A stretch of 64,000 nt of DNA from Planctomycetota bacterium (GCA_026004615.1 BPJM01000005.1:477-64476); one strand, 5' to 3'; positions 1 through 64,000 are shown, counted from the first letter of the stretch. Translations and numbers: made by a program. The notes: generated from the sequence alone by a model not told the origin.

Positions 1-1910
1 GCGGTGGCGAGCGCGGCCTGCAGCGGCGTCACCAGCAGATCGCCTTGTCCGATCGCCAGGTTGCGGCTGTCGCCCTTGCGCCAGAACGCCTGCTCCTGCC
101 AGCGCGCGAGCCGGGCGGTGGCGCCCGCGAGCTCCCGCAGCCGCTGCTCGAGCGCCGCCGCGTGGATCGCGCTCCCGAGCCCGCCGGGCAGCGCGCCCCC
201 GAGGGCCGCCGCCGCCGCGCCGGCTGCCAGCCCGCCGAGCGCAGCCGCCAGCTCCGCGCGCAGCCGCTGCACCCGGAGCTGGGTGGCGGCGAGCTGCTCG
301 CGCTTCCACGCCGTTGTCGGCACCCGGCCCCGCGCCTCGCCGGGCAGCTCGATCCCGGTGGGCCGCCCGAGCCCGAAGCTGCGGTAGGCACGGACCAGTC
401 CGCCCTCGCCCAGCGCCTCGCCCAGCAGGTAGAAGTAGATGTTGCAGGAGCGCTCGAGCGCCTGCGCCAGATCGAGTGCGCCGTGTCCATGCCGGGCGTT
501 GCACTGGAAGGCGTGCCGGGTGTGCAGATAGCCGCGGCAGAATACGGTGCGCTCCGGCACGAGAGGTTCGCCCTCCAGCAGCAGGCCTTCGCTGCTGAGC
601 GCAGCTGCCGCCACCAGCGGCTTGACGATCGAGCCCGGCGCGAGCGCCGCCGCGATCGCGCGGTGTACCAGCGGGTGTGTCGGCTCCGAGGCGAGTCGCT
701 GCCAGTCGCGGCGCAGGGTGTTGGGGTCGTAGCGGGGCGAGCTGGCGAGCACCAGCAGCTCCCCGCTGCTGCCGTCCAGCAGCACCGCCGCGCCGCCGCG
801 GCCGCCGGCCCGCCGCACGGCCTCATCCAGCGCCTGTTCGACCGCGCGCTGCAGCTCCAGCTCGATCGTCAGCTCGACGTCCCGGCCGGGGATCGGCGGT
901 TCGGCGTCGATCACGCGCTGGGCGCCGCTGGTGCGATCGCGCTCCAGCAGCCGCCCGCCGGCCACACCGGCCAGCACCTGTTCCAGCGCCGCCTCCACGC
1001 CCTGGCGGCCGATCTCCGCATCGAGGAAGTAGGCCTGGCCGCGGATCGCCAGCAGCCGCTCCAGCGAGCGCCAGCTCCGCTCGCCGACCAGCAGCCGTCC
1101 CGCAGCCCGGAGTTCGGTCACCTCCTCCGGTCCGAGCGCGCCGGTATAGCCGAGCACGTGCGCGAGCGCGTCGCCGTACGGGTAGGCGCGCCGCGCCGCG
1201 ACCTCGACCACGACCCCCGGCAGCTCGGCGGCGCGCTCCTCCAGCCGCGCCACCGTGGCGAACTCGACCCCGCTCGCCACCACGACCGGGGTCTCGAGCC
1301 GCTGCGCGCGGTCCAGCCGGTTGTCGATCGCCAGCGCGCGGGCGATCTGCCCGGCGGCCAGCCGCTCCAGCTCCCTTGGCTCGCGGCCCAGCTCGACGGC
1401 GAGCTCGGCCAGCACCCGCGTGCGCCGCAGGAGCAGCGCGCGCTCCACGAGCAGCTCGGCTCCCTGTACCTGCAGGCCCGGCTCGGCGGCAGCCAGGCGC
1501 AGAAATAGCGCGCGCGAGGCCGCAGAGGGCGCGCGCGCGAGCACCAGCGGGCCGCCCGCCGGTTCGGCGAGCGCCTGCTGGCGGATCGCCTCCCAGCGCG
1601 CCTGGAGCTCGAGCCGCGGCCGCCGCAGGATGCGCGCCAGCTGCGCCGGCACCTCGGTGCCGCGCTCCAGCTCCGCCAGCCGCAAGCCCACCTGATAGGT
1701 CGGCACGTCGGCGGCGAGCACCCGCCCGAGGCGATCCCGGATCTGGCCGCGCGGCGCGCGCTGCAACTGGACCCGCAGCCGCGCGTCGCGGGCGCGGGCG
1801 CGATAGTACTGCCCCTCCGCCAGCTGCAGCCAGCCCAGCCGGCCGAGCAGCACCCCAAACGCCACGAGCAGTCCGGTGCCCAGCGCCACGAGCCGCTGCC
1901 GATAGCGCAT
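1..1910 (-). CDS. mrdA: Penicillin-binding protein 2 (peptidoglycan D,D-transpeptidase MrdA). The N-terminal ~636 aa are present; the gene runs off the window at coordinate 1.
   Basis: I translated the minus strand manually from the ATG at 1910..1908. It gives MRYRQRLVALGTGLLVAFGVLLGRL..., with the SxxK active-site motif (GSIVKP) and the SxN motif (ERSCNIYFY). It sits immediately downstream of mreD. The ORF track does not list it because there is no stop inside the window. Confidence 0.8.
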   Translation of the reverse strand, partial: MRYRQRLVALGTGLLVAFGVLLGRLGWLQLAEGQYYRARARDARLRVQLQRAPRGQIRDRLGRVLAADVPTYQVGLRLAELERGTEVPAQLARILRRPRLELQARWEAIRQQALAEPAGGPLVLARAPSAASRALFLRLAAAEPGLQVQGAELLVERALLLRRTRVLAELAVELGREPRELERLAAGQIARALAIDNRLDRAQRLETPVVVASGVEFATVARLEERAAELPGVVVEVAARRAYPYGDALAHVLGYTGALGPEEVTELRAAGRLLVGERSWRSLERLLAIRGQAYFLDAEIGRQGVEAALEQVLAGVAGGRLLERDRTSGAQRVIDAEPPIPGRDVELTIELELQRAVEQALDEAVRRAGGRGGAAVLLDGSSGELLVLASSPRYDPNTLRRDWQRLASEPTHPLVHRAIAAALAPGSIVKPLVAAAALSSEGLLLEGEPLVPERTVFCRGYLHTRHAFQCNARHGHGALDLAQALERSCNIYFYLLGEALGEGGLVRAYRSFGLGRPTGIELPGEARGRVPTTAWKREQLAATQLRVQRLRAELAAALGGLAAGAAAAALGGALPGGLGSAIHAAALEQRLRELAGATARLARWQEQAFWRKGDSRNLAIGQGDLLVTPLQAALAT

Positions 1911-1914
1911 CGGG

Positions 1915-2412
1915 TCAGCACGCCTCCCGGTTGCGGGCGAACGTGGCCACCGCGGCGAGGAGCAGCACCGGCACCGGGGCGAAGGCTGCGCTCAGCACGG
2001 CGGTGCAGAACACCAGCTCGGCGGCACGGCCCGGCGGCATGCCACACGCGAGCACCGCGTGCAGCGCGGCCGGCGCGTACGCCAGCGCGCAGGCCGGCGG
2101 CAGCAGCGCCAGCACCGGCGCGAGCGCCACCAGCCGGCGCCGCCCGACAAGCCGGCGCACCAGCGTGCCGGCGAGCAGAAAACCGGCGGCGAACAGCCCC
2201 GCCGGCCCGCCGCCCGTCGCGTCGCGGAGCGCGCCCAGCAGCACCGCCGCCCCCAGCCGCGCCCGGGGCTGCGCGGACGCGAGCACCAGCAGCGCCAGCA
2301 GCAGGTCGGGCCCCGCCCCGCCCAGCCGCAGCAGCGGGGGATAACGCGCCTCGAGCACGAGCGCGGCGAGTGCGAGCGCAGCTCCAGCGAGCGCGGGCGC
2401 GGGGCCGCTCAC
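1915..2412 (-). CDS. mreD: Rod shape-determining protein MreD (polytopic membrane protein, 165 aa).
   Basis: This is the C-terminal 165 codons of the long alternate-frame ORF 1915..3840. The translation is hydrophobic and multi-TM (VSGPAPALAGAALALAALVLEARYPPLL...). A GTG start at 2412..2410 overlaps the mreC TGA stop (GTGA). It lies between mreC and mrdA. Confidence 0.6.
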   Translation of the reverse strand: MSGPAPALAGAALALAALVLEARYPPLLRLGGAGPDLLLALLVLASAQPRARLGAAVLLGALRDATGGGPAGLFAAGFLLAGTLVRRLVGRRRLVALAPVLALLPPACALAYAPAALHAVLACGMPPGRAAELVFCTAVLSAAFAPVPVLLLAAVATFARNREAC

Positions 2413-3410
2413 CGCTCCGCCTCCGGGCTGTTGCCGCCGGGCGGAGCGGCGAGCTGGTCCGGGCCCGTGGCCAGCTGGCGTGCCGCGGGCTGCCGTAGCA
2501 GAACCTCCACCTCGTCGAGCCCCTGCAGCGGCACCGCTGGCGCGAGAGTCGCCTCCACCGCGCGCGTGCGCGGGTCGACCTCGACCTCGACCACGGTGCC
2601 GAGGAGCAGTCCGGCGGGCGCGACCTCGCTCCGGGGCGAGACGACCACCCGGTCGCCAGGGCGAGGGGCAGCAGTGCCGTCGGGGCGGAAGCGGAGCGCT
2701 CCCTGCCCGTCGCCACGCGCGATGCCCTCCAGTGGAGGCGGCGCTTCGGGTGCGGGCCCGGTCGCCCTCCCGCCGTCGGGCCCCTCGCCGGCGCGCTCGG
2801 GCGGACAGGCGCCCGGATCGGCGGGCCTCTCGCCGCCGGTCCCCGACGCTCCGCCGGGCGGCTCCAGGATGCGGGCGCGGACGCGGAACGCCGGAGCGGT
2901 GGCGAGCAGCACCTCGGAGCGATCGGGCGCGACGGCGGCCAGCCGGCCGAGCAGCGCGCTGCCGGCAGTGACCGGATCGCCCGGCGCAAGGCCCGCCTCC
3001 AGCCCGGCGTCGATCCGCAGCCGGCCCCCGCGATCCAGCGCCCCGCGGGCGGCACCGGCTGCCGCGGCGGCGCCGCCGAGCACGCGCGCGAGCACCACGT
3101 GCGGCACCGCGCGCGCCGGCACGGCCTCGCGCAGCGCTCCCAGGCGTGCGAGCGCCGCCACCAGCTCGGCGCGCTCCGCCTCGGCGTGCAACAGCTGCGC
3201 GCGCAGATACGCACAGCTTTCGCAGCGAGCCTGCGGACCGGCGTGCTCTGGCTGGCTGCCCGCCGCGGACGACGCCCGCGTGCCGCCCGCCAGCCGCTCC
3301 AGCCATCCCAGCAGTCCCAGCCGCAGCGCGTCCCAGGCCGGGCGCGGGCAGAGCAGCAGCCCCAGCAGCACCCCGAGGGCGAAGGCGTGATGTCTCGTCC
3401 ACCGCCACAT
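2409..3410 (-). CDS. mreC: Rod shape-determining protein MreC.
   Basis: N-terminal TM segment, then a coiled-coil segment, then C-terminal beta domains with GDxV...G motifs (GDPVTAGSALLGRL; GDRVVVSPRSEVAPAGLLLGTVVEV). It is immediately downstream of mreB. Confidence 0.8.
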   Translation of the reverse strand: MWRWTRHHAFALGVLLGLLLCPRPAWDALRLGLLGWLERLAGGTRASSAAGSQPEHAGPQARCESCAYLRAQLLHAEAERAELVAALARLGALREAVPARAVPHVVLARVLGGAAAAAGAARGALDRGGRLRIDAGLEAGLAPGDPVTAGSALLGRLAAVAPDRSEVLLATAPAFRVRARILEPPGGASGTGGERPADPGACPPERAGEGPDGGRATGPAPEAPPPLEGIARGDGQGALRFRPDGTAAPRPGDRVVVSPRSEVAPAGLLLGTVVEVEVDPRTRAVEATLAPAVPLQGLDEVEVLLRQPAARQLATGPDQLAAPPGGNSPEAER

Positions 3411-3458
3411 CGCGCCGCCCCGTCAGCTCACCGGACCGCGGCGCGCGCCGGCCGGGTC

Positions 3459-4511
3459 TCAGCCGAGGTCGTCCTCGCTCTCCAGGAAGGGCGCGTAGCG
3501 ATCGAGGTTTTCCAGGAAGATCGCGGTGCCCCGCGCAACGCAGGTCATCGGATCCTCGGCCAGCCGGACCGGCAGCCCGGTCTCGCGCGCGATGGCGCGG
3601 TCGAGCCCGCGCAGCTGCGAGCTGCCGCCGCACAGCACCAGGCCGTTGTCCACCAGATCGCCCGCCAGCTCCGGACCGGTCCGCTCCAGCACGCTGCGTA
3701 CCGCGGCGCAGATCTCGCCCACCGGTTTGAGCAGCGCCTCGCGGATCTCTTCCGAGGTCACGGTGGTCTGGCGCGGCAGGCCGGTCACCGTGTCCCGGCC
3801 CCGCACGTCCATCTCCAGCTCCTGCTCCAGCGGGGCGCACGAGCCGATCGCGATCTTGATGCGCTCGGCGGTCTGCTCCCCGATGTGGAGGTTGTGGGCG
3901 CGCTTGACGTGCTCGACGATGGCCTCGTCGAAATCATCGCCGGCCACGCGCAGCGACTCCGCACAGACGATCTCGGCCAGCGAGAGGACCGCGATCTCGG
4001 TCGTGCCGCCGCCGATGTCGACGACCATGCTGCCGACCGGCTGGTCCACCGGCAGCCCGGCCCCGATGCCGGCGGCGCGCGGCTCGCTGATCAGATAGAC
4101 CTTGCGTGCTCCGGCGCGCTCGGCCGAGTTGAACACCGCGCGCTTTTCCACCGCCGTGATCCCGCTCGGGACCGCCACCACCACCCGCGGGCGTACTCCC
4201 CACCGCCGGTCGTGGACCTTGCGGATGAAGTAGCTGAGCATCGCCTCGGTGATGTCGAAGTCGGCGATACGGCCCGACTTCATGGGGCGGATGGCCTGGA
4301 TGCCGGGCGGCGTCTTGGCCAGCATCGCCTTGGCGACGGCGCCGACCGCGTTGCCGTTGAGCAGCACCTGGTTGGTGCCCTTGCGCACCGCTACCACCGA
4401 CGGCTCGTTGAGCACGATGCCCTGACCGCTGACGGTGACCAGGGTGTTGGCCGTGCCGAGGTCGATCCCCATGTCGGTGGAGAACAGTCCCAGGAACCAG
4501 TCGAGGATCAT
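3459..4511 (-). CDS. mreB: Rod shape-determining actin homolog MreB (351 aa).
   Basis: From the internal ATG at 4511 the product is MILDWFLGLFSTDMGIDLGTANTLV...VVDIGGGTTEIAVLSL...LCGGSSQLRGLDRAIARETGLPV. This is unmistakably MreB. The upstream 70 codons of ORF 3459..4721 are non-protein-like. Confidence 0.95.
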   Translation of the reverse strand: MILDWFLGLFSTDMGIDLGTANTLVTVSGQGIVLNEPSVVAVRKGTNQVLLNGNAVGAVAKAMLAKTPPGIQAIRPMKSGRIADFDITEAMLSYFIRKVHDRRWGVRPRVVVAVPSGITAVEKRAVFNSAERAGARKVYLISEPRAAGIGAGLPVDQPVGSMVVDIGGGTTEIAVLSLAEIVCAESLRVAGDDFDEAIVEHVKRAHNLHIGEQTAERIKIAIGSCAPLEQELEMDVRGRDTVTGLPRQTTVTSEEIREALLKPVGEICAAVRSVLERTGPELAGDLVDNGLVLCGGSSQLRGLDRAIARETGLPVRLAEDPMTCVARGTAIFLENLDRYAPFLESEDDLG

Positions 4512-4892
4512 GCCGTCGCCAGCCTCGCCCACCGTGCCCGGCGCGGGCCAACCGCCCGCTCCTCTGTCTGTATCGGCGCGCTGCGGCCGCAGGTTCACAG
4601 CCCGGCGGGCGCGCGGTGCGGGGCCGGGCGGGCGGCAGGGCTCACCGCCCGCCGTGCGGGCCGCGAAGGGGGGCGGGACGCTGCCCGCGGGCGCTCGCAC
4701 CCCGCCGCCGCCCGATCGCACAGGCGCGCCGGCGAGCTGCTCGCGGCCGGGCGGTAGCTCGCGGCGAGAGGTCCGCCGATCCGGGCGGGGTGCGTGCGGG
4801 CGCGGGGCAGAAGGGAGCGGCAGCGCGCAAGTGCAGTTCCGGCGCCCGACCGGCCACTCCGCGGGCGCACGTTCCTGGCGGGGCAGCGGGCA

Positions 4893-5132
4893 CTATGTAC
4901 CGGGCTGTCGTTCCTCGGGGCGCAGGTCCGGGTAGCGCTGCTTGTCGAGCTGGAGCGGGGTGATCTGGAACTCGTTGGTCAGCCGGCGCGTCTCGGGATT
5001 CACGTACCAGCCGATCTGGCGCACGCTCAGCCAGATGCCGAGGATGAGCGCGATCGCGGTCACGATCAGCAGCGCCAGCGAGACGGGATCGCTGGGCTGC
5101 TTGTGCAGGATGTCATCGTCTTCGTAGGGCAC
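4893..5132 (-). CDS. Small single-TM membrane protein (79 aa), hypothetical.
   Basis: Protein-like composition and one TM helix (LALLIVTAIALILGIWLSV). Local GC is lower than in the flanking intergenic DNA. It lies between the coiled-coil gene and mreB. Confidence 0.35.
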   Translation of the reverse strand: MPYEDDDILHKQPSDPVSLALLIVTAIALILGIWLSVRQIGWYVNPETRRLTNEFQITPLQLDKQRYPDLRPEERQPGT

Positions 5133-5184
5133 CGGTTCGACCTCCGCCTGCTCCGCGCCCTGCTGGCGCGCCGCGCTGCTCCGC

Positions 5185-6058
5185 TCAGTCCAGCCGCGTG
5201 GCGGCCGTGTCGCCGGCGCGGATCTGCTGGCCGGGGGCGGTGAACAGCACCCGCGCGCCCGAGGAGTCGCGCATGGGCTTGGTCACCACCACCTTGCCGA
5301 TGAAGGTGTCGCGCCGGTAGATCGTGAACTGATAGCCCCGCTCCACGCCCTGATCCTTGCCCACGCTCAGCAGCACACTCGCCGGCTCGGTGCTGGTGTC
5401 GACCCCGGCCACCACGCCGTTGATCGCCGGCACCGGCGGGGGTACCGAGCACGATCTGGTACAGGTCGACGCCGTGCTCGGACTTGGCGGTGTCGATCAT
5501 GAGCTGCAGATCGAGCGCCTTCTGCTTGGCGTCGGCGTAGTCCTTGCGCGCCTGTCCGAGGTCCTTCTCCAGCGCCGTCTTCTGCTGGAGCAGCCGCGCC
5601 ACCTGCGCCTGGGCACGATCGAGGTTGTCCTTGGCGATCTTGAGCTCGCCATCGAGCTGGGTCACGCGCTGCAGGTAGTCGCGGATCTGGTCGTCCTTGG
5701 CCTGCAGGTTGGTGGACACCTCCTTGTGCGTCGCCTGCAGTTGCTCGAAGTCGCTGCGGAGGCGGTTGAACTCGGTGATGCGCTGCTGGGCGCTCAGCTC
5801 CAGTGCCTTGAGCTGGTCCTTGAGGTTGGTGACCAGCGCGTCGAGCTCGCCGATCTTGCGGTCCAGATCGCTGTTGGAACCGCGCAGGGCGGCGATCTGC
5901 GCCTCCTTGGCCTGGACCACCTGCTGGTGGTGCGAGCGGGCGCGCTCGTAGGCCTGGCGCCAGTTGTTCTCGTGATAGCTGAGCGTGGCCTGGGCGCCGA
6001 GGTAGATCAAGCTCAGCACCGTGACGATCACGATGAAGATCCTGCCGAGAAGGCTCAT
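5185..6058 (-). CDS. Protein with N-terminal TM, a long coiled coil and a C-terminal beta-rich domain. It is frameshifted in this assembly at about 5440-5460.
   Basis: ORF 5066..6058 gives MSLLGRIFIVIVTVLSLIYLG followed by a heptad-rich coiled coil. ORF 5185..5433, in another frame, gives a protein-like C-terminal domain (GVVAGVDTSTEPASVLLSVGKDQGVERGYQFTIY...). The two frames meet at a GGGGG/CCCCC run at 5447-5451. One indel there makes a single ~290 aa product. Confidence 0.5.
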
Positions 6059-6279
6059 CGACCTCCCCTCCCGTAGTCCGAGCGCGACGGCGCGTGCCCA
6101 GCCCCACGCGGCGCCCCTGACCAGCAGCCCCCGATTATAGGTGGCGGCAGGGGGGCGTCAAGCGCAACCGCTTGTGCCGCCTGACGATGACGGATCGATG
6201 ACAGAGCCGCGGCCCGCCGGTGACGAAGGCGCCCTGCGCGGCCCTCGAGGTGTGCCGGCGGCGCGGGCACCGGCAGCCT

Positions 6280-8016
6280 TCACGGGCGGGCGGCCGGCCG
6301 GTGACGCCGGTCCGGCGCGACCAGCGCCGCCAGCGCGCCCAGCACCGCCAGGCCGACCGCGCCCAGCCCGGGCCAGTCGCCGTACCGCACGTAGAAGGTG
6401 CGTTCAGGGCTGGAGAGCAACGGCGCGCGGAGCGCGCCCTCGATCTGCTTGCGCCGTCCGTCTGCCCGCACCAGATCGTAGATCCGGCCCGCCGGATCGA
6501 CCAGGTGGCTGATGCCGCCATTGACCGCGGCGAGCACGCCGCGCCGCGTCTCGATCGCGCGGAACATGCCGTGGATGCGTGCCAGGTCCAGCTCCGCGCT
6601 GTCCTCGAACCAGGCGTAGTTGGAGACGTTGACGATGGCATCCGCGCCGGCGAGCACGCCCAGGCGCACCGCGCTGCTGAACGTGATGTCGAAGCAGACG
6701 TTGGGCGCGATCCGGAAGCCATCCAGCTCGAACAGCACCGGGCCGCGCCCCCGCTCGAACTGGCTGAAGCCGGGGGTGAAGTTCTCGCGCACGTACCTGT
6801 AGAAGGCCGGCCAGGTGTGCTGCAGCGGGGTGTATTCGCTGACCGGCGCCAGGTGCATCTTGTCGTAGCGGCCGAGCACGGTGCCGCTGGCGTCGAGATA
6901 AAAGGCGCTGTTGTGCTCGACCGGCTCCTGGCGATCCTGGTCCCACGCCGCATGCAACGAGCCGGCGATCAGCCGGCGCGCCCCGGCCTCGCGGAGCACC
7001 GCGGCGAGCCGCCGTTGCAGCTCGGGCACCTGGTCGACCGCGGCATACGGCAGCCGCGCGTCGGAAGCGCGCCAGACCGGAAGCATGGTCTCGGGCCAGA
7101 CCACCAGGTCCGGCGGGCTGCCGCCCGAGCGCGCGTGCTGGCGGGTGAGCCGCTCCAGGTCGCGCAGGCGCCGCATGGGGTCGAAGTCGGTGGCATTCTT
7201 GAGCCGCTGCGGGATGTGGGGCTGGACGGCGAGCGCCTCCGGGCCGCGGACGAAGCTCTGCGGGGTGAGCGCGGCCAGCCGGCCGGCACCATACAGCCAG
7301 GCGGCCAGGGTGGCGGCCAGGGGCAGCCAACCCAGCCGAGCGAGCCGCCGCCACGCGGTGCGGGCGGGCGGCCGGGCACCGGCGGGCGCGCTCGGCGGCC
7401 GCCAGGCGTTCCACAGATCGAGCACCAGGCCGTTCCAGGCGGCCACGAGCAGCGAGACCAGCAGCTGTCCGCCCAGCTCGGCGACCTGCACCACCGCCTG
7501 GAGCGGATAGACCGCGTGTCCGAGGTAGAACCACGGAAACGCCCAGAAGAACAGCCGGCCGCGCAGGCTCTCGCATGCCACCCACGCCAGCGGCAGCCAC
7601 ACCAGCGCCGGCCAGCCCGCCCTCGCCATGGGGCGAGCGAGCGTGGCGAACAGCAGTCCGTACAACCCGAAGCCGAATGCGGTGGCCAGCCACGGCACCA
7701 GGCCGAACAGCGCCAGCCAGTGCACCGCCGCTCCGCCGCCGAGCAGGAATCCGGCGAAGCCGCCGAGCAGCGCCTGCCGCAAGCGGGCCGCGCCCACGAG
7801 CCGGCCGAGCGGCGCCGCGCAGAGGAACGCCAGCGGCCAGAGCGCTGCGGGGTGGAACGCGAGGGCGAACAGCGCCGCGTGCGCGAGCACCAGCGCCGCC
7901 CACCGCCTCCAGGGCAGGCGTGGCGGTGCCGCCGGCGCGCCTGCCGCCGGAGCGGGCGCAGCTGCCGCGGGCTGCGGCGCTCGCTGCTGTGCCGGGCCAG
8001 CAGATCGTGCCGTCAT
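6280..8016 (-). CDS. lnt: Apolipoprotein N-acyltransferase.
   Basis: Multi-TM N-terminus followed by a CN-hydrolase domain. It carries VVWPE, the catalytic Lys region (YDKMHL) and the NVCFD Cys motif. The length is typical at 578 aa. Confidence 0.85.
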   Translation of the reverse strand: MTARSAGPAQQRAPQPAAAAPAPAAGAPAAPPRLPWRRWAALVLAHAALFALAFHPAALWPLAFLCAAPLGRLVGAARLRQALLGGFAGFLLGGGAAVHWLALFGLVPWLATAFGFGLYGLLFATLARPMARAGWPALVWLPLAWVACESLRGRLFFWAFPWFYLGHAVYPLQAVVQVAELGGQLLVSLLVAAWNGLVLDLWNAWRPPSAPAGARPPARTAWRRLARLGWLPLAATLAAWLYGAGRLAALTPQSFVRGPEALAVQPHIPQRLKNATDFDPMRRLRDLERLTRQHARSGGSPPDLVVWPETMLPVWRASDARLPYAAVDQVPELQRRLAAVLREAGARRLIAGSLHAAWDQDRQEPVEHNSAFYLDASGTVLGRYDKMHLAPVSEYTPLQHTWPAFYRYVRENFTPGFSQFERGRGPVLFELDGFRIAPNVCFDITFSSAVRLGVLAGADAIVNVSNYAWFEDSAELDLARIHGMFRAIETRRGVLAAVNGGISHLVDPAGRIYDLVRADGRRKQIEGALRAPLLSSPERTFYVRYGDWPGLGAVGLAVLGALAALVAPDRRHRPAARP

Positions 8017-8141
8017 GGCAGACCAAGCCTACCGGCCGGGCGGGCACAGGTCCAGACGGCCGGCCCGGCTTGCCAGCGGCGGCCCCGGCACCGGAGCACC
8101 GGACAGCTGCGGCGCGCCGGCTCCGGGCGCGCGGTGCGCAC

Positions 8142-9131
8142 TCACGCTCCGCCTGGCAGCGGCCCGCCGGGCGGCGTGCGCGCCAGCGCGTCGATGATCG
8201 CCTCGAGATCGAGGGTGGGCTGCCAGCCGATCAGTTCGCGGGCCCGGCGCAAATCGGGGCGGCGGCGGGGCATGTCGTCGAAGCCGGGGCCGTAGGCCTC
8301 CGCATACGGCACGTACGCGATCGGAGCGGCGGGGTTGAGGCGCGCGCGCACCCGCTCCGCGAGCTCCCGGATCGTCACCTCCTCGTCGCTGCCGAGGTTC
8401 ACGACCTTGCCCCACGCGGCCTCGCAGCTCAGCAGCGCCTCGAGCCCGCGCACCACGTCTCCGACCCAGGTGAAGCACCGGCTCTGCGTGCCATCGCCAT
8501 ACACGGTGAGCGGGCCGCCGGCGCGCGCCTGCTCGATGAACCGCGGCAGCACCATGCCCCAGCGCCCGCTCTGCCGCGGGCCCACGGTGTTGAACAGCCG
8601 CACCACCACCGCGCGCAGTCCCCGCTCGCGCACCAGCGCCAGGGCCAGAAACTCATCCAGCAGCTTGGAGCAGGCGTATGCCCAGCGCGGCCTGCTCGGC
8701 GGACCCAGCACCAGGTCATCCTCTTCGTGGAAGCGCGCTCCTGCGGCGCGGCCGTACACCTCGCTGCTGGAGGCGAGCACCACCGGCAGCCCGCGGCGGG
8801 CGGCCTCGAACAGCACCACCCGCGTCGGCTCCAGGTTGCGCTCGATGCACTCGGCGGCTCGCTCGACCACCAGGCGCACTCCGACTGCCGCCGCCAGGTG
8901 TACCACCGCGTCTGCCTCGGCGAACAGCTCGCGGACCAGCCGCGGATCGGCCGCGTCGCCCTGGACGAAACGGCCTCCTCGCGCCAGGAAGGCCTGCAGG
9001 TTGGCGCGGCGCCCGGTGGACAGATCGTCCAGCACCGTCACCCGCGTGCCGCCCGCGAGCAGCCGCTCCGCCAGGTGCGAGCCGATGAAGCCCGCGCCGC
9101 CGGTGATCACTGCGTGGCGGTATGGGACCAT
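8142..9131 (-). CDS. NAD-dependent epimerase/dehydratase (SDR family), UDP-glucuronate decarboxylase-like.
   Basis: VITGGAGFIGSHLAERLLAGGTRVTVLDDLSTGRRANL and a YxxxK region (YACSKLL). I prefer the ATG at 9131 (MVPYRH...) because it does not overlap the upstream lipoprotein gene. The ORF as listed starts at 9206. Confidence 0.8.
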   Translation of the reverse strand: MVPYRHAVITGGAGFIGSHLAERLLAGGTRVTVLDDLSTGRRANLQAFLARGGRFVQGDAADPRLVRELFAEADAVVHLAAAVGVRLVVERAAECIERNLEPTRVVLFEAARRGLPVVLASSSEVYGRAAGARFHEEDDLVLGPPSRPRWAYACSKLLDEFLALALVRERGLRAVVVRLFNTVGPRQSGRWGMVLPRFIEQARAGGPLTVYGDGTQSRCFTWVGDVVRGLEALLSCEAAWGKVVNLGSDEEVTIRELAERVRARLNPAAPIAYVPYAEAYGPGFDDMPRRRPDLRRARELIGWQPTLDLEAIIDALARTPPGGPLPGGA

Positions 9132-9145
9132 GCAGCCACGGGGCG

Positions 9146-10405
9146 TCACTTCGCGCGCAGCGCGCGGGCGAGCGCCTCGGCGTGGGCGCGCGGCAGGATG
9201 AACCACTGATAGCCGCGCGCCTCGCCGACGTAGGCGGCACGCTCCGGGTCATCGGGCGAGCGCGCCATGCGCAGCTTCTCGCTGGGGTGCTGCGCGGCGC
9301 TGATCGCCCAGATGGTCGCGCGGCTGCCGTCGGCCAGCCGCACCAAAATCTCGCGCGAGCGCAGCAGGCCCGGCCAGCCCGGCGGGTGCAGCGTGTCGTC
9401 CTCGCGCGTGCGCACGCCCTCGATCGTCCAGCCCAGCTCGCGCGCCGCCTCGCGCAGCCGATCGAAGGCGAGGTCGAAGGCGGCCGCATCGGGTTCGATC
9501 GGCAGGGCTCGCACCGGGCTGGCCGCTTGCTCTTCACCGGTGCCGCCGCTGGTGGCGGGCGGCGCCGCGGCAGGTGCAGGGGGCGGGGCGGCGGATTCGC
9601 TGCTCGGGGGCGGCGGTGCCGGCGCGGGCGCGCCGTCCGTCCGGGCGGCGCCTGCTTCTTCGAGCTTGTGCACCAGCTGCTCGAGCCGCTCGATCTGTTC
9701 GCGCAGCCGGCGGCGGTCCTCCTGCTCGGGGGGGAAGTGCGCGGCGAGGCGACCGTCCAGCTCCTGGAGCCGCTCGATGGTCTCCAGCAGTTCGCGTCGC
9801 TTCTGCGTCAGCACCGGGTCACCGCCGGCGGCGGCCGGAGCAGGGCTCGCAGGGGCGCGGGTGAGGGTGGAAGACGGCGCTGGTCCGCTCGCCGGGGTGG
9901 CGAAACCCGCGAGGGCGGGCGCGCCGGCCGGCTGCAGCACCACCGCCAGGTCGGCCAGCCGCAGCTCCGCCGGCTCGAAGTCGCGCGATTCCGGGCGATA
10001 GCCTGCCTTGACCGCCTGCAACCGGAGCCGATCGTGCTTGCCGATCTCCGCCTCGCCGATCAACCGTCCGATGCCTTCGGGCGAACTCCGCTCGGCATAG
10101 CCGAGCTGCACCGGCTCGGCCTCCGGCTCGCCGCCTTGCGCGGCGGGCGGCGGTACCGCGTACAGGGTCAGCACCACCCCGTCGATGGGGATGGGCACCG
10201 GACGGCGCGCGCTCTCGCGCTCGTCGTGGAACCAGATGCCGGGCCTGTCATCCGGCTCGGTCGGCTCGGTGCAGATCGCGCTCACCGAGTAGCTGATCCG
10301 CTGCGTCGAGCTGCAGCCCGCCGCGGCCGCGCCCCACAGCGCCGCCAGTGCTGCAACCGCTGCCGCACCCCCGCGGGCGGGGCGCCCGTTGCTTGTCCCT
10401 CTCAT
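9146..10405 (-). CDS. Lipoprotein (419 aa) with a coiled-coil middle and a conserved-looking C-terminal domain, hypothetical.
   Basis: This is the real 3' part of the long alternate-frame ORF 9146..12319. It has a signal peptide with a lipobox (LWGAAAAGC|SST), a coiled coil (LETIERLQELDGRL...LEQLVHKLEE) and a Pro/Ala-rich linker. It starts 6 nt after the carB stop. Confidence 0.55.
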   Translation of the reverse strand: MRGTSNGRPARGGAAAVAALAALWGAAAAGCSSTQRISYSVSAICTEPTEPDDRPGIWFHDERESARRPVPIPIDGVVLTLYAVPPPAAQGGEPEAEPVQLGYAERSSPEGIGRLIGEAEIGKHDRLRLQAVKAGYRPESRDFEPAELRLADLAVVLQPAGAPALAGFATPASGPAPSSTLTRAPASPAPAAAGGDPVLTQKRRELLETIERLQELDGRLAAHFPPEQEDRRRLREQIERLEQLVHKLEEAGAARTDGAPAPAPPPPSSESAAPPPAPAAAPPATSGGTGEEQAASPVRALPIEPDAAAFDLAFDRLREAARELGWTIEGVRTREDDTLHPPGWPGLLRSREILVRLADGSRATIWAISAAQHPSEKLRMARSPDDPERAAYVGEARGYQWFILPRAHAEALARALRAK

Positions 10406-10410
10406 GCCGT

Positions 10411-13809
<3,399 letters not shown>

Positions 13810-14101
13810 ACCGGGCCTGTCCGGGCAATCGGGCGGGCGCCGCGGTGCCGCAACCCCATAGAAGAGATGCCCGCTCCTCTCGCCCGGCGGGGGCAGCGGC
13901 AGGCTGCGGGGCGATCGGCGCCGGGGAGCGGTGCGTGTGCCGGCGCGGTGCCGCGCGCTCCCGGCGGCCAGGACGGAAGCTCTATCCTCTCAGTAAGCAA
14001 GGGGTTGCTCTGCCGGCCGTCGTCCGTGCCGGCGCGTCCGGGCCCGGCTCGCCGCGGTGTCGTATCATGCGGGAGGACAGCAGCGGGACAGCCAGCGGAG
14101 G

Positions 14102-14473
14102 ATGGCGATGCGGCCCCGGGACGATCGGCAGGAGGAGCGCTACGAGGTCGAGGGCGAGGTGACCCTCAAGGTGCTCATGACCCGCAGCGAGGACGTACGC
14201 AGCGTGCGCGCGCGGCTGAAGAACGTGGGGATCGGCGGACTGTACGTGGAGACCGACGCCGAGATCCCGGTCGGCACCCTGGCCGATCTCGACCTGCGGC
14301 TGGAAGGGCGGCCGCTCGCCAACACGCTCGGTCTGGTCCGCTGGCTGCGCCCCGGCCAGGGCCTGGGCATCGAGTTCTTTTACTCGACCGAGGAGGAGCG
14401 CGACGCGCTGCGGGCCTACCTGGAGGGCTGGGTCCGCGAGCGCGGGCTCCGGCGCCAGGCCCCGCGCGCCTGA
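14102..14473 (+). CDS. PilZ-domain protein (c-di-GMP receptor family).
   Basis: An RxxxR-type motif (RPRDDRQEER) and a D/NxSxGG-like motif (NVGIGGLYVETD) in a ~120 aa protein. The ORF as listed begins at 14057. I chose the internal Met. Confidence 0.55.
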   Translation: MAMRPRDDRQEERYEVEGEVTLKVLMTRSEDVRSVRARLKNVGIGGLYVETDAEIPVGTLADLDLRLEGRPLANTLGLVRWLRPGQGLGIEFFYSTEEERDALRAYLEGWVRERGLRRQAPRA

Positions 14474-14539
14474 GCCGCTCCGCCGGCGAGCCCGCTGCCG
14501 AGCGCCAACCCGAAGGTCGCATGCGGATACGCGGTTCCC

Positions 14540-15328
14540 ATGCCGAGTTCGCCGGAGCAAGCTGCCCCCCTCTCCGGGCCCGGTTCGCCGTCCGGCGGCA
14601 GGCCCGCGTCCGAGCGCTGGCACCGGCTGTGCGAGCGGCTGGTCGCAGGACTCGCCCACGAGCTGAAAAATCCCCTGCATGCGCTCGCGCTCAGCCTGCA
14701 GCTGATCGAGCACGCGCTCGGCGGCGCGGCGGCCCCGGAACGGCTGCGGCGACTGCTCGCCGGGGCGGGCAGCGAGATCGAGCGGTGTCGCACGGTGCTG
14801 GACGCCGCCGTCGCGCTGGTGCGGCGTCCCCCGCCGCAGCCGCGTCCCATGGACCTGGTGCCGGTGGTGGCGGAACTCGTGCAGGCGCTGTCCCACCCCG
14901 AGCGCGGCCGGGCGGTGCGGCTCGAGCTGCCGCCCGCCGGCTCGCTCCGGGTGCTCGCCGACCCGGAGGCGGTGCGCGAGGCGACCGCGGCGCTGATCGA
15001 GAACGCCCTGGAGGCGCTGCCGGGCGAGAGGGGGGAGGTGCAGGTGCGGCTGTGCGCCTGCCCTGCGCCTGCCGCCGCCGGACGGACGGGAGCGTGGGCA
15101 CGCTGCGAGATCCGCGGGCCGGTGGCGGCGCCGCTGGGCGAGACGGTGCGCGCGCGCGCCTTCGAGCCGTTCTTCACCACCAAGCAAGGCCACCTCGGGC
15201 TCGGGCTCAGCCGCGCCCGGCTCGCGGTGGAGGCGCTCGGCGGCCGCCTCGAGCTGGAGGACGCTGCCGCCGGCACCACGCGTGCCTGGTTCGAGCTGCC
15301 GCTGGTGCAGCAGCCCCAGGGGAGCTGA
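14540..15328 (+). CDS. Cytoplasmic sensor histidine kinase (HisKA + HATPase).
   Basis: H-box LAHELKNPLHAL and G-box region GLGLGLSRARLAVEALGGRLE. No TM segments. Confidence 0.8.
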   Translation: MPSSPEQAAPLSGPGSPSGGRPASERWHRLCERLVAGLAHELKNPLHALALSLQLIEHALGGAAAPERLRRLLAGAGSEIERCRTVLDAAVALVRRPPPQPRPMDLVPVVAELVQALSHPERGRAVRLELPPAGSLRVLADPEAVREATAALIENALEALPGERGEVQVRLCACPAPAAAGRTGAWARCEIRGPVAAPLGETVRARAFEPFFTTKQGHLGLGLSRARLAVEALGGRLELEDAAAGTTRAWFELPLVQQPQGS

Positions 15329-15347
15329 GCGCGCGGCGGGTGGTGGG

Positions 15348-16169
15348 CTAGCGCCCCTCCCGCGTGATGAGCAGATTGAGCTTGCGCAGCGCCTCGTTCT
15401 CGATCTGGCGCACCCGCTCGCGCGACAGGTTGATGCGCTCGCCGATCTGCTGCAGCGTCATGGGCTCGCCGCCCCCGATCCCGTAGCGCATGCGCAGCAC
15501 CGTTGCGTCCCGCTCCGGCATCTCGTCGAGCAGCTGGCGCAGCCGGCTCACCTCCCAGTTCGCGAAGAACTCCTCTTCGGGGCGGTTCTGCGCATCCGCC
15601 GGCAGGCCCTCGAGCATGGACTCCTGCTCCGAGCCGTCGAGCGAGACCGTTTGCGCGATGGAGTTCGAGGTCCTGAGGGCGCTCTGGAAGATCGGGAACT
15701 TGTCGGCCGAGATCTGGCATTCCCGCGCCAGCTCGTGGATGGACGGCGGGCGGTTGAGCTTCATGGTCATGAAGGCGGCGGTGCGCTTCCAGCGCGCGAT
15801 CTTCGGCGCAAGGTAGCTCGGGATCCGAACCGGCTTGGCGGTGTCCACGAGCGCCCGCTTGATCGACTGGTGAATCCACCAGGTGGCGTAGGTCGAGAAG
15901 CGGCACCCCTCCTCGGAGCGGAAATGGTTCGCGGCCTTGATGAGCCCGAGGTTGCCCTCCTCGATGAGATCGAGCAGCGTCAGGCCTCGCCCCACGTACT
16001 GCTTCGCGATGCTGACCACCAGGCGCAGGTTGCAGCCGATCAGGTACGAGCGCGACTCGGCGCACCCCTCCTTCATCCGGGCGATCAACTCTTGTTCCTG
16101 CTCGCGGGTGAGCAGCGGGAACCGCTTGATCTCCCGGAAGTAGTCCTCGATTCCGTCCTCGCGGTACAT
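15348..16169 (-). CDS. RNA polymerase sigma-70 family sigma factor (group 2/3-like).
   Basis: Region 2 ([42 protein letters not shown]; [13 protein letters not shown]) and the region 4 HTH ([28 protein letters not shown]). Start taken at [14 protein letters not shown]. Confidence 0.85.
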
Positions 16170-16511
16170 CCCGGACCTCCCGCTCTCTGCCCCTCTCCGC
16201 AGCCCCGTGCAGCAACTGTCGTGCCTAGCCCAGAGATCGCGCGCGGGCGCGGGCTGCGGGCCCTCGGGCACGCCGTGTCGGAAAGAAATGGCTACATGGT
16301 GATGCCTTTCCGGATCCGTGAGCCGCTGGACGGCAATCCGCGTTCGGCCCGCGCGCGCCGCCGGTGTGTCCTGCCCGCCACGAGCCAGCCGGCTCCTGCC
16401 GGTTTGCGACCGCCGGCGCCGGTTCCCGGACCGCCGCCCGTATACCTCATCGTTCGGACGTGCGGGAGCGCGGGTTGAGAGGGTGAGCCCCGCCGGCCGC
16501 CACCGCGCGCC

Positions 16512-17078
16512 TCAGGCGGCTCCCGCCGGCCTCGGCTCGGGCAGCTGGCCTTCCTCCGGTACCCGCTCCCGCTTGCTCGTGATCTCGCGTGCGATGGCGT
16601 CGAAGACCGCGCTCCGGAACACGATTCCGACGATGCGGCCATCCTCGCGCACCGGCAGACTCTTGATGCGCTCGATGTGCATGAGGTAGGCGAGCTTGAC
16701 GATGGAGTCGCCGGGGTCGACCGCGATGAGCCGGCCTTCGGAGACCACCTCGCGGACCTTGCGCCGCCGCGCCGCGCGCGTCATGTGGAAGAGCACCTCG
16801 TCGAGCGATTGCTGCGGCAGGTCCTGCGCCAGCCAGCGGCTGATGTAGTCGACGAAGTTGGGGTCGCGAAAGACCTGCGGCAGGATCGCGCGGATCACGT
16901 CCGCCTCGGTCAACAGGTGCTGCGGCTCGCCCTGCGCGTCGGTGACCACCAGGCATCGGATGTCGATGTGGCCGGTGTCCAGCGGTCGCTGGAGCAGCTT
17001 CTGCACCGCTTCGACCAGATCGGCATCCTCGCCGATCGTGTCGAACTCGGTGACCATGAGATCGCGCGCTCGCATCAT
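16512..17078 (-). CDS. CBS-domain pair protein.
   Basis: Two CBS-like segments (MVTEFDTIGEDADLVEAV...; LAYLMHIERIKSLPVREDGRIVGIVFRSAVF). Its start overlaps the glutaredoxin stop (ATGA). Confidence 0.65.
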   Translation of the reverse strand: MMRARDLMVTEFDTIGEDADLVEAVQKLLQRPLDTGHIDIRCLVVTDAQGEPQHLLTEADVIRAILPQVFRDPNFVDYISRWLAQDLPQQSLDEVLFHMTRAARRRKVREVVSEGRLIAVDPGDSIVKLAYLMHIERIKSLPVREDGRIVGIVFRSAVFDAIAREITSKRERVPEEGQLPEPRPAGAA

Positions 17079-17509
17079 GGCGCTCCTCCTTCGGGTGGCA
17101 ACCCCCGATCCGACCGGAGGTCACCGGTTTGCGGGCTCCCGGCGATCGCCGTTGCCTGCTCCGCGGCGCTCCGTTCGGCGGCAGCCCTCGCACCGCGCTC
17201 GGCGAACAGTGGCTCCACCATGCGCTGCAGTTCTCCGCTCTGGTACAGCTCCAACACGATGTCGGAGCCGCCCACCAGCTTGCCACCGATGAAGACCTGC
17301 GGCGTCGTCGGCCACTTCGAGTATTGCACCAGCGCCGGCCGGATGCTCGGGTCGGCCAGCACGTCCACCGTCTCGAACGGCACGCCCAGCTGCTCCAGAA
17401 CCGCCAGCGCCCGCGCCGAGAAACCGCAGCGCGGGAACAGGCGCGTGCCCTTCATGAACAGCACCACCTTGTTCGACGCGACGATCTGCGCGACGTCTTC
17501 GGGCGTCAT
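17075..17509 (-). CDS. grxD: Monothiol glutaredoxin (Grx4/GrxD family, CGFS active site) with a ~35 aa C-terminal extension.
   Basis: KVVLFMKGTRLFPRCGFSARALAVLEQLGVPFETVDVL...KWPTTPQVFIGGKLVGGSDIV. Confidence 0.8.
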   Translation of the reverse strand: MTPEDVAQIVASNKVVLFMKGTRLFPRCGFSARALAVLEQLGVPFETVDVLADPSIRPALVQYSKWPTTPQVFIGGKLVGGSDIVLELYQSGELQRMVEPLFAERGARAAAERSAAEQATAIAGSPQTGDLRSDRGLPPEGGAP

Positions 17510-17591
17510 GGCGCTCCTCCCCGCTCGCCCTGTCCGGCGGTGCGCATCCTAGCACGGCTGCGGTCGGAGGCAAACCGAGGCGCGGTGCGGC

Positions 17592-19214
17592 TCAGCACGT
17601 GGGCGCGCAGCCCGGCTCGGCCAGGCGGGCCAGCAGCACGTCCAGTTCCGCCGCCACCAGATCCAGCACCCCGCCCAGCCGGTGGTCGTCCTCCACCACC
17701 ACCAGGCGCACGTGCCGCCGGCCGGCCGCGAAGCGCTCCACCGTTGCCAGCGGGACGAGGTCGTCGTGCCGCCCGTGGATGACCACCGCCGGGCAGTGCA
17801 CCTCGGGATAGCCCGGGTAGGCGCCTCCCTCCTCCAGCAGCCGCACGCCGATGCGGAGCGGCCCGCCCTCGGGTCCGGGGTGCGGCAGCTCGATCCAGCC
17901 GGTCTGTGCGGCGCGCGCGCGCTCCGCTGCCGGCAGCCACTGCTCGAGCCGGCGCACGAAGTCGAACGCCGGGGCCAGCAGCACCAGAGCGGCGATGCCG
18001 GGATCGCGCGCCGCGAGCAGCGCGGCCAGCCAGCCGCCGAAGCTGGAGCCGACCAGCACCACGGGCCCCTGGGCGCCGAGCCCGGCCAGCCGGCGCACCC
18101 GCTCGACCGCCGCCGCAGCGCGCGCGAGCGCCTCGCCCACCGTCGCGCCCGCGAGCCCCTGCTCGCCGTACAGCTCCGCCAGCTCCACCACCACGCCCCG
18201 CGCGCGCAGCCGCTCCGCGAGGTAGCGTCCCTTGTGCGAGCGCGGCCCGGACAACAGCCCATGCAGGTAGACCACCGCCGGCAGGCGCGCCCGCAGCTCC
18301 TCCTCGTCGGCCGGCGGCAGGCCCAGCCCGAGCGGCACGTGGTAGCCCGGCGCCCGGGTCCAGTGCAGCTTGCAGCGCAGCACCTCGAAGAACGAGCGCT
18401 GGCTGTGCGCCGCCAGCAGGAAGGGACGCGGTGCCCGGCGCACGCCGACGGGCGTGGCGACGTCCAGCGCGCAGCTCTCCTGGCCGTCGACCACCAGCGA
18501 CAGCGCGGGCGCCGCTCGCCGCACCCGGAAGGTCAGCTCCGAGCTGCCCTCCAGCACCAGCGGCCGGTTGGTCAGCGAGTGCGGTGCGATCGGGGTGACG
18601 ATGAGCGCGTTGGCGCCCGGCACCAGCAGTGGCCCGCCGAGGGATAGCGAATAGGCGGTCGAGCCGACCGGGGTCGAGACGACGACGCCGTCCGCGTTGT
18701 AGCGCGTGGCGCGCTCGCCTCCCACGTCCATCTCGATGGAGAGCAGGCGCGCCATCGGTCCCTGGGTGATCACCGCGTCGTTGAGCGCGTAGGTCGGCGG
18801 TCCCTGCCCGCAGCGGCACTCCAGCATGAGGCGTGGCACCAGCCGGAAGCGTGCCAGTTCGCCCTCCAGCCAGGCCCGGATGTCATCCAGGTCGAACTCG
18901 GCGAGAAAGCCGAGCTTGCCGAGGTTGACCCCGATCGTCGGCACGAGCAGCCCCGCGAGCAGCCGCGCCGTGCCGAGGATCGTGCCGTCGCCGCCGACCG
19001 CGATGACGAGATCCGCCGCCGCCGCCGCCTCGCGGGCGGCAGGCCCGCCCTCGGGGTGGAGCGAGGTCGCGATGCCCCGCGCCTGGAGCCGGGCCGCGAT
19101 GTCGGCGGCGAGCGGGTGCGCTTCCGGTTTGAAGCGCGAGGAGACCACGACCGCACGCCGTACCGCCGCCGGTGCGGGGAGCTCGCGCGGCTGCTCGCCC
19201 GGCCACGTATCCAT
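17592..19214 (-). CDS. nadK: NAD+ kinase (NadK/PpnK) fused in frame to a C-terminal alpha/beta-hydrolase domain.
   Basis: The N-terminal half has GGDGT, NDAVITQG and the C-terminal KLHW motif of NadK. With no stop, it continues into VVYLHGLLSG...VLVGSSFGGWLAALLA...HGRHDDLVPL, the alpha/beta-hydrolase nucleophile elbow GSSFGG. Start chosen at MDTWPGEQ (ATG 19214). Confidence 0.7.
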   Translation of the reverse strand: MDTWPGEQPRELPAPAAVRRAVVVSSRFKPEAHPLAADIAARLQARGIATSLHPEGGPAAREAAAAADLVIAVGGDGTILGTARLLAGLLVPTIGVNLGKLGFLAEFDLDDIRAWLEGELARFRLVPRLMLECRCGQGPPTYALNDAVITQGPMARLLSIEMDVGGERATRYNADGVVVSTPVGSTAYSLSLGGPLLVPGANALIVTPIAPHSLTNRPLVLEGSSELTFRVRRAAPALSLVVDGQESCALDVATPVGVRRAPRPFLLAAHSQRSFFEVLRCKLHWTRAPGYHVPLGLGLPPADEEELRARLPAVVYLHGLLSGPRSHKGRYLAERLRARGVVVELAELYGEQGLAGATVGEALARAAAAVERVRRLAGLGAQGPVVLVGSSFGGWLAALLAARDPGIAALVLLAPAFDFVRRLEQWLPAAERARAAQTGWIELPHPGPEGGPLRIGVRLLEEGGAYPGYPEVHCPAVVIHGRHDDLVPLATVERFAAGRRHVRLVVVEDDHRLGGVLDLVAAELDVLLARLAEPGCAPTC

Positions 19215-19301
19215 GTCGCGGGCCTCATGCCCCTGGCGGACCGCCACCGGGGTCCGCCGTCGCGATTCTGCCACAAAGGGCTGCCGGCGCACAGGGGCGA
19301 T

Positions 19302-20552
19302 TCACCCGCCGCCGCGCCGCTGGCCGGCCTCCACGGGTCGGGCGGACGCGCGGGGCGGTGGCGCCGCAGGGCCCACCAGCTCCGGTTCCAGCGCCGCCAG
19401 GCCGGCGAGGCTGTGGATGTCGGTCGCGCGCGCGCGCAGCTCGCGGTAGGCCAGTCGCTCGGCCTCTGCCTCTGCCCGCAGCGGCGCCAGATTTCGGCGG
19501 TCGGCGCTCGCCAGCGCGCGGAAGACGCCGAGTGCCGTGACGGCGTCCTCGGCCAGCCGCCGCTCGATGCCGAACGGCGCCAGCGCTGCGGCGAGTTCGG
19601 CCCCGAGGACGCGGCGCTGCTCTTGCTCGGCGAGCCGCTCGAGTTCCGGCAGCTGCTCGCCGAAGCCGGAGCGCACCCGGTTGGCGACGAAGCCCGCCAC
19701 CGGCATACGGTGCGCGCGCAGCTCGCGGTAGAAGTAGTACGCCTCGGCGATCGCATGCCGCGCCGGGCTGCTCACCACGATGAAGGCCGCCGTGCGGTGC
19801 TGGCCCAGCAGCGCCCGCACGTGCCGCGCCCGCTCGCGAAATCCGCCCCACAGCGTCTCCAGCGCAGCGAGGAACTCCGCCAGCGCCTGCAGGAGTTCGC
19901 CGCCGAACAGCCCGCCCAGCCCCGCCAGCACCCGCTCCGCGATCCGGCCGGCGATACCACGGCGTCCGCTCCCGTCCCGCCGGAACGGCGCCGCAAACCA
20001 TCGCACGACCGAGGTGTCGAAGAAACGTGCCAGCCTCTCGGGAGCCTGCAGGAAGTCGAGCGCGTGCCGGGTCGGCGGGGTGTCCAGCACCACCAGATCG
20101 AAGCGCCCGCTCTGGTGCAGCTCGTACAGCTTCTCCATCGCCATGTATTCCTGCGAGCCGGCGAGTTGAGAGCTGACACGCTGGTAGATGGGATTGGCGA
20201 GGATCCGCTCCCTCGTCTGGGGATCCGGTGCATGCCGCTCGATGAGCCGGTCGAAGGTCCGCTTGGTATCGAGCATCATGGCCGAGAGCGAGCCGCCGGG
20301 CGGCAATGCGATGCCGGCAGCCGCCAGGGTTTCGGCCTCGATCGGGACCTCCTCGCTGCCGAACGCGTCCAGCCCGAGCGCATTGGCCAGGCGCCGCGCC
20401 GGATCGATCGTGCAGACCAGGACCCGGCGGCCGCGCCGGGCGGCGGCCAGGGCGAGCGCGGCCGCCACCGTCGTCTTGCCGACGCCCCCCGCTCCCACCA
20501 GCACCAGCACCGCGCGCTCGCGGCACGCCTGTTCGAGGCCCGTCGGGTTCAC
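19302..20552 (-). CDS. ArsA/Get3-family P-loop ATPase, copy 2 (417 aa).
   Basis: Deviant Walker A VLVGAGGVGKTT and the A-loop/signature DTPPTRHALDFLQAP. A GTG start at 20552 overlaps the upstream paralog's TGA (GTGA). Confidence 0.75.
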   Translation of the reverse strand: MNPTGLEQACRERAVLVLVGAGGVGKTTVAAALALAAARRGRRVLVCTIDPARRLANALGLDAFGSEEVPIEAETLAAAGIALPPGGSLSAMMLDTKRTFDRLIERHAPDPQTRERILANPIYQRVSSQLAGSQEYMAMEKLYELHQSGRFDLVVLDTPPTRHALDFLQAPERLARFFDTSVVRWFAAPFRRDGSGRRGIAGRIAERVLAGLGGLFGGELLQALAEFLAALETLWGGFRERARHVRALLGQHRTAAFIVVSSPARHAIAEAYYFYRELRAHRMPVAGFVANRVRSGFGEQLPELERLAEQEQRRVLGAELAAALAPFGIERRLAEDAVTALGVFRALASADRRNLAPLRAEAEAERLAYRELRARATDIHSLAGLAALEPELVGPAAPPPRASARPVEAGQRRGGG

Positions 20553-21616
20553 GGCGCTGCCTCCGGCGCCGCTGCTCCGGCTGTCGCGCGCGGGGCTGGC
20601 ATGGCCTCGGCAAAGCCGCGCTCCAGGGCTGCCGCCACCGCCTCCAGGCTGCGGCGGTCGAAGTCGGCGTCGAGCAGGTAGGGGACGCGGACCTGAGGCA
20701 ACGGCACGCGGGCGGCCAGCTCCTGCAGCAACGCCTGTTGCAGGCTCGCCCGCGCGCACCGCCAGCGCGCGCATGCCCGCAGTGCGTCCAGGGCCGCCGG
20801 CCCTCCGAGCACGGCCGCGGCGGCGCTGCCGAGCGAGGGGTCCTGCTCCAGCCGGGCCGCCAGATGCTCGCAGAACCCGGGGGCGGGCGCCGGCAGCACC
20901 CCGTTGACGAAGCAGACCCCGAGCGGGATCTGCAGCCGCTCGCGCACCGCCGCGTACAGTTCCGCTGCCTCGTTGACCGGCATCTCCTCGGGCAGCGCGC
21001 AGATGTTGAGCACGGTGGCCGCGGGGTCGCGCAGCAGATCGCGGATCGCCTCGGCGTGCGATCGCATGGGCCCGAACAGCGTCTGGGCGGCGACGTCGGC
21101 GATGCCGAGGATGGCGAGGCCATGTCCGGTCGCCGGCGCATCGAGCACGATCGTGTCCCAGCGGGGCCGGCCATCGGGTTCGCGCTCGCCCAGCAGGCGC
21201 CACACCTTGCCGAGGCAGATCAGCTCGCGCAGCCCCGGCCCGGCCTCGTAGAACGTGCGCCACAGCCGCGAGCGCAGGATCTGCTGGTAGACCGCCCGTA
21301 CCCGCACGTGGGTGCGGAAGAAGTCCACCACGACCTGGTCGGGATCGAGGTTGAGCCCCCACAGCCCCTCGGCGAGCGGGCAGAGCTCGTAGCCGACGGG
21401 CGCGGCCAGCCCGAACAGCGCCGCGAACCGGTCCGGGGTGTCGACCTCGACCAGCAGCACCCGCCGGCCGCGGCGTGCCGCCACCAGCCCCAGCGCGGCC
21501 GAGAGCGTGGTGCGGCCGCTGCCACCCTTGCCGCCCTGGATGAGCAGCCGGCGCGCGAGCAGATCCTCGAGCCTCACCGGCTGCTCTCCGGCTCGCCCGC
21601 CCCGCTGCTCTGCCAA
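20549..21616 (-). CDS. ArsA/Get3-family P-loop ATPase, copy 1 (355 aa).
   Basis: LLIQGGKGGSGRTTLSAALG and DAPATGHGLAILG. Confidence 0.8.
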   Translation of the reverse strand: MAEQRGGRAGEQPVRLEDLLARRLLIQGGKGGSGRTTLSAALGLVAARRGRRVLLVEVDTPDRFAALFGLAAPVGYELCPLAEGLWGLNLDPDQVVVDFFRTHVRVRAVYQQILRSRLWRTFYEAGPGLRELICLGKVWRLLGEREPDGRPRWDTIVLDAPATGHGLAILGIADVAAQTLFGPMRSHAEAIRDLLRDPAATVLNICALPEEMPVNEAAELYAAVRERLQIPLGVCFVNGVLPAPAPGFCEHLAARLEQDPSLGSAAAAVLGGPAALDALRACARWRCARASLQQALLQELAARVPLPQVRVPYLLDADFDRRSLEAVAAALERGFAEAMPAPRATAGAAAPEAAP

Positions 21617-21641
21617 CTTGCTGCCCGGCTGCGCACGCCCC

Positions 21642-21785
21642 TCAGCGCACGACGCGACCGCGCCGGTTACCGGCGCCGCCGGGCTTGCGCTTGTGCTTGC
21701 GCCCGTGGTGGGACCAGGGCTTGGCGCGGAATCCGTGCTTGCGCTTCCACTTGATCGTCGACCTGCGCCCCTGGTTCTTCTTCAT
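21642..21785 (-). CDS. Small, highly basic 47 aa protein, possibly a divergent ribosomal protein bL34-like.
   Basis: MKKNQGRRSTIKWKRKHGFRAKPWSHHGRKHKRKPGGAGNRRGRVVR. The K/RxRxHGFRA core resembles bL34 (MKRTFQPS..KRxRxHGFRAR). It is not in the usual rpmH-rnpA context. Confidence 0.35.
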   Translation of the reverse strand: MKKNQGRRSTIKWKRKHGFRAKPWSHHGRKHKRKPGGAGNRRGRVVR

Positions 21786-22064
21786 GCTCGTCCGCCTCGT
21801 CGTCGTTGCCGCCAGGCCATGGCGAACCGCACCTGCCGCCCGAACCGGTCGCGGGGCGGCGGCGCACAAAACGGCGCGAGTGTACCCGGCGCGACGGCTT
21901 CTCGCAAGGGCAGTGGCGGTCGCGGGCTCGCTGCCCGCCTCGGCACGGCGCGCGCGGTGCTGACCGCACGGGCGGTGGAAGGGTGCGGCGGGAAGGGGTA
22001 TCGTTCGGGGAGGGGATCGCACGGGTCGCCTCGGTGCGACTTCATCCTGCAGGGGGTGGCGGCG

Positions 22065-22754
22065 ATGGCAGGCCAGGGGTTCAGCAAGCGGCGGCGGCTG
22101 CTCGTGGACGTGGGGCTGCAGTTTCGCGCCCTCCTGTTCATGTTCCTCATCACGCTCGTGGTGGTGGCGTTCCACACCGGGCTGTCGTACTGGAGCCTGG
22201 CAGGCGAGCCGCCGATCCCCAGCGGGCGGGCGATCGCGCGCGTGCTGGCGATCGATGTCGCGGTGACCACGCTGTTCACGGCGCTCGTCATCGGGTTCAT
22301 GGGCCTGGCCGGCTCGCACAAGCTCGCAGGCCCGCTGTACCGGATCACCCAGGTGCTGAAGCAGGTGCAGCAGGGTGATCTGTCGGCGCGCATCCGGCTG
22401 CGCAAGGGCGACCTGCTGATGGACTTCGCCGGCGAGGTCAACCTGGCGCTCGCCCATCTGCGCGAGCAGGTGGCCGCCGACCGGATGCGGGCGCAGAGCG
22501 CCGCCCTGCTCATCGCCGAGGTGCGCGACAGCGTGCCCGTGCCCGAGATCCGCGAGCGCTTGCAGCGGGCGCTCGAGGAACTGGCGCACGTCACCGCCCG
22601 CCTGCAGCTCGAACCTGCAGGCGGGGCGCGCCGGCTGGAGCCGGTCGCGCCGCCGCCGCGGGGTGCGCTGCCGGCCGCCGCGCCAGGCTTCGAGCCCCGC
22701 CGGGGCGAGGGCGCCGCGGCGGCCGGGCCTTTCCCCGCTCCCCCCGAGCGCTAG
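22065..22754 (+). CDS. Membrane protein with two TM helices and a HAMP-like linker.
   Basis: MAGQGFSKRRRLLVDVGLQFRALLFMFLITLVVVAF ... LFTALVIGFMGLAGSHKLAGPLYRITQVLKQVQQGDLSARIRLRKGDLLMDFAGEVNLALAHLR. This is the HAMP pattern. Confidence 0.55.
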   Translation: MAGQGFSKRRRLLVDVGLQFRALLFMFLITLVVVAFHTGLSYWSLAGEPPIPSGRAIARVLAIDVAVTTLFTALVIGFMGLAGSHKLAGPLYRITQVLKQVQQGDLSARIRLRKGDLLMDFAGEVNLALAHLREQVAADRMRAQSAALLIAEVRDSVPVPEIRERLQRALEELAHVTARLQLEPAGGARRLEPVAPPPRGALPAAAPGFEPRRGEGAAAAGPFPAPPER

Positions 22755-22953
22755 CGGGCAGCGGCGTGCGGTTTGACCGGCCTGGCGGCCGTGGGCTAGA
22801 CTCGCATCGCCGCATGCCGCCATGAGGCCGGGCGCGGCTCCGTTCGGCGCAACGGGCCCGGTCGGACCGCGAGGTGGGCCGCAGCCGGAGGCGAGCGGCG
22901 GGCCGCACGCGCTCGCGGGCGCGCACGGGCGGGGCGGCGGGAAGGGGAGAGGG

Positions 22954-26296
<3,343 letters not shown>

Positions 26297-26653
26297 GCCG
26301 GCAGCACGCTGCCAGGGTCCGGGGGGGCGAGCGCTGCGCGCGATCCGCGAGCCCTGGCAGCGCGCGCCCCTGGCGGGCGGTGCCCTCGCGTGCCGCCGGT
26401 CCGGCTCCAGCGGCGGGGTCTGCCGTTCGCCGGAACCGCGCGGGCGCGCCGCCGGTCCAAATCCTCTGGACAGAAGATGCCGGCGCGGTGGGCGCCACCG
26501 CCGGCGTCCGGACGGGCGAGCCCGCGGTTTGACGGTGTCGAGGCGTCCGTGCTAGGATCCGAGCTGCGGCAGGGATTCGCGCAACCTGTTACATGGCTTG
26601 GGGTTCACGGCCTCCATGCCGAGGCGCAACCGCGGGGGGCAAGGAGAGGGCTC

Positions 26654-28108
26654 ATGGTCGCAGCGCGAAGGCTCGCCACGCTCGCCCTGGCCGGTCTGCT
26701 GGGGCTGGCGCTGGGCTGTCGGTCGAGCATGTCCTATTACAACGAGGGCGTCGCGGAGCTGGAGCGGCGCAACTACGAGGCCGCGATCGAGCTGTTCACC
26801 GAGGCGCTGGATGCCGACCCGCGCAGCCATCTGGCGCTGGTGAACCGGGGCTATGCGTATCTGGAGACCCAGCGGCTGCACCAGGCGCTGGAGGACTACG
26901 ACCGCGCGATCCGGCTGCTGGAAGACAGCAACACCCCCAATCCGTGGTTTTACAACCGGCGCGGCGAGGCGTACTACATGCTCGGCCGCTACGCCGAGGC
27001 GCTCGCCGACTGGCGGCGTGCGAAGGACCTGGAGGACCGGCGCGCGGCGAAGGGCATCAAGGTGCGCGTCTCGGCAGACTACCTCGCGATGCAGCAGCGG
27101 CGCGAGGAGCTGATGGTGGACGCCGAGCGCCAGGTGGCGCTCGCGCCCCCGCTCGCCACCGCGATCCCGACCACGCCGCCGGTGCTCGAACCGGCGAGCA
27201 CGCCGGCGGCGCAGCCCTCGCCCGCACCGGAGATCGCTGCTGAGGTCGCGCGCGAGGTGCCGAGCCCGGAACAGGAGCTGGCGCTCGCCGAAGCGCGGCT
27301 GGCGCACGAGGCGGCCCGCCTGGAGGCCGAGGCGCGCGCCGCGGCGGCCGCCGCCCCGCCTGCGCCGCCGGCGCCGACTGGGGCCGAGATCGAGGCGGCG
27401 CTGGCGGAGGCGCGCGCTCTGCACGGGGCGGCGCGCGCCCAGGCCGAGGCGCGGGCGGCGGCGGCGCAGCCTGCACCGCCGCCGGCCGGCCCCAGCGCGG
27501 AGGAGGTCGAGCGGGCGCTGGCAGAGGCTCGGCTCGTGCACGGGGCGGCGCGGGCCGAGGCCGAGGCGCGGGCGGCGGCGGCGCAGCCCGCACCGCCGCC
27601 GGCCGGCCCCAGCGCGGAGGAGGTCGAGCGGGCGCTGGCAGAGGCTCGGCTCGTGCACGAGGCGGCGCGGGCCGAGGCCGAGGCGCGGGCGGCGCTCGCC
27701 GCGGCGCCTGCGGCTGCTGTCCCTGCGCCCGGCGAGGCCCAGCCTGCGGCGGCCGCGCCGCGCCCGCGCCCCATCGCGGATCTGAGCGGTACCTGGGTCC
27801 GGGATGACGAGTACACCTTCACCCTGCTCGATGACGGGCGCCGGGTCGTGGGCGAGATCGTCGGGACCGAGGATTTCTCGTTCTACGAGGTCACGCTGGA
27901 GTGGACGTCGGATCGCACCCTGACGGGCTACGCGGTGCTCAAGGAAAATCTCTCGCCGTGCAAGTTCGAGACCTCCATCGCCTGGTCCGTCGACGTGGTC
28001 GACGAGGGCACGCTCGCCGCGCGGACCGAGGAGGTCGGCTGGGACGCGGAGTGCCACGAGACCGAACGCACCTGGGGGCGCCACACGTTCACGCGGTTGC
28101 CCCGCTGA
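26654..28108 (+). CDS. Lipoprotein with N-terminal TPR-like repeats, a tandem Ala/Glu/Arg-rich repeat region and a C-terminal beta-rich domain.
   Basis: An AAGGAGAGG ribosome-binding site lies 3 nt before the ATG. Lipobox LALGC|RSS. TPR-like segments (YEAAIELFTEALDADP, YDRAIRLL, YAEALADWRRA). There are 3-4 copies of a 39-aa repeat. Confidence 0.7.
   Translation: MVAARRLATLALAGLLGLALGCRSSMSYYNEGVAELERRNYEAAIELFTEALDADPRSHLALVNRGYAYLETQRLHQALEDYDRAIRLLEDSNTPNPWFYNRRGEAYYMLGRYAEALADWRRAKDLEDRRAAKGIKVRVSADYLAMQQRREELMVDAERQVALAPPLATAIPTTPPVLEPASTPAAQPSPAPEIAAEVAREVPSPEQELALAEARLAHEAARLEAEARAAAAAAPPAPPAPTGAEIEAALAEARALHGAARAQAEARAAAAQPAPPPAGPSAEEVERALAEARLVHGAARAEAEARAAAAQPAPPPAGPSAEEVERALAEARLVHEAARAEAEARAALAAAPAAAVPAPGEAQPAAAAPRPRPIADLSGTWVRDDEYTFTLLDDGRRVVGEIVGTEDFSFYEVTLEWTSDRTLTGYAVLKENLSPCKFETSIAWSVDVVDEGTLAARTEEVGWDAECHETERTWGRHTFTRLPR
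27290..27710 (+). repeat. Tandem in-frame 117-nt (39-aa) coding repeat, 3 near-identical copies plus 1 diverged copy.
   Basis: gcacggggcggcgcg...gctcggctcgtgca recurs at 27421, 27538 and 27655. Protein unit AEARAAAAQPAPPPAGPSAEEVERALAEARLVHGAAR. Confidence 0.8.
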
Positions 28109-28179
28109 GCGGTAGGTGGGGCGGGAGACAACGTTGCTCGCCGCCTGGCGGCGGGCGCAGAGGTGAGGTGGACGGGAGC

Positions 28180-30621
28180 ATGGTCGGCTCGTTGCGAGGG
28201 GAGCACAAGGGCAGGCGGCGCGCGGGAGGCGTTCTGGCTGCGGCGCTGCTGGGTGTGGCACTCGCCGGCGGTTGCTCGACGCTCGGGCCCGCCCCGGACA
28301 ACGAGGCCATCCTCGCGGAGCTGCAGGACCTCAAGCGCGAGAGCCCCTTGCCGCAGGCGATCGCGGTCGCGCCGGTCCAGGTGGACCTGGTCTATGCCCG
28401 CGAGGCGGAGGAGGGTGAGGGCGAGCAGGCCGCATCCGAGGAGGGTGCGCCGCCTGCTGGCGGTGCCGGCGCCGAGCAACCGGCAGGGCAGCCGGGCGGG
28501 CCCCAGACCGGCATGGCGCCCCTGCCGGCCGGCGCCTCCCTCGCTGCGACCGACCTCCCTCGGCTGGCCACCCGGCTGGGGATCGAGGTCCGCTACCGCC
28601 GCCCGCTGTTCCGCGAACTGCTCTTCTCCCCGCGCGATCCCCTCGAGGGGGGGCCGGTCGAGCAGCCCGGCACCGAGGATGCGGGCGCCGGCGGGCAGCC
28701 GGGTGTGCTGTACGTCTGCCCGCGCTGCCAGAACGAGGTCTCGGCGACGATCGCGCGCTGTCCGTGGTGCGGTCTCGCCTTCGCTCCCGAGCTCCCGCCG
28801 GGTGAGCCCGCATCCGCGCCGCCGCAAGCGGTGGCGGAGCAGGCGCCACCCGCCGCGACGCCTGCGCCCGCGGGCGAGGCGGTGGCGGCGCGCGCGGAGG
28901 TCGACCGCTACATCTGCTACTTCTGCGAGAGTCCGATCGAGCCCACGGCGCTGGTCTGTCCGAACTGCGGCGTCGAACTGCAGCCCGTGCCCGGCCTGCA
29001 GGGCGAGCTGGCGCGGGAGGAGCAAGGGCCACCCGGCAAGGAGGAGCGCATCGGTCGCCTGACCGTCGGGGCGTTGAAACGGCTGGCACAGTCGCGGGCC
29101 GCCTTCGGCGTGGATCCGGTGGAGGTGCAGCGCGACCTCGCGCAGCTGGTCGAGGGGCTGGGCCTGTTCAGCGAGGTGACGGTGATCAGCGAGCAGACGC
29201 TCGTCGGCAAGACCGATGCGCTGCTCGACTGGGCGGCGGGCAACTACATCGACTATCTCATGATCCCGAGGCTTCGCCGCAACGAGATCCAGTTCGTGAA
29301 GACGAACGCCTCGTGGTGGGGCGGGCTGGCGCTCTGGGTGGCCGCCTGGGTGCCCTCGTTCTGGGTGGCAGGCGAGGACTACCAGGCGGATGTGGAGCTG
29401 GAGCTGGAGGTGTGGAGCGTCCGCGCCCGCAAGCCGATGCCGCAGTGGAATCCGACGGTCAGGGGCCGGGCGGTCGCGAGTGCGGATCAGCTCGACCGGC
29501 GCCTCAATCTGTTCCCGTGGCTCGGCTGGGACTTCATCGGGGTGCCCGCGGGTTTCGCCAACCTGACCGATGGCGGCTGGCTCAATCTCAACCGCTGGAT
29601 GACGCCCAACGCCTTCGCCGACATGAAGCGCAACCTGCTCAAGCAGCTGCACGAGTACTTCGCGGTGGCGGGCGCCTATCCGCCGCCGCCGGTCGACGTA
29701 CAGGAGGTGGCGCTGCTGGTCGGCGTCCACGAGGTGCGGCGCTCGCCCGGGGTGGGGGTGCAGCGCCAGCTGCAGTTCGCGATCAACGACCTCGAGGCGA
29801 TGAAGCTCTGCTTCACCCAGGTGACCGGCTGGGACCCCGGAGCAGCAGGCGCAGCGGGGCGCGCCGGGCGGCGCAGCCGCACCGTCGCGCTTCTTCCGGG
29901 CGCGGAGAACCCCGAGCTGCAGGCGACGACGCAGAACCTCCGCAACTGGCTCAACGTCGACCTGCAGCGGCTCGGCCCGAACGACACGTTCGTCTTCTAT
30001 TTCGCGGGCTATGGCGCCGCTCTGCCGGCACCTCCCGGTCAGCAACCATCCTGGGCGGACGGCTACGAGCGCTACCTGATCACGCACGACACCGACCCGA
30101 GCCGCATCCCGGAGACCGCGTTGAACGTCGTCGAGCTGATGAATGCGATCCGCAACTGCGCAGCGCGGCGCGTGCTGATCGTGCTGGATTGCTCGTTTGC
30201 CAAGGTGCCGGAGGATCAGTCCATCGGTTCCGGCCGCACCTGGCCGACGGGCATCGCCGAGGAGCAACTCGCCAATCTCAACGACGAGTTCCTCATCGAG
30301 CTGGCCAGGCGCACCGCACCGAAGAAGTGCGTGGTGTTCGCGGCCGCGGACATCCGGCACCCGGCATACGAGAGCCAGTTCACCCGGCCGCCCAACCACG
30401 GGCTGTTGACCGCGGCCTTCCTGGAGGGCGTGGCCGAGGGCCGGGCGGATGTCGAGGTGGGCGACGGCAACGGGGCGGTGACGCTGTTCGAGCTGGAGAA
30501 GTTCATCAGCTCGCGCTATCGGGCCTTCCAGGCGGCCTCCGGCGTGGCGGTGCGCTTCGTCTCCGGCGGCGATCTCGGCGACATGGAGATCGTGCTGCGC
30601 CCCAAGCCGGCGGAGCAGTGA
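28180..30621 (+). CDS. Lipoprotein with an acidic linker, a double zinc ribbon, a hydrophobic segment and a C-terminal caspase-like (peptidase C14 fold) domain whose catalytic His is replaced by Tyr.
   Basis: Lipobox LAGGC|ST. Zinc ribbons CPRCQNE..CPWCG and CYFCESP..CPNCG. Caspase pattern FVFYFAGYG...YLITHDTD...RRVLIVLDCSFA, which has Y in place of the His of the HG motif, and the Cys is retained. Confidence 0.7.
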   Translation: MVGSLRGEHKGRRRAGGVLAAALLGVALAGGCSTLGPAPDNEAILAELQDLKRESPLPQAIAVAPVQVDLVYAREAEEGEGEQAASEEGAPPAGGAGAEQPAGQPGGPQTGMAPLPAGASLAATDLPRLATRLGIEVRYRRPLFRELLFSPRDPLEGGPVEQPGTEDAGAGGQPGVLYVCPRCQNEVSATIARCPWCGLAFAPELPPGEPASAPPQAVAEQAPPAATPAPAGEAVAARAEVDRYICYFCESPIEPTALVCPNCGVELQPVPGLQGELAREEQGPPGKEERIGRLTVGALKRLAQSRAAFGVDPVEVQRDLAQLVEGLGLFSEVTVISEQTLVGKTDALLDWAAGNYIDYLMIPRLRRNEIQFVKTNASWWGGLALWVAAWVPSFWVAGEDYQADVELELEVWSVRARKPMPQWNPTVRGRAVASADQLDRRLNLFPWLGWDFIGVPAGFANLTDGGWLNLNRWMTPNAFADMKRNLLKQLHEYFAVAGAYPPPPVDVQEVALLVGVHEVRRSPGVGVQRQLQFAINDLEAMKLCFTQVTGWDPGAAGAAGRAGRRSRTVALLPGAENPELQATTQNLRNWLNVDLQRLGPNDTFVFYFAGYGAALPAPPGQQPSWADGYERYLITHDTDPSRIPETALNVVELMNAIRNCAARRVLIVLDCSFAKVPEDQSIGSGRTWPTGIAEEQLANLNDEFLIELARRTAPKKCVVFAAADIRHPAYESQFTRPPNHGLLTAAFLEGVAEGRADVEVGDGNGAVTLFELEKFISSRYRAFQAASGVAVRFVSGGDLGDMEIVLRPKPAEQ

Positions 30622-30699
30622 GCAGCGCGGGCGCAGCGGGACGCCCTGGCGCCTGGGGGCAGGCCGCAGCGGCGGAACCCGGCCGCGGTCGGGCCCGAC

Positions 30700-31578
30700 C
30701 TAGCGCAGCTCGATCACGCAGCGCAGCCCGTGCCACAGGTGCCGACTGGCGGGGGGCCAGCCGAGCCGCCCGCTGGTCGTGAGGACATCCCAGCAGGCAA
30801 AGGAGGTCGCATAGCCGCCGCCGCGGTCGGAGCGCTGCCGCAGGTCCAGTCCCAGGCGCGCGCGCAGTGCATCGTCCAGGCAGGGATCGACGTCCAGTCC
30901 GGCCTGGACGCACCAGCGGTAGAAGCCTTCCCAGTACCAGTCGCGGCACCAGTTGTTGACGTTGCCCGCCATGTCGGTCAGGCCGTAGGGGCTGCGGCCC
31001 TCGGGGTAGCGGCCGAGCTCGGAGGTCCGGCCGAGCCGCCCGTCGAAGTTGCACAGCTGCGATCGCGGCAGCGCCTCGCCCCAGGGAAAGCGCCGGCGGT
31101 CGGTGCCGCGCGCCGCTTTCTCCCACTGCGCCTCCGTGGGTAGCTGCTTGCCGGCCCAGCGGGCATACGCGTCCGCCTCGTACCAGGAGAGCCCCGCGGC
31201 CGGCTGCCGCTCGCCGTCGAACCCCACGGTGAGGAAGCTCAGCGGGCGGGTCACGCCGGTGGCGCTCCGCCACGCCCAGCCGTCCTCGCGCCACAGCTCG
31301 GGTCGCGTATAGCCGCCGTCGGCGATGAACTGGGCGAACTGGGCGTTGGAGACCGGGTCCCGATCGATCAGGTAGGCGCTCAGCCACACCACACGCCCGG
31401 GCAGCTCGTCCTCGGGGGCGAACAGATCGCCGGGCTCACGGCCGATGAAGACCTCGCCGGCAGGCACCAGCACCATGACCGCGCCGTCGCGCGGCGCGCG
31501 CCAGCACCCCCCGGCGCGCGCGATCTCGCGCGCGTCCGGCGCGGTGCCCGGTGTGCCTTCCCCGAGCTGCCCGCGCAT
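30700..31578 (-). CDS. FGE-sulfatase / SUMF1 family domain protein (formylglycine-generating-enzyme-like), 292 aa.
   Basis: MVLVPAGEVFIGREPGDLF...RVVWLSAYLIDRDPVSNAQFAQFIADGGY...LPTEAQWEKAARG...GNVNNWCRDWY. Only the 3' 879 nt of ORF 30700..32019 is real. Its ATG at 31578 follows the REC gene stop. Confidence 0.8.
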   Translation of the reverse strand: MRGQLGEGTPGTAPDAREIARAGGCWRAPRDGAVMVLVPAGEVFIGREPGDLFAPEDELPGRVVWLSAYLIDRDPVSNAQFAQFIADGGYTRPELWREDGWAWRSATGVTRPLSFLTVGFDGERQPAAGLSWYEADAYARWAGKQLPTEAQWEKAARGTDRRRFPWGEALPRSQLCNFDGRLGRTSELGRYPEGRSPYGLTDMAGNVNNWCRDWYWEGFYRWCVQAGLDVDPCLDDALRARLGLDLRQRSDRGGGYATSFACWDVLTTSGRLGWPPASRHLWHGLRCVIELR

Positions 31579-31583
31579 CGCGG

Positions 31584-32015
31584 TTACCTCCCCTCGGGGT
31601 GCTCGCCGCCCGGTGACGAGGTGGCACCGGCCGCCCGGGTCCGCCGCCCGATTGCCGCCTGCAGGCGCGCTGCGATCTCCATGATGGTGTGGGTGCCCTT
31701 GACGATGACCTCGTGTGCGCCAAGCGCGAGGGCGCGCTCCACGTTGCCCCGGATGGGGTGCGAGGTGTAGACCAGCACCGGCGGCGCGTCCGGTCGGCCG
31801 CGCAGGTGCTCCAGCACGCCGAATCCGTCGATCACCGGCATGGCGAGGTCGAGCAGCACCGCATCGATCGGCTCGCGCTCCAGCGCCTCGATCGCAGCCT
31901 GCCCGTCGGTGACCTCGATCACCCGATAGCCGCGGCGCTCCAGGATGAGGGCGAGCGGCCGCCGGACGATCGACAGATCCTCGGCTACCAGCACGCTCGG
32001 CCGCGGTCCGCTCAT
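31584..32015 (-). CDS. Single-domain response regulator (CheY-like receiver).
   Basis: VLVAEDLSIVRRPLALILERRGYRVIEVTDGQAAIEAL...DAVLLDLAMPVIDGF...VLVYTSH...K. Confidence 0.85.
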   Translation of the reverse strand: MSGPRPSVLVAEDLSIVRRPLALILERRGYRVIEVTDGQAAIEALEREPIDAVLLDLAMPVIDGFGVLEHLRGRPDAPPVLVYTSHPIRGNVERALALGAHEVIVKGTHTIMEIAARLQAAIGRRTRAAGATSSPGGEHPEGR

Positions 32016-33175
32016 GCACCGGCCGCTCCGGAAATGGCTGCCGCCTGGCGCGACGGCAGGGCGATCACGACGCGACAGGCCTCGGGGCTGGCCTGCAGCC
32101 GCAGCGTGCCGCCCAGCGCGGCCGCCGCGGCGCGCGCGAAACTCAGCTCCAGCTCATCGTTGAGCGCGACGCCGGCGGCCCGGAGCGCGCGCCGCGCCGC
32201 CGGATCCAGCAGCGCGCGCTCCAGGGTCGCCGAGCCGCCGGGCATGCCGGGCAGCGGCCCCAGCTCCAGCTGCACACCGCCGGCCTCGCTGCGCTCGACC
32301 GCGAGGACCGGCGGCGCCTGCGCGGCGCTGCCGGCGGCCGCCGCGTTCGCCCCCGCCCGCAGCAGGCACTCGCAGAGCCGGACGGCGAGCGCGCGGTCGG
32401 CTGCCAGCACCGCCGCCTCCAGGCCGGGCGCCACCCTGACCGGTACCGCCCCGGGGGCTGCCGGCCCGCGCTCCGCCGGCCCATCGGCGGCCTGCAGTCG
32501 TGCCACCGCCTGCCGCAATACCTCGGCGAGCGGCACCGGCTCGGGTCGATGGTACAGCTCGTCGCGCTCGAGCAGTTCCAGATCGTCCAGGTTCTCGACC
32601 AGGCGGTGCAACCGCGCTCCCTCTCGGCGCGCAAGCGCCACCAGCTCGCGTTGGGGCGGCGTCAGCGCGCCCGCCAGGCCCTGCTCCAGGGCCTCGAGGT
32701 TGCGGTGCAGCGCGCCGAGCGGGGTGCGCAGGTCCTCCGCCAGCATGTGGCGGAGCGTGGCGCGGCCAAGCGCAAGCTCGACCAGGCGCATGGCGTTGCG
32801 CAGCCGGCGCGTCAGTTCCGGCAGATCGAATGGCTTGGCCACATAGTCCATGGCGCCGTAGCGCAGCGCCTCGCGCGCGCTGTCCAGCTCTCCGTACGCG
32901 GTGACGATCACGAAGGCCGGTATCTCGCCGCTGGCGCGCTGCCGTACCGCGCGCAGCAGCTCCACGCCGCTCATCCCGGGCATCTTGAGATCGGACACCA
33001 CCAGTGCCGGCAGCGCCTTGTCCATCCGCGCCAGCGCCGGCTCCGCCGCCTCGAACGCCTCCACGCGCCATCCCTGGCGTTTGAGCTGGCGCATCAGGAC
33101 CTCGCGGATCACCGGCTCGTCGTCGACGACGAACACCAGGTCCCGCTCGACCAGTTGCAGCAGTCCGGGCTCCAT
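32012..33175 (-). CDS. Response-regulator receiver fused to a histidine-kinase-like domain. The phospho-accepting His is replaced (AEDLRTPL) and the ATPase boxes are degenerate, so this is a pseudo-histidine kinase.
   Basis: REC: LVFVVDDEPVIREVLMRQLKRQGWRV...VVSDLKMPGMSGVELL...VTAYG. DHp-like region: LAEDLRTPLGALHRNLEALEQG, where the consensus is sHELRTPL. I could not find clear N, G1 or G2 boxes. The stop overlaps the REC gene start (ATGA). Confidence 0.7.
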   Translation of the reverse strand: MEPGLLQLVERDLVFVVDDEPVIREVLMRQLKRQGWRVEAFEAAEPALARMDKALPALVVSDLKMPGMSGVELLRAVRQRASGEIPAFVIVTAYGELDSAREALRYGAMDYVAKPFDLPELTRRLRNAMRLVELALGRATLRHMLAEDLRTPLGALHRNLEALEQGLAGALTPPQRELVALARREGARLHRLVENLDDLELLERDELYHRPEPVPLAEVLRQAVARLQAADGPAERGPAAPGAVPVRVAPGLEAAVLAADRALAVRLCECLLRAGANAAAAGSAAQAPPVLAVERSEAGGVQLELGPLPGMPGGSATLERALLDPAARRALRAAGVALNDELELSFARAAAAALGGTLRLQASPEACRVVIALPSRQAAAISGAAGA

Positions 33176-33385
33176 GGGGCTCCGTTCTCCGCCGCCTCTG
33201 CCGCGGTGTTTCGCCAGGCAGCAGCGCCGTCCCGAATCATACGACACGCTCGGGCGCACCGCCGGGTCGGGGAGGGGGGCGACTGGGTGTCCGGCCAGTG
33301 CCGGCCCACGGCCCTCCAGCCTGCAGGAAGCGCCTGCACGGCTGCGCTGCCGCAGGTGCTCGGCCAGTCGCCGGCGCGCGGGGGA

Positions 33386-36106
33386 TCAGCGAGCAGGCGC
33401 GTGCGGGGACACCCGGCCACCGAGCAGCGTGAACAGCAGCACGCACAGGCACAGCGCCGCCAGCACGGGCACCAGCGGGTTGGCGCGCAGGAAACTGAGC
33501 AGCTTCTCGCGGCGGAACAGCTCCGGCGCCCAGCTCGCGGCCGCCCGGTACTGTTCGAAGGCCAGCCGCCAGTCGCCCGCGGCCATGGCCTCGGCGCCGC
33601 GCGCGCCATGGATGGCGGCGAGGCTCTGCGCCACCTGGGCCTCCAGGTTGGCATCCAGCGCGCGCGCCGCGTAGAGAAAACGGATCGCATCCTCCAGCGG
33701 CCGGCCCTCGCGCACCACCCGGTAGTCCCCGGTGGGCGCCAGGCGCTGCACCATGCTGGAGTGGACCCAGCCCTGCAGGCCGGCGGCGTCGACGACCTGC
33801 AGCCACGGCCCGACGGAACCACCACCCGGATGCGGCGCCAGGAGCTCGCCGGGCACCAGTGAGCGCGCGCTGCCGTACGCCTCACCCGGGCCGCGGCGCA
33901 GCAGTGGCTGCTCGCGCAGCTCCAGCCCGATAGTGTAGCACAGGCGCGCGAGCTGCCGGCGCAACTCTCCGTGCTCGGGTGCCAGGAAATACGCCCGCAG
34001 CAGCGCTCCGACCTTCCAGCGCCGCGCCTCCACTCGCGGCGGCGGGCTGTCCGCTGCCTCCAGCCAGCGCACGGCCAGGCGTTCCGCCTGATCCTGCAGG
34101 CGGCGCCGCGTTTCGGCCAGGCTCTGGAGCGCGTTCTGGGCCCAGGCGAGGTGTGTGCGGATCTCATCTGCCGTGCGGCCCCGCTGGTGGCTCACGATCT
34201 TGCCGAGGAGCTGGCGCCGGCGCTCCTGCTCGGGCAAGGCCGGCAGCACGGCGTCGAAGAAGTGGGAGTCGGCCTTCGGCAGCTCGAGCGCCTGGGCCAG
34301 CTCGAGCAGGGTGCCCGGGTGCACCTCCTCCAGCGCCAGCAGGACCTGCTGCGCCGCGCCAGGCTGCTCGTCCCGGAGCGCGTTCGCCAGCCACTGGACC
34401 GCCTGCAGTCGCCGCGCCTGGAAGACGGCGCGTGCCGCGAGCTGGACCTCGCGGTCGGGGTGCTGTGTGAGCGGCAGCGCGGCGCGAAAGGCGATCTCCG
34501 CCTCCGGGCGCAGCAGCTCCAGCAGCTCGAGCGCGCGCACAAGCTGCGTCTCGGTCCGCATCGCGCGCGGACTCGTGGCGCCGGCCGCGTCCGGCACCGC
34601 GATCGCTGCGGCGGGCTTCGCCAGCACGCCGAGCAGGTAGTCCTGCGCCTGGCGTCCGAACTGCGCGAACGCCTCCGCCAGCGGGCGGCTCGTCCCCGCT
34701 GCCCCCAGGCAGTAGTGGTAGAACAGCAGCGGCAGGTAGCTGGCGTTGCCGCTCTCGACCATGGCGGCCAGCGCCGCCCGGCGGAGCGACTGCTCGCCCC
34801 GCTCGTATGCCTGGACCAGCGCTGGCACGGCCCGCTCGTCCCCGAAGGGGACGAACTGCTCGGGCGCGTAGATCGGCTCGATCACGAGGTCCTGCGGTTG
34901 CAACAGACGGGTGCGCCAGCTCCAGGCGACCGGGGTCTCGGGCAGCATCGGCGGCAGTGTCAGCTGCTCGCTCTTTGCCTGCATGCCCACCTCGACCACC
35001 GTGGGCCGTCCCTCCAGCAGGACCGCGCGATGGTAGCTGCCCTGGTACGTGAACTGTCTTCCCAGCCGTGCCAGGCGCTCGAAGTCCTCGCCGTCGGCGG
35101 TCAGCTGAGCCCGGATGCGGACCAGCTGGTCAGGTTCGACCAGCAACTCTCCCCGGGCTGTCACGCGCAGCCGCGCTCCCACGAGCAGGTGCCCCGGGCG
35201 CCGGTGCACCGCTGTCCCGGTCACGACCCAGAGCTGTGCGGCCGGGTCCAGGCTGCCCTGGCCCACCTCCACCGCCACGGACAGCAACACCGGCTGGAGC
35301 GGGCGAGCGTCCCCGGGAGCGGTCGCGGGCCCGGCGAGCGCCCGGGGGTCGATTGCCTGGAGGCGGCGGATCTCGGCGCGCGGGATGGTGACGCTCCGCT
35401 CCTCGGCGGTCCGGAGCACGACCGCCTGCTCGGTCACCCGCTCGACGTAGCCGCGCACCCCGTCGATCTCGAGCGCTGCACCGACCTTCAACAGCTCGGC
35501 GAAAGCCTGCCCGGACGCCGGCTCCCCTTCCGTGCCCCCGCGCTCCGCGTCGCGTTCGAGCACTTCATACGCGCGGATATCCCCCAGTCCGAGCACGACC
35601 ACCCCCGCGCTGCGCCCCTCTGGATCGAGCAGGTACAGGTCCGGCGGATCGTAGCGCTGCAGCCGCCAGCGCACCGGGCCGCTGCCGCGGTCCACGACGA
35701 CCAGCGCTCCGGGCGGCGTCGCACGGATGCGGCGGTCCATCTCCACCGCCAGGGGCGAGGAGAGGGCGGCGTTGCCGGGGGCCGGCTCTGTTCCGCTCTG
35801 CTGGCCGAGCTGCACCTGCACCACGCGCTCGTGTTCGTCCAGCAGCAGCCGCACCGAGCGGCCGCGGGGCAGCAGCTCCGCGCGGTGCAGGCGCTGCAGT
35901 TCGGCGAGTGCCTCCGGGCTCAGCTCGAAGCTACGACCGCCGCGCAGCATAACGACCGGCCGCTCGCCTGGCTGGCGGGGGACGACGTGGAAGTCGTACT
36001 GGCCTTCGACCGCGGAGGGCGGTGGCTCGTCCTGGGCGAGGGCCGGGGACGCGCTACAGGTCAAGATCAAAAACGCCAGTAGGATGCGGAGCATACCGTA
36101 GAGCAT
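33386..36106 (-). CDS. Large (906 aa) secreted or membrane-anchored protein with a signal peptide and a C-terminal TM segment, hypothetical.
   Basis: Signal peptide MLRILLAFLILTCSASPALA|QDE. Long helical repeat-like regions. C-terminal TM LVPVLAALCLCVLLFTLLGG. Confidence 0.55.
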   Translation of the reverse strand: MLYGMLRILLAFLILTCSASPALAQDEPPPSAVEGQYDFHVVPRQPGERPVVMLRGGRSFELSPEALAELQRLHRAELLPRGRSVRLLLDEHERVVQVQLGQQSGTEPAPGNAALSSPLAVEMDRRIRATPPGALVVVDRGSGPVRWRLQRYDPPDLYLLDPEGRSAGVVVLGLGDIRAYEVLERDAERGGTEGEPASGQAFAELLKVGAALEIDGVRGYVERVTEQAVVLRTAEERSVTIPRAEIRRLQAIDPRALAGPATAPGDARPLQPVLLSVAVEVGQGSLDPAAQLWVVTGTAVHRRPGHLLVGARLRVTARGELLVEPDQLVRIRAQLTADGEDFERLARLGRQFTYQGSYHRAVLLEGRPTVVEVGMQAKSEQLTLPPMLPETPVAWSWRTRLLQPQDLVIEPIYAPEQFVPFGDERAVPALVQAYERGEQSLRRAALAAMVESGNASYLPLLFYHYCLGAAGTSRPLAEAFAQFGRQAQDYLLGVLAKPAAAIAVPDAAGATSPRAMRTETQLVRALELLELLRPEAEIAFRAALPLTQHPDREVQLAARAVFQARRLQAVQWLANALRDEQPGAAQQVLLALEEVHPGTLLELAQALELPKADSHFFDAVLPALPEQERRRQLLGKIVSHQRGRTADEIRTHLAWAQNALQSLAETRRRLQDQAERLAVRWLEAADSPPPRVEARRWKVGALLRAYFLAPEHGELRRQLARLCYTIGLELREQPLLRRGPGEAYGSARSLVPGELLAPHPGGGSVGPWLQVVDAAGLQGWVHSSMVQRLAPTGDYRVVREGRPLEDAIRFLYAARALDANLEAQVAQSLAAIHGARGAEAMAAGDWRLAFEQYRAAASWAPELFRREKLLSFLRANPLVPVLAALCLCVLLFTLLGGRVSPHAPAR

Positions 36107-36228
36107 TCAAGCACCCCGCACCGGCACTGTCAACGCGCGCCCAGGCGCGCCGGCTCCGTCCCCTGGCGGCGGAGGACAGCACGGCCTATCATGGCGGTGA
36201 GACGGCTCCACGGAGGGCCCCGAGCCCC

Positions 36229-37932
36229 ATGTCCATCTCGAAACTGCTGTTCGGCGAGATCGCGCTCAAGAAGAAGCTGGTCACCAAGGACCAGGTCGAG
36301 GAGTGCCTCGAGATCCAGAAGCGCCTCAAGGAGATGGGCATCAACAAGACGCTCGGCGCCATCATGCACGACAAGAAGTACCTCTCGATGGTGGAGATCA
36401 AGGAGATCCTTCGTGAGATGACCGGCACGAAGGACTGGAACGCCATCGAGGGCTACGAGATCCTCGGCAAGCTCGGCAAGGGCGGCATGGGCAGCGTGTA
36501 CAAGGCGCGCCATACCCGGCTGGACAAGCTGGTCGCGCTCAAGGTGTTGCCGCCGGAGCTGGCGGGCGACCAGGAGTACCTCGACCGGTTCATGCGCGAG
36601 GCCCACGCCGCCGCCAAGCTCAATCACCCCCACATCGTGCAGGCGCTCGATGTCGGCGAGAGCTACGGCTACCACTACTTCGTCATGGAGTACGTCGAGG
36701 GCCGCACGGTCAAGGAGATGATCGACGAGCAGGGCACGCTCGACGAGCTGACCTCGCTCCGCATCATCGCCCAGATGGCCGAGGCGCTGGAGCATGCGTG
36801 GCGCAACGAGATCGTGCACCGCGACATCAAGCCCTCGAACATCATCGTCACCCGGGCCGGGGTGGCCAAGCTGTGCGACCTGGGGCTGGCGAAGACGGTC
36901 GACGATGATTCCACGATCACCCAGACCGGCGTGATCATGGGGACCCCGTTCTACCTCTCGCCCGAGCAGGCACGCAGCGAACCGCTCGACTGCCGGAGCG
37001 ACATCTACTCGCTCGGAGTCACCCTGTTCCACATGGTGACGGGCCAGGTGCCTTTCACCGGCAACTCCGCGGCGACGATCCTGTACAAGCACATCTTCCT
37101 CGACCCGCCCAACCCCAAGAGCCTCAACCCGTCGCTGAGCGACGGGACGGTGAAGTTGCTGCGCCGCATGCTCGCCAAGCGCAAGGAGGACCGGTTCGCG
37201 GACCCGACCGAGCTGCTCGCTGCGGTGCGCGAGGTGATCGCACAGCTCCGTCCCGAGGCGGTCACCGAGCAGGTGCGCGGCGACGCCGAAGCGCACGGAG
37301 CGCTGCTCGCTTCCCGCGCGGAGGCGAGCGGAGCCAGCAGCGGTGCGCTCGCCCGCACCGTCGATCTCACCTCGCCCCACCCCTCGGTGGCGGCGGCGGA
37401 GGCGGGAGCGCCGCCAGGGCAGGGCAGCGCGGCGGTGACGGTGGGCGGGCGCTGGTCGCGCAGTCGCCTGGTGGCGGCGAGTTTTGCCACGCTGGGGCTG
37501 GCCGCCACCACCGCCCTGCTCGCCGCCAATGTGCTGCTTCCGGTCGAGCGCCCGGCCGCCGAGGCAGCCCTCGACCCCGTCGCCCTTCTCATGCCCCTGG
37601 ACCGGCCGCGGCCCGAGGTGGAGGCGGCACTGCGGCGCGGACAGGAGCTGCTGCAGGCACATCGCTATGCCGAGGCCCTGGCGGTGATCGATCAGCTGCC
37701 GGCCGAGCCGCCGCTCGAACCGGCGGAGCTGGGGGCCGTGCTCCGGCTGCGCGAGCAGGTGCTCCTGGCGGCCATGAGGCGGCCCGAGGAGCTTCGCCGG
37801 CGCCACGAAGCCGGCGAGGACGTGCTGGCCGAGGTGCGCGCCCTGGGGTTGTCGGCGCTGGCCGACGAGCTGCGCAGGCACGAGGAGTGGCTGGGGCGCC
37901 AGCGCCCGCCCGCCCCCATGCCCGAGCGCTGA
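36229..37932 (+). CDS. Ser/Thr protein kinase with an N-terminal MshEN/T2SSE_N-like domain and a C-terminal TM plus TPR-like tail.
   Basis: N-terminus: MSISKLLFGEIALKKKLVTKDQVEECLEIQKR...LGAIMHDKKYLSMVEIKEIL. Kinase: GKGGMGSVYKARH, HRDIKPSNI, DLGLAK, GTPFYLSPEQ. A GGAGGG ribosome-binding site precedes the ATG. Confidence 0.85.
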   Translation: MSISKLLFGEIALKKKLVTKDQVEECLEIQKRLKEMGINKTLGAIMHDKKYLSMVEIKEILREMTGTKDWNAIEGYEILGKLGKGGMGSVYKARHTRLDKLVALKVLPPELAGDQEYLDRFMREAHAAAKLNHPHIVQALDVGESYGYHYFVMEYVEGRTVKEMIDEQGTLDELTSLRIIAQMAEALEHAWRNEIVHRDIKPSNIIVTRAGVAKLCDLGLAKTVDDDSTITQTGVIMGTPFYLSPEQARSEPLDCRSDIYSLGVTLFHMVTGQVPFTGNSAATILYKHIFLDPPNPKSLNPSLSDGTVKLLRRMLAKRKEDRFADPTELLAAVREVIAQLRPEAVTEQVRGDAEAHGALLASRAEASGASSGALARTVDLTSPHPSVAAAEAGAPPGQGSAAVTVGGRWSRSRLVAASFATLGLAATTALLAANVLLPVERPAAEAALDPVALLMPLDRPRPEVEAALRRGQELLQAHRYAEALAVIDQLPAEPPLEPAELGAVLRLREQVLLAAMRRPEELRRRHEAGEDVLAEVRALGLSALADELRRHEEWLGRQRPPAPMPER

Positions 37933-37944
37933 GCGCGCCCGGAC

Positions 37945-40341
37945 CTAGCGGTTGGCGCGCCGCTCGATCGCCTCGATCGCCTGCTTGAGCTTGTTCTTGA
38001 TGTAGTGGTGGGCCTCGCGCTCGTAGGCCGCCTGGAGCATGGGCAGGTCGCTGGTCTCGCCCACCCGCGCCAGGTACCTCGCAGCCTCGGCACGATTGTT
38101 GAGCCGATCGTCGCGTTGCAGCACGTCGGTGAAGAACGCCATCGCCTCGCGGCCCGCCTTGCCAGCCAGAGCCCGGATGGCGGTCGAGCGCACGGAGGCA
38201 TTCTGCTCCTGGCGCGCCAGGTCGGCCAGAAATGCGGTATCCTGGGGGCCCGCCGCCTTGCCCTCCAGCGCGCGGATCGCCTCTATACGCGCATTCGGAT
38301 CGGAATCGCCGCGCGCGATGTCCTGCAACGCCGCCACGCCCGCACCGCCCTCGGCCGAGCCCAGGGCGCGGATGAGGTACTTCTTGATGCGTGCGTCCTG
38401 CTCGCTCCTGGCCAGCGCCTCTAGCTCGGCGACGTCCTCGGGCCGGTCGAGCTTCTGCAGCATGAACAGCAGGCGCAGCTTCTCGCCCGCATCCTGCGTG
38501 GTGCGGATCGCATCGATGAGGTCGCGCGTGCTCGCGCGCCCCTCGATCGCGCGCAGCACGTAGCCGAGCGAGACCTTGACGTTGAACTGGCGTTCGTTGT
38601 CGTAGGCCTGTTTGAGCGCATCGGCGATCTCGCGGCCGCGAGCGACCAGCGCCTGCTCTTCACGGCGGATCGCTTCCTGGTCGCGCGCACGGTGGGCGCG
38701 CCGCAATCCCTCCAGGAGGTCCCCCGGCACCGGTTCGGCCTCGCTGTCTTCCTGGGGCGCCGCCTCCGGGTCGGGTTCTGCCGCCGCGCCGAGCGCGGGC
38801 TGCGCCGCCGGCGCGGCGGCCGCCCGCACCGGCGGGGCGGGCGCCGCTGCAGCGGCCGGCGGCGCCGGCGCCCGGGATGGCTGCTCGGCACGGCGCAGGC
38901 TCTGGACGGACAGCGGCTCGACGGGCCGGAACGCCGCCGGCGGCACGGGTGCGGCGATCCGCGTGCTGCTCGCCCGCAGCGGCTGGATGTCGTCCGCGCC
39001 GATGAGCTTGTACACCATGTACACGCACGCGATGAGCACGACCCCGGCTGCGGCGTATCCGAACCACTCGCGCCGCCGCGCCCAGCGCCCGCCGAGCGGC
39101 GCCACCGGTTGCGCGGCGAAGGGGCCCGCAGCAAGCGCGGCGGTCGCCTCGCTCTGCGGCTCGCCGCCGCTGGCGGCGGGGGCGGCTGCGGCCGCGCCGC
39201 CCCCGCCCGCACCTGCAAGGGCCACCGCCGGCCGAATCCCGCTCTGCACCGCGGCCTCGGCAGCGCTCTCCTCGGCGGCCGGGGCGGTCAGCAGCGCCGC
39301 GAGCGCCGGCCGCTCGGCCCGCGCCTCGGCCAACAGCCGTGCGTAGGCCTTCGCCTTGCCGCGCAGCACGCGATCCATCTCCTCGAAGTCGCGCCGCACC
39401 GCCTCGAGCTTCTCCAGCAGCCCCGCGACGCGCCGATCGGCTACCTCCTCGGTCTGGCGCAGCTGCTCGCGCAGCCGCGCGATCTCCTCGTCGCGCTGGC
39501 GCAGCAGCTGCTCGGTTTCGGCGTACCGCTTGGCGAAGCTGTGGATGCGCTCCTTGGCCCGCTCGAGCTGTTCGACGAAGGACTCGGTGGCCAGGCTCAG
39601 CCCGTCGCGCTTGCGTCGCAGCTCCTGCTCCAGCTCCTGCAGGCGCGCGCGCAGATCGACGTTCTCCTCGCGCTCGCGCTCCAGCTCCGCGCGCAGGCGA
39701 TCCAGCTCGGCAGCACTCCCTGCCGCCTCGAGGGGGGGCGGGGCCGGAGCGGGGGCGGCAGCCGGCTCGTCCGCCTGCTCGGGCGCGGCGGCAGCCTCCA
39801 CGCCCGCCGTCGCAGCCATGGGGTCGATGCCCGCGGGCGGCGAAAGGGGCGGAGCGGCAGGCGCTGCCGCCGGCGCGCTCGCCCCCTGCGGCGCCGCTGG
39901 CGGCGCGGAGCCGCTGCGCGCGAGCAGCGCCTGCACGGCCGTTGCGGCGTCGGAGCCCTCTTGCGCGGCCGCAGCGCCTGTCGCCGCCGCCGCCCCGGCT
40001 GGCTCTTGTCCCGCCGCGGCACCTGCCGGCGCGGCCTGCAGCGGTACGGACCCGGCCTGGGCGGCGAAGACAAGCTCCACCTGGCCGATGCGGATGCGAT
40101 CCCCATCGCTGAGCGCCTTGTGCAGGACGCGGCGATCGTTCACCTCCACGCCGCCCCGGCTCTGCAGGTCCTCCACCCAGTACCGCCCGCCGCGGTGGTA
40201 CACCCGGGCGTGGCTCCACTCGACACCGGGGTCCGTGCAGGTGAGCCCGGAGGCCTCATCGCTGCCGATGATCACGCTGCCGTCGCCGAGTCGGACGGAG
40301 TGCCCGCGGCGACTACCGGAGACGACGTGGAGCGCTGCCAT
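37945..40341 (-). CDS. FHA-domain protein with a coiled coil, one TM segment and C-terminal HEAT (PBS-lyase-like) repeats.
   Basis: FHA: LHVVSGSRRGHSVRLGDGSVIIGSDEASGLTCTDPGVEWSHARVYHRGGRYWVEDLQSRGGVEVNDRRV. Coiled coil: ELDRLRAELEREREENVDLRARLQELEQELRRK. TM: WFGYAAAGVVLIACVYMVYKLI. HEAT-like: ARIKKYLIRALGS..NARIEAIRALEG..SVRSTAIRALAG. Start at the ATG at 40341. Confidence 0.8.
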   Translation of the reverse strand: MAALHVVSGSRRGHSVRLGDGSVIIGSDEASGLTCTDPGVEWSHARVYHRGGRYWVEDLQSRGGVEVNDRRVLHKALSDGDRIRIGQVELVFAAQAGSVPLQAAPAGAAAGQEPAGAAAATGAAAAQEGSDAATAVQALLARSGSAPPAAPQGASAPAAAPAAPPLSPPAGIDPMAATAGVEAAAAPEQADEPAAAPAPAPPPLEAAGSAAELDRLRAELEREREENVDLRARLQELEQELRRKRDGLSLATESFVEQLERAKERIHSFAKRYAETEQLLRQRDEEIARLREQLRQTEEVADRRVAGLLEKLEAVRRDFEEMDRVLRGKAKAYARLLAEARAERPALAALLTAPAAEESAAEAAVQSGIRPAVALAGAGGGGAAAAAPAASGGEPQSEATAALAAGPFAAQPVAPLGGRWARRREWFGYAAAGVVLIACVYMVYKLIGADDIQPLRASSTRIAAPVPPAAFRPVEPLSVQSLRRAEQPSRAPAPPAAAAAPAPPVRAAAAPAAQPALGAAAEPDPEAAPQEDSEAEPVPGDLLEGLRRAHRARDQEAIRREEQALVARGREIADALKQAYDNERQFNVKVSLGYVLRAIEGRASTRDLIDAIRTTQDAGEKLRLLFMLQKLDRPEDVAELEALARSEQDARIKKYLIRALGSAEGGAGVAALQDIARGDSDPNARIEAIRALEGKAAGPQDTAFLADLARQEQNASVRSTAIRALAGKAGREAMAFFTDVLQRDDRLNNRAEAARYLARVGETSDLPMLQAAYEREAHHYIKNKLKQAIEAIERRANR

Positions 40342-40587
40342 GGCTCGCTCGGTCCTCGCCCTGGGGCTCGCGGTGGCCTCGGTCACGGTCGAACTGCCCC
40401 CTTCATCATCCTGATCCGACCCGCCCGAACACGGGGCGCGCCGGCAGCACGCCGGGCCAACCCGCGGGCGGCACCGGCCCCGAGTGTGCACCGGTTGGGA
40501 CGCCCCGGGCGCGCACCGGGTTCAGCGGCCGGCACCGGGCATGCTTGCGCCGGCGGCTGGCCTGCCCTGGCCGCAGGTGGCGCAGTG

Positions 40588-41184
40588 CTAGCGCAACCGG
40601 GGCGCCAGCTGCCGGAACAGCGGGGTGCCCGCCCGCTTCATGACCTGAAACGCTACGGTCTCCGATGAGGTGACGATCGCCCCTGCCGCCCGGAGCATGT
40701 CCAGGGCCGCCTCCTGGTCGCGCCGCTCGCGCGACAGCACCCCGTCCCAGGGCACGAACACCCGCCGTCCCGCCCCGAGCAGATCGAGCGCCGTCTCCAG
40801 CACGCAGATGTGCGCCTCCATACCGCACAGCACCGCGGCCTCCGCCTCGCCGAGCGCCTGCCCGAAGCCGTCGGCGGCGCAGGCGCTGAAGCAGAGCTTC
40901 TCCAGCCGCTGGCAGGCGCGTGCGCCCTCCAGCTCCGCGCGCAGCTCCGGCACCGTCGGCCCCAGGCCCTGCGGGTACTGTTCGGTCAGTACGATCGGCC
41001 ATTCGACCGCGCGCGCCAGCGCCACCAGATTGGTCACCGCCTTGAGGAAGCGCGGGCGCCGGGCCGCTTCCATGGCGGCGAACAGCCGCTCCTGCACGTC
41101 GATGACGATCAGCGCGGTGCCCGGACCATCGGGCCGCAGCGCCTCCACCTCCAGGGGCAGTGCTCGTTCGCCCACTTCCCTCAC
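40588..41184 (-). CDS. Isochorismatase-family cysteine hydrolase.
   Basis: ALIVIDVQERLF...VLCGMEAHICVLETALDLL. Confidence 0.8.
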   Translation of the reverse strand: MREVGERALPLEVEALRPDGPGTALIVIDVQERLFAAMEAARRPRFLKAVTNLVALARAVEWPIVLTEQYPQGLGPTVPELRAELEGARACQRLEKLCFSACAADGFGQALGEAEAAVLCGMEAHICVLETALDLLGAGRRVFVPWDGVLSRERRDQEAALDMLRAAGAIVTSSETVAFQVMKRAGTPLFRQLAPRLR

Positions 41185-41355
41185 CGGTCGTCCTCCGCCG
41201 AACCGCTCTGGCCTCGAGCCTGCCAGTATAGCAGGTAGCTCCTCCGCTGGCGGGGCTGCCGCGCTGCCGCGGGCGTGCAGGTGCCGGACGCGGCGTTGCC
41301 CTCGCCCGGCGGGCCGCTAAGATGGCGCTCTTGCAAGCGGAGGACGAACGGACGC

Positions 41356-42840
41356 ATGGCGAAGGACAGACGGGCCGGCATCACACCCCGGGCGGAGGAC
41401 TACGCGCGCTGGTACCTGGAGGTCGTCCAGCGCGCCGAGCTGGCGGACTACGCGCCGGTCAAGGGCTGCATGGTCATCAAGCCCTACGGGTATGCGATCT
41501 GGGAGGCGATCCAGCGCACGCTCGACGGCATGATCAAGGAGACCGGGCACGTCAATGCCTATTTCCCGTTGCTGATCCCGGTCTCCTTCCTGCAGAAGGA
41601 GGCGGAGCACGTCGAGGGCTTCGCCATGGAGTGCGCAGTCGTCACCCACAGCGGGCTCTACAAGGATGAGGACGGGCGGCTGCGCGCGCGCGGCGAGCTG
41701 GAAGAGCCGCTGATCGTGCGCCCGACCTCGGAGACGATCATCTGGCACACCGTGCGCAACTGGATCCAGTCCTGGCGCGACCTGCCGCTGCTGCTCAACC
41801 AGTGGGCGAACGTCATGCGCTGGGAGATGCGGCCGCGGTTGTTTTTGCGCACGCTCGAGTTCCTCTGGCAGGAGGGGCACACCGCCCACGCCACCCACCA
41901 GGAGGCGCGCGAGGAGACCCTGCGCATGCTCGGGGTGTACCGGCGGCTGTTGGAGGAACACTTCGCCATCCACGTGGTGGCCGGTCGCAAGAGCGAGGCC
42001 GAGAAGTTCCCCGGCGCGCTCTCCACCTTCACCGTCGAGGCGATGATGCAGGACGGGCGCGCCCTGCAGGCCGGTACCTCGCACGATCTGGGCCAGAACT
42101 TCAGCCGGGCCTTCGAGGTCACCTTTCAGGACCGGGACGGCACGCTCCAGCACGTCTGGACCACCTCGTGGGGTGTGTCCACGCGTCTGGTCGGCGCGCT
42201 GGTCATGGCGCACGGCGATGACAGCGGCCTGGTGTTGCCGCCGCGGCTGGCACCCGTCCAGGTGGTGGTGGTCCCGTTCCTGCGCCGGCCGGAAGACCGG
42301 GCACGGGTGGAGCCGGCGCTCGCGCGCCTGGTCGACGGGCTGCGCGCCCAGGGTGTGCGGCTGCACGTGGACGCGCGCGATCACGTCTCGCCCGGCGCCA
42401 AGTTCTACGAGTGGGAGGGCAAGGGGGTACCGCTGCGGGTCGAGCTCGGCCCGCGCGAGGTGGAGCGGGGCGAGGTGGTCGAGGTCCGGCGGTACGACGG
42501 CCGCCGGCGCGCGCTGTCGCTGGAGGCGTTCGTGCAGGGTGTCGTGCCGGCCCTGGAGGAGATCCAGCGCGACCTGCTGGTGCGGCACCGGGCGTTCACC
42601 GAGGCGCGGCTCCACCGGTGCCAGAGCTACGCCGAGCTGCAGGATGTCATCGAAGGAGATCGAGGGTGGGTTCTGGCATGGTGGTGCGGGGGGGCGCCGT
42701 GCGAGGCGCGCGTCAAGGAGCAGACCAAGGCCACGATCCGGTGCATCCCGCTGGAGGGCGAGATGCCAGGCGCGGCCGCGCGCTGTATCGTATGTGGCGA
42801 AGGGGCTGCCGAGCGCGTCGTGTTCGCCAGGGCCTATTGA
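41356..42840 (+). CDS. proS: Prolyl-tRNA synthetase (archaeal/eukaryote-like class II type, ~494 aa).
   Basis: GITPRAEDYARWYLEVVQRAELADYAPVKGCMVIKPYGYAIWEAIQR... The class II motifs, anticodon-binding domain and the C-terminal Zn-binding-like domain of archaeal-type ProRS are present. Confidence 0.9.
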   Translation: MAKDRRAGITPRAEDYARWYLEVVQRAELADYAPVKGCMVIKPYGYAIWEAIQRTLDGMIKETGHVNAYFPLLIPVSFLQKEAEHVEGFAMECAVVTHSGLYKDEDGRLRARGELEEPLIVRPTSETIIWHTVRNWIQSWRDLPLLLNQWANVMRWEMRPRLFLRTLEFLWQEGHTAHATHQEAREETLRMLGVYRRLLEEHFAIHVVAGRKSEAEKFPGALSTFTVEAMMQDGRALQAGTSHDLGQNFSRAFEVTFQDRDGTLQHVWTTSWGVSTRLVGALVMAHGDDSGLVLPPRLAPVQVVVVPFLRRPEDRARVEPALARLVDGLRAQGVRLHVDARDHVSPGAKFYEWEGKGVPLRVELGPREVERGEVVEVRRYDGRRRALSLEAFVQGVVPALEEIQRDLLVRHRAFTEARLHRCQSYAELQDVIEGDRGWVLAWWCGGAPCEARVKEQTKATIRCIPLEGEMPGAAARCIVCGEGAAERVVFARAY

Positions 42841-42927
42841 GCGGCGCGCCCTGCTGCCCGGGCCGCAGCTGGCCGGTGGCCGGGCCCGGGCGGGCAGCCC
42901 CAGGCGGGCAGGGCGAGGAGACAGGCG

Positions 42928-44148
42928 GTGGGGGTTGAGCCGAGGGGGACAGGTGGCCGTACCCCGCCCGCGGGCGGCCAGGTGCGGGACGACGGCGCAC
43001 CACCGGCCTGGCAGGAGTGGGTGCAGGCCGGTCGCCTGGCCTCGCTCGGCAACCTGATCGCCGGCATCACCCATGAGCTGAACAACCCCCTCGCGGTCAT
43101 CTCGGGCTTCGCCGAGTTGCTCCTCGCCCAGACGCCACCCGGTGCCGAGACCCGCGAGATGATCGAGGCCATCCACGCCGAAGCGCAGCGCTGCACCCGC
43201 ATCGTCCACAACCTGATGACCTTCGCGCGCCAGCGCCGGCCCACCCTGACGCCGCTCGATCTGAACGAGATCGTGCGCGATGTGCTGGAGCTGTACCGCT
43301 TCAAGCTGTCGCTCGAGGACATCACGACCCGGGTGGAACTGGCGCCGGAGCTGCCGCTCACGCTCGGCGATCTGGCGCAGCTGCAGCAGGTGGTGCTCCA
43401 CCTGGTCGGCCATGCTCAGGCGGCGCTGCACGAGACGACCGGCACGCGCGAGATCCGCATCGCGACCCGAAGTGAGGCCGACAGCGGCGAGGTGGTGCTG
43501 GAGGTCGAGCACACCGGGGCCAGCATCCCGGAGGAGCGGCTGCTGGAGCTCTTCGAGCCCTTTCCGCCCCTCGGGGCCGCCGAGGAGGAGTGGCAGGTGG
43601 GGCTGGCGCTGTGCTACGTCCTGGTGCGCCAGCACCGCGGGCGCCTGGAGGCAGGGCCGCGCGCGGGCGGCGGGATGCGGTTCGCGGTGCGGCTTGCCGC
43701 CGGGACGCCAGGCGAGCGGGGCACGCCGCCGGACGTCGCCCGGCGCCGGGCCCTGGCGGCCGGCAAGGGGGTGCTCATCGTCGACGACGAACCGCGCTTT
43801 CTGGGCCTGATCCAGCGCGTGCTGACGGCCGAGGGCTACCGGTGTGCGACCGCACGCGACGGCGCCGAGGCGCTGCGCATGCTGGCCAGCCGGGCCTACG
43901 ACTTGATCGTGCTCGACATCCGGATGCCGACCCTGGACGGAATCGCATTCTTCCGCGAGGTGGAACGCCAGTTTCCCGAGCTGGCGCCCCGCATCCTCAT
44001 CACCTCGGGCGACACCGCGACCGAGGAGACGAAGCGGTTCTGCGCCAGCTTGCCCAATCCGGTGCTGCACAAACCGTTCGAGGTGGAGCAGCTGGTGCGC
44101 GCGATCGCCGAACTCGCCGCCACCGCCGGGCCGCGCCGCCCGGCATAG
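42928..44148 (+). CDS. Hybrid sensor histidine kinase (HisKA-HATPase-REC).
   Basis: H-box ITHELNNPLAV. ATPase: GASIPEERLLELFEPF..GLGLALCYVLVRQHRG. C-terminal REC: VLIVDDEPRFLGLIQRVLTAEGYRC...LIVLDIRMPTLDG. Confidence 0.8.
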   Translation: MGVEPRGTGGRTPPAGGQVRDDGAPPAWQEWVQAGRLASLGNLIAGITHELNNPLAVISGFAELLLAQTPPGAETREMIEAIHAEAQRCTRIVHNLMTFARQRRPTLTPLDLNEIVRDVLELYRFKLSLEDITTRVELAPELPLTLGDLAQLQQVVLHLVGHAQAALHETTGTREIRIATRSEADSGEVVLEVEHTGASIPEERLLELFEPFPPLGAAEEEWQVGLALCYVLVRQHRGRLEAGPRAGGGMRFAVRLAAGTPGERGTPPDVARRRALAAGKGVLIVDDEPRFLGLIQRVLTAEGYRCATARDGAEALRMLASRAYDLIVLDIRMPTLDGIAFFREVERQFPELAPRILITSGDTATEETKRFCASLPNPVLHKPFEVEQLVRAIAELAATAGPRRPA

Positions 44149-44191
44149 GGGCGCGCCGGGGCGCAGCGCACGCTCGCTTCGCTTCGGATTG

Positions 44192-45550
44192 CTATCCCTC
44201 CGCTGGCGTCGCCGAAGGGGTCGGCGGCGGCACCAGGCGCAGCCGCGTGATGCGCAGCCGCCGCATCCGCACGACCTCGATCCGCCAGCCCTCCACCTCC
44301 ACCACGTCGCCCACCCTGGCCAGCCGGCCGAGCCGTTGCATGACATAGCCGCCCAGGGTGTCGACCGTGGCGTCCGGAGCCTCGATTCCGAACCGCCGGC
44401 GCACCTCCGCGAGCGGGATCGCCCCGTCCACGAGCGCCACCCCGTCCGGTCCGACGCGCACCAGCCGCTCCGCCTCGCTGGCGTCGAACTCGTCGCGGAT
44501 GTCGCCGACCAGCTCCTCGAGCACGTCTTCCAGCGTCACCAGCCCCACCACCCCGCCCCACTCGTCGACCACGATCGCCATGTGGATGCCCCCGCGCTGG
44601 AACATGCGGAGCACCCGGTCGATCGTCGCGACCTCGGGCACGAAGGGAATCGGGCGCGCCAGCTTCTCCAGCGCGTCCGCTCCCAGCGCGGCGACCATCT
44701 GCTGCAGCGACGCCGCGCTGGCGGCGGTCGTCAGGTCCTTGACGTGCACCATGCCGACGATCTGCTCGATCTCGCCGCGCGCGAGCGGATAGCGGGTGTG
44801 GGCATGCCGCCGGACGGTCTCGATGTTCTCCGCGAGCGGCCGGTCGGCGAACAGGCAGTGCATGTCCGGCCGCGGCACCATGATCTCCCGGACGCAGCGC
44901 TGGCTCAGCGCCAGGGCGTTGGCGACCAGGCGCCGCTGCTGCGTGTTGAGCAGGCCCTGGGCGGCGCTCGATTCGACGAGCATGTGCAGCTCCGCGGGCG
45001 AGTGGGCCCGCTCGGCCTCGCGCGCGGGCGGCAATCCGAGCGCTCGCAGCAGCAGGTTGGCGGTACCGTTGAGCGCGACGATGGCGGGATACAACAGCAG
45101 GTAGAAGCCATGCAGCGGCCAGGCGGTCAGCAGCGTCACCGGCTCGGAGCGCTGGATGGCGAGCGACTTCGGGGCCAGTTCGCCCAGCACCACGTGCAGG
45201 AAGGTGATGATCACAAACGCGACCACCAGCGCCGTGCCGTGCACCGCGGCCGGCGAGGCCATGCCCAGTTCGCCGAGCCATGGCTCGATCAGGCGCGCGA
45301 TGGCCGGTTCACCCACCCAGCCGAGGCCTAGCGAGGCGATCGTGATCCCGAGCTGGGTCGCCGACAGATACGCATCGAGGTTGTCGATCAGGCGCCGCGC
45401 CATGCGGGCCGCTGCGCGCCCCTCGCGCACCAGCTGCTCGATGCGCGTGCGCCGCACCTTCACGATGGCGAACTCCGCGGCCACGAAGAAGCCGTTCAGC
45501 AGTACGAGCAGCAAGGCGAACACCAGCAGCAGAAACTGCGACAGATCCAT
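44192..45550 (-). CDS. CNNM/TlyC/CorC-family protein (DUF21 membrane domain + CBS pair + CorC_HlyC).
   Basis: MDLSQFLLLVFALLLVLLNGFFVAAEFAIVKVRRTRIEQL..., tandem CBS segments, and the C-terminal transporter-associated domain (GDVVEVEGWRIEVVRMRRLRITRLRL). Confidence 0.85.
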   Translation of the reverse strand: MDLSQFLLLVFALLLVLLNGFFVAAEFAIVKVRRTRIEQLVREGRAAARMARRLIDNLDAYLSATQLGITIASLGLGWVGEPAIARLIEPWLGELGMASPAAVHGTALVVAFVIITFLHVVLGELAPKSLAIQRSEPVTLLTAWPLHGFYLLLYPAIVALNGTANLLLRALGLPPAREAERAHSPAELHMLVESSAAQGLLNTQQRRLVANALALSQRCVREIMVPRPDMHCLFADRPLAENIETVRRHAHTRYPLARGEIEQIVGMVHVKDLTTAASAASLQQMVAALGADALEKLARPIPFVPEVATIDRVLRMFQRGGIHMAIVVDEWGGVVGLVTLEDVLEELVGDIRDEFDASEAERLVRVGPDGVALVDGAIPLAEVRRRFGIEAPDATVDTLGGYVMQRLGRLARVGDVVEVEGWRIEVVRMRRLRITRLRLVPPPTPSATPAEG

Positions 45551-45731
45551 GAGCGGTCTCCAGCAGGATTCAAAACCGGCGCCAGCACGGCAGCGCGGGC
45601 GAACGGACCGGGCGCCGGGGGGCGGATGGCGGCCAGGACGCGAGCTCCTCCCGGGCGCACCGCAAGCCGCTGGCGGGCTGCCGCGCTCGCCCCAGGCTGC
45701 GGTCGGGCCGCCGTGCTGCCCTCACCGGCGA

Positions 45732-46772
45732 TCAGGCCTCGAGCTGCGCATCGGCGGCCACCCGCGCGCGCATCGCGCTCAGGTGGGCATGCAGCGCTTC
45801 GCGAACCTCGGCGGGCTCCAGCACCTCGGCGCCCGGACCGTAGCGGAGGATCTCGTTGAGCAGCCAGGTCAGGCTCTTGGCGGGGATGGTGACGATGAGC
45901 GAACCGTCGGGCGCCTCCTCGCGCAGCGGCGCCGGCACCTGCTCGCGGATCCAGCGCACCTGCTCGCCCCGTACCCGCACCCGGGCGCGATAGCGTACGT
46001 CGCGGGTGAAGTCCATGGCGCGCCGTTCGTAGCGCGCGAGATCGAAGCCCGCGGGCGGACGGAAGCGCTGCTCGAGCGCGCGTGCCGCCCGCAGCCGGTC
46101 GACGCGGAAGCTGCGCACCTCTTCGGAGCGCTTGCAGTAGGCCACCAGATAGTACTCGCCGCCCTTGTCCACGAAGCCCAGCGGCTGGACCACCCGCGGG
46201 GCGGTCGCATCCGAGGAGGCGGAGTAGTATTCGATCTCGACCTCGCGCCGCTGCTCGACCGCCGGCACCAGGACCTCGAGGACCTCTTTGATGCGGGTGC
46301 GCCAGGGAGGCACGCCGAACGCCGGTCCCTTGCCGGCCTGGGTCGCGAGCCGCGCGGCCGCTGCCTCCTCGCGGGTGGTACGCGCCAGCAGACCGCCAGA
46401 CCGCCCCAGGATCGCGTGGATACGGTCGAGCAGTGAGCGCCGCGCCTCTGCGTAGACCGGGTCGCCCCCCGGTGGCAGCGACTCGATGGCGAGCTTGAGC
46501 GCCAGCGCTTCGGTGAGGGTGAAGCGGATCGGCCGGCGGAAGTGCTCGGCGAACCGGATCTCGACCCGGCCATCCTCGACGTAGACCCCGATGTAGTCGT
46601 CGGGCAGGTAGGGCGGCACCCCGCACAACAGCACCCGGTCGAGATCCGCCATGATCTCCGCGGGCGAGGCACCGAGGTAGCGCGCCAGGTCCTCCAGCGC
46701 CACGCCCTGGTGCTTGCGCACGTAGGGGATGAGCGCCAGGATGCGCTGGATGCGGTGCTTGGGATCGCTCAC
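45732..46772 (-). CDS. WYL-domain transcriptional regulator (HTH-WYL-WCX, PafB/PafC-like), copy 2.
   Basis: wHTH: RIQRILALIPYVRKHQGVALEDLARYLGASPAEIMADL. WYL: EYYSASSDATAPRVVQPLGFVDKGGEYYLVAYC...RSFRVDRL. A GTG start at 46772 overlaps the upstream paralog's TGA (GTGA). Confidence 0.8.
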   Translation of the reverse strand: MSDPKHRIQRILALIPYVRKHQGVALEDLARYLGASPAEIMADLDRVLLCGVPPYLPDDYIGVYVEDGRVEIRFAEHFRRPIRFTLTEALALKLAIESLPPGGDPVYAEARRSLLDRIHAILGRSGGLLARTTREEAAAARLATQAGKGPAFGVPPWRTRIKEVLEVLVPAVEQRREVEIEYYSASSDATAPRVVQPLGFVDKGGEYYLVAYCKRSEEVRSFRVDRLRAARALEQRFRPPAGFDLARYERRAMDFTRDVRYRARVRVRGEQVRWIREQVPAPLREEAPDGSLIVTIPAKSLTWLLNEILRYGPGAEVLEPAEVREALHAHLSAMRARVAADAQLEA

Positions 46773-48001
46773 GTCCGCCCCGCTCTGCGCTCGCCCCCTC
46801 CCGCGTGCGGTGCGGCCTGCTGCGGGCGCTCCTTGCCGGCAGCCCCGCCGGCGGCCGCCTCCGGCCGGTGCCGCTCGAGCAGCTGATCGAGCGCTGCCAG
46901 CAGCTCGCGCCGCATGCTCTCGGGCTCGACGATGCGCACATGGCGCAGCTTGGGCAACACCCACGCGATGAAGGCTTCGCGCCGGCGCACCTCGAAGACC
47001 ATCCGCACCCCGCCGCCGGGCAACGGCTCCAGCGAGCGGCGGGAGATCGGGCCCTGCAGGAACCAGCCGATGTGGGCATCCGCCTCGATCACGACCTCGG
47101 TCGGTGGCGCATCGGAGTACTCCCACGGCGGGCGCTCGAGGTAGTCGTGGAGGCGGAACTCCTCGGGCACCGAAAACGCGTGGGGTTCGCTGATCGTCGC
47201 CACGCCGCCCCGGATCCGGTCGAGCCGGAACGACTGCACCCGGTCGCGCCAGTGATCGCGTCCCACCAGGTACCAGGCGCCGCGCGCATAGCCGAGCCCA
47301 TACGGATCGACGGTACGCCGGCGCGTCTCGTCGCGGCTCATGCTGTAGTAGTCGAACGCCACGGTGCGGCTCGCCAGCGCCGCCGCCACCAGCGCTGGGA
47401 GGTTGGGATCGGCGCGCAGCCCGGCGATCAGATCGAGGTGGAGCACCGCCGAACGCCAGGCGCTTCCCTCGCTCCCCTGCTCCTGGGGGAGCGGGGCGGC
47501 ACGGCGCGGCCGCCCCCGCCGGCGCCGCGGGGGGGCGGGCACCGCAGGCCGCCCGCCGCCGGCCGCCTCCAGATCGACATCGAACGACAGCTTGCGCAGC
47601 GCCGAGATCAGATCGGGCAGGAACTCGCTCCGGTTGCGGATCGCATGCTCGCTGATCAGGTTGAGCAACGCGACCTCGTGCGGCAGCAGATCCACCTCGT
47701 CCAGGAACACCGCCTCGCGCGGGATCATGTAGCCCTCGGTCTCGAAGGCCCCCGGCGGGCAGTAGCGGATGGGGATGCCCATCTCCTTGAGCGCCGCCTT
47801 GTCACGCTCGAAGCGGCGCTCCAGCGACTTGGGATCGCTGCCATCGTCGTAGCCGACGACGCGGCCGGCGATGTCGCGCCAGGGGACCGGCTGGCGCTCC
47901 TTGAGCAGGTAGCTGACGAGGTTGAGCAGCCGCTCGGTCTTGGAGATCCGCGCCACCGGCGCCCCCTCGACGACCGCGCCCGGTCGGTGTGCGCTGGCCA
48001 A
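46769..48001 (-). CDS. WYL-domain transcriptional regulator (PafB/PafC-like), copy 1.
   Basis: RISKTERLLNLVSYLLKERQPVPWRDIAGRV... then WYL: AFDYYSMSRDETRRRTVDPYGLGYARGAWYLVGRDHWRDRVQSFRLDRI. Confidence 0.8.
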   Translation of the reverse strand: MASAHRPGAVVEGAPVARISKTERLLNLVSYLLKERQPVPWRDIAGRVVGYDDGSDPKSLERRFERDKAALKEMGIPIRYCPPGAFETEGYMIPREAVFLDEVDLLPHEVALLNLISEHAIRNRSEFLPDLISALRKLSFDVDLEAAGGGRPAVPAPPRRRRGRPRRAAPLPQEQGSEGSAWRSAVLHLDLIAGLRADPNLPALVAAALASRTVAFDYYSMSRDETRRRTVDPYGLGYARGAWYLVGRDHWRDRVQSFRLDRIRGGVATISEPHAFSVPEEFRLHDYLERPPWEYSDAPPTEVVIEADAHIGWFLQGPISRRSLEPLPGGGVRMVFEVRRREAFIAWVLPKLRHVRIVEPESMRRELLAALDQLLERHRPEAAAGGAAGKERPQQAAPHAGGGERRAGRT

Positions 48002-48124
48002 CCGCTGGCGAATGTAGCCGTCGGGCGCGATGGCATCAAGCGCCGCCGGCGAAGCGCCGCCGGCCGCTGCCCGGCGAGCGGACGGGCGCTGTCGGGTGCG
48101 CAGAACCGTAACGCGGGCCCGGTC

Positions 48125-48823
48125 CTACCGGTGCTCCCCTTCGCCGTCCCGGCTCGGGCCGGCGGGCAACTCCGCCCCGGGCTGTTCCGTCACGGCGGTG
48201 ACCTGCCAGCTCGGCGGCGCCGGCGTCTCGGCGGCGACGGTGCCGCCGCCCAGCAGCGTCTCGCTGACGGAACGCAGCAGGCTTGCCGGCTGCAACGCGA
48301 GCAGCGCGCCCACCGCGAGCAGCGCCGCCGCCACCGCTCCGGCCAGCGCGCCGGAGCGCCGCCGTTGCCGCCGCTCCCACGCTGCCAGGCGCTCTTCGGC
48401 CCGCACCTGCGCCTCCGCCTGCACCATGCCGAAGCGGTCGGCGAGCACGCGCGTCGCCTCCGACCAGCGCTGCTCCAGGCGCGCGCTGCTCTCGCGGATC
48501 GCCCGCACCACCTCGGGCAGGCTGTGGTGCAGCTCGCGGCGCAGCAGCTCGCCGGGACGAGCGGCGCACCGGCCGGACCGTTCGATCGAGCGCTGCACGG
48601 CGTCCAGGGCCTCGAGCTGGCGCTCCGCCTCCAGCGGCAGGACCTCGAGCGAGCGCGCCAGCCCCTCCAACCGCTCCATGAGGCGCTGCGCGCGCTGGTT
48701 CTGCGCCTCCAGCGTGCGGCCGACCTCTTCGATCAGCTCGGTGACCCGCCGGAAGCTGTGCCCGAGCGAGATGATGTCGGTGGGGCTCCAGGCGGCCTCC
48801 AGCTGCGCGGGCAACAGCGGCAT
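48125..48823 (-). CDS. Hypothetical coiled-coil protein with a C-terminal TM segment.
   Basis: Helical heptad-like N-terminus. TM: ALAGAVAAALLAVGALLAL. Weak evidence; the ORF is protein-like in composition. Confidence 0.4.
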   Translation of the reverse strand: MPLLPAQLEAAWSPTDIISLGHSFRRVTELIEEVGRTLEAQNQRAQRLMERLEGLARSLEVLPLEAERQLEALDAVQRSIERSGRCAARPGELLRRELHHSLPEVVRAIRESSARLEQRWSEATRVLADRFGMVQAEAQVRAEERLAAWERRQRRRSGALAGAVAAALLAVGALLALQPASLLRSVSETLLGGGTVAAETPAPPSWQVTAVTEQPGAELPAGPSRDGEGEHR

Positions 48824-49088
48824 TCGATCCGCCGGGGGGGCTGCCCGGCGCCAACGCCCGCCGGCATGCCACCCGCTCGTGCGCCCGCGGGACGGCCCCC
48901 ATCCGCTTCCGCCCGTACCGCGTGCCGGCGCTGCGATCGCGACCGCTTCGAGCGCTCCCTGCCCATCGCCTGTTCCCCCGATCCGGCGCGGCCGGCGAGG
49001 CCGCCTGCAGGGAGGATCGACACGGCGGGAGGCAGGCCTTTAGCGGCGCGAGCGCCGGGCGGGCGAACTGCTCTGGCCGGGGGCCTGC

Positions 49089-51056
49089 CTACTGGATCCC
49101 CAGCCGCTGGCGCACCTGGGCGAGCAGGCGCTCGCGCCGCAGCTCCAGCCCGGGATCGTCGGTGGGGACGGCGTCCCGCAGGTAATCGAAGGCGACCTCG
49201 GGCTTGCCCGCGGCGAGCGCCTGTTCGGCCAGTTCCACCGCCCGGCGCATGGCCTCGCGCGCTGCGGCGTCGACGTGCGAGCGCAGCCGTGCGACCTCCG
49301 CGGCATGCGAGGTGCCCTGGGCCTCGCGCGCCAGTTCCGCCAGGCGCTGGCGCGCCTCGGCGAAGCGTTCCTGGGCCAGCAGCTCGGCCAGCTCCCCCGC
49401 CTGCAGCGCGGCCAGCCGCCCGCCCACCCACCGCTCGCGCACCTCGTCGGGCGCGGGCAGCGCGGCCCGGGCCTGCTCCGCCGTGGACTGCGTGTGCCGC
49501 GCCGCCTCACCGGCGCCTGGACGCCGATTCTGCAGCAGCGCCAGCGCCAGCGCCGCGGCGACGGTACCTGCCACCAGCACCGCGGCCAGCAGCCCCCGCC
49601 GGCCCACGCGGGCGGGCGGCCCTCCGAGCCGCCGCTCCTCGGGCGAGGCGAGCGGCAGCCGCCGCGCGCGTGGCAGGGCGAGCCGGCCGCTGGCCGAGTC
49701 CGCGCGCCGCTCGGCGGCAAAGGGGTTCTTGCCCTTGCGGATGGCGATGATGTCCCGCACCAGCTCCTCGGCGGTCTGGTAGCGGCGCTCGGGGTCCTTG
49801 TGCATCATGCGCTCGAGCAGTTTCGCCACCGGACGGCTCACCCCCGGGGCGCGGCGGCGGATGGGGATCGGCTCCTCGGCGATGTGGCGCGCCATGATGG
49901 TGGCGGGGTTGTCGCCGACGAACGGCGGTTCGCCCGCGAGCATGTGGTAGAGAGTGGCGCCGAGGCTGTAGATGTCGCTCCGCACGTCGACGTCGGTCAC
50001 CCCCCGCGCCAGCTCCGGCGAGACGTAGTAGGGCGTGCCGAGCGTCTTGCCCTCGGTGGTCAACGAGCAATCGCTGGTCAGCTGCTTGGACAGGCCCAGG
50101 TCGGTCAGCTTCGCCACCCCGTTCGGGGTGACGAGGATGTTCTCCGGTTTGACGTCGCGGTGCACGATATGTCGGGACGAGGCGTGCGCGAGCGCCTTGG
50201 CGACCTGCAGCACGATCGCCAGCGCCTCGTCCTCGTCGAACGGACCGTCCTCCTTGATCATCTCGGCGACCGACCAGCCGTCGACGTATTCCATGGCGTA
50301 GTAGTACAGCCCGTTGGATTCCCCGACATCGATCGCCGAGACGATGTTGGGGTGGTTCAACGAACCGGCGAGCTTGGCCTCGCGCACGAACCGCTTGAGG
50401 AAGCGGGCATGGGAGGCGTAGCGCGGCGCCAGCACCTTGAGCGCCACCTCCCGCCGCAGCGACTTCTGCACCGCGCGGTAGACCACCCCCATGCCGCCCT
50501 GTCCGCGGCGCTCCAGCAGCTTGTAGCCCGCGATGGGATCCCGGGTGCGCTGCAGCCGCAGCACGTACTTGGCCTGGGTGGCGGTGAGCAGGCCCAGCTT
50601 GACCGCGATCTTGCCGATCTTGTGCCGCCTGCCCTCCGCGCGGAGCCGCCGCTGCACCCGCAGCGCCTCCTCGATCTGCGGCGCCGTGCAGAAACGCTGC
50701 AGCACCGCGAGCTCCCCGAACAGCAGCTCGCCCTCGGCGCCGACGGCGGGCGCCGGCTCGACCGGGGCGCGAGCAGCGGAGCCGGCGGGCAGGGGCGGCA
50801 GGGTGGCCGCAGCGGAGCTGCTGCCGCCGCGCAGCGCCTCCATCTCGCCGTCGGAGGAGTACAGGGGAGGCGGTGCGAGGTGCGCCACCGCGTCGCTGCC
50901 GTCACGGTCCTCCTCGGCGCCGGCGGGCTCCGCGGCCCCGCCCGCGTGCGCCGGCACGGCGGGCCCACCCTGCTCCGGCGGCGGGCTGTCCGTGCTGGCG
51001 CGCGCCGCCAGACCGTCGGTCCCGGTCGTGCTCTGCGGTTGCGGGTCGTCTCGCAT
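49089..51056 (-). CDS. Ser/Thr protein kinase, a paralog of the 36229 kinase. It has an N-terminal MshEN/T2SSE_N-like domain, then the kinase, then a TM segment and a helical tail.
   Basis: LLFGELAVLQRFCTAPQIEEALRVQRRL...IGKIAVKLGLLTATQAKYVL. Kinase: GQGGMGVVYRAVQ, HRDVKPENI, DLGLSK, GTPYYVSPE. TM: GLLAAVLVAGTVAAALALALL. Confidence 0.85.
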   Translation of the reverse strand: MRDDPQPQSTTGTDGLAARASTDSPPPEQGGPAVPAHAGGAAEPAGAEEDRDGSDAVAHLAPPPLYSSDGEMEALRGGSSSAAATLPPLPAGSAARAPVEPAPAVGAEGELLFGELAVLQRFCTAPQIEEALRVQRRLRAEGRRHKIGKIAVKLGLLTATQAKYVLRLQRTRDPIAGYKLLERRGQGGMGVVYRAVQKSLRREVALKVLAPRYASHARFLKRFVREAKLAGSLNHPNIVSAIDVGESNGLYYYAMEYVDGWSVAEMIKEDGPFDEDEALAIVLQVAKALAHASSRHIVHRDVKPENILVTPNGVAKLTDLGLSKQLTSDCSLTTEGKTLGTPYYVSPELARGVTDVDVRSDIYSLGATLYHMLAGEPPFVGDNPATIMARHIAEEPIPIRRRAPGVSRPVAKLLERMMHKDPERRYQTAEELVRDIIAIRKGKNPFAAERRADSASGRLALPRARRLPLASPEERRLGGPPARVGRRGLLAAVLVAGTVAAALALALLQNRRPGAGEAARHTQSTAEQARAALPAPDEVRERWVGGRLAALQAGELAELLAQERFAEARQRLAELAREAQGTSHAAEVARLRSHVDAAAREAMRRAVELAEQALAAGKPEVAFDYLRDAVPTDDPGLELRRERLLAQVRQRLGIQ

Positions 51057-51090
51057 CGCCGCCGTCCGCTGCCGGTTGCAGCCGGCCTCT

Positions 51091-51981
51091 TCAGTCTAGC
51101 ACGCAGCCGACGCCGCGGGCCTGCTGCCCCGCGCTCGGGCCGGCCGCGACACCGCCGCGCTGCGGCGGGGGATCGACCGGGGGTGCCAGCACCGCCACCA
51201 GTTCGTGCTCCGCGCGCTCGAGTTCTCCCTCGACCAGCTGCCAGCCCAGACGCGCGGCAAACGCGGCGCGCAGTGCTGCCGCCAGTTCGGCCCGGCTCAC
51301 CGGGCGGCCGGCGGCGAGCCGCACCGTGGTCGCCGCCGGCGCGTTGGGGCGGGCGCCGAGCGGTATCGCCCCGTGCATGAGCAGCGCCCGGCCGGCGTGG
51401 CGCTGCGCGCTCGCGATGAGCTTGCGCCCGCCGGCGAAGATCGCCGCGCCGCGCGCCCGCTCGTAGCACAGTGCCGGTTCGTCGCCCGCCCCGGGTCGGG
51501 GCGCGGCCGGCAGCGGCTCGCAGCCTCCGGACGCCTGGGCGCCGCCGGCCGGTCCGCGAGCCGGCGCCATCTCCGCGGCGCACCGTCCAGTGGCGCCGTT
51601 GCGCAGCTCCGCCGCGATCCCCAGCCGGTCGAGCGCCTCCAGCAGCGCCGCGTGCACCGCGGCGATCGCCGCCCGCAGTGCGCCGCGGCGGGGCCGCCCG
51701 CCGCCGAGCGCGGCGAGGGGGGCGGCGATCGCATAGGTCAGTTCGTCCCGATGCAGCACCGCTCCCCCCCCGCTGGGTCGCCGCACCCACGGCAGGCTCC
51801 GCAGCGCCGGCGGCGCCTGATCGCGCGCGAGCTGCTGGAAGCGGCCCAGCGAGACCGCCGGCTCCCTCCATCCGTACACCCGCAGGGTCGGACGGCGTTC
51901 CGCCCCGGCGAGCAGCGCCGCATCCAGACCCATGTTCCAGCCCGGGGCGCCCTCACCGGTGTCCAGGTAGCGCACGCGCAT
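51091..51981 (-). CDS. Lipoate-protein ligase / octanoyltransferase family protein (BPL/LPL catalytic domain) with an Ala/Gly-rich insertion.
   Basis: RRPSGGGAVLHRDELTYAIAAP and a catalytic Lys region (AGGRKLIASAQRHAGRALLMHGAI). Confidence 0.6.
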   Translation of the reverse strand: MRVRYLDTGEGAPGWNMGLDAALLAGAERRPTLRVYGWREPAVSLGRFQQLARDQAPPALRSLPWVRRPSGGGAVLHRDELTYAIAAPLAALGGGRPRRGALRAAIAAVHAALLEALDRLGIAAELRNGATGRCAAEMAPARGPAGGAQASGGCEPLPAAPRPGAGDEPALCYERARGAAIFAGGRKLIASAQRHAGRALLMHGAIPLGARPNAPAATTVRLAAGRPVSRAELAAALRAAFAARLGWQLVEGELERAEHELVAVLAPPVDPPPQRGGVAAGPSAGQQARGVGCVLD

Positions 51982-52132
51982 CTCCGCCCAACCGCCTCGG
52001 ATCCGAAACAGGGGATGGTAGCACTGCGGTCAAGGGCGTGGCGGCCCAGACCGCCTCCAGCCCCGGGCTGCAGGAGCGGGGGGGCGCGAGGGGCCGGCGC
52101 TCCGGGGCGGCTCGGGCGCGGCAAGCGCGCGC

Positions 52133-52648
52133 TTGCAAGCGCGGTGCGGATGCCCGATGCTGCGGAGCGGCGACGGCGGGGCAGCGGAGGAGCTGCCGGT
52201 GCGGCGAGCGGCGATCGCGCTGGTGGCGCTGGTGGCGCTCGGGCTCGGCTGGCGAGCGCTGTTTTCGCGGCCGCAGGACGAGGCGGCGCGGGTGCGGGAG
52301 GTGATCGACGCCGTGATCGCGGCGCTGGAGGACAAGGCCACCGGCAGGGTGCTGGAGCACCTCGCACCGGACTACCGCGACGCCGGCGGACTCGATCGGG
52401 CCGGCGTCCACCGGGTGCTGGTCGCCACCTTTTTGCGGCGCCGCGCGATCGCGGTGAACAGGCTGACTCCGACCCGGGTCGAGCTGCGTCCCGATCGTAC
52501 CGCCACCGCCTCGTTCACCGTGGCGGTGAGCGAGGGGCTGTCAGCCGGCGCCCTGGCCGATGCGGGGATCTGGGACGTCGAGGTGGAGCTGGCGGAGCGC
52601 GAGGGCGCCTGGCGGATCACCGGGCACCGGCGCGTGCGCAGGCGCTAG
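52133..52648 (+). CDS. Hypothetical membrane-anchored protein (possibly an NTF2-like fold).
   Basis: N-terminal TM: AAIALVALVALGLGW. The soluble domain shows alternating beta-like segments. Weak. Confidence 0.4.
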   Translation: MQARCGCPMLRSGDGGAAEELPVRRAAIALVALVALGLGWRALFSRPQDEAARVREVIDAVIAALEDKATGRVLEHLAPDYRDAGGLDRAGVHRVLVATFLRRRAIAVNRLTPTRVELRPDRTATASFTVAVSEGLSAGALADAGIWDVEVELAEREGAWRITGHRRVRRR

Positions 52649-52663
52649 GCGGGAGCGGGTGCG

Positions 52664-54757
52664 GTGGGCGGCGCGCGGCGCTCGTCAGGTTCGGGGCGGC
52701 TGCGATTCGCCGAGCCCGGCACCGTCACACCGCCCTGGCACGTGCGCGCAAGCCATATGCTCGCCGAGGCGGGGCAGCGGGTGTTGCTGGCAGCGCAGGC
52801 GCGGCGCCGGGGCCTGGCGTGGGCGGCGATCGTCCTGCTGCTGTCGGGGCTGCTGGCCGCCGACGCGTACCTGCTCCTGCAGGACGCGCACATCGCGCGG
52901 CGGCTGGAGGCCGCAGCGCGCCGCCGGCTGGGCTGCGAGGTCGTGCTCGAGGGCCTGGAGCTGTCGCTCGGGGGCACGGGCAGCGTGGCAGCGGCGTCGC
53001 TGGTGCTCGCGCCGCCGCGCTCAGGCGCCAGACCGACGGTGCTGCGCGCTGCCCGGGTGCGGTTCACGCACGCACCGCTGGCCCTGCTGCGCGGGAGCCT
53101 GCGCCTGGAGGCGGTGCGCGTCGCGGAGGTGCAGATCACGGTCGATGCACCGCTGGTGTTGCTGGAGGCGGTGCAGGTATTGTGGCGCGCGCTGGGCGCG
53201 GAGACCTCGGGCGAGGACGGCTTCAGCCTCGAGGTCGCGCGCCTGGTGTTCGCCCCGGCTGCCGAGGACGGACTCGGGGGGCAAGGGCCGGTCGCGGAGC
53301 CGGCTCCGGCCTCCGGCCGCGGCGCCGCCGGGCAGCTGCCCGCCGCGGTGGTGCTCGAAGGGGTCGAGGTCCGGCCGGCCGGCCGGGGCGCCGCCGCGCT
53401 CCGCTTCCGGGCGCGCTACCGTGCGGCGGCGATGGAGACGCTCGGTCTGGAGGGCACGATCGACTTCGAGACCCAGACCGCGCGGCTGGACGTGCGCGCC
53501 TCCAACCTGCCGGTGCATTCGCCGGCACTCGCCGCACTGGCCCCGGCGCTGGCGCCCTTGATCGCGGCGCTGGGGGCGCACGGGCCGGTCGATCTCGACC
53601 TCGACGTCGATTACCCGTGGCAGGCACCCGCCGCTGCCGAGGTCGCGGGCACGATCGAGTGTTATGCGCTGGCGCTGGAGCCGCCGCTGCTCGCAGCTGC
53701 GGTCACCAACGTCGCCGGTCAGCTGCGGCTGGAGGGCCGGCGGCTGGCGGTGACGGGGCTGCGCGGGGTGTACGGCGGCGGCGTGATCCGGGTGCGGGGC
53801 GAGCTCGGCGACCTGGTCACGGGCAGCGGGGTGCGCCTCGACGTGACGGCGACGCGGCTGCAGCTCGAGGCGCTGGCCGGGCTGAAGCTCGGCCCCTGGG
53901 CGCGGGCGCTGGGCGCGCTCCAGCTCGGCGGCCAGGGTGGCGGGCGGCTGAGCCTGGCGAGCGAGCCGGGCGTGCCGCTCGCCAGGGCGCAGTTCGACGG
54001 GGAGTTGCTGCTCGAGCAGGCGCAGGTCCTGGGCGGGGCGCTCGGCAACGTGCACGGTGCGGTGCGTTTCGCGGGGCGGCTGGGGGCCGGCGAGCCGCTG
54101 CGGGGCGCGCTCGTGCTCGACCGGGCACAGCTGGCGGACGACGTCCCGCTGCGCGGGCTCGGCGCCGAGCTCGCCTTCGGGCCGGCGGGTCTGGTGCTGG
54201 AGCGCGGCAGCGGGCGGCTCGCCGGGGGGACGATCCGGTTCGCAGCCGAGGTACGACCGGCGGCGGCGAAGCCCGCGGTGCGGGTGGAGCTCGAGGCGGA
54301 GGGGGTGGACGCGCTGCCGGTGTTGCGCGCGCTCGGGATCGAGACGCGGCTGGAGGCCATGCGGCTCCGCGGCGAGCTGCGCTATCGGGGGGGCGGCTCC
54401 CAAGAGCCCGGCCTGGCCGTCGAGGTGCGGTTCGGCGGGCTCGAGCTGGGCGAGCTGCCCCCCCTCCGGCCGCTGGTCGAGCTGTTGCAGGAAGCGGGGG
54501 TGGCGGCGACGCGGTTCGAGCGCGGGACCGCGCAGCTCGCTCTCGGCGCCTTCGATCCCGAGCCGCTAGGTGGGTATGCCCTGCGCCTGAGTCTGTTCTC
54601 CGAGCCCTATGACCTCGGACTCGCCGCACGCCTGCGTCCCGGGGGGCGCCTGGAGGGGACCGCCACCGCGCTCCGCCGAGACGCAGGCCGCGCCGAGCGC
54701 TACCACATCGCCGGCACCCTGGCGCACCCGCTGTTCACCAGCCCCTTCGAACCCTGA
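52664..54757 (+). CDS. AsmA/TamB-like large envelope protein (N-terminal TM anchor plus a long beta-rich region).
   Basis: TM: LAWAAIVLLLSGLLAADAYLLL. Repetitive beta-strand-like segments follow (LEGLELSLGG; LRLEAVRV; LEGRRLAVTGLRGVYGGGVIRVRGEL...). The true start may be the Met at about 52757. Confidence 0.5.
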   Translation: MGGARRSSGSGRLRFAEPGTVTPPWHVRASHMLAEAGQRVLLAAQARRRGLAWAAIVLLLSGLLAADAYLLLQDAHIARRLEAAARRRLGCEVVLEGLELSLGGTGSVAAASLVLAPPRSGARPTVLRAARVRFTHAPLALLRGSLRLEAVRVAEVQITVDAPLVLLEAVQVLWRALGAETSGEDGFSLEVARLVFAPAAEDGLGGQGPVAEPAPASGRGAAGQLPAAVVLEGVEVRPAGRGAAALRFRARYRAAAMETLGLEGTIDFETQTARLDVRASNLPVHSPALAALAPALAPLIAALGAHGPVDLDLDVDYPWQAPAAAEVAGTIECYALALEPPLLAAAVTNVAGQLRLEGRRLAVTGLRGVYGGGVIRVRGELGDLVTGSGVRLDVTATRLQLEALAGLKLGPWARALGALQLGGQGGGRLSLASEPGVPLARAQFDGELLLEQAQVLGGALGNVHGAVRFAGRLGAGEPLRGALVLDRAQLADDVPLRGLGAELAFGPAGLVLERGSGRLAGGTIRFAAEVRPAAAKPAVRVELEAEGVDALPVLRALGIETRLEAMRLRGELRYRGGGSQEPGLAVEVRFGGLELGELPPLRPLVELLQEAGVAATRFERGTAQLALGAFDPEPLGGYALRLSLFSEPYDLGLAARLRPGGRLEGTATALRRDAGRAERYHIAGTLAHPLFTSPFEP

Positions 54758-54795
54758 ACCGCAGTCTCGCCCGCCGCCGCGGGGCAACCGGCGGC

Positions 54796-56336
54796 TCAGT
54801 AGGTGCGTGCCGCGTCGAGCACGGCGCGGGTGGTGAACGTCTGGGGATCGACGAGCACGCCGATCGTGCCGACGAAAGCGTCGGGTCCCTGGAAGTCGCG
54901 CCCGGGCAGTCCGGGGCGCAGTGCGAGCACCGAGGCGTTGGGACCGAAGGTGTCCGCGGTCTCGTTGCCGCGGCTGAGCCGGTGCTGGCGGCGGAAGACC
55001 GGGGTGCGGCCACGGCGGGCATCGAACACATTCAGCGTCGAGTCGTTGAACGAGACGGCGAGCAGCCGCCGGCCGCCGTCGTTGCTGTAGGCGAGCGCAC
55101 TGGTGAAGCGGCCCGTCGGCGGTTTGTCCGGGTTGGCGAACGGGATCGTGATCGGGTTGGCGACGCCGTTGAGGATCGCCCCGGTGAGGTCGGCCGGGGC
55201 CTGGATCGTGCCGTCGAGCACCAGGTCGAGCTCGAGCAGCGACACGCGGAAGATCTCCGCCAGTCCGAAACCGAAGTCGCCGCGGCCCACCACCGCCTCC
55301 AGGCCGTCCGGCCGCACCGCGGCCGCATGGCGCGCCGCGGCCGGCCCGAAGGGGAAGAACGCGACCAGCTGCGCCTTGTTCGGGTCGATCACCTCGAGGA
55401 AGGCGTGGTCGGCCTCGGGGGGCGAGGCGCCGAAGAGCACCCGCCCGGCGCCGCTCGTCGTGACGTACAGCACCGGGCGGCCGTCCGGGGTGCGGGCGGC
55501 GCGCAGCCCGGTGACGTTGAACCCGCGGGTGAAGACCACGTGAGCCGGCTGCGGCACCCCCGGCTCGAAGCGGGTGTGATCGAGCGGGTCGAGCGCGAAG
55601 CCGAGCACGAGCCCGGGGAAGTTGTCGAGGAAGCTCGCGGAGGGGTCGGCGCTCGACATGAGGTTGGCGCAGCCGACCCAGAGGGTGTCCCCGAGCACCG
55701 CCAGCGCCTGCGCGCCGGGGTCGGTGGGGGCGAAGCTCGGGTCCGCGGTGCCGGTGGAGGTCATGAGTCCACTCGCGGTGAGCTGCAGGCTCGTCAGCTC
55801 GAACTCCGCGCTGGGGCCCGTGCCCGCCAGCGCGTCGAACAGATAGACCTTGTGCTGGCTCTGGCCGGTGAGGCTCCGGCCGGTCGAGGTCGCGAAGCCG
55901 GCCAGCTTGCCGCCACGCCGCTCGGTGTCGATCACAAGTCCGGCGGCTGCGGGTCGGAAAACCGCTCGCATCGAAGGTGCCGATCACGAGGGTCGCGCTC
56001 GAGCGCGGGGGGGCTGTTGGGCGACATCGAGCACGCGCAGTGTCCCGCCCTGCTGCAGGGCGAACAGCAGCTCGGGTGCCGCCGGCGTGGGTCGCGAGTG
56101 CGGTCAGCGAGTCGCCGTCGGCGAAGGCGAACGCATCTTCGGTGACCGTGAGCGCCGGAAACCCACCGGGCTCGGAGCGCGAGCAGCCGGCGAGCGCCAG
56201 CAGCAGGGCGGCCCCCGAGCACCGCGGCGCGCCGCAGCGCGGCGGGCGAGCCCTTCGCCCCGCAGGGGGGCCGGTGCGCGAATGCACCTGGAGGAACGAT
56301 CGGGAGAGATGAATGGGGCGGGTTGCGATGGAACAC
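54796..56336 (-). pseudogene. Lipoprotein with YVTN/beta-propeller-like repeats, disrupted by about 2-3 frameshifts in its first 120 codons. It lies directly downstream of a cobalamin riboswitch.
   Basis: An AGGAGG ribosome-binding site lies 8 nt before the GTG at 56336. The lipoprotein signal is readable only in another frame (RCGAPRCSGAALLLALAGC|SRSEP, ORF from 56287). The sequence passes through two further frames around the C6 run at 56264-56269 and the C7 run at 56007-56013. The long clean frame 54796..55971 has blade-like repeats (DGRPVLYVTTSGAGRVLF; RRLLAVSFNDSTLNVFD). Confidence 0.5.
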
Positions 56337-56439
56337 GGCCAGGACCTCCTTCCCGTCCGCGCGGGTCGAGGGTTGCGGGGATCCGCCGCCGGGCGGCGGG
56401 CCCGTGTGCGGTCGCGGGGAACGGGTCTTCTGGCTTCCG

Positions 56440-56650
56440 GATCGCCCTACTCGCCGCGCCTTCCCGTGTGCCCGCTCCGAGCGGACCGCACAGTGGCCGC
56501 CTGCGGCTTTCGTCCCCGGTCACAGCGGCGGGACCGCGACGGACTCGCACCGTCTTCCCCCGGCTTCCCGGACCGACCGAACCGATTGTCGAGCGCGCCA
56601 TGATAGCGGGGGCTAGCGCCGCATCAAGCCTCTTTTCAAGTGCAGGCGCG
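56440..56650 (-). promoter_or_regulatory. Cobalamin (AdoCbl) riboswitch.
   Basis: Minus-strand RNA reads GGGAAGCCGGGGGAAGAC-GGUGCGAGUCC-GUC-GCGGUCCCGCCGCUGUGACCGGGGACGAAAGCC-GCAGGCG-GCCACUG-...-GGGAAGGCG. That matches the conserved GGUGnnAnUCC, CCCGCnGCUGUGAcCGGGGA, B12-box GCCACUG and 3' GGGAAGGC elements. A GC-rich hairpin follows (CCGCCGCCCGGCGGCGG, about 56395-56420), then AGGAGG and a GTG. Confidence 0.8.
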
Positions 56651-56659
56651 GTGGGTCTC

Positions 56660-57432
56660 TCAGCCGAACAGCACGCAGGGCCGGCCGGTGCGCGGGTGGC
56701 GGATGACCTCCGGGGGGCGACGCCGAAGGCGCGCTCGAGCGGCTCGGGGCGGAGCACCTGCTCGGGGCTGCCCGTGGCGATCAACCGCCCGCTGGCCAGC
56801 AACGCCATGCCGGTCGCGTACTGTGCCGCCAGGTCGAGGTCGTGCGAGGTGGCGAGGATGGCGAGCCCTTGCTCCCGCCGCAGCCGGTCCAGCAGCCCGA
56901 ACAGCGCCACCCGGTGCCGCACGTCGAGGAACGCCGTCGGTTCGTCGAGCAGGAGCAGGCGCGGCTGCTGGCACAGCGCGCGCGCGATCGCGACCCGGCG
57001 CCGCTCGCCGCCGGAGAGCCGATCGAGGGGGCGGTCGGCGAGCGGCTCCAGCTCCAGCGCCGCCAGCGCCGCGCGCGCCTGCGCCACGTCCTCGGGACCC
57101 TCCAGCACCAGCCGGCCCAGGTGCGGCGCCCGACCCATGAGCACGATCTCGCCGACGGTGAAGGCGAAGCCGAACGGCGCCTCCTGCGGCACCACCGCGA
57201 CGGCGCGCGCCAGCTCCCGCCGGCCCCAGGCGCCGAGCGGCCGCCCCTCGAGCGCGATCGTTCCCGCCTGGGGGCGCAGCTCGCCCGCCAGCAGCCGCAG
57301 CAGGGTGGACTTGCCGGCGCCGTTGGCGCCGCCGAGCACCACGAACTCGCCGCGTCCGAGCTGCAGATCGACCCCGTCCAGCACCGGCGGTGCGCCGGGA
57401 TAGCCCAAAGCGCAGTCCGTGCGCCGCGATCA
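56660..57432 (-). pseudogene. ABC transporter ATP-binding protein, BtuD/FepC/FecE family, with two apparent frameshifts.
   Basis: Main frame: LGYPGAPPVLDGVDLQLGRGEFVVLGGANGAGKSTLL...LSGGERRRVAIARAL...LLLLDEPTAFLD...ILATSHDL. The N-terminal [10 protein letters not shown] is in another frame from a GTG at 57432, overlapping the btuC stop. The family-typical C-terminus EVIRHPRTGRPCVLFG* is in a third frame ending at 56660. One extra C in the C6 run at 56712-56717 restores it. The 434-aa ORF 56104..57408 is a read-through artifact. Confidence 0.7.
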
Positions 57433-58516
57433 CGTCTGCGCCTCCGCGAGCGGCACGCGCTGGCGATGCAGCAGCAGCCACAGAAACAGCGGTCCGCCGG
57501 CCAGTGCCGTCACCACCCCGACCGGCAGTTCCTCGGGGGCGAGCGCGCTGCGCGCCGCCGCGTCCGCCAGCACGAGCAGTGCCGCCCCGGCGAGCATGCT
57601 CGCCGGGACCAGCAGCCGGTGATCCGGTCCACACACCAGGCGCAGCAGGTGGGGCACCACCAGCCCGACGAAGCCGACCAGCCCGCTCAGCGCCACGGCG
57701 ACCGCCGTCACCAGCGAGCCGGTGAAGAACAGCGCCACCCGGACCGCGCGCACCGCCACCCCGAGGCTGCCCGCGACCGTCTCGCCCAGGGCTAGCAGGT
57801 TGAGATCGCGGGCCAGCCACTGCAGGACGAGCCCGCCTCCCAGCGTCACCGCGGCCGCCGCTCCCAGGCCGGCCGGCCCCACCGCGACCTGGCCGAGGCT
57901 GCCGGTCAGCCAGGCGAGGATGCGCAGCCGCTCGCTCGGCGGGACCAGGTGGGCGAGGAGCAGGATCCACGACGACAGGATCGCGTTGACGACCACGCCG
58001 AGCAACAGCAGCGTCGCGCCCGCGGTGCCGAAGCTGCGCCGGCCCAGCACGAAGATCAGCGCCGCGACCAGCAGGGCCCCGGCGAACGAACACGCCGGCA
58101 TCCAGAGCGGAGCGGCAACCCCGAGAGCCAGCACCGCGAGCGCCGCCCCGAGCGCGGCGCCGCTGGAGACGCCGAGGAGGAACGGATCGGCCAGCGGGTT
58201 GCGCAGCAGCGCCTGGAAGGCGACGCCGGCGCCGGCGAGGGCGGCGCCCACGATGGCGCCGGCGAGCACGCGCGGCGCGCGGTGGTGGGAGCACGATCTG
58301 GCCTTCCGGGCTGAGTTCGCCCTGGCGGGGCGCGCGCCAGCGCCTCGCCCCCAGCCCGTGTGCCCGCGCGAGGGCGGCGAGCTCGCGCGCGAGCCGGAGC
58401 GGCCCGGCGCCGGGTGCGGGCCCGCTGGTGAGGCCGGCCGCGAGCGCCACCACGAGCAGGGCCGCCAGCGCCCCGGTCCAGCCGAGCCAGCGCCGGCGGG
58501 TCAGCCGCCGCCTCAC
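57430..58516 (-). CDS. FecCD-family ABC permease (BtuC-like), with one frameshift near 58290.
   Basis: ORF 57430..58269 gives [41 protein letters not shown]...[36 protein letters not shown]...[19 protein letters not shown]. The N-terminal TM part ([26 protein letters not shown]...[14 protein letters not shown]) is in the frame of ORF 56660..58516. Confidence 0.75.
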
Positions 58517-59535
58517 CGCGGATCCGCTCCGCTCGGGGGCCGGTGCGCGCTCGCCGCCGCCTCCGGTTCACCGGGGAACGCCTCCGGGTGGAGCGCGCGG
58601 GCGAGCGCCTGCAGACCGTCGACCAGGCGCGGGCCGGGGCGCACCAGCAGCTCGGGTGGCAGCGCATGCACGCGGCCGCTCCGCACCGCCGGCACCCCGC
58701 TCAGGCGCTCCCAGAAGCGCGCGCGGGGCGGCGGCCGCGGTCGCGGCGGTGCCGGGCGGTGCCATGCTGAGCTCGATGACCACCTCCGGCGCCAGCGCCA
58801 CGATCGCCTCCTCGCCGATCTCGGGCCAGCGCCGGCCGCTCGCCTGCAGCACATTGCTTCCGCCTGCGATCTCGAGCAGCGCGCCGAGGAAGGAGCCCGG
58901 TCCGGCGGCAATCGTCGGGTGGCGGTCGACGACGATGAGGGTGCGGGGGTCGCGGCCGACTGGCGACGGCGCGGCGTATCGCCTCGGTGCGCGCGCGCAG
59001 CGTCGCGGCGAGGGGTGCGCGCGCGCAGCTCGGTCTTCTCCCCGAGCAACGTCCCCAGCCGTTCGACGGCGGCGAACAGATCGGGCAGCGCCGTGACCGT
59101 CACCGCCTCGAGCCGCACACCGAGCCGGCGCAGCGCGAGCGCCGGCGCCAGGAGCGTGCCCTCTGCCGGCACGAGCACGAGATCCGGCCGGCACGCGAGC
59201 ACCAGCTCCACGTTGGGGCTGCCGTAGCCGCCCACCCGCGGCAGCGCGCGCGCGGCCGGCGGAAAGTCGCAGTGCGAGGTCACCCCGACCAGCCGCTCGC
59301 CCGCGCCGAGCGCGAACACGATCTCGGTGAGCGAGGGGGCGAGCGAGACCACGCGGCGGGGCGGCGCCGGGCTGCGGGGACGCTGGGGCGCGCTCGCCGC
59401 CGCCGGTGCGGTGGCTGGCCCGCCGGCGCCCTCACAGCCCGGCCCCGCCAGCGCAGCGGCGGTGGCCATCGCGACGCCCAGGCCCACCAGCAGCAGCGGG
59501 CGCGGCACCTGCGGCCGGACGGGCGCGCGCCTCAC
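58513..59535 (-). pseudogene. Periplasmic substrate-binding protein of a TroA/BtuF-like class (cobalamin/siderophore-type), signal peptide present. It is split over two frames, so there are two frameshifts.
   Basis: N-terminus in frame 0: signal peptide, then [33 protein letters not shown]...RPDLVLV. The middle is in the frame of ORF 58568..59194: [34 protein letters not shown]...[20 protein letters not shown]. The C-terminus is back in frame 0: [32 protein letters not shown]. Confidence 0.7.
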
Positions 59536-59945
59536 GGCGCCACCAGCTCCACCTTGATGCGGTCCGGATCCTCGAAATACACCGCGTAGTGGCCGGGACC
59601 GCCGGCGTACGGGTGCCGATCCTCGTACAGCACGGTCACCCCGCGCGCCCGGAGCAGACGCGTCACCTCATCGACCTGCTCGCGCGAGGCGGCGTGCAGG
59701 GCGAGGTGGTTGAGCCCGACCCGCTTGCGATGATAGGGCGGCTCGAGATAGGCCCCTTCGGCCTGCACCAGGACGAGATAGCTCGGGCCGAGCCGCCAGC
59801 TCCGCCCGCCCTCCCAGCGCTGGAACGGCCGGTAGCCGAGCAGCTCCAGCAACCATCCCCAGAACGCCGCCGACCGCTCGAGGTCGGAGACGTACAGCTC
59901 CAGGTGGTGCAGGGTCCCGACCCGTGGCGCCGCGGGCTGCATCAC
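59532..59945 (-). CDS. VOC/glyoxalase-family protein (137 aa).
   Basis: [30 protein letters not shown]...[64 protein letters not shown] overlaps occur at both ends (proC stop and btuF start). Confidence 0.75.
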
Positions 59946-60763
59946 AGGCGGTCCTTCGTCAGGTTGCGCGCGCGCTCGGCGGCCTTGACCACCGCCTTGA
60001 CCAGGGTGACGCGGAGTTTCCCGTCCTCCAGCTCGAGCAGCCCGTCGATCGTGCAGCCCGCGGGGGTGGTCACCACGTCCTTGAGCAGCGCGGGGTGCTC
60101 GCCCAGCTCGAGCACCATGCGCGCCGCTCCGAGCACCGTCTGGGCTGCGAGCAAAGTCGAGACCTCGCGCGGGATGCCGAGCTTGACCCCCGCCTCGGCG
60201 AGGCTCTCGATGACGAGGTAGATGTACGCCGGCCCGCTGCCGCTGAGTCCGGTCACCGCGTCCAGATGCTGTTCGTCCAGCACCGCCGTGCGGCCGACCG
60301 CGCCGAAGATGCGCTCGGCGGTCGCGAGGTGCTCCGGGGAGGCGAAGCGCCCGCGCGCCAGCACCGACATCCCGGCGCCGACCAGAACCGGGGTGTTGGG
60401 CATGACGCGCACCACCGCGGGCTCGCCGCCGAGAGCCTTCTCGATCGCGGCGGTGCTGACCGAGGCGCAGGCCGAGATGAGGAGCTGGCCTGCTCGGAGC
60501 ACGGGCGCGATCTCGGCCAGCACGGCCGGCACGACCTGGGGCTTGACCGCGAGCAGCACCGTATCGGAGCGCTCGACCACCGCGCGGTTGTCGGTCAGCA
60601 CCTCGAGGCCGGATCGCCGCCGCGCTCGCTCGGCCGAGGCAGCGCTGCGCACGCTGGCCGTGATCCGTTCCCGCGCCAGCACGCCGCTGCCGAGCAGGCC
60701 CAGCGCGACCGCCTCGCCGAGCTTGCCGAAACCGATGATCCCGAACCGCCCCGTCTCCGCCAT
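59942..60763 (-). CDS. proC: Pyrroline-5-carboxylate reductase.
   Basis: RFGIIGFGKLGEAVALGLL...LLAVKPQVVPAVLAEI...GSGPAYIYLVIESLAEAGVKLGIPRE...TTPAGCTIDGL. Start at the ATG at 60763. Confidence 0.85.
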   Translation of the reverse strand: MAETGRFGIIGFGKLGEAVALGLLGSGVLARERITASVRSAASAERARRRSGLEVLTDNRAVVERSDTVLLAVKPQVVPAVLAEIAPVLRAGQLLISACASVSTAAIEKALGGEPAVVRVMPNTPVLVGAGMSVLARGRFASPEHLATAERIFGAVGRTAVLDEQHLDAVTGLSGSGPAYIYLVIESLAEAGVKLGIPREVSTLLAAQTVLGAARMVLELGEHPALLKDVVTTPAGCTIDGLLELEDGKLRVTLVKAVVKAAERARNLTKDRL

Positions 60764-60857
60764 GATCGCACCCGCCGCACGCCTGCCGCCATGCGCCACG
60801 GCCGCGATCCTACCCCAACCGGGGCGAGCGGTGCGATACCGGCACGCGGGGCGGGGG

Positions 60858-61196
60858 TCAGATCGCCACCGGAGCCTCGAGCAGCTCGAACAGCCGTTCG
60901 GCCAGCTCCGTCGCCTCCGCCGCCAGGGCCGAGGCCTCGACCGCGAGGGCGGGCCACTGGCGAGCCAGTGCATCGAGGCCGCCCACGGCGTCGGCGACGA
61001 AGCGGAACGCCGCAGCGAGCTGGCTGCGCTCCTGCTGCGGAGAGCCGCCGGCCGGCACCCGGCGCAGCATCGCGCGCACCAGCGCGCACAGCCGCGCGGC
61101 CTGCCATCCACCTCCGGCGCGATCCGCCAGGTCGAAGACGCGCCGGCCCAGAAGCCGCGTCTCCTGCAGCACGTCCATGCGCAGGGTCTCGGTCAT
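60858..61196 (-). CDS. Hypothetical helical protein (112 aa).
   Basis: MTETLRMDVLQETRLLGRRVFDLADRAGGGWQAARLCALVRAMLRRVP... Protein-like, with no recognisable motif. Confidence 0.3.
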   Translation of the reverse strand: MTETLRMDVLQETRLLGRRVFDLADRAGGGWQAARLCALVRAMLRRVPAGGSPQQERSQLAAAFRFVADAVGGLDALARQWPALAVEASALAAEATELAERLFELLEAPVAI

Positions 61197-61338
61197 GACG
61201 TCTCCTCGATCCCGGTTTGCGGCAGGGTCGAAACGAACTATACTACAGCGCCCGCTGCCCGGTGCAACCCGCATGCGGAGCCCTGCCGGGCAGCCGGCCC
61301 ACGAGGCGATCGTTGCGCCTGCGGGCGCGGAGAGCGCG

Positions 61339-61542
61339 ATGCCGGTTCCGACCCGACCTCAGCCCCATCCGATCTGTGCGCTCTGCGGCGGCCTGCTCGT
61401 CCGCGGCGTGCAGCCACGGCTCGGCCACGTCCTGATCTGCACCGCCTGCCTGGACACCCGGCGCGTGCTGCCCGACCGCAGCGACTCCCAGGACGCGCCC
61501 GCGGGCGCTCCCCCGCATACCCCGCGCCAGACGACGGCCTGA
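61339..61542 (+). CDS. Possible small zinc-ribbon protein (67 aa).
   Basis: MPVPTRPQPHPICALCGGLLVRGVQPRLGHVLICTACLD has a CxxC...CxxC arrangement. Weak. Confidence 0.25.
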   Translation: MPVPTRPQPHPICALCGGLLVRGVQPRLGHVLICTACLDTRRVLPDRSDSQDAPAGAPPHTPRQTTA

Positions 61543-61888
61543 GCGCTGCGGGCGGCCCGCCACCGCGCCGGTTGGTGGCTTGCGGGGGGTGGTGCCGGTC
61601 GGTGGCGGCGGCTCGCCGGAGCGTTGCGTGTCGCGTCCGGGACCGAGCTTCGACGCAACCGGCACGTACCGCTCCGTTGCGAGCCGGCGCCGGCGTGGCC
61701 TGGTGGGGCGGGGGGGAACCCAGGCCTCGGCCCACCGCAGCTGCGGGCAAGCGAGCGCGGGGCCGGAGCCGGACGGCACGTGCCGTGCTTGCTCGTGCCG
61801 GGCGAAGGGGCTAGGATCGCATCGCCGGGACGCGGCGGTCGCGGGGCGCCGAGGCAGGTTCCGCCGCGCTGCCAAGGGGGTGACGGGC

Positions 61889-63769
61889 ATGTCGGGGATC
61901 GCGGGTGTCAGCGGGATGCGGCCGCCGGTCGGCGGCGGAACGGCCGGGGAACTGCGCAGCGCCGGGCTGGCGAGCGATCCGGCGATCGCCGGCATCGCCG
62001 CGGGAGAAGGAGTGCCTCTGGGGCGGGGGGCCCGCGGGGAGTCGGTGCGCACGCTGCAGCGCGCGCTCTTGGAGCTCGGATACGAGCTGCCCCGCTACGG
62101 TGCGGACGGCGGTTTCGGCGCGGAGACCGAGGCGGCGCTGCGGGCCTTTCAGCGCGACGCCGGGCTGCAGCCGACCGGCCGGCTGGACCAGGCCACGGTG
62201 CGGGCGCTGGATGCGAGACTGGCGGGTGGGGGCGGCGCGGAGGGGGCGCCCGGTGCGGCGGGTCCGGCGCTCCACGGGCCCTTGGCGGGCGAGCCCACGC
62301 TGGCGCGCGTCGCCGCGGGCGAGTTGACGCTGGCCAGCGGCTCGCGCGGGCCGGCGGTCCGCATCCTGCAGGAGCAGCTGAATGCGCTCGGCATGGACGC
62401 GGGTCGGGCCGACGGCTGGTACGGCAACCGCACGGCGGGGGCGGTCCGGCGGCTGCAGGCCGCCGCGGGTCTGCCGCAGACCGGTGTGCTCGATGCGGCG
62501 ACGGTGCGCGCCCTCGATGCGCGCCTGGCGGCTACCGGCAGCGACTCTCCGGCCGCGGTCGAGGACGGCACGAGCTACCCCGGGGCCGGTGCCCCCGGGA
62601 TCCAGAACCCGCGCTTTGCCGGCGCCGATCTGGCGGCGGTGGCCGCCGGCCGGACCACGCTGGGCCCGGGCGCGCGCGGCGAGGGTGTGCGCCAGCTGCA
62701 GCAGGCGCTGCTCGACCTGGGCTTCCGCCTGCCGCGCTACGGGGCCGACGGCGGCTACGGCGCCGAGACCGTACATGCCGTCCGGCAGTTCCAGCTCGAG
62801 ATGGGACTGCCGCGAACCGGTCGCGTCGATCGCGCCACGCTCGAGGCTCTGGACCGGGTGGCGCCGCCGCCGGGCAAGATGCTCGAGCGGCGGCCGGATT
62901 ACGAGGCGCTGTTCGAGGACGGCCGGCTCGACATGACGATCGCCTTCGGCTACGACGAGCATGGCACCACCCCGGGCACGGTGCGCAGCACGCTGCGGGG
63001 GCTGACCGAGCAGGGATTCCGCCGCATCGATCCGCAGGCACTCGCTGCGGAGGAGCGCGAGCGGCTGGGCCTGAGCGGTGAGCGGTATCTGCCGGGGGCC
63101 AGCTACTATCACCGGCGGTTCACCGATCCGGAGACCGGCCGCCCCATCGATGCGGTGGTGCGGGTGATCACCCCGGACTCCGATCCCGATCCGGCCAACG
63201 TGGCCGCCATGTTCCGGCGGGCGCTCGAGCAGGACGAGGTCGTGATCTACGACGGACACGCCCGCTATGGCACCGGGCCGGACTTCGACGATATCCATTC
63301 GGGGCGTGGCAACTTCGTGATCGACGAGCGGGGCAACCCCCCCGACAGCCATGCCAGCCGGCCGCCGGACTATTTGCGGAACGCCATCCGCGGGCGGGAC
63401 ACCGACCTGGCGGGCACCGGCGGTCCCGGGCGTTACCAGCTGCTCTACTTCAATGCCTGCTCGACGGAGAACTATCTGCCGAATCTGCGCGAGCGCTTCC
63501 CGGGGCGCAACACCGCCAATACCGACATCGTGACGACGACCCTGCCCACCTATATCGCCAGCGGGCCCGAGCACGTGCTCAACTTCGTGTCGGGGTTGAC
63601 GGGCCGGGCCTCGATGAACGCGATCGAGGAGCGTGCGGCGCGGGTGGAGGTGGGCTGGATGGACTACTTCGACGAGCGGGACGCGGTCCGCCGCGCATAT
63701 GGGGAGAACACCCTGGTCGGCTCCGGCTTCATCGGCAATCGGGGCAATCGCGTGGTCGATCGCCCGTAG
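61889..63769 (+). CDS. Protein with three peptidoglycan-binding (PG_binding_1) domains and a C-terminal clan-CD (caspase/legumain-like) cysteine-peptidase-like domain.
   Basis: Three copies of GxxVxxLQxxLxxLGxxLPRYGADGGxGAETxxAxRxFQxxxGLxxTGxxDxATxxALD. At the C-terminus, VVIYDGHARYGTG is the His-Gly motif and YQLLYFNACSTENY is the Ala-Cys motif. A GGGGG ribosome-binding site precedes the ATG. Confidence 0.7.
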   Translation: MSGIAGVSGMRPPVGGGTAGELRSAGLASDPAIAGIAAGEGVPLGRGARGESVRTLQRALLELGYELPRYGADGGFGAETEAALRAFQRDAGLQPTGRLDQATVRALDARLAGGGGAEGAPGAAGPALHGPLAGEPTLARVAAGELTLASGSRGPAVRILQEQLNALGMDAGRADGWYGNRTAGAVRRLQAAAGLPQTGVLDAATVRALDARLAATGSDSPAAVEDGTSYPGAGAPGIQNPRFAGADLAAVAAGRTTLGPGARGEGVRQLQQALLDLGFRLPRYGADGGYGAETVHAVRQFQLEMGLPRTGRVDRATLEALDRVAPPPGKMLERRPDYEALFEDGRLDMTIAFGYDEHGTTPGTVRSTLRGLTEQGFRRIDPQALAAEERERLGLSGERYLPGASYYHRRFTDPETGRPIDAVVRVITPDSDPDPANVAAMFRRALEQDEVVIYDGHARYGTGPDFDDIHSGRGNFVIDERGNPPDSHASRPPDYLRNAIRGRDTDLAGTGGPGRYQLLYFNACSTENYLPNLRERFPGRNTANTDIVTTTLPTYIASGPEHVLNFVSGLTGRASMNAIEERAARVEVGWMDYFDERDAVRRAYGENTLVGSGFIGNRGNRVVDRP

Positions 63770-63842
63770 CCAGCCGAGGGCATGTGCCGGCGGGTGCGCG
63801 GCGCCGCACAGAGGCCAGCACGAGCAGCGGGAGGCCAGGAGC

Positions 63843-64000
63843 ATGGACGTGGACGAGGCGCTGGCGGTACTCGCCGACGACACCCGGGATGAACCGGCGC
63901 GTCTCGGGGCCGTCGCCGTTCTCAGGACCGGCGCCCGCATCGAGCACCTCGACCGCATGTTCGCGGTGCTGGAACGCGCCGAGACCGAGCTCGCCCTCGC
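63843..64000 (+). CDS. Hypothetical protein, the 5' part only; it runs off the window.
   Basis: An ATG at 63843 with a GGAG ribosome-binding site upstream. It reads MDVDEALAVLADDTRDEPARLGAVAVLRTGARIEHLDRMFAVLERAETELAL, which looks like a HEAT-like helical repeat. Confidence 0.3.
   Translation, partial: MDVDEALAVLADDTRDEPARLGAVAVLRTGARIEHLDRMFAVLERAETELAL

Follow-up and report, generated by a model that had tools for sequence, protein, structure and literature searches.

Clustered frameshifts in a planctomycete btuFCD-riboswitch-lipoprotein locus: probable consensus errors in a putative corrinoid-uptake unit

Background

Two described systems stand closest to the locus analysed here: the BtuFCD importer of Escherichia coli and the BtuG lipoproteins of Bacteroides. 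E. coli BtuFCD is a type II importer whose three components are, by Pfam domain, the same as those encoded in a 64,000-nucleotide stretch of planctomycete DNA (the window), where the genes lie in the order F-C-D with start/stop overlaps. In two respects, however, the window departs from E. coli: its neighbourhood has no TonB-dependent BtuB, and its riboswitch follows btuD and appears to control a separate lipoprotein gene rather than the transporter. BtuG has been reported to be exclusive to the Bacteroidetes and to work with BtuB (PMC6143338). The window lipoprotein resembles Bacteroides BtuG (BtuG2, PDB 3DSM) in that it lies in a putative B12 transport locus and is tied to a B12 riboswitch, and structure prediction suggests that it may likewise be a seven-bladed β-propeller; it differs in having no detectable sequence similarity to BtuG, and its B12 binding is putative.

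The four protein-coding genes of the window locus are also interrupted by frameshifts, for which there are two kinds of precedent. As in the pseudogenised nutrient-uptake loci of reducing genomes, several frameshifts fall in functionally linked genes beside intact neighbours; unlike those loci, the locus in the window has neither nonsense mutations nor deletions nor insertion elements, its divergence is not raised, and its indels are gains of bases where losses would be expected. The second precedent is the indel-truncated gene of long-read genome and metagenome assemblies, of the kind exposed by IDEEL-type checks. Here too single-base indels in G/C-rich runs and repeats split the ORFs of the locus while the orthologues are full-length. 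Such truncations are most severe where coverage is low and polishing has been omitted. What distinguishes the locus from the usual long-read assembly indels is that the events are concentrated in one 3-kb stretch and are almost all insertions. For metaFlye and HiFi assemblies, frameshift errors have been discussed previously (PMC13087279).

Organization of the locus

On the minus strand, the locus consists of btuF, btuC, btuD, a cobalamin riboswitch, and the lipoprotein gene, in that order (Table 1). Its Pfam set, Peripla_BP_2, FecCD, and ABC_tran, is typical of a BtuFCD-type importer in one operon, the F-C-D gene order is syntenic with an intact locus (L001), and the GTG start of btuD overlaps the btuC stop (GTGA). 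In frameshift-aware alignments, 189 of 312 positions of btuF are identical to the 309-aa L001 BtuF when three shifts are allowed; the corresponding values are 233/349 for btuC (against a 349-aa BtuC) and 168/258 for btuD (against a 270-aa BtuD). A first-pass annotation, made from the window sequence alone, had named a lipoprotein, a B12 riboswitch, and a transporter with BtuF-, BtuC-, and BtuD-like components, and these identities were right. That the transporter would carry a corrinoid is suggested solely by the adjoining cobalamin riboswitch; siderophores and haem are other substrates of transporters from the same Pfam families.

The orthologous riboswitches of L001 and of a further lineage, L005, score 75.9 and 81.1 bits, respectively, and the core of the window riboswitch aligns with that of L001. 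The lipoprotein orthologues, which are predicted β-propellers, are 477-486 aa long.

Table 1. Coordinates of the locus, its frame changes, and the two isolated frameshifts elsewhere in the window (a slash marks the point at which the reading frame changes)
Feature	Position	Strand	Description
btuF-like gene, putative periplasmic corrinoid-binding protein	58513-59535	-	three +1 frame changes; Pfam Peripla_BP_2 in two different frames
btuF frameshift 1	59012-59030	-	+1, at about 59018; (GC)n/C4 context; ELRA/APLAATLR
btuF frameshift 2	58945-58949	-	+1; C5 run on minus strand; SRPR/PRTLIVVD
btuF frameshift 3	58725-58745	-	+1, back to original frame; C4/(GC)n context; AAAAP/ARFWERL
btuC-like gene, FecCD-family permease	57430-58516	-	one, possibly two frame changes; Pfam FecCD E = 7.8e-72
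btuC frameshift	58287-58289	-	+1; C3 run; manual reading breaks after GQIVL
btuD-like gene, ABC ATPase	56660-57433	-	two frame changes; Pfam ABC_tran E = 4e-35
btuD frameshift 1	57404-57409	-	+1; TTTGGG context; HGLRF/GYPGAPPVL
btuD frameshift 2	56712-56717	-	-1 or +2; C6 run; AFGV/PPEVIRHPRTGRPCVLFG, then stop
Cobalamin riboswitch aptamer	56424-56559	-	downstream of btuD, upstream of lipoprotein gene; RF00174, 73.7 bits (gathering score 31.5)
Ribosome-binding site GGGAAGGAGG and GTG 56336, probable true lipoprotein start	56336-56352	-	aligns with GGAAAGGAG site and ATG start of L001 orthologue
Lipoprotein gene, riboswitch-controlled	54796-56336	-	lipobox LAGC; first 390 nt hold four or five +1 frame changes
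Lipoprotein frameshift 0 (tentative)	56212-56216	-	+1; G5 run inside signal peptide; yields ...LRRAAVLGAALLLALAGCS
Lipoprotein frameshift 1	56089-56091	-	+1; C3 run; seen with four homologues
Lipoprotein frameshift 2	56007-56013	-	+1; C7 run; VAQQPP/ALERD
Lipoprotein frameshift 3	55990-55992	-	+1; C3 run; ALERD/LVIGTFDASGFPT
Lipoprotein frameshift 4	55951-55953	-	+1; C3 run; GFPT/AAAGLVID
Isolated frameshift, conserved 289-aa coiled-coil protein gene	5438-5442	-	+1; C5 run; outside locus
Isolated frameshift, Ser/Thr kinase gene	23220-23227	+	+1; G8 run; outside locus; splits off conserved N-terminal extension

Frame changes within the locus

To locate the frame changes, a frameshift-aware dynamic programme was used to align the window DNA with the four intact orthologous proteins of L001, a syntenic metagenome locus, and with three further homologues of the lipoprotein, after which each junction was re-read by hand. 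Between 55950 and 59018 this gives 10-12 frame changes: three in btuF, one or two in btuC, two in btuD, and four or five in the lipoprotein gene. The first-pass figure of at least 7 is thus borne out and exceeded, and the intact L001 orthologues and the homologues confirm frame changes in all four genes. Both shifts that had been predicted in btuD (near 57400 and at the C6 run at 56712) were found, as was that near 58290 in btuC. In btuF, where two shifts had been inferred, the return to the original frame holds but the alignment requires three, with a 70-nt stretch read in the third frame; near the third of these shifts, the frame path given by third-codon-position GC also switches, at 58715/58716. 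The same kind of path switches at 58288/58289 in btuC. For this gene the dynamic programme offers an alternative in which two events, each +2, lie at 58349 and 58302, and the one-event and two-event readings score almost equally against the single orthologue.

For the lipoprotein, two or three shifts had been proposed; that at the C7 run at 56007 stands, and the number has risen to four or five. The C6 run near 56264, where a shift had been placed, does not call for one. A start at GTG 56287 would give a signal peptide with an acceptable lipobox, and the L001 alignment instead favours GTG 56336 with a single shift in the G5 run at 56212-56216. The latter shift, tentative as it is, becomes necessary with GTG 56336 as the start codon, which, like the ribosome-binding site before it, lines up with its counterpart in L001.

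Some of these sites are homopolymers (C7, C6, C5) able to support slippage, and programmed recoding, by ribosomal frameshifting or by transcriptional slippage, could in principle restore the proteins. However, it would be required at ten to twelve sites in four genes, most of the sites having no slippery motif, and would have to produce four consecutive +1 shifts in 140 nt, whereas the orthologues are unshifted. The number and context of the sites effectively refute programmed frameshifting, whose probability is negligible.

Distribution and character of the events

Event density is 3.26/kb inside 55950-59018 versus 0.033/kb outside, a difference of about 100-fold, and the clustering within the interval that the first-pass annotation had marked has a binomial P = 2.9e-10. 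Over 45.7-64 kb, every gene neighbouring the locus is in a single frame with respect to its L001 orthologue; the immediate neighbours, a glyoxalase-like gene (59532-59945), proC, and a 605-aa gene (52928-54745), are intact. When the coding frame was surveyed across the whole window by third-codon-position GC, two further candidates emerged, both of which were confirmed by homology (Table 1). The fused reading across 5438-5442 has 18 homologues at 100% coverage, of which 17 are 289 aa long and the other 290 aa. The frameshifts had been described as confined to the locus: the strong concentration holds, but strict confinement does not. Isolated events elsewhere in the window amount to about 3 per 100 kb. 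A rate of similar magnitude, roughly 4 indels per 100 kbp, has been reported for long-read metagenome assemblies of ONT mock-community reads (PMC13087279).

One base is added in nine of the ten secure events of the cluster (P = 0.011 versus an even split) and in 11 of 12 across the window (P = 0.003). Every secure event can be assigned to a G/C-rich run or repeat, the shortest being TTTGGG, C3, and (GC)n/C4 and the longest C7 and G8. Four events of the lipoprotein gene crowd into 140 nt; no event falls in the last 1150 nt of that gene or in the first 517 nt of btuF, and the whole cluster falls in the inner 65% of the locus (range test marginal, P = 0.083).

Once the frames are corrected, the locus genes contain no detected in-frame stops, large deletions, or insertion elements. 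Their identity to the L001 orthologues is 61-67%, versus 41-74% for flanking genes, and third-position GC in the corrected frames is above 0.9. Tests of the locus for marks of relaxed selection (excess divergence, nonsense codons, deletions, mobile elements) thus found none of them. (It should be noted that the lack of nonsense codons is weak evidence against decay, because only 1.5-2.4% of substitutions create a stop in GC-rich codons; the calculated probability of zero stops is 0.23-0.65 for 30-100 substitutions.)

These observations bear on genuine pseudogenisation, which would have been very recent: corrinoid import would have become unneeded, and real single-base insertions would have entered btuF, btuC, btuD, and the lipoprotein gene, leaving the aptamer intact. 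Such decay would account for the extreme concentration of events, for damage to all four functionally linked genes beside intact immediate neighbours, and for a cluster that lies wholly within one functionally coherent locus, as loss of a dispensable pathway would give; it also accords with an aptamer that still scores as a cobalamin riboswitch. Less easily reconciled with decay is the strong +1 bias, since small indels that arise naturally in bacterial genomes are generally biased towards deletion. Moreover, four independent insertions would be needed within the crowded 140 nt, stops, deletions, and mobile elements are absent after frame correction, and divergence from the orthologues is typical of the neighbours. 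The event-free outer 35% of the locus (marginal, as above), the like frameshifts in two unrelated conserved genes of the window, and an assembly built from unpolished reads at 5.78x also count against it. Decay is consequently judged unlikely, though it retains more weight than any other alternative to assembly error considered here. If the frameshifts were real, they would show that a thermophilic lineage of the Planctomycetota had lost corrinoid import very recently, a matter of modest interest.

Assembly history and origin of the frameshifts

The 391-aa ORF at 54796-55971 is 100% identical to KatS3mg102_1740 ('MAG: Planctomycetota bacterium'); the source MAG is KatS3mg102, an uncultivated hot-spring member of the Planctomycetota, class J058. 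The assembly was made with metaFlye 2.8.3 from PacBio HiFi reads above Q20 only, and its description includes neither short-read sequencing nor a polishing step; according to Table S3, the KatS3mg102 MAG has 17 contigs at a mean coverage of 5.78x, with 74.06% GC and 85.96% completeness (PMC9671151). This combination of method and depth makes residual indels likely. At 5.78x, a Poisson distribution of depth over the 64-kb window leaves an expected 1.3 kb or so with no more than 1x depth and about 4.6 kb with no more than 2x, so that a single low-depth stretch of ~3 kb is unsurprising. Ten indels in 3.07 kb correspond to 0.33%, or about Q25, which is within the range for a single read above Q20.

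Another conceivable source of such indels is the blending of strains. This metagenome assembly was not strain-resolved, and if two or more strains differed in the locus, the metaFlye consensus might have blended their haplotypes into spurious indels; errors limited to a few kb would be typical of places where strains diverge. However, no mosaic is seen in the sequence, and two in-frame haplotypes should not yield an almost pure +1 series. When protein databases were searched for a second record of the population, the only match at 100% was the protein of this very assembly, and the next stood at 65%; with one near-identical protein in the databases, a second strain is undocumented. Strain heterogeneity is accordingly held to be quite improbable, more so than decay.

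Of the two possibilities left by the first-pass annotation, locus decay and a locally poor assembly, it is the latter that is favoured, because the source is HiFi-only at 5.78x, nearly all secure events are one-base additions, isolated events occur in two conserved genes, and other signs of decay are absent. The locus is most likely ordinary and probably functional, with its 10-12 frameshifts being consensus errors that are absent from the organism's DNA. In this reading, the transporter genes btuF, btuC, and btuD form a unit with the cobalamin riboswitch downstream of them and with the predicted β-propeller lipoprotein gene under its control. Local read depth or quality is probably low at 55950-59018, a stretch most likely backed by only one or two HiFi reads; residual single-base errors, in nearly every case an added base within a G/C-rich run or repeat, would then have persisted without short-read polishing. 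As a counterpoint to an artefact, several events lie in runs of only three bases, although HiFi errors are expected mainly in longer homopolymers.

If the frameshifts are artefacts, low-coverage HiFi-only MAGs can carry kilobase stretches at read-level error rates, and such stretches can split every gene of a locus and so mimic decay of a pathway. To conclude that the B12 importer is absent or degraded in the KatS3mg102 MAG would then be wrong. The deposited annotation shortens the lipoprotein to 391 aa, well below the length of its homologues.

The lipoprotein family

The lipoprotein belongs to a tiny family, with only 7 proteins, the window's own included, found among 5.8 billion, and a scan of representative genome contigs found no relatives. 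The prediction for an orthologue suggests a β-propeller fold, probably with seven blades, and the structural matches are generic WD40/YVTN propellers. No sequence homology to BtuG was detected: there is no Pfam hit at E <= 0.01, and sequence hits in the PDB are at chance level only. Neither a BtuB nor a BtuG partner was seen in the neighbourhood of the locus. We tentatively suggest that the lipoprotein could represent a new corrinoid-capture family, a non-homologous analogue of Bacteroides BtuG, although the odds lie somewhat against this. The riboswitch-linked propeller lipoprotein is the part of the locus most worth following up. A cobalamin riboswitch lies directly 5' of the lipoprotein gene in three lineages (the window, L001, and L005), and in two of these three btuFCD adjoins the lipoprotein gene.

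Organization of the locus and its frameshifts

The minus strand of the window (G+C ~74%) carries, in order, proC, a glyoxalase-like gene, the BtuF-, BtuC- and BtuD-like genes of a putative corrinoid importer, a cobalamin riboswitch, and a lipoprotein gene (see table). Intact orthologues are present on a syntenic metagenome contig, L001 (JGI Ga0451564_007236), which contains proC, a 309-aa BtuF, a 349-aa BtuC, a 270-aa BtuD, a gap bearing RF00174, and then the lipoprotein; the synteny extends to the downstream genes. Between btuD and the riboswitch, L001 has ~770 nt without a called gene (8953-9725), whereas the window has only ~100 nt.

To map the frameshifts, a frameshift-aware dynamic programme was used to align the window DNA with the intact proteins of L001; the lipoprotein N-terminus was realigned with three further homologues, and all junctions were also inspected by hand. 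This yields 10-12 events, which confirms and goes beyond the claim of at least 7 in the first-pass annotation. (For btuC, replacing the single event by a pair at 58349 and 58302 leaves the alignment score nearly unchanged.) The Pfam Peripla_BP_2 domain of btuF is spread over two reading frames, and none of the corrected readings contains an in-frame stop codon.

Positions of genes, riboswitch and frameshift events in the window, and of related lipoprotein genes (+1, one added base relative to intact orthologues)
Feature	Position	Strand	Detail
proC	61111-59942	minus
glyoxalase-like gene	59945-59532	minus
btuF	59535-58513	minus	Pfam Peripla_BP_2
btuC	58516-57430	minus	Pfam FecCD
btuD	57433-56660	minus	Pfam ABC_tran
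cobalamin riboswitch RF00174	56559-56424	minus	73.7 bits
lipoprotein gene	54796-56336	minus	last in gene order; 3' end 54796; riboswitch
L001 lipoprotein gene	9725-11461		riboswitch
L005 lipoprotein gene	3123-4742		riboswitch
btuF shift 1	~59018	minus	+1
btuF shift 2	58945-58949	minus	+1, C5
btuF shift 3	~58725-58745	minus	+1
btuC shift	58287-58289	minus	+1
btuD shift 1	57404-57409	minus	+1
btuD shift 2	56712-56717	minus	-1 (or +2), C6 run
lipoprotein shift 1	56089-56091	minus	+1
lipoprotein shift 2	56007-56013	minus	+1, C7
lipoprotein shift 3	55990-55992	minus	+1
lipoprotein shift 4	55951-55953	minus	+1
likely fifth lipoprotein shift	56212-56216	minus	+1, G5 run; required if start is GTG 56336
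isolated frameshift	5438-5442	minus	+1, C5 run; conserved 289-aa coiled-coil protein
isolated frameshift	23220-23227	plus	+1, G8 run; N-terminal extension split from kinase ORF

The start of the lipoprotein is uncertain, the candidates being GTG 56336, which is supported by homology, GTG 56287, or a non-canonical start. In the nucleotide alignment with L001, the window's GGGAAGGAGG site and GTG 56336 lie opposite the L001 ribosome-binding site and ATG; starting at this GTG and shifting frame at the G5 run gives a canonical signal peptide ...LRRAAVLGAALLLALAGCS, and the alignment thus points to a likely fifth +1 event in this gene. Third-position GC is unusually low in the first ~17 codons after GTG 56336 (56336-56285, minus), and ~50-80 nt near these codons are missing from L001.

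Concentration of the events

The coding frame was traced across the window by a Viterbi path on codon-position base composition, third-position GC being ~0.92 in the genome that contains the window. Apart from the shifts in the locus, which it recovers, the path marks just two sites. The shift in the C5 run splits a coiled-coil gene into ORFs 5066-6058 and 5185-5433; removal of one C joins a 206-aa N-terminal piece to an 82-aa ORF, and the resulting 290-aa protein aligns at 100% coverage with 18 homologues, of which 17 have 289 aa and one has 290 aa. At the G8 run, removal of one G links a P/Q-rich N-terminal ORF ('NERNDEGLQFEFDEP...', from ~22954) to the Ser/Thr kinase/FGE-sulfatase-like ORF 23099-26296 (+); therefore, the deposited protein P0026 (1016 aa) begins too late. 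Similar extensions precede the kinase domain in four orthologues, with a conserved N-terminal motif common to P0028 and P0032 and a repeated 'SQSSxTMAEG' motif common to P0029 and P0030.

The shifts had been described as confined to the corrinoid locus. Their concentration there is clear, with 3.26 events per kb within 55950-59018 vs 0.033 per kb outside, a ~100-fold difference (binomial probability of clustering 2.9e-10 for the originally proposed interval, 54796-59535), but the two isolated sites show that confinement is not strict. Flanking genes with L001 orthologues all align in one frame, and the long G/C runs cited as harmless elsewhere do sit in unbroken frame segments.

Consensus error or gene decay

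The 391-aa ORF 54796-55971 is 100% identical to KatS3mg102_1740, labelled 'MAG: Planctomycetota bacterium'. The KatS3mg MAGs, from sample S3 of the Katase hot spring (Kato et al. 2022), were assembled with metaFlye 2.8.3 from one PacBio Sequel II cell, CCS reads > Q20 being retained, and no short-read sequencing or polishing step is described (PMC9671151). KatS3mg102 itself (record BPJM01000001-17; GTDB class J058, order J103) comprises 17 contigs and 3.87 Mb, with 74.06% GC, completeness of 85.96%, and a mean coverage of 5.78x (PMC9671151, Table S3). At this coverage, Poisson depth predicts ~1.3 kb of a 64-kb window at <=1x and ~4.6 kb at <=2x; the rate in the cluster, ten indels in 3.07 kb or 0.33%, is inside the error range of one read > Q20.

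Consensus errors are favoured because the assembly is an unpolished 5.78x HiFi product, the events run in the +1 direction, the same error is found elsewhere, other signs of decay are missing, and the spread is uneven. One-base additions account for 9 of the 10 secure events in the cluster (P = 0.011) and for 11 of the 12 secure events window-wide (P = 0.003), and each secure event is compatible with a position in a G/C-rich run or repeat. The two isolated events, in unrelated conserved genes, give a background of ~3 per 100 kb, comparable in magnitude to a published figure of ~4 indels per 100 kbp for ONT mock-community assemblies (PMC13087279). After frame correction, the locus shows no stops, deletions or mobile elements, its third-position GC stays high, and its identity to orthologues is 61-67% vs 41-74% for the neighbours. 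Four events fall inside 140 nt, and the lipoprotein gene is event-free over its last 1150 nt, as is btuF over its first 517 nt.

Some points tell against consensus errors: several events lie in short runs of three bases, the events avoid the ends of the locus only marginally (P = 0.083), and missing nonsense codons are weak evidence in such GC-rich codons. The alternative, genuine recent decay of the locus, is unlikely. Where the first-pass annotation had offered decay or poor assembly, the latter is better supported: the cluster is quite probably a consensus artefact, and a little more probably so if a strain mixture is counted as a variant of it. Being most likely not a biological feature, it is of low interest.

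A riboswitch-controlled lipoprotein

The lipoprotein that follows the riboswitch merits separate attention. It has no Pfam match and belongs to a very small family, with only six other homologues among 5.8 billion proteins, seven with the window's own; the closest, P0002 on L001 (486 aa), is 65% identical. A cobalamin riboswitch lies directly 5' of the gene in three lineages (73.7 bits in the window, 75.9 in L001, 81.1 in L005). In L005 btuFCD was not found nearby, and in two further loci with homologues, L002 and L004, no cobalamin riboswitch precedes the gene.

Once corrected, BtuF, BtuC and BtuD would make up an ABC importer of type II. Both the window and L001 lack a riboswitch ahead of btuF; on this ground, and from the gene spacing, btuFCD appears to share a transcript with proC and the glyoxalase-like gene. 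The riboswitch is positioned 3' of btuD and directly 5' of the lipoprotein gene's ribosome-binding site; given this position and the established behaviour of the riboswitch class, the lipoprotein would be the B12-repressed element of the locus.

The AlphaFold2 model of P0002 is all-beta (pLDDT 78, pTM 0.83) and finds its closest PDB counterparts among seven-bladed WD40/YVTN propellers (E ~1e-10), which point to a seven-bladed beta-propeller as the predicted fold. At the sequence level, the lipoprotein resembles no solved structure in the PDB. The B12 loci of Bacteroides encode BtuG2 (PDB 3DSM), a lipoprotein that folds as a seven-bladed propeller and is reported to be exclusive to Bacteroidetes (PMC6143338). 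Judged by its context and predicted fold, the Planctomycetota protein may be a non-homologous functional analogue of BtuG in corrinoid capture.

Convergent to and adjoining the lipoprotein gene is a gene at 52928-54745 (+) for a 590-660-aa protein without a Pfam match, with counterparts at 11481-13256 in L001 and 11448-13331 in L002. This neighbour occurs in four of the five loci examined, being absent on the short contig L005; wherever it occurs, a ~150-aa gene and genes for an LplA-like ligase and a Ser/Thr kinase come next, and the block is conserved across all four.
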